Positions 1 to 5,176 of a stretch of DNA of 5,176 bases are shown piece by piece. Both the position numbers and the translations under genes were made by a program. Source of the DNA: a virus. Its lineage: Duplodnaviria > Heunggongvirae > Uroviricota > Caudoviricetes. Location of the stretch: the IMG/VR virus record IMGVR_UViG_2703718861_000008. One strand, given 5' to 3'. Under the pieces are notes generated by a model. The model made no database searches. It saw only the letters and a program-made list of their open reading frames with translations, and was not told where the DNA came from. The number at the start of each line of letters is the position of its first letter. Positions within the stretch are counted from its first letter, which is position 1.

Positions 1-272
1 GGTTCACCTTTATCCCCTTTCGGGCCGGTTTGCCCTGCCGGACCCTGTGGTCCGGGTGGTCCGGCCTCTCCACGTGGGCCGGTGTCACCTTTCGGCCCCG
101 GCGGTCCGCCCGGGTCACCTTTATCGCCCTTCGGTCCCTGTGGACCTGTTTCTCCCCGTTCTCCCTTTGGCCCCGGCTCACCTTTTGGTCCGACCGCCCC
201 CGTTGCCCCGGCTGGTCCCTGTGCCCCTGTGGCACCCTGTGGACCTGTGTCCCCCTTCTCGCCCGCCGGTCC
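1..272 (-). repeat. Collagen-like Gly-X-Y triplet repeat tract within stf (coding low-complexity repeat)
   Basis: Minus-strand translation from about residue 136 onward reads [90 protein letters not shown], i.e. about 30 consecutive G-X-Y triplets. At DNA level this is a GC-rich imperfect 9-nt periodicity (ggtcc / gggcc / ccgg motifs). The + strand complement produces the artefactual Pro/Gly-rich ORFs 30..692, 47..574 and 82..384. Confidence 0.75.
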
Positions 273-677
273 CCGGGCATTCTCTGCCCGTTTCTTCGCT
301 TCCTCTGCACTCGCCGCCGACGCTTCAGCACGCTTCAGGATTTCCGCTGCCACCGCTTCCAGCTCTGCAAGCGCTTTCGGGTAATACTGCGCCTCATCCT
401 GTTCCATCAGAAATTTATTCAGCGTTCCCGGCTCAGAATCCGCCTTCACCAGAATGTCACCCACATACGACGGGGCGTACCCTTCCGTGTTCAGCGTCAC
501 CCGGTACCACCCCGGCTCCACATCAAAACTGTAACTGCCGGTTTCCCCCGGCTGCCCCTGCGCCACCGTGGTGACTATCACTGTCTCTGTGGTGCGTCGC
601 GCTTTCAGCTCTATGGTGCATCCCGGCACCGGCTTCCCGGTGCCGTCCTTCAGCACGCCCGATATTCTGACTGTCAT
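1..677 (-). CDS. stf: Side tail fibre protein Stf homologue, N-terminal 225 codons (3' end of the gene lies beyond the left edge of the window)
   Basis: My manual minus-strand translation from the ATG at 677..675 gives [99 protein letters not shown]..., which matches the lambda Stf N-terminus as I recall it ([28 protein letters not shown]...DSQPGTLNDFL). It is followed by an alanine-rich predicted helical segment and then Gly-X-Y repeats. Shine-Dalgarno GGGAGA at 688..683, 5 nt before the ATG. The frame is open to position 1. The track does not list it because no stop falls inside the window. Confidence 0.85.
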
Positions 678-759
678 AGATTTCTCCCATAAAAAAAACC
701 GCAGTACCGGTTACCCGGTCTGCGATCAGGGGTATAAATTGTGACTGGCTGGTGTTAAA

Positions 760-783
760 GGGTGCCGTCAGTCAAAGGCACCC
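760..783 (-). other. GC-rich stem-loop in the J-stf intergenic region (weak terminator or RNA stability element)
   Basis: 7-bp inverted repeat GGGTGCC (760..766) / GGCACCC (777..783) with a 10-nt loop. On the minus strand it is followed by UUUAACACC, only three U residues, so it is at best a weak or leaky terminator between J and stf. Confidence 0.25.
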
Positions 784-861
784 GTGGATAATGTACGATG
801 TCCGGCTTTTGTCGTTTTCCGGCAATCACGAACAGATGGATGAAACCTCACTATCCACCTG

Positions 862-3800
862 TCACGATGCGGTATCAAAATCGTCTGTATAGGATTTCAG
901 GTAAAACAGAACCGGGTCATGGATCCGAATTTTACTCTTATCATGAAGTATTGAACCACCCATGTAAAAAAGCACATCTGCTTCATACCTGAATGTAATT
1001 TCAACCCGCACATCACCCTGTCCGGCAGGAATACTCCATGAGCCTGACGCATTTCCGCCAACATCAGAATATACCGGCTCATATCTGCTGGCGTTTTTGG
1101 AAATCTGGACCTCCCGCTCCCCGGTTTTGACTTTGCCTGACCTGGCATGAACGACAACTTTGTCATTTATCTTCATGATGAATTCACCTCTGGAAAATGA
1201 ATACGCCATAAGCATAAGCTTGCGATCAAACGGCATGTTGTCTTTCAGCAAAATCATTTTCTGAAAAGTCAGCTGGTTCTGAGTCATTACGCCCTGCCCC
1301 ATATCAACCGTGTATCCCTTGACGATATCACCAATGATTCGGTCAGCGCTCATCGTTCCATTAATGGTACAGTCTTCCGCAATCGTCACGTTATTCAGCG
1401 TACCGGAACTGGCACTGATATTCCCGCTGATATCGGCATTACGGGCCGTCAGCCTGCCGTCCGGCGTCAGGGAGAATGCCGGGGGATTGCCGCCGCTGGT
1501 AATGGTGGGGGCGGTAAGAACCTTTATCAGGGCCTCATTGATAAACGTCTGTCCCCCCTGCGTGACCAGTGCGGGTGTGGTATCACCATTCTCCGGATTA
1601 ATGAATGCCACACGGTCCGCTGCCAGCAGTATCTGGCTCTGCATCCCGTCAGGGGTGTTCTCAATACCGGCACCGATACCGGCAATATAGCGACGACCAT
1701 CCTGCATCTGCTGTAGCTTCACCGCCCACATGCTGTTCAGGTCATTATTTGTGTCCGTCTGCACACGCTGGATTTGCTGTATGGTGGCGTTCTGGTCCTC
1801 CAGCGTTTTACTGACCGTCTGCGTGATTTCATTGCGGGTTTCTGTGATGGTGGTCTGCATTTCCGCCATCTCGTCCTTCAGCTGACTGTTGTCAATCTCT
1901 GCCCACAGCGCCTCTGCCAGATGCGTTTTTCCTATCTTTTCCCGGAAAAGTTCCAGATAGCCCGCAGCATCATTGCTCGCCCGTCCACTGGCTTCAACAA
2001 ACGCGGATTTACCCACCAGATTGACGCTGCGCACGTAAAACCAGAAAACTTTCCCGGGTTTAATCTGGCTGCCGGAGACGCTCCACTGGCTGCCTGTCCC
2101 CAGATAACGGGCAGAGGTTTCCACCTGTGCGGCGTCTGCAATTTTTGCCTCCGAAAACCAGAACTCAAACTGCACCGTCGGGTCATAAATGGTCAGTTTC
2201 GGGACTGCCGTTATCTGAAAATACCCCGGCGTCAGTTCAACACCGGCAGGCGCTGCCGGTGCGTTAATCCGGAACGTGGTGGTGGCGGGTTCGCCCTGCT
2301 GGCCATAGCTGTTAATCGCCCTGACCGTCAGGGTGTATTCCCCGGGAGGCAGGCCACTGAAACGGTGCTCCGTATCGGCAGTGATGGCGGTGGTCAGCAG
2401 GCGGCTGTTCTCACCGCTTCCACTGGTCAGGCGCAGACTGAAGCGCACGCCCTTCACCACCCTCGGCGTGTCCCATTTCGCCAGCGCCAGATACTGGCTG
2501 TCAGCTGCGCTCACCTCCACCGTGAGGTGCTGTACTGCCGGTGGGATAACGCTGTTCAGGGTGCCTGACTGCGGCTCAAAGCGGGCCCCGTTATCCACGA
2601 TGGCTTCTTTTTCCGGTACGTGCTGCACCGCCGTAACGGCAAAGGTGCCGTCCGTGTTTTCCCGGATGGCCACACAGCGGAACAGGCGACGGCGCAGTGA
2701 CGGCAGGGAGAGTCCCCACACCCCGTATGTCTCCACACCATCAGGCAGGGTACTGACCTGTATCCGGTCCGGCGCGGGGTGTGCGGTGATGTCCACACTC
2801 ACCGGCTTACCGCTGCCGTTAATCAGGTTCACCGTCGATGCACCTGTCCCCGGAAGTGTCACTTCACGGTCCAGCGTCAGGGTGCGGGTGGCAGCATCAA
2901 TGGACAGGACACGTCCGCCGGTCAGGGTTCCGGCATAGTCGTTATCACAGATTTCAATGATGTCACCGGGTGTGTGCCGCAGCCCCTGAGACCCGAGTGT
3001 GAAATCCACCGTCTGCGTTTCCAGCAGTTCGGTCTTTATCACCCACAGCCCGGCACGGTGGGCCTGACCGCGGCTGGTACAGCCGAACGCGTCCATCTTC
3101 AGCAGGTTGCGTCCGTAGCGCAGTATGGCTTCCGGGTCTTCCACCAGTTCCGTGGAGGTCTGCCAGCCGTTCTGCGGGTCGGTGTAATTCACCTCCACCG
3201 CCGTGTGCCGGTCCTTCAGGGCACTGAAGCTGTAGCGGAACCCCACGCCGTTATCATCCACCACCACATCGCTGTTGGTGTACGGCCACACCACATCCGA
3301 CGGGCGGTCCTGAACGAACGTCAGCGTCTGGCCGTTCCATACCGGCATACAGCGCATCGCCGAGCAGAAATCACTGAGAACGTCCCACGCCTTACGCTGT
3401 TGTGCCAGGTACGCATTAAAGGTCATCCGCGGCTCGGTGCCCCCGAAGCCATCCGGCACCATCTGGTCGCAGTACTGCCCGATGGCATACAGCGCCCATT
3501 TGTCCACGTCTGCCGCCCCCAGGCGTTTTCCCATCCCGTAGCGCGGGTGAGTCAGCATGTCCCACAGGCACCAGGCCGGGTTATTGCTGTATGCCGGTTT
3601 CAGACTGCCGTCCCAGATACCACTGTACGTGCGTTTTTCCGGGTCATAGTTTGACGGCACCTGGATGATGCGACCGCGGATATGGTAGTTCACCGTCATC
3701 TGCTGGCCGCCGAACTGCTCCGCATCCACCTGCAGCCCCACAATGGCCGTGTTCGGGTAGCACTGTTTCACATCGATGATTTCGGTGTATGACGACCAGA

Positions 3801-4392
3801 GCGTCTTATTCTGCAGCTGGTCCGTGGTGCTGTCCGCCGTCTCCCTGACCATCCGGATGTTAAAGGGCCGGGGCGGCAGATTATCCAGAATCACCGACGC
3901 CAGGAACTGCGAGGTGGTCTTGCCGTTAATGGTGACATCCTTTTCTGTCACCCAGTTACCGTTACGCTGTAACTGAATCAGCAGACGGACAGAGGACGGA
4001 TTACGGTCACCCTTTGACGTGGTCTCCACCAGTGACTGCACCCCGAAGGTCACCCGCAGGCGGTCAATGTTCGCTGACGTGATGGTGCGTGTCACCGGTT
4101 TTGCCTTCGTCACTTCCACACCCAGTACAGTTTCAGCTCCGGAGGACTCAAAGCCTTCCGGTGGTGTCTGCTCCTGCTCCCCGGCACGCCAGACCGCTGT
4201 CACACCGTGTATCACGGGATTACCGTCCGTGTCCGTCAGCGGGGTTTTGTTCACCAGGATACTCTGCAGTCCCTTCACCGGACCTTCCACCGGTCCCTCA
4301 CCAATGGCATCAATCACACTCATCATCTGCGTGGATTTGAGATTGTCTTTCGCCTCGCGCGGTGTGTGCGCCTTGCCGCCGCCTTTGCCCAC
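862..4392 (-). CDS. J: Host specificity / tail tip fibre protein J homologue (~1176 aa), with a diverged C-terminal receptor-binding region
   Basis: The track ORF 862..4443 (1193 aa) matches lambda gpJ as I recall it along most of its length: VGKGGGKAHTPREAKDNLKSTQ versus lambda MGKGSSKGHTPREAKDNLKSTQ, plus long conserved blocks such as NKTLWSSYTEIIDVKQCYPNTA, AWCLWDMLTHPRYGMGKRLGAADVDKWALY, LTAPTITSGGNPPAFSLTPDG. I place the start at the GTG at 4392..4390, which aligns with the lambda initiator Met and has a purine-rich Shine-Dalgarno (AAGGGGGA) a few nt upstream. The track's TTG at 4443 lies inside the U-tract of a terminator-like hairpin and would add 17 residues with no lambda counterpart. 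Stop TGA at 864..862. Confidence 0.93.
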   Translation of the reverse strand: MGKGGGKAHTPREAKDNLKSTQMMSVIDAIGEGPVEGPVKGLQSILVNKTPLTDTDGNPVIHGVTAVWRAGEQEQTPPEGFESSGAETVLGVEVTKAKPVTRTITSANIDRLRVTFGVQSLVETTSKGDRNPSSVRLLIQLQRNGNWVTEKDVTINGKTTSQFLASVILDNLPPRPFNIRMVRETADSTTDQLQNKTLWSSYTEIIDVKQCYPNTAIVGLQVDAEQFGGQQMTVNYHIRGRIIQVPSNYDPEKRTYSGIWDGSLKPAYSNNPAWCLWDMLTHPRYGMGKRLGAADVDKWALYAIGQYCDQMVPDGFGGTEPRMTFNAYLAQQRKAWDVLSDFCSAMRCMPVWNGQTLTFVQDRPSDVVWPYTNSDVVVDDNGVGFRYSFSALKDRHTAVEVNYTDPQNGWQTSTELVEDPEAILRYGRNLLKMDAFGCTSRGQAHRAGLWVIKTELLETQTVDFTLGSQGLRHTPGDIIEICDNDYAGTLTGGRVLSIDAATRTLTLDREVTLPGTGASTVNLINGSGKPVSVDITAHPAPDRIQVSTLPDGVETYGVWGLSLPSLRRRLFRCVAIRENTDGTFAVTAVQHVPEKEAIVDNGARFEPQSGTLNSVIPPAVQHLTVEVSAADSQYLALAKWDTPRVVKGVRFSLRLTSGSGENSRLLTTAITADTEHRFSGLPPGEYTLTVRAINSYGQQGEPATTTFRINAPAAPAGVELTPGYFQITAVPKLTIYDPTVQFEFWFSEAKIADAAQVETSARYLGTGSQWSVSGSQIKPGKVFWFYVRSVNLVGKSAFVEASGRASNDAAGYLELFREKIGKTHLAEALWAEIDNSQLKDEMAEMQTTITETRNEITQTVSKTLEDQNATIQQIQRVQTDTNNDLNSMWAVKLQQMQDGRRYIAGIGAGIENTPDGMQSQILLAADRVAFINPENGDTTPALVTQGGQTFINEALIKVLTAPTITSGGNPPAFSLTPDGRLTARNADISGNISASSGTLNNVTIAEDCTINGTMSADRIIGDIVKGYTVDMGQGVMTQNQLTFQKMILLKDNMPFDRKLMLMAYSFSRGEFIMKINDKVVVHARSGKVKTGEREVQISKNASRYEPVYSDVGGNASGSWSIPAGQGDVRVEITFRYEADVLFYMGGSILHDKSKIRIHDPVLFYLKSYTDDFDTAS

Positions 4393-4430
4393 GGAATCCC
4401 CCTTCACCGTCCGCTGCCGGACACTGTTGA

Positions 4431-4465
4431 TGTATAAAAACAACAGGCACCCCGGAGAGTGCCTG
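4431..4465 (-). terminator. Rho-independent terminator-like hairpin, minus strand orientation, about 40 nt upstream of the J start
   Basis: Perfect 7-bp inverted repeat CAGGCAC (4444..4450) / GTGCCTG (4459..4465) with an 8-nt loop. Read on the minus strand it is followed by UUGUUUUUAUAC (complement of 4443..4432). On the + strand the flanks are A-rich upstream and non-T-rich downstream, so it is minus-oriented. Confidence 0.55.
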
Positions 4466-4503
4466 CATCATGACGGAATAAAAATTCTGAATATCTTCAC
4501 ATT

Positions 4504-4531
4504 TTCACAAACTGACTGTGGCGCTGATAAT
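4504..4531 (+). promoter_or_regulatory. Candidate sigma70-type promoter on the + strand inside the I-J intergenic insert
   Basis: -35-like TTCACA at 4504..4509 (5/6 to TTGACA; a second TTCACA copy at 4496..4501), 16-bp spacer, -10-like GATAAT at 4526..4531 (5/6 to TATAAT) preceded by TG. Predicted start near 4538, about 105 nt upstream of the + strand terminator T-tract. Consensus-matching only; no experimental support. Confidence 0.3.
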
Positions 4532-4537
4532 TTCGCT

Positions 4538-4642
4538 GCGTTAGTGTTTTTTTTGCCGTGACATAAAAAAAAACAACTCCTTAACACTAATCTTCATTTG
4601 TCTGAATCTCCCGCAGCTCCGCGATCACTGCGGGATTTTTTT
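4538..4642 (+). ncRNA. Hypothetical small RNA (~105 nt) transcribed antisense to the tail operon from the I-J intergenic insert
   Basis: Inferred only from the candidate promoter (4504..4531) plus the + strand intrinsic terminator (4610..4642). No + strand ORF longer than a few codons lies in this interval. The predicted transcript contains an A/U-only hairpin (U8 ... A9), a CA-rich single-stranded stretch (AACAACUCCUUAACACUAAUC) and the terminator stem. Ends are approximate. Confidence 0.25.
4610..4642 (+). terminator. Rho-independent terminator-like hairpin, + strand orientation
   Basis: Perfect 7-bp inverted repeat CCCGCAG (4610..4616) / CTGCGGG (4628..4634) with an 11-nt loop, followed on the + strand by A then TTTTTTT (4636..4642) and further T-rich sequence. 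In the minus orientation the stem is followed by AGAUUCAGAC, which is not U-rich, so this element is oriented to stop + strand (antisense to the tail genes) transcription, not to terminate gene I. Confidence 0.6.
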
Positions 4643-4649
4643 ATTCTTT

Positions 4650-5176
4650 TTACCCCTGCCGTCCGATAACCACGACCTTTCCGCCCCCGCCTTCATCACG
4701 GGTACTGATGTCCTGGGATATACGGCGGGAGCCAACCAGCATTTCCCCGTAAGGCACCGGCATCGGGTTCCCCTGGGCAATCATGTTATCCAGCGAGGAA
4801 AAGTACGTGTTCTGTCTGCCGTTATCCGTTGCCCTGTATTCCGGTGTTTTGGGCTTCGGGGCCAGCATCTGAGCCACACCACCCAGTATCATGCTGGCAC
4901 CCAGTGAGAACAGCATCGTGGTGGCAGTCAGCCCTCCGGCACTCAGGGCTGCGCCCCACAACGCCATCGTTGCACCGGCGGTGAAGAAAGAGCCCACAAT
5001 GGCTGCTGCCCCCAGCACCACCTGAAAAACACCATTTCCCCCGGCCCCTGCCAGCCGCGGTACAATATGAATCACGGCCCTCCCGCTCAGCGGTTCATGA
5101 AGACGGGCATACACCGCCTCCGGCGCGGTATCCTCACCGGCAATACGTATCTGGTACCAGCCTTCGTTCATCTGAC
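4650..5176 (-). CDS. I: Tail assembly protein I homologue, C-terminal part (5' end of the gene lies beyond the right edge of the window)
   Basis: Track ORF 4650..5171 translates to ...GWYQIRIAGEDT...VIHIVPRLAGAGGNGVFQVVLGAAAIVGSFFTAGATMALWGAA...NGRQNTYFSSLDNMIAQGNPMPVPYGEMLVGSRRISQDISTRDEGGGGKVVVIGRQG, which matches my recollection of the lambda gpI C-terminal two thirds (GWYQVRIAG...VIHIVPRVAGAKSGGVFQIVLGAAAIAGSFFTAGAT...NGKQNTYFSSLDNMVAQGNVLPVLYGEMRVGSRVVSQEISTADEGDGGQVVVIGR). The reading frame stays open to position 5176, so the true start is outside the window; the Met at 5171 is internal. Stop TAA at 4652..4650. Confidence 0.9.
   Translation of the reverse strand, partial: QMNEGWYQIRIAGEDTAPEAVYARLHEPLSGRAVIHIVPRLAGAGGNGVFQVVLGAAAIVGSFFTAGATMALWGAALSAGGLTATTMLFSLGASMILGGVAQMLAPKPKTPEYRATDNGRQNTYFSSLDNMIAQGNPMPVPYGEMLVGSRRISQDISTRDEGGGGKVVVIGRQG

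Follow-up and report, generated by a model that had tools for sequence, protein, structure and literature searches.

What does the divergent 3′ end of a lambda-type tail gene J encode, how did it become joined to the rest of the gene, and which receptor might it serve? We addressed these questions in a 5,176-nt stretch of DNA (hereafter the window) from a tailed virus of the class Caudoviricetes (IMG/VR record IMGVR_UViG_2703718861_000008). An earlier note on this DNA had proposed that the last ~151 codons of J form a mosaic receptor-binding domain. We consider it probable (roughly 0.78) that nt 865-1317 encode a receptor-binding tip of a rare subfamily, remotely homologous to the tips of lambda and A8 gpJ and joined to the J body by recombination. 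All coordinates are those of the window, and all features described lie on its minus strand.

Gene J and the end of its similarity to lambda

The window carries, in the order I-J-stf, the end of an open reading frame homologous to tail assembly gene I (nt 4650-5171), gene J for the tip attachment protein or central tail fibre (nt 862-4392), and the 5′ part of a side tail fibre (stf-like) gene (nt 1-676). The latter reads as an N-terminal domain followed by collagen-like Gly-X-Y repeats and extends past the window; at the matching place in Escherichia coli S19-651, RefSeq lists a 'prophage tail fiber N-terminal domain-containing protein'. The identical gene order is annotated in phage PhiR12_5 and in S19-651, where RefSeq also annotates the same gpJ (3531 nt) in a prophage adjoining potB. 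Between J and stf lies a 185-nt spacer (nt 677-861; GC 0.486), which contains a terminator-like hairpin followed by T8 (nt 712-697) as well as the 3′ junction of the exchanged segment discussed below. We searched this spacer for a lom- or cor-like receptor-blocking gene as a clue to the receptor, and found none.

The J open reading frame begins with GTG at nt 4392, ends with TGA at nt 862-864 and encodes 1176 amino acids with 63% identity to lambda J along its whole length (BLASTP). Its Pfam matches (FNIII-A_GpJ, Phage-tail_3, Ig_J, Ig_J_second and Phage_Tail_Tip) follow the domain order of lambda J, with FNIII-A, the hub (Phage-tail_3), two Ig/FNIII domains and the shaft and prism (Phage_Tail_Tip) recognized at E values of 1e-30 to 1e-40; PF09327 was matched at residues 871-998. 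Both this domain series and the gene order I-J-stf are those of lambda-type tip attachment proteins J.

Conservation with lambda had been placed by the earlier note as far as nt 1318, with a sharp drop beyond, and BLASTP confirmed this break: identity is near-continuous up to NVTIAEDCTINGTMSADRIIGDIVK, the K of which is J residue 1025, and scattered thereafter. At the DNA level, the last segment shared with lambda spans nt 1317-1518 (77% identity), and blastn found no lambda homology within nt 862-1316. The note's further remark that only a PFDR motif is recognizably retained was essentially right. In a 25-sequence alignment, numbered on a 212-residue query, the invariant columns after the GDIVK motif are D87, F91, D92, R93 and N136, and nearly all sequences also contain the motif PAGxG and end in K. 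Near-identity to a J protein known to bind LamB was not seen; the tip is 18% identical to the lambda-type sequence P0014, with no DNA homology below nt 1317.

Family, fold and relatives of the tip domain

We next characterized the 151-codon putative receptor-binding domain itself (nt 865-1317). Pfam scans of the 151 residues alone and of J in that region returned no family at E ≤ 0.01. The domain falls short of the gathering score of PF12421 (Ig_GpJ_C; 26.2 bits), which lambda J matches with 247 bits (4.5e-74), and two related alleles, P0009 and P0010, likewise lack PF12421. Tips of the PF12421 type are 38-99% identical to one another (median 54%) and 16-27% identical to the subfamily found here. 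Comparing a profile of this subfamily with one of nine PF12421-type tips by hhalign, after removal of the GDIVK prefix from both, gave a match of 92.5% probability (E = 4.9e-7; 81 columns; 19% identity). The alignment spans domain positions 18-110, leaving the C-terminal ~40 residues unaligned.

An AlphaFold2 model of the tip was confident overall (pLDDT 82.3; pTM 0.73) and almost entirely β strand, although it was built from a shallow alignment of 20 sequences, mostly of the other subfamily, and residues 124-128 (pLDDT <50) are unreliable. A model of the full 212 residues had given misleadingly low TM scores owing to its free fibre segment, and the prediction was therefore redone with the tip alone. 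The top four matches of the tip model in the PDB were all gpJ tips (9wcb, 8xcj, 8xck and 9wca; E = 5e-6 to 2e-5), with TM scores of 0.54-0.56, 14-15% identity and an rmsd of 7-8 Å, a borderline fold match for a predicted model. Of these entries, 9WCB is A8 gpJ with OmpC and 8XCJ is lambda gpJ with LamB, while 8XCK and 9WCA are closed states. The matches that follow are generic jelly rolls (TM <0.4), and the BFVD library of viral structures likewise returned only generic jelly rolls (TM <0.45). The lambda gpJ tip is among the closest structures (TM 0.54). Since profile homology and the best structural matches both lead to gpJ tips, we assign the domain, as a distant member, to the fold of these tips, with an Ig-like/jelly-roll core that appears to be conserved.

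The resemblance to the C-terminal domain of lambda gpJ (PF12421; 8XCJ, 8XCK) extends to its setting. Each domain closes the same multi-domain protein and follows the same conserved β-prism fibre sequence, and they have in common a predicted β-sandwich core and the D..FDR, N and PAGxG motifs. In contrast, the two are only about 18% identical, the window tip matches no Pfam model, and the lambda tip DNA is 10 GC points higher. The window tip is also longer, at 151 residues after GDIVK compared with 130-132 in the other alleles measured, and its unaligned last ~40 residues set it apart from lambda-type tips. Natural swapped J C-termini at the same conserved fibre joint are also found in the gpJ proteins of A8 and 1A2 and in the OmpC-binding tips of 434 and phi330. 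A8 gpJ (9WCA, 9WCB) is the best structural match to the window tip (TM 0.55-0.56). A8 (RTNSYASG... type) and 1A2 (DSRAPERWPSG... type) are both PF12421 members at most 27% identical to the window tip, and both are common alleles with clusters of thousands, whereas the window tip is rare. A comparison with the supplement of Brodel et al. indicated that the window tip is neither of them. It has no close similarity to any OmpC-assigned tip, A8-like and 1A2-like ones included; its identity to LamB-type and OmpC-type tips alike is 16-27%, and the predicted fold resembles both equally.

The tip is rare among phage records and E. coli genomes alike. While 259 phage records matched the window, only five, all of the PhiR12 series, matched nt 700-1500 or the 151-residue peptide, and tblastn of the peptide against 50,697 phage records yielded nothing beyond these five. 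Of 5,426 complete E. coli genomes, 29 carry the tip; they have 52 copies between them, with as many as six in one genome. Its protein clusters contain 4 to 102 members, compared with thousands for common alleles. A word-indexed protein search with the 151 residues returned three fragment clusters, all of the same allele, and HMMER, run exhaustively over 1.84 billion representatives, returned that allele and three repeat proteins (P0005, P0007 and P0008), which we treated as spurious because their scores come from many short repeats. Clusters in the HMMER library may hide tip variants under a representative with a different tip, so absence from it is weak evidence. A longer query recovered the related alleles P0009 (66% tip identity) and P0010 (32%). 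In IMG/VR the window type is present nine times and the P0010 type five times, and no relative was found in GTDB species-representative genomes. By sequence, then, the tip belongs to a small, rare and apparently E. coli-prophage-restricted subfamily comprising the window, P0009 and P0010 types.

The same tip is found in the PhiR12 phages (PV340549-PV340554), in which it is 94.7% identical in amino acids and 97-98% in DNA and the gene order I-J-stf is alike; J shows further differences outside the tip, overall identity being 95-96%. Prophages of STEC and other E. coli carry the same tip in the same gene order. The PhiR12 records were deposited as complete phage genomes, their host field naming either K-12 MG1655 or C as the E. 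coli strain, and these entries suggest that the tip is functional and that both strains have its receptor. A literature search for the PhiR12 phages, their accessions or their receptor found no describing paper. Similarly named phages derived from ECOR strains appear in a Laub-lab preprint, which mentions neither R12 nor its receptor.

Composition and borders of the exchanged segment

The AT-richness of the J end, previously judged by eye, was borne out by measurement. Nucleotides 865-1317 have a GC content of 0.446 and a GC3 of 0.483, compared with 0.589 and 0.711 in the other 3075 nt of J, and the lowest 453-nt windows inside the J body remain at or above 0.528 (GC) and 0.609 (GC3). Sliding-window GC showed a discontinuity, with a two-segment changepoint log-likelihood ratio of 19.8, whereas 200 shuffles gave at most 9.3; the best changepoint fell at nt 1394-1442 and so, in the direction of the gene, some 80-120 nt before protein similarity breaks off. 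Because the drop is strongest at third-codon and synonymous positions, it reflects the DNA background rather than amino-acid content. As a control, the 3′ end of lambda J (GC about 0.55-0.56) has no comparable drop, and other non-lambda J alleles have tip GC of 0.51-0.52 against 0.60 in the body. In GC points, the decrease is about 15 here, compared with about 9 for the other alleles and about 4 for lambda, and low tip GC (0.446-0.482) is common to all three alleles of the subfamily. A modest drop is thus general among non-lambda J genes, and its size here is specific to this allele family. Low GC alone is therefore weak evidence for a recent foreign origin.

To locate the borders of the divergent segment, we compared the points at which homology to related phages ends and resumes. 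Most of the 259 window-matching phage records align from nt 1381 to 5176. Megablast alignments end at nt 1381 for Stx phages and PhiR5_1, at nt 1319 for phage 1720a-02 and at nt 1317 for lambda, and homology resumes at nt ≤704 in PhiR5_1 and ≤769 in 1720a-02. This places the 5′ breakpoint at nt 1317-1381 and the 3′ breakpoint at about nt 704-769. The 5′ junction (nt 1318-1380; GC 0.476) encodes the last protein-conserved stretch, ...TIAEDCTINGTMSADRIIGDIVK, in DNA that differs from most related J genes. In PhiR5_1, which is 97.8% identical to the window over nt 1-704, another tip plus lom occupies the place in between.

A second boundary lies further into the gene. The part encoding the α-helical shaft and β-prism of the fibre (Phage_Tail_Tip; nt 1381-1900) is diverged from nt 1381, with only 57-78% identity over nt 1400-1800 to the J genes of PhiR5_1 and an Stx2a phage, which are 98-100% identical to the window above nt 1800. 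As these are the closest J bodies, shaft and prism constitute a further mosaic block outside the first. In S19-651, identity to the window is 100% over nt 1 to ~1900 and 84-99% past that point, so that an identical end stands on a J body differing by up to 16% per 100 nt, a pattern indicating that the whole fibre end and the start of stf moved recently between different J bodies. The earlier proposal of a mosaic end acquired by recombination is therefore supported by sharp breakpoints, rarity, an identical end on a diverged body and a GC drop at synonymous sites, but its extent has to be revised, as the exchanged unit is larger than the 151 codons and nested. We envisage that homologous recombination attached a lower-GC module to a GC-rich, lambda-like J body, with one crossover within the protein-conserved fibre segment (...TSGGNPPAFSLTPDG...GDIVK) and the other in the J-stf spacer or in stf, and that the module still moves between prophages by the same route. 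Neither GTDB species representatives nor, outside E. coli, the exhaustive HMMER search contained a donor of the low-GC DNA.

Two other explanations of this divergent end deserve consideration. In one, the AT-richness would be a by-product of amino-acid content or a general property of J 3′ ends, and the domain an old resident allele of the lambdoid pool. This would accommodate the missing donor lineage as well as the lower tip GC of other non-lambda alleles, yet a decrease that peaks at the third codon position (GC3 from 0.711 to 0.483) does not suit an amino-acid by-product, its size exceeds that of other alleles and of lambda, and the compositional change coincides with the homology breakpoints; we consider the explanation unlikely. 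In the other, the end would be a decaying or non-functional remnant carried by defective prophages. Two copies, P0003 and P0006, are indeed frameshifted at a T6 run (nt 966-971), and PhiR12_5 has a 1-nt deletion at nt 1480, in a C5 run (nt 1480-1484), but such frameshifts sit in homopolymer runs and may be sequencing errors. The frame is intact in the window and in 10 of the 11 loci compared, the fold prediction is confident, and the five complete phage genomes with this end list laboratory E. coli hosts, all of which makes decay very improbable. Recombinational joining of an apparently functional tip remains our preferred reading. Mosaic J ends are well known in lambdoid phages and their swapping is ordinary, so the finding extends an established picture without changing it; what is new is a rare tip variant outside PF12421.

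Distal polymorphism and the candidate receptor

Lambda-type J tips decide which outer-membrane protein is used by a phage or an engineered lambda particle. Among 11 natural alleles of the domain, all eight nonsynonymous polymorphic codons lie in its distal segment (domain positions 89-133; nt 919-1053). The ratio of nonsynonymous to synonymous polymorphic codons was 8:1 in the 151-codon tip and 14:29 in the 194 codons upstream (Fisher p = 0.0027), although the alleles are essentially two haplotypes plus intermediates, so that 8:1 represents few events rather than independent samples. Five of the eight codons fall beyond domain position 110, in the part left unaligned with lambda-type tips, where the loop modelled with low confidence (residues 124-128) also lies. 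This excess of amino-acid changes in the distal third suggests ongoing selection on a receptor contact. The window also offers a clean natural example of nested module exchange combined with amino-acid diversification at a predicted receptor contact surface.

In lambda, three gpJ tips form the end of the fibre, and four loops at their bottom enter the LamB trimer; on binding, the tips spread, the prism twists, the shaft flips and the tail opens (PMC11101478). When natural gpJ C-termini, namely those of the E. coli prophage alleles A8 and 1A2, replace the lambda sequence from a graft point at residue 964, lambda particles use OmpC instead of LamB (Brodel et al. 2024, PMC11338833). From its position and predicted fold, we infer that the 151-residue domain functions as the receptor binder. 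If the lambda and A8 structures are a guide, the distal end of the fibre would consist of three tips, loops at its bottom would dock on an outer-membrane protein, and docking would trigger the rearrangement of the fibre that opens the tail. In the window J the signalling portion of the fibre is retained in full and the tip alone is replaced, and we infer that the lambda mechanism would operate with another contact surface.

Our literature search found no published receptor assignment for the window tip, and every J-type tip for which we found an assigned receptor uses a trimeric porin, LamB or OmpC (PMC11101478, PMC11338833, PMC12502783, PMC12312913). It is possible, if somewhat doubtful, that the divergent tip still binds LamB, or OmpC as the A8, 1A2 and 434 types do, its divergence reflecting drift or the tracking of receptor alleles. 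The core fold common to LamB-binding and OmpC-binding tips and the K-12 and C hosts listed for tip-bearing records, strains that express such porins, are compatible with this binding, as is the uniform use of these two porins by receptor-assigned tips. Those tips, however, are far more similar to one another (38-99%) than to the window tip (16-27%), and the distal ~40 residues, which hold most of the polymorphism, do not align to them. We also entertain, as about equally possible, the proposal that the subfamily formed by the window, P0009 and P0010 types recognizes neither LamB, OmpC nor OmpF, its fast-evolving extra distal segment serving as the contact surface. Assigned receptors and structures so far concern LamB-type and OmpC-type tips only, and an apparently functional natural tip outside PF12421 and all receptor-assigned groups is a candidate for a further specificity. 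Should the subfamily use a protein other than these three, its tips would be available at once as a third specificity with which to redirect lambda-based delivery particles.

The earlier note suggested that the phage probably uses another outer-membrane receptor than LamB or a different allele of it. A receptor different from LamB is plausible, and we think it more likely that the window tip does not act on LamB in the lambda manner. As a candidate receptor we would guess at a trimeric protein of the porin type that E. coli K-12 and E. coli C have in common.

Variation and frameshifts within J

We compared 11 natural copies of the J tip, the putative receptor-binding domain encoded by the last 151 codons of the lambda-type tip attachment protein gene, and found eight nonsynonymous polymorphic codons and one synonymous one. 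All of these fall within the distal third of the tip, in a segment at window 919-1053 (domain positions 89-133). Across the same 11 copies, the polymorphic codons among the 194 codons upstream of the tip comprise 14 nonsynonymous and 29 synonymous. Haplotypes of an intermediate kind are also present, as in loci L012, which does not carry M313R, and L013, which does not carry S289G.

Frame disruptions were observed at two homopolymer runs. The reading frame switches at a T6 run (window 966-971) in P0003 and P0006, both database copies of the window-type tip, and a 1-nt deletion in a C5 run (window 1480-1484) has led to J being annotated as two genes in PhiR12_5, a phage record with this tip. 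These frameshifts represent either sequencing errors or real inactivation of J.

A BLASTP comparison with lambda J showed that the helical shaft of the window's protein is 44 residues longer than its lambda counterpart. The additional residues lie at window ~1750-1890 (J residues ~836-880), a region that could not be aligned to lambda and that appears in the alignment as a gap block on the lambda side.

Repeated copies of the tip and its possible origin

Some E. coli genomes harbor several prophages that each carry the window's rare tip. Strain SW070917 has up to six places with a window-type tip, and IMG genome 643348545 has three contigs with one, IMG/VR loci L010, L015, and L016. In two further IMG/VR loci, L017 and L018, a tip of the related P0010 type is joined to J bodies with a GC content of only 0.52, compared with 0.60 in the usual J body. 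These low-GC bodies may represent a different phage lineage and provide a lead to the origin of the tip module.

Sequences flanking J

The spacer between J and the tail assembly gene I (window 4393-4649) is AT-rich (GC 0.432) and spans 257 nt, in contrast to about 60 nt in lambda. It contains a 39-codon ORF on the minus strand (4468-4587), and a 32-aa hypothetical protein is annotated at the matching position in PhiR12_5.

On the other side of J, the spacer leading to the side tail fibre gene stf (window 677-861) lacks lom, whereas lom occupies this interval in both lambda and PhiR5_1, a related phage with another tip. This spacer holds a terminator-like hairpin followed by a T8 run (712..697), directly ahead of the stf start. 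At window 1-300, minus strand, stf enters a long collagen-like Gly-X-Y repeat region, with a GC content of about 0.68 and strong AT skew.

What the first reader, a model, noticed from the sequence alone, without database searches (positions are those of the whole stretch)
4393..4649. Moron-like ~257 bp insert between tail genes I and J, bracketed by two opposite-facing terminators
As I recall, I and J are essentially contiguous in lambda. Here the I stop (4650) and the J start (4392) are separated by about 257 bp of AT-rich non-coding DNA. It carries a minus-oriented intrinsic terminator (4431..4465) just upstream of J, a plus-oriented intrinsic terminator (4610..4642) just downstream of the I stop, and a sigma70-like + strand promoter (4504..4531) between them. 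Because each terminator sits at the far end of the insert relative to its own direction, the central ~140 bp could be transcribed on both strands, an arrangement typical of autonomous small transcription units (morons) and of cis-antisense RNA pairs. Read-through by antiterminated late transcription would still allow J expression. This is the best candidate in the window for an undescribed accessory function, for example a phage-encoded regulatory sRNA.
Basis: partly seen in the sequence, partly recalled or inferred. Interest (0 to 1): 0.72.

Follow-up and report, generated by a model that had tools for sequence, protein, structure and literature searches.

The report
Known prophage small RNA gene PasB
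The gap between tail genes I and J holds the gene for PasB, an already described Hfq-dependent regulatory small RNA of E. coli prophages, plus a conserved terminator hairpin in front of J, so the finding is real but not new.

Summary
Gene I stops at 4650 and J starts (GTG) at 4392, leaving a 257-bp spacer with 43% GC. It has an intrinsic terminator at each end and a sigma70 promoter between them.

The + strand unit is the known sRNA PasB. It runs from the promoter at 4504-4531 to the terminator at 4609-4642, antisense to the tail genes. The published PasB northern probe matches the window 23/23 at 4615-4637. In EPEC E2348/69, PasB is an 83-nt, Hfq-stabilised RNA at this same I-J position.

The EHEC Sakai sRNAs EcOnc22/23/24 are the diverged homologues in the I-J spacers of Sp15, Sp14 and Sp11. 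EcOnc22 gave a ~85-nt band that is lost without hfq. Lambda has only a 60-bp spacer.

About 57% of J-bearing phage records and about 30% of complete E. coli genomes carry the module. It is a widespread sRNA "moron", not an undescribed element. I found no evidence for a cis-antisense pair or a small protein.

The - strand hairpin (4443-4466 plus a U-tract) is a separate, conserved sense-strand RNA hairpin upstream of J.

The apparently new details are minor. A CRP-like box sits at a fixed distance from the -10 hexamer. Tandem arrays of up to four PasB-like cassettes occur in some prophages.

The parts
4650..5176 (-). 3' part of tail assembly gene I; stop TAA at 4652..4650; the gene runs off the window end
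   Evidence: ORF list. Homologous loci are annotated as tail assembly protein I.
4554..4642 (+). PasB sRNA, mature form, mapped from the 83-nt E2348/69 PasB. Starts at the last U of a U-run or the following G (UGCC...) and ends at the last U of U7. 89 nt in this window.
   Evidence: Table S6 of PMC8550237 gives the PasB coordinates and probe. The probe matches 23/23 at 4615..4637 on the - strand. Alignment to E2348/69 and Sakai. 77/89 identical to PasB and 65/89 to EcOnc22.
4538..4553 (+). Predicted 5' leader of the primary transcript if P1 fires at G4538 (GCGUUAGUGUUUUUUU). It is absent from the observed 83-85-nt RNA, so it is either processed off or never transcribed (second promoter with -10 TAGTGT at 4542-4547).
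   Evidence: Inference from the -10 position against the published 5' end and the 5' ends of CLASH reads. GCGTTA and a TAnnnT hexamer are kept in the variants read by eye; no explicit count was made.
4504..4531 (+). sigma70 promoter P1 of PasB: -35 TTCACA (4504-4509), 16-bp spacer, -10 GATAAT (4526-4531)
   Evidence: Scan, 10/12 matches. In 94 of 103 unique homologues a -10-like hexamer (TATAAT 30, AATAAT 25, TATCAT 24, CATAAT 9, GATAAT 5, GATAAA 1) sits at the same fixed position.
4483..4504 (.). CRP-like box AAATGTGA-AGATAT-TCAGAATT (core TGTGA-N6-TCAGA at 4486-4501); candidate regulator site of the PasB promoter
   Evidence: Only match in the window, 0.04 expected. Half-sites kept in 103/109 unique homologues, with 8 different N6 spacers and a fixed 24-bp gap to the -10. 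Binding was not tested.
4609..4642 (+). PasB intrinsic terminator: stem UCCCGCAG/CUGCGGGA, 11-nt loop, U7; its 3' end lies 7 nt from the I stop codon
   Evidence: The stem is invariant in 22 of 22 aligned variants except one cell, while the loop varies.
4574..4600 (+). Conserved single-stranded region of PasB: AACUCCUU (anti-Shine-Dalgarno-like) ... UAAUCUUCAU. Candidate seed, preceded by an A-rich (ARN)n stretch at 4565-4577.
   Evidence: Column conservation over 54 unique spacers. The mature form is predicted to be unstructured here. Zhu et al. propose the seed just upstream of the terminator. ARN count.
4434..4466 (-). Sense-strand (tail-mRNA) hairpin GCAGGCACUC-UCCG-GGGUGCCUGU followed by UGUUUUUAU. 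Terminator-like element in the J leader.
   Evidence: -18.7 kcal/mol, z = -3.9. Across unique homologues one pair goes C-G to U-A (13) via U.G (6); the U.G intermediate pairs only in the sense strand. Present only in the J-proximal unit of tandem arrays.
4467..4482 (.). Conserved block TCATGACGGAATAAAA (+ strand) between the hairpin and the box. GAATAAAAAT recurs upstream of every cassette's box; TCATGAC goes with the hairpin. Function unknown.
862..4392 (-). Tail tip / host specificity gene J; GTG start at 4392, SD GAAGGGGGA at 4397-4405
   Evidence: Annotated gpJ in homologous loci.

Best explanation
The 257-bp I-J spacer of this lambdoid (Stx-phage-type) E. coli prophage carries the gene for the known sRNA PasB. 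PasB is transcribed antisense to the tail genes from its own sigma70 promoter (-10 at 4526-4531). It ends at its own intrinsic terminator (4609-4642), directly beside the I stop codon.

The mature RNA is about 89 nt here (4554-4642). It has an A-rich (ARN)n stretch, a conserved unstructured CU-rich seed (AACUCCUU...UAAUCUUCAU) and a terminator hairpin with a U7 tail, which is the usual Hfq-binding design.

Shown in homologues: the RNA is made from the silent prophage, needs Hfq for stability, and forms Hfq-mediated chimeras with many core and accessory mRNAs. Inferred for this window: it acts in trans by seed pairing with mRNAs.

The second hairpin (4443-4466 plus U-tract) is a separate element in the sense strand. 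It is a conserved terminator-like RNA hairpin about 40 nt upstream of the J start. My inference is that it stops RNA polymerase that has not been modified by the late antiterminator Q, or stabilises the upstream mRNA, while Q-modified late transcription reads through to J.
For: Identity with PasB:
- The PasB northern probe AATCCCGCAGTGATCGCGGAGCT (Table S6 of PMC8550237) matches the window 23/23 at 4615..4637 on the - strand, so the RNA is on the + strand.
- PasB maps to NC_011601 1466343..1466261 on the - strand, between I (ends 1466255) and J (starts 1466496), both on the + strand. This is the same position and orientation as here.
- Identity to PasB is 77/89.

Published behaviour of PasB:
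- 83 nt.
- log2FC -6.8 and -2.4 in delta-hfq.
- 37 RIL-seq interactions.
- baseMean 482-1082, against 5-15 for I and J.

EHEC homologues:
- CLASH reads of EcOnc22/23/24 (GCCTGAAAAATAACTCCATAACGTTAATCTTCA) lie on the + strand inside the Sp15 I-J spacer. Table S2 places EcOnc23 in Sp14 and EcOnc24 in Sp11, at the matching offset in each I-J spacer.
- EcOnc22 gave a ~85-nt northern band that is destabilised in delta-hfq; EcOnc23 and EcOnc24 are listed as its homologues without their own northern entries.

Conservation:
- Terminator stem, U-tract, UAAUCUU and AACUCC are invariant or nearly so in 54 unique spacers and 38 unique PasB variants.
- A -10-like hexamer is at a fixed position in 94/103 unique homologues.

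Insertion status:
- Lambda's spacer is 60 bp.
- 147 of 256 J-bearing phage records carry the long spacer.
- 1634 of 5426 E. coli genomes carry it.

Sense hairpin:
- z = -3.9.
- One compensatory pair, with a U.G intermediate that pairs only in the sense strand.
Against: - No expression data exist for this exact variant. It differs from E2348/69 PasB at 12 of 89 aligned positions, including small insertions.
- The -10 consensus predicts a start at about G4538, 17 nt upstream of the published 5' end. The promoter assignment or a processing step is therefore unresolved.
- No consensus structure beyond the terminator is supported.
- No validated target of PasB is published in the papers I could read. 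The EcOnc22-24 CLASH hybrids I could read rest on 1-2 reads, with FDR 0.04-0.34.
- The function of the sense hairpin is inferred only. Lambda's analogous hairpin is not called a terminator by the same scan.
Confidence: 0.9

Rival explanations
1. The spacer encodes two sRNAs. Besides PasB, a roughly 60-nt sense-strand RNA would start near 4494 and end at the - strand terminator (about 4434). It would come from a weak promoter overlapping P1 back to back: TTATCA, 18 bp, TGTGAAAAT (extended -10 at 4509-4501). This is the closest version of the reader's two-strand idea. The transcripts would diverge rather than overlap.
For: The terminator-like hairpin faces the right way. The 25 nt before it (UUCAGAAUUUUUAUUCCGUCAUGA) are highly conserved. 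The window has an 8/12 promoter with a TGn extended -10 (read). The hairpin's U.G intermediate shows it acts as sense-strand RNA.
Against: The promoter is below the scan threshold. Its -10 is the flank of the CRP-like box, so its conservation is not independent evidence, and it is degenerate in the Sakai type (GGAAAT). No sense-strand Hfq peak is listed at the I-J spacers among the 63 sites of Tree et al.. No RIL-seq partner with the I or J locus tags was found in the stored tables, which were cut when stored. In tandem arrays the hairpin occurs only next to J, not with each cassette.
Confidence: 0.1
2. PasB works mainly in cis. It is perfectly complementary to the I-J junction of the late polycistronic mRNA. 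Its gene and promoter also face oncoming late transcription. It could therefore trigger cleavage of the late mRNA between I and J, or interfere with transcription into J, tuning tail-tip production or keeping J silent in lysogens.
For: Full antisense complementarity follows from the gene's position. The gene is always kept at this one position between I and J.
Against: PasB covers neither the I coding end (7 nt away) nor the J ribosome site (about 150 nt away). The RNA is abundant when late genes are silent and forms many Hfq chimeras with unlinked mRNAs. Seeds diverge between cassettes, which suggests diversification of trans targets.
Confidence: 0.12
3. The spacer encodes a small protein on the sense strand. 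Hypothetical proteins are annotated there in phages PhiR12_1 and 1720a-02. The window has an 18-codon ATG ORF and a 39-codon GTG ORF ending at TCATGA.
For: CDS features are annotated in two phage records. AAGGAG and ATG motifs are present on the sense strand. Some variants have a 38-41-codon ORF, MKINV...FIPS*.
Against: The ORF is not conserved. Its length ranges from 18 to 57 codons across 54 unique spacers, and 28 of them leave only a 10-codon GTG ORF. The ATG is missing in about 40%. Homopolymer length changes shift the frame. In the most conserved stretch the only substitutions are radical non-synonymous ones (I/S/N/K), with no synonymous change.
Confidence: 0.03
4. The spacer is a non-functional recombination scar, and the hairpins and promoter are chance matches.
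For: Terminator- and promoter-like patterns are common in the window (14 and 4 sites).
Against: Expression and Hfq dependence are shown for two homologues. Conservation is selective: terminator, seed, -10 and box stay fixed while neighbouring sequence diverges.
Confidence: 0.01

Closest known systems
PasB (pathogenicity-associated sRNA B) of EPEC O127:H6 E2348/69 prophage PP6 (Pearl Mizrahi et al., Sci Adv 2021, PMC8550237; Zhu, Shabalina and Storz, bioRxiv 2026)
   Same: Same locus (between tail genes I and J) and same antisense orientation. The terminator and northern-probe sequence are identical, and overall identity is 77/89. Same promoter layout. PasB is described as embedded in an operon of phage structural genes, with its seed proposed just upstream of the terminator.
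   Different: This window's variant has small insertions (89 against 83 nt), a longer U-run and A-run, and GATAAT instead of TATAAT at the -10. Its expression has not been measured.
EcOnc22 / EcOnc23 / EcOnc24 of EHEC O157:H7 Sakai prophages Sp15, Sp14 and Sp11 (Tree et al., Mol Cell 2014; Waters et al., EMBO J 2017)
   Same: Same I-J spacer, same strand, same terminator stem, U-tract and UAAUCUUCA motif. EcOnc22 gave a ~85-nt RNA that is destabilised without Hfq.
   Different: Only 65/89 identical to the window's RNA, with a shorter and different 5' half (CCAUAACGUU). Targets are listed as unknown in the 2021 review. The two PasB papers I read do not make the link between PasB and EcOnc22-24.
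Phage lambda I-J junction
   Same: Same flanking genes. A GC-rich hairpin followed by a U-rich stretch also precedes J.
   Different: The spacer is only 60 bp. It has no PasB cassette, no promoter and no CRP-like box. The hairpin sequence is unrelated, and the scan does not call it a terminator.
Other prophage sRNAs of EHEC and EPEC: AgvB, AsxR, StxS, HnrS (EcOnc10-12), Esr41, PasA/C/D, STnc100
   Same: Hfq-binding sRNAs carried by lambdoid prophages as autonomous units and expressed in lysogens.
   Different: They sit at other loci (the PR' moron site, lysis or late region, SpLE1) and have other sequences. Rfam models for AgvB, AsxR, Esr41 and STnc100 give no hit in the window at E <= 1, though they do hit their own Sakai locus. 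HnrS shares only a short AAUCUUC string.
Morons of lambdoid phages (Juhala et al. 2000): autonomous promoter-gene-terminator units inserted between conserved phage genes
   Same: Own promoter and own terminator. Inserted between two genes that lie close together in lambda. Expressed from the repressed prophage.
   Different: The cargo is a non-coding RNA, transcribed against the direction of the surrounding operon.

Membership tests
PasB sRNA | Sequence homology to E2348/69 PasB, including the published northern-probe site | tested here: met
   Probe matches 23/23 at 4615..4637 on the - strand. 77/89 identical over the mature RNA.
PasB sRNA | Located between tail genes I and J of a lambdoid prophage, antisense to them | tested here: met
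   Window: I stop 4650, J start 4392, RNA on the + strand. E2348/69 has the same arrangement.
PasB sRNA | 3' stem-loop followed by poly-U (intrinsic terminator and Hfq site) | tested here: met
   Stem 4609-4635 plus U7 at 4636-4642. The stem is invariant across variants.
PasB sRNA | Expressed as an ~83-nt RNA whose stability depends on Hfq | not testable with these tools
   Shown for E2348/69 and for the Sakai homologue EcOnc22, not for this variant.
EcOnc22/23/24 | Same RNA as the Hfq-CRAC and CLASH reads in the Sakai I-J spacers | tested here: met
   The read sequence lies at L013 1353..1385 on the + strand, inside the Sp15 spacer. It aligns to window 4555-4597. This is a homologue, not an identical sequence (65/89).
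Rfam prophage sRNA families (AgvB RF02702, AsxR RF02703, Esr41 RF02676, STnc100 RF02076, others) | Match to the family covariance model | tested here: not met
   0 matches at E <= 1 in the whole window. Positive control: AgvB and STnc100 are found in their own Sakai locus.
Moron (autonomous unit inserted in a phage operon) | Own promoter and terminator; absent from related phages; expressed while flanking late genes are silent | tested here: met
   Promoter and terminator. Absent from lambda. Expression contrast shown in E2348/69 only.
Cis-antisense RNA pair / overlapping convergent transcription | Promoters on both strands giving overlapping transcripts | tested here: not met
   No - strand promoter passes the scan in the spacer. 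The best candidate would give a divergent, non-overlapping RNA. No sense-strand Hfq peak or RIL-seq partner was found.
CRP-dependent promoter | TGTGA-N6-TCACA box | tested here: met
   TGTGA-AGATAT-TCAGA, 9 of 10 core positions. Unique in the window, 0.04 expected. Half-sites conserved while N6 varies.
CRP-dependent promoter | Box centred at -41.5 (class II) or -61.5/-71.5 (class I) from the start site | tested here: inconclusive
   Centre is at 4493.5. That is -44.5 from the start predicted from the -10 (G4538). It is -61.5 from the observed 5' end (G4555) in this window, but 57.5-61.5 in other variants because the T-run length varies.
CRP-dependent promoter | Transcription depends on cAMP-CRP | not testable with these tools
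   Only indirect evidence. PasB is higher in the condition where the CRP-repressed sRNA Spf is about 5-fold lower.
Small protein gene | Reading frame, start codon and length conserved among homologues | tested here: not met
   ORF length ranges from 18 to 57 codons, and 28 of 54 unique spacers leave only a 10-codon GTG ORF.

The most novel reading that the evidence does not exclude
PasB would be one member of a modular cassette family, not a single gene. Each cassette of about 220 bp would contain:
- an A/T-rich stretch;
- a CRP-like box held exactly 24 bp from the -10 hexamer;
- a hypervariable body and seed;
- an invariant Hfq-type terminator.

The cassette would be switched on by cAMP-CRP, that is, off in glucose-rich, virulence-inducing conditions. 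It would mature by removal of a 17-nt leader or by use of a second promoter. It can be multiplied in tandem, up to four cassettes with different seeds between I and J in 79 of 5426 complete E. coli genomes. Prophages would thereby gain a diversifying battery of nutrient-controlled sRNAs, followed by a sense-strand terminator that gates entry into J.
Probability: 0.3. Interest if true: 0.45.

Novelty: already known. Interest (0 to 1): 0.22.

Why it matters
As submitted, the finding rediscovers a published sRNA, so its main value is as a correct call from raw sequence. The follow-up adds four small but useful points:
- The EPEC name (PasB) and the EHEC names (EcOnc22/23/24) refer to one family at one locus, a link the PasB papers I read do not make.
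- The family is absent from Rfam 15, so automated annotation leaves the spacer blank or invents small ORFs.
- A testable regulatory hypothesis (a CRP-like box at a fixed distance from the -10) could explain why PasB behaves opposite to the other Pas sRNAs across growth conditions.
- Tandem multi-cassette arrays exist that BLAST-based surveys appear to have missed.

None of this changes current understanding of phage or sRNA biology.

Tried and rejected
- Rfam search of the whole window at E <= 1 gave nothing. This is uninformative, because PasB/EcOnc22 has no Rfam family.
- Identity with AgvB, AsxR or STnc100 was rejected. They lie at the PR' moron site and have different sequences.
- Identity with HnrS (EcOnc10-12) was rejected. 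It is a different locus and a different 66-nt RNA.
- Reading the Table S2 coordinates of EcOnc22 directly on NC_002695.2 put the peak on the wrong half of the spacer. Anchors showed a shift of about +135 between versions .1 and .2: AgvB, StxS and its terminator tR', and the CLASH read string.
- A conserved 5' stem-loop in the primary transcript is not supported. RNAalifold keeps only the terminator. A hand-specified helix has 1 pair with a double change and is no better than shuffles. Single-sequence folds differ between variants.
- A sense-strand small protein was rejected.
- Evidence for a sense-strand sRNA was sought and not found. The other Sakai Hfq peaks I checked (EcOnc35, EcOnc54) lie elsewhere.
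- The GTDB species-representative scan found the conserved block only in two tiny contigs of unrelated genera, which is probably contamination. It gives no taxonomic breadth.
- The EcOnc22/23 CLASH hybrids with yjbJ (ECs5028) rest on 1-2 reads at FDR 0.1-0.3, too weak to name a target.
Full report
**1. The observation**

All genes in the window lie on the - strand. The I frame ends with TAA at 4652..4650. J begins with GTG at 4392 (MGKGGGKAHTPREAKDNL) behind the SD GAAGGGGGA at 4397-4405. The spacer 4393..4649 is 257 bp. Its GC is 43%, and 34% in the core, against 57-60% in J and I.

The pattern scan reports three signals:
- a - strand terminator: stem 4466..4443, 10 pairs, then a U-tract;
- a + strand terminator: stem 4618..4634, extendable to 4609-4635, then T7 at 4636-4642;
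- a + strand promoter: TTCACA-16-GATAAT at 4504..4531.

Pattern counts alone are not significant: 14 terminator-like sites against 4.8 expected. The two hairpins do fold far better than shuffles, with z = -3.9 and -3.4, and both are conserved in homologues (below). One correction: lambda's I and J are 60 bp apart, not contiguous.

**2. Distribution**

The spacer is not private to this window. Homologues at 73-99% identity occur in 147 phage records, mostly Stx1- and Stx2-converting phages, VT1-Sakai, BP-4795 and the PhiR12 phages. They also occur in 1634 of 5426 complete E. coli genomes.

The 5' end of J itself is found in 256 phage records. About 57% of these J-bearing lambdoid phages therefore carry the long spacer. 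The phages with J about 75% identical (the lambda, 434 and HK629 type) appear to be the ones without it. I confirmed the short 60-bp spacer only in lambda itself.

A scan of one genome per bacterial species found the conserved block only in two tiny contigs from unrelated genera, probably contamination.

**3. Identity of the + strand unit**

Rfam gives no hit anywhere in the window. The literature does.

*PasB.* Table S6 of Pearl Mizrahi et al. 2021 lists PasB at NC_011601 1466343..1466261 on the - strand. It is 83 nt, in prophage PP6, between E2348C_1436 and E2348C_1437, with northern probe AATCCCGCAGTGATCGCGGAGCT. That probe matches the window 23/23 at 4615..4637 on the - strand, so the RNA is on the + strand. 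In E2348/69 the two flanking genes are I (ends 1466255) and J (starts 1466496), both on the + strand, with PasB antisense between them. Mapped onto the window, PasB runs from T4554/G4555 to T4642. That is 89 nt, 77 of them identical.

PasB was validated by northern blot. It falls 100-fold in delta-hfq (log2FC -6.8) and has 37 RIL-seq interactions. Its baseMean is 482-1082, while I and J read 5-15. Zhu, Shabalina and Storz (2026 preprint) found 1158 PasB hits. They describe the gene as embedded in an operon of phage structural genes and place the likely seed just upstream of the terminator.

*EcOnc22/23/24.* Tree et al. 2014 list EcOnc22 (Sp15), with homologues EcOnc23 (Sp14) and EcOnc24 (Sp11), as Hfq-CRAC peaks on the + strand. 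EcOnc22 gave a ~85-nt northern band that is destabilised in delta-hfq. Their coordinates refer to NC_002695.1. Three anchors show a shift of about +135 to NC_002695.2:
- AgvB;
- StxS and its terminator tR';
- the CLASH read GCCTGAAAAATAACTCCATAACGTTAATCTTCA, given at 2902717 and found at 2902852.

With the shift, the peaks fall on the + strand inside the I-J spacers of Sp15, Sp14 and Sp11, whose tail genes are on the - strand. EcOnc22 is 65/89 identical to the window's RNA. A 2021 review lists its targets as unknown. Neither PasB paper links PasB to EcOnc22-24.

**4. Anatomy of the family**

I collected 54 unique spacers and 38 unique PasB variants from phage records, E. coli genomes and IMG/VR contigs.

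Invariant or nearly invariant features:
- the terminator stem CCCGCAG/CUGCGGG, with a variable loop;
- the U-tract;
- UAAUCUU(C);
- AACUCC.

The 5' half is hypervariable in sequence and length. Beyond the terminator, no consensus structure is supported. The mature form is predicted to be open over its first 50 nt or so. It carries 3-5 consecutive A-R-N triplets. This is the standard layout of an Hfq-dependent trans-acting sRNA. That it acts in trans is shown only by the RIL-seq and CLASH chimeras of the homologues. No target has been validated.

**5. Promoter**

I anchored on the PasB terminator, which is independent of promoter sequence. Of 103 unique homologues, 94 have a -10-like hexamer at one fixed position: TATAAT 30, AATAAT 25, TATCAT 24, CATAAT 9, GATAAT 5, GATAAA 1. 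The window has GATAAT.

This predicts a start near G4538, 17 nt upstream of the published 5' end. The three EcOnc22-24 CLASH reads shown begin at that same G. Two readings remain open:
- a leader (GCGUUAGUGU7-8) is processed off;
- a second promoter is used. A TAnnnT hexamer (TAGTGT, 4542-4547) lies 7-8 nt before the observed end in the variants I read by eye; no explicit count was made.

Only 5'-end mapping can decide between them.

**6. A CRP-like box**

Exactly 24 bp upstream of the -10 lies TGTGA-AGATAT-TCAGA (4486-4501). It is the only such match in the window, with 0.04 expected. In 103 of 109 unique terminator-anchored sequences both half-sites are intact, while the central six bases take eight different forms. 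That pattern fits a dimeric regulator site.

The box matches the CRP core at 9 of 10 positions. Its centre is at -44.5 from the start predicted from the -10, which is not a canonical position. It is -61.5 from G4555 in this window, which is canonical class I. That distance drifts from 57.5 to 61.5 in other variants, because the T-run length varies.

There is indirect support. [quoted passage not shown] That Spf is repressed by CRP is established knowledge, not something I tested. The box remains a hypothesis, and neither PasB paper discusses a promoter.

**7. The - strand hairpin**

GCAGGCACUC-UCCG-GGGUGCCUGU followed by UGUUUUUAU folds at -18.7 kcal/mol. Among unique homologues, one stem pair is C-G in most, U-A in 13 and U.G in 6. 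The wobble intermediate pairs only in the sense strand. The element therefore works as RNA in the tail-gene transcript, not in PasB's strand.

It is not part of the PasB cassette. In prophages with several cassettes it occurs once, next to J. Lambda has an unrelated GC-rich hairpin at the same place, although the simple scan does not call it a terminator.

My inference is that it stops polymerase not modified by the late antiterminator Q before J, or protects the 3' end of the upstream message, while Q-modified late transcription reads through. I looked for a sense-strand sRNA ending there and found none:
- no promoter passes the scan;
- no Hfq peak is listed there;
- no RIL-seq partner with the I or J locus tags was found.

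**8. Small ORFs**

Two phage records annotate hypothetical proteins in the spacer. The frame ending at TCATGA ranges from 18 to 57 codons among 54 unique spacers, and 28 of them leave only a 10-codon GTG ORF. The upstream ATG is missing in about 40%. The only substitutions in the conserved stretch are radical amino-acid changes, with no synonymous ones. A protein product is rejected.

**9. Seen outside the window**

Nine of 115 related loci carry two to four PasB-like cassettes in tandem between I and J. In L097, four cassettes of 195-232 bp each have the box, the 24-bp gap, a -10, a different body and seed, a terminator, and a copy of about 60 nt of the I 3' end. The full 963-bp array is present in 79 of 5426 complete E. 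coli genomes, such as O91:H21 and O104:H21 STEC. It is in no phage record. The 2026 survey reports a minimum distance of 28 kb between pasB copies, so these diverged tandem copies seem to have escaped it.

**10. Verdict**

The element is already known as PasB and as EcOnc22-24. The two-strand, cis-antisense idea is unsupported. The remaining open points are the true 5' end, the CRP-like box, the role of the J-leader hairpin and the tandem arrays. These are modest extensions of a known kind.

Noticed in passing
window 4483-4504 (core 4486-4501): CRP-like box TGTGA-N6-TCAGA exactly 24 bp upstream of the PasB -10. The half-sites are invariant and the central six bases variable in about 100 unique homologues. 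The PasB papers I read do not mention it.
   Followed up: partly
L097 10066-11028 (IMGVR_UViG_2537562188_000008); also NZ_CP027368.1 1304942-1305904: Four tandem PasB-like cassettes with different seeds between I and J, each with a copy of the I 3' end. The full array is in 79 of 5426 complete E. coli genomes and in no phage record. Two- and three-cassette versions also exist.
   Followed up: partly
window 4538-4555: The start site predicted from the -10 hexamer (G4538) lies 17 nt upstream of the published PasB 5' end and of the CLASH read 5' ends (U/GCC). This implies either leader processing or a second promoter (-10 TAGTGT at 4542-4547).
   Followed up: partly
window 4547-4554 and 4565-4573: The T-run (6-9 T) and the A-run differ in length between otherwise near-identical spacers. 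For example, the window has T8 and A9 where strain PM4-5 has T7 and A7. This homopolymer polymorphism sits inside or just before the sRNA.
   Followed up: no
NC_002695.1 versus NC_002695.2 (Sakai chromosome): The EcOnc coordinates in Tree et al. 2014 and Waters et al. 2017 are offset by about +135 bp from the current RefSeq version between 1.94 and 2.93 Mb. Read naively, they place the peaks on the wrong features.
   Followed up: yes
PMC8550237 Table S6 and bioRxiv 10.64898/2026.05.13.724894: Table S6 notes EHEC homologues for PasA and PasD but none for PasB, and the 2026 survey does not mention EcOnc. Yet PasB and EcOnc22/23/24 occupy the same I-J spacer and share the terminator and the UAAUCUUCA motif.
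   Followed up: yes
window 1-861: The sequence downstream of the J stop (862) matches a prophage tail fiber N-terminal domain gene, and no lom feature is listed under the match. The closest spacer homologue, strain PM4-5 (L001), has an Ail/Lom family gene after J.
   Followed up: partly
L001 7625-9637 and L194 (Sakai Sp6, NC_002695.2 1576553-1578208): Related prophages carry a second insert between tail genes L and K: an antirepressor-like gene, an Arc-family regulator and, in L001, a ClpP-like protease. After the +135 shift, the Sakai Hfq peak EcOnc54 falls in that insert.
   Followed up: no
L019 (Asaia platycodi NZ_BAKW01000035.1, 546 bp) and L020 (Parendozoicomonas haliclonae NZ_FWPT01000051.1, 460 bp): These were the only species-representative genomes with the conserved spacer block. 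Both hits are tiny contigs from unrelated bacteria, most likely E. coli prophage contamination of those assemblies.
   Followed up: no
L004 3062-3160 (PhiR12_1) and L005 2129-2281 (1720a-02): Hypothetical-protein CDSs are annotated inside the I-J spacer of these phage records. They overlap the PasB gene on the opposite strand, and the frame is not conserved, so they are probably annotation artefacts.
   Followed up: yes
window 4493-4499 and 4590-4596: The heptamer ATCTTCA occurs twice on the + strand: once inside the CRP-like box and once as the core of the conserved PasB seed. I cannot tell whether this is chance.
   Followed up: no

Follow-up and report, generated by a model that had tools for sequence, protein, structure and literature searches.

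The window, by which we mean the whole 5,176-nt stretch of viral DNA analysed here, is a lambdoid tail module encoded on the minus strand, as judged from its open reading frames (ORFs) and Pfam matches. It contains the 3′ part of the gene for tail assembly protein I, the gene for the host-specificity/tip attachment protein J and the beginning of a tail-fibre gene with PF08400 and collagen repeats (ATG at 677, minus strand) (Table 1). The I-like ORF, 173 aa long and cut by the window end, had no Pfam match at E ≤ 0.001; probably just the poorly modelled C-terminal part of I lies in the window. Using an alignment with the annotated Sakai J start, we placed the start of J at 4392, where the sequence offers a likely GTG start codon with a Shine-Dalgarno (SD) sequence, AAGGGGGA, close upstream. 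I and J are separated by 257 bp (4393..4649). Since the equivalent gap in phage lambda measures 60 bp, about 200 bp have been inserted at this position.

Both strands of the gap carry recognizable elements. On the late-mRNA strand, a terminator-like hairpin lies ~40 nt upstream of the J ribosome-binding site. This hairpin was invariant between alleles sharing only ~75% identity overall and, because 80 of the 80 loci found through it carry the small RNA (sRNA) core described below, we consider it part of the same ~200-bp cassette. It could serve as a Q-dependent read-through point or as an insulator. Another late-strand terminator-like hairpin with a U-run is found at 697..712 (minus strand), directly before the tail-fibre ATG, an arrangement like that of the hairpin before J. 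The gap also contains a 39-codon minus-strand ORF (4468..4587), the equivalent of which is called a hypothetical protein in the record of phage PhiR12_1. We rejected this ORF as coding, given that the Sakai allele disrupts it with a 10-nt and a 4-nt indel; the annotation over the sRNA gene is probably an artefact.

On the plus strand, antisense to the late operon, the best promoter-like site of the whole window (P1, sigma-70-like, with a predicted start near 4538) is followed by a Rho-independent terminator that ends 8 nt short of the I stop codon on the opposite strand. Between 4300 and 4800 we found two promoter-like sites, where 0.5 were expected by chance, and two terminator-like sites against an expectation of 0.6. 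The fold of 4538..4642 has a predicted free energy of −21.6 kcal/mol and a z-score of −1.86. This z-score is modest alone; the decisive support for a real sRNA gene comes from conservation and from published experiments on homologs.

Table 1. Features of the window around the I–J gap and their basis
Feature	Coordinates	Strand	Basis
Host-specificity/tip attachment protein J gene	862..4392	−	Pfam GpJ domains
Terminator-like hairpin plus U-run, 10 pairs	4434..4466	− (late-mRNA strand)	Strongest terminator-like site in the window
Promoter-like P1: −35 TTCACA (4504..4509), 16-nt spacer, −10 GATAAT (4526..4531)	4504..4531	+	10/12 matches
Possible 5′ leader (longer primary transcript starting from P1)	4538..4554	+	Fold of 4538..4642
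TAnnnT hexamer (TAGTGT), possible alternative −10 (P2)	4542..4547	+	Conserved
Mature PasB-family sRNA, ~88 nt	4555..4642	+	Homology with EPEC PasB (83 nt) and Sakai EcOnc22 (75 nt)
A-rich tract AUAAAAAAAAACAA	4563..4576	+	A positions (nearly) invariant in the alignment
Seed module 1 AACUCCUUAACACUAAUCUUC	4575..4595	+	Core AAYUCCNU … U.AUCUU invariant, centre variable
Seed module 2 AUUUGUCUGAAUC	4596..4608	+	Directly upstream of the terminator; allele-variable
Rho-independent terminator: stem 4609..4616 with 4628..4635, 11-nt loop, U7 (4636..4642)	4609..4642	+	
Tail assembly protein I gene, 3′ part	4650..5171	−	ORF; homologous loci annotated as tail assembly protein I

An earlier note on this DNA had proposed an antisense sRNA in the gap and left open whether a known example occupies the site between I and J. 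Such an example exists: PasB (pathogenicity-associated sRNA B), for which our sources were Pearl Mizrahi et al. 2021 (PMC8550237) and a preprint by Zhu, Shabalina & Storz (2026). PasB was reported from prophage PP6 of enteropathogenic E. coli (EPEC) E2348/69 as an 83-nt RNA (minus strand, 1466343 to 1466261; PMC8550237). We found that it is likewise antisense, between a tail assembly protein gene and gpJ. It was detected on northern blots with the probe AATCCCGCAGTGATCGCGGAGCT (PMC8550237), and the complement of this probe gave an exact 23-nt match at window positions 4615..4637. Deletion of hfq lowers the PasB level by factors of 2^−6.8 and 2^−2.4, and PasB is higher in the non-activating condition (PMC8550237).

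The comparison with published prophage sRNAs that the note had proposed also led to enterohaemorrhagic E. coli (EHEC). In O157:H7 strain Sakai, EcOnc22 (from Sp15, the Stx1 prophage) gives a ~85-nt northern band and is destabilized in an hfq deletion (Tree et al. 2014, PMC4104026 Table S2); EcOnc23 (Sp14) and EcOnc24 (Sp11) are its homologues, and the three correspond to plus-strand Hfq-CRAC peaks (PMC4104026). With coordinates shifted by +135, these peaks fall in the I–J gaps of Sp15, Sp14 and Sp11. The offset was calibrated with AgvB1 and the StxS tR′ end and fixed by the sequence of the CLASH reads. Sakai coordinates in Tree 2014 and Waters 2017 run ~135 bp below those of NC_002695.2 near 2.9 Mb, and the uncorrected published coordinates put EcOnc22 on the wrong element of NC_002695.2, namely the late-strand hairpin. 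RNase E-CLASH hybrid reads of EcOnc22/23/24 (Waters et al. 2017, PMC5286369) read GCCTGAAAAATAACTCCATAACGTTAATCTTCATCGTTCTCTCCCGCAGC, which is the Sakai row of our alignment and homologous to the window segment that the note had flagged.

The window RNA shares 85% identity with PasB and 74% with EcOnc22, for which we used the sequence carried by the CLASH reads. Given the probe match, the antisense position between I and J and this identity, the window feature is an allele of a published sRNA family; going by sequence, the gene is the one already known as PasB and EcOnc22-24. It shares with the family the antisense I–J position, homology, a promoter of its own, an unstructured A-rich/AAYUCC seed and an intrinsic terminator (counted as such with a U-tract of at least 4). 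With PasB in particular the window RNA has in common the position, terminator, U7 tail, promoter layout, A-rich tract and AACUCCUU core. The two differ in the seed centre and pre-terminator sequence, which is UUCACAUUGAUC…UGUC in EPEC and UUAACACUAAUC…UGAAUCUC in the window, and the 5′ part of the window RNA is 4–5 nt longer. EcOnc22-24 have the same position, architecture and core, but the Sakai allele is without 10 + 4 nt and its seed is AACUCCAUAACGUUAAUC.

In the literature searched we found no statement equating PasB with EcOnc22-24. The name EcOnc22 was found there in one review only, which lists its targets as unknown, and the PasB table gives EHEC homologues for just PasA and PasD (PMC8550237). 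We also considered HnrS, a 66-nt multicopy prophage sRNA that represses hha via its ribosome-binding site (Poudyal et al. 2026, PMC13502914). HnrS resembles the window RNA in being a multicopy, Hfq-associated sRNA of the prophage late region, and occlusion of a ribosome-binding site is the mode that we propose for seed module 1. This identity was rejected: HnrS is EcOnc10/11/12, with other Sakai coordinates, and is another gene with another sequence.

The published data also bear on the 5′ end. The EPEC PasB 5′ end (RNA-seq coverage) and the starts of the Sakai CLASH reads, which begin at GCCUG, fall in the same alignment column, corresponding to window position 4554/4555. One CLASH chimera joins …CUCUGCGGGAUUUUUUU straight to GCCUGAAAAAU…, that is, a 3′ end to a 5′ end. 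Because the mapped ends of the homologs align there, we place the mature RNA of the window at ~4555..4642, ~88 nt; the 75 nt given for EcOnc22 are counted from where the CLASH reads begin through the last U of the U-run. The start at 4538 proposed in the earlier note thus fits P1, whereas the mature 5′ end probably lies ~16 nt downstream. On one reading of this 16-nt discrepancy, a leader is removed post-transcriptionally; on another, a second promoter is in use. A TAnnnT hexamer sits 7–8 nt upstream of the experimentally supported 5′ end. Its T and A are invariant in 22/22 representatives, and these include the divergent u6 subfamily, which is without the P1 −10 element; most other family members have TATAAT, AATAAT or GATAAT as the P1 −10. 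The hexamer could be a second promoter, P2.

We sampled the family through a sequence lying outside the gene, namely the late-strand hairpin in front of J, which yielded 81 IMG/VR loci with 46 unique sequences. The core AAYUCC…AUCUU was present in all 80 usable, independently anchored loci, which comprised 14 alleles. The Sakai allele accounted for 40 of these 80 loci and the window allele, the second commonest, for 7. The invariant columns AAYUCCNU and U.AUCUU persist in the u6 subfamily. Members of u6 (IMG/VR L013, L022 and L061) occupy the I–J position with another promoter region and another terminator (CUCCCG…CGGGAG), and keep GCAACUCCUUAAGG. Because u6 retains the core despite its other promoter and terminator, we take the AACUCCUUAA core to be the element under selection. 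Within this frame the seed centre varies, reading UUAACACUAAUC in the window, UUCACAUUGAUC in EPEC and AUAACGUUAAUC in Sakai; partners of the two studied alleles are therefore not transferable to the window allele.

Sequence of the gap occurs in 1,634 of 5,426 complete E. coli genomes, with up to seven copies per genome, and also in many Stx-converting phages. There was no annotation under any listed match of the gap sequence in the complete E. coli genomes. An Rfam scan of the window returned noise only, both at gathering thresholds and at permissive E-values, and a scan of genome contigs with a degenerate pattern (~16.5 bases) gave chance matches only, in unrelated taxa.

The gap might instead be a leftover moron or an insulator, with terminators between late genes and an incidental plus-strand transcript. 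The late-strand terminator-like hairpins before J and before the tail-fibre gene would suit such an account, as would the hypothetical protein annotated on the minus strand in one phage record. Promoter, seed core and terminator are, however, conserved across alleles differing by many indels, the homologs are abundant and Hfq-dependent, and that minus-strand ORF is the one disrupted in Sakai. We regard this account as scarcely tenable, and homology and conservation bear out the plus-strand, Hfq-type sRNA gene, antisense to the late tail operon, that the note had postulated.

The flagged sequence, AACAACUCCUUAACACUAAUCUUCAUUUGUCUGAAUCUC, is found on the plus strand at ~4571..4609, with CUCCUU at 4577..4582, within seed module 1, as the note had stated; CUCCUU is complementary to an SD sequence. 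The note had placed it between two structured elements. In a consensus fold of 22 representatives (RNAalifold), the terminator was the sole conserved helix, with 97% of cells paired and compensatory changes at two pairs, and the consensus upstream of it was unpaired throughout. The 3′ element is thus a conserved intrinsic terminator. The 5′ element, comprising a U-run/A-run and UUAGUGUU/AACACUAA pairing, arises only if folding starts at 4538, and it is not conserved. In the window allele, UUAGUGUU (4541..4548) and AACACUAA (4583..4590) are complementary, and we considered a helix in which the 5′ leader masks the seed. Perfect as this pairing is here, it is without conservation or covariation across the family, the central pairs being unpaired in 14/22 and 11/22 sequences, and we rejected it.

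For the 88-nt form, the CA-rich/CUCCUU segment is predicted to be unpaired, with P(unpaired) ≥ 0.8 over ~4564..4594, in agreement with the note's proposal of a single-stranded, probably base-pairing region. The A-rich tract AUAAAAAAAAACAA resembles the A-R-N repeats that bind the Hfq distal face, and would contact Hfq here. Identity, position, conservation and a predicted unpaired seed are shown here for the window allele itself, and expression, size, Hfq binding and dependence, and partner lists have been observed for its homologs.

Partners are known best from EPEC, where RIL-seq recorded 37 interactions for PasB, ~30 of them with coding sequences or 5′UTRs and no sRNA partner listed (PMC8550237). 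Reading the column meanings from the table legend, we find PasB as the second RNA in ~99–100% of its chimeras, the canonical signature of an sRNA. Among the rows listed, its partners include an RNA of prophage PP2 (774 chimeras, by far the most frequent) and a homologous RNA of PP5 (54), and further E2348C_2648, map, bfpB, hflX, ler, perB, bfpI, caiF and ftsZ. EcOnc22-24 have CLASH partners with one or two hybrids each (PMC5286369). The PP2 partner RNA lies on the plus strand at NC_011601 743482..~743661, between genes for a SASA esterase and a class II holin. It is partly antisense to pasA and carries a terminator of its own and, behind a strong SD, an ORF of nine codons. No partner other than PasB is listed for it, and in chimeras it nearly always takes the first position.

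No motif common to the PasB targets emerged in the original study (PMC8550237). We scanned short target windows of eight RIL-seq partners against the unpaired part of PasB, with shuffle controls that in all cases preserved mononucleotide composition only; unrestricted RNAduplex runs on long fragments were discarded, as they gave unrealistic multi-loop duplexes. A single site, GACAGACAGUGACGGAUGUUGUC, is common to the PP2 and PP5 RNAs and is predicted to pair with ACAACUCCUUCAC and UGUCUGUC at −22.8 kcal/mol (0–1 of 60 shuffles). For caiF, the predicted pairing spans the SD to codon 4, the initiation region (−21.8 kcal/mol, 0/60 shuffles), and for map it reached −25.8 kcal/mol (0/60 shuffles). 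For hflX, ler, ftsZ and E2348C_2648, four of the eight partners scanned, pairing with PasB was no better than with shuffles. The EPEC homolog of module 1 supplied the best predicted duplexes with the PP2/PP5 RNA, with map and with the initiation region of caiF. The module 2 homolog, UCAUUUGUCUGUC, took part in the best duplexes with the PP2/PP5 RNA (8 bp against GACAGACA), map, hflX and ler. Because the best partner duplexes fall in it, the flagged unpaired stretch is the likely pairing platform, made up of two modules, and explains some of the partners only.

The note had gone further and suggested a decoy for host core sRNAs. In such a model the CA-rich segment would mimic mRNA targets and titrate, for example, GcvB, in the manner of AgvB and AsxR. 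The window RNA is like these two in several respects, all three being short Hfq-binding sRNAs of lambdoid prophages with a variable, A-rich 5′ part and a conserved 3′ terminator. The centre of the seed varies between alleles, as in the AgvB/AsxR group, and ARN motifs have been described for AgvB and AsxR (PMC4104026). One CLASH supplementary table names the Sakai locus ‘asxR2’, a name under which the Rfam model detects no AsxR homology. The resemblance does not extend to locus, Rfam match or GcvB complementarity. AgvB and AsxR sit at the P_R′ moron site (PMC4104026), and the window RNA lies between I and J. The Rfam models for AgvB (RF02702) and AsxR (RF02703) gave no match at gathering thresholds, nor at E ≤ 10 on 4400..4700, whereas the AgvB model does detect AgvB1 in Sakai, with 96.5 bits.

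Pairing was compared for GcvB, the one core sRNA tested directly. The window RNA reached −15.4 kcal/mol, and 75 of 100 shuffles did equally well or better; the AgvB control reached −19.7 kcal/mol, with 2 of 100. We thus see no mimicry of GcvB target sites. The interactome of the EPEC homolog is also sRNA-like, not sponge-like, with PasB almost always as RNA2 and core sRNAs not dominating among its partners. We therefore regard the decoy proposal as unsupported and very unlikely.

A role in cis deserves more weight, as the sRNA is always antisense in the I–J gap. Its main function might be to pair with the late-mRNA I–J spacer, so that RNase III cleavage or transcriptional interference tunes expression of the J and tail-fibre genes. 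By construction, its complementarity to the late transcript is perfect (−40 kcal/mol for the cis duplex), its gene faces the late operon in convergent orientation, and the same cassette holds the late-strand terminator-like hairpin. Unlike a classical cis-antisense RNA, however, it covers non-coding I–J spacer only, clear of both the I coding sequence and the J ribosome-binding site (~150 nt away). The homologs have sizeable trans interactomes and need Hfq. Moreover, a pure cis role does not predict an invariant core with variable flanks, because any sequence there would be complementary to the late transcript. We consider a mainly cis-acting RNA unlikely; some effect in cis, by RNase III cleavage or by interference with transcription, is conceivable and would be compatible with a trans role.

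Taken together, these data favour a trans-acting sRNA. With a probability of roughly 0.85, the window carries an allele of PasB, a canonical Hfq-dependent, trans-acting base-pairing sRNA encoded in a ~200-bp I–J cassette with its own sigma-70 promoter and terminator. We infer the paired nucleotides, the regulatory outcome and the targets of the window allele. In the mechanism that we propose, the sRNA would be transcribed from its sigma-70 promoter against the late operon and end at its own intrinsic terminator. The A-rich tract and the U-tail would suit Hfq binding, with ~45 unpaired nt preceding the terminator. Module 1, conserved as AACUCCUU…AUCUUC, would pair with a partner RNA and could cover its SD or start codon; module 2, variable and just before the terminator, may also pair with partner RNAs. 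Duplexes at initiation regions would block translation, and those elsewhere would change RNA stability.

We also looked for trans sites in PhiR12_1, a complete phage that carries the window's seed. The best trans site in this phage forms 11 contiguous pairs, GUGUUGAGGAG, at −20.3 kcal/mol (336..354, plus strand, of sequence L093), and covers the SD of an orphan 113-aa gene at the far genome end near int. By a rough estimate this site could be due to chance, and we treat it as a lead only. A homolog of the EPEC partner site was not found in phage PhiR12_1. With 14 alleles around an invariant AAYUCC…AUCUU frame, the I–J cassette might be a seed-diversifying sRNA locus that mainly serves communication by RNA among prophages of one host, an idea that we hold to be improbable. 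It draws on the EPEC data, in which the leading PasB partner among the rows listed is encoded by other prophages (PP2, PP5), ahead of a holin gene.

The PasB family is widespread and has yet been missed by standard annotation, being without an Rfam family and unannotated at the matches listed. Recognizing PasB at this locus prevents its report as a new element. It also links the EPEC literature on PasB with the EHEC literature on EcOnc22-24, between which we found no earlier connection in the literature searched. The prophages that host this family carry Shiga toxin and effectors, and the EPEC partners include ler, map, bfp/per genes and a prophage RNA beside a holin gene. A defined seed frame together with natural allelic variation makes the family a convenient start for target validation. 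Should crosstalk hold generally, sRNAs of the tail region would modulate or disrupt lysis modules of rival prophages, and seed alleles would co-evolve with their partner sites.
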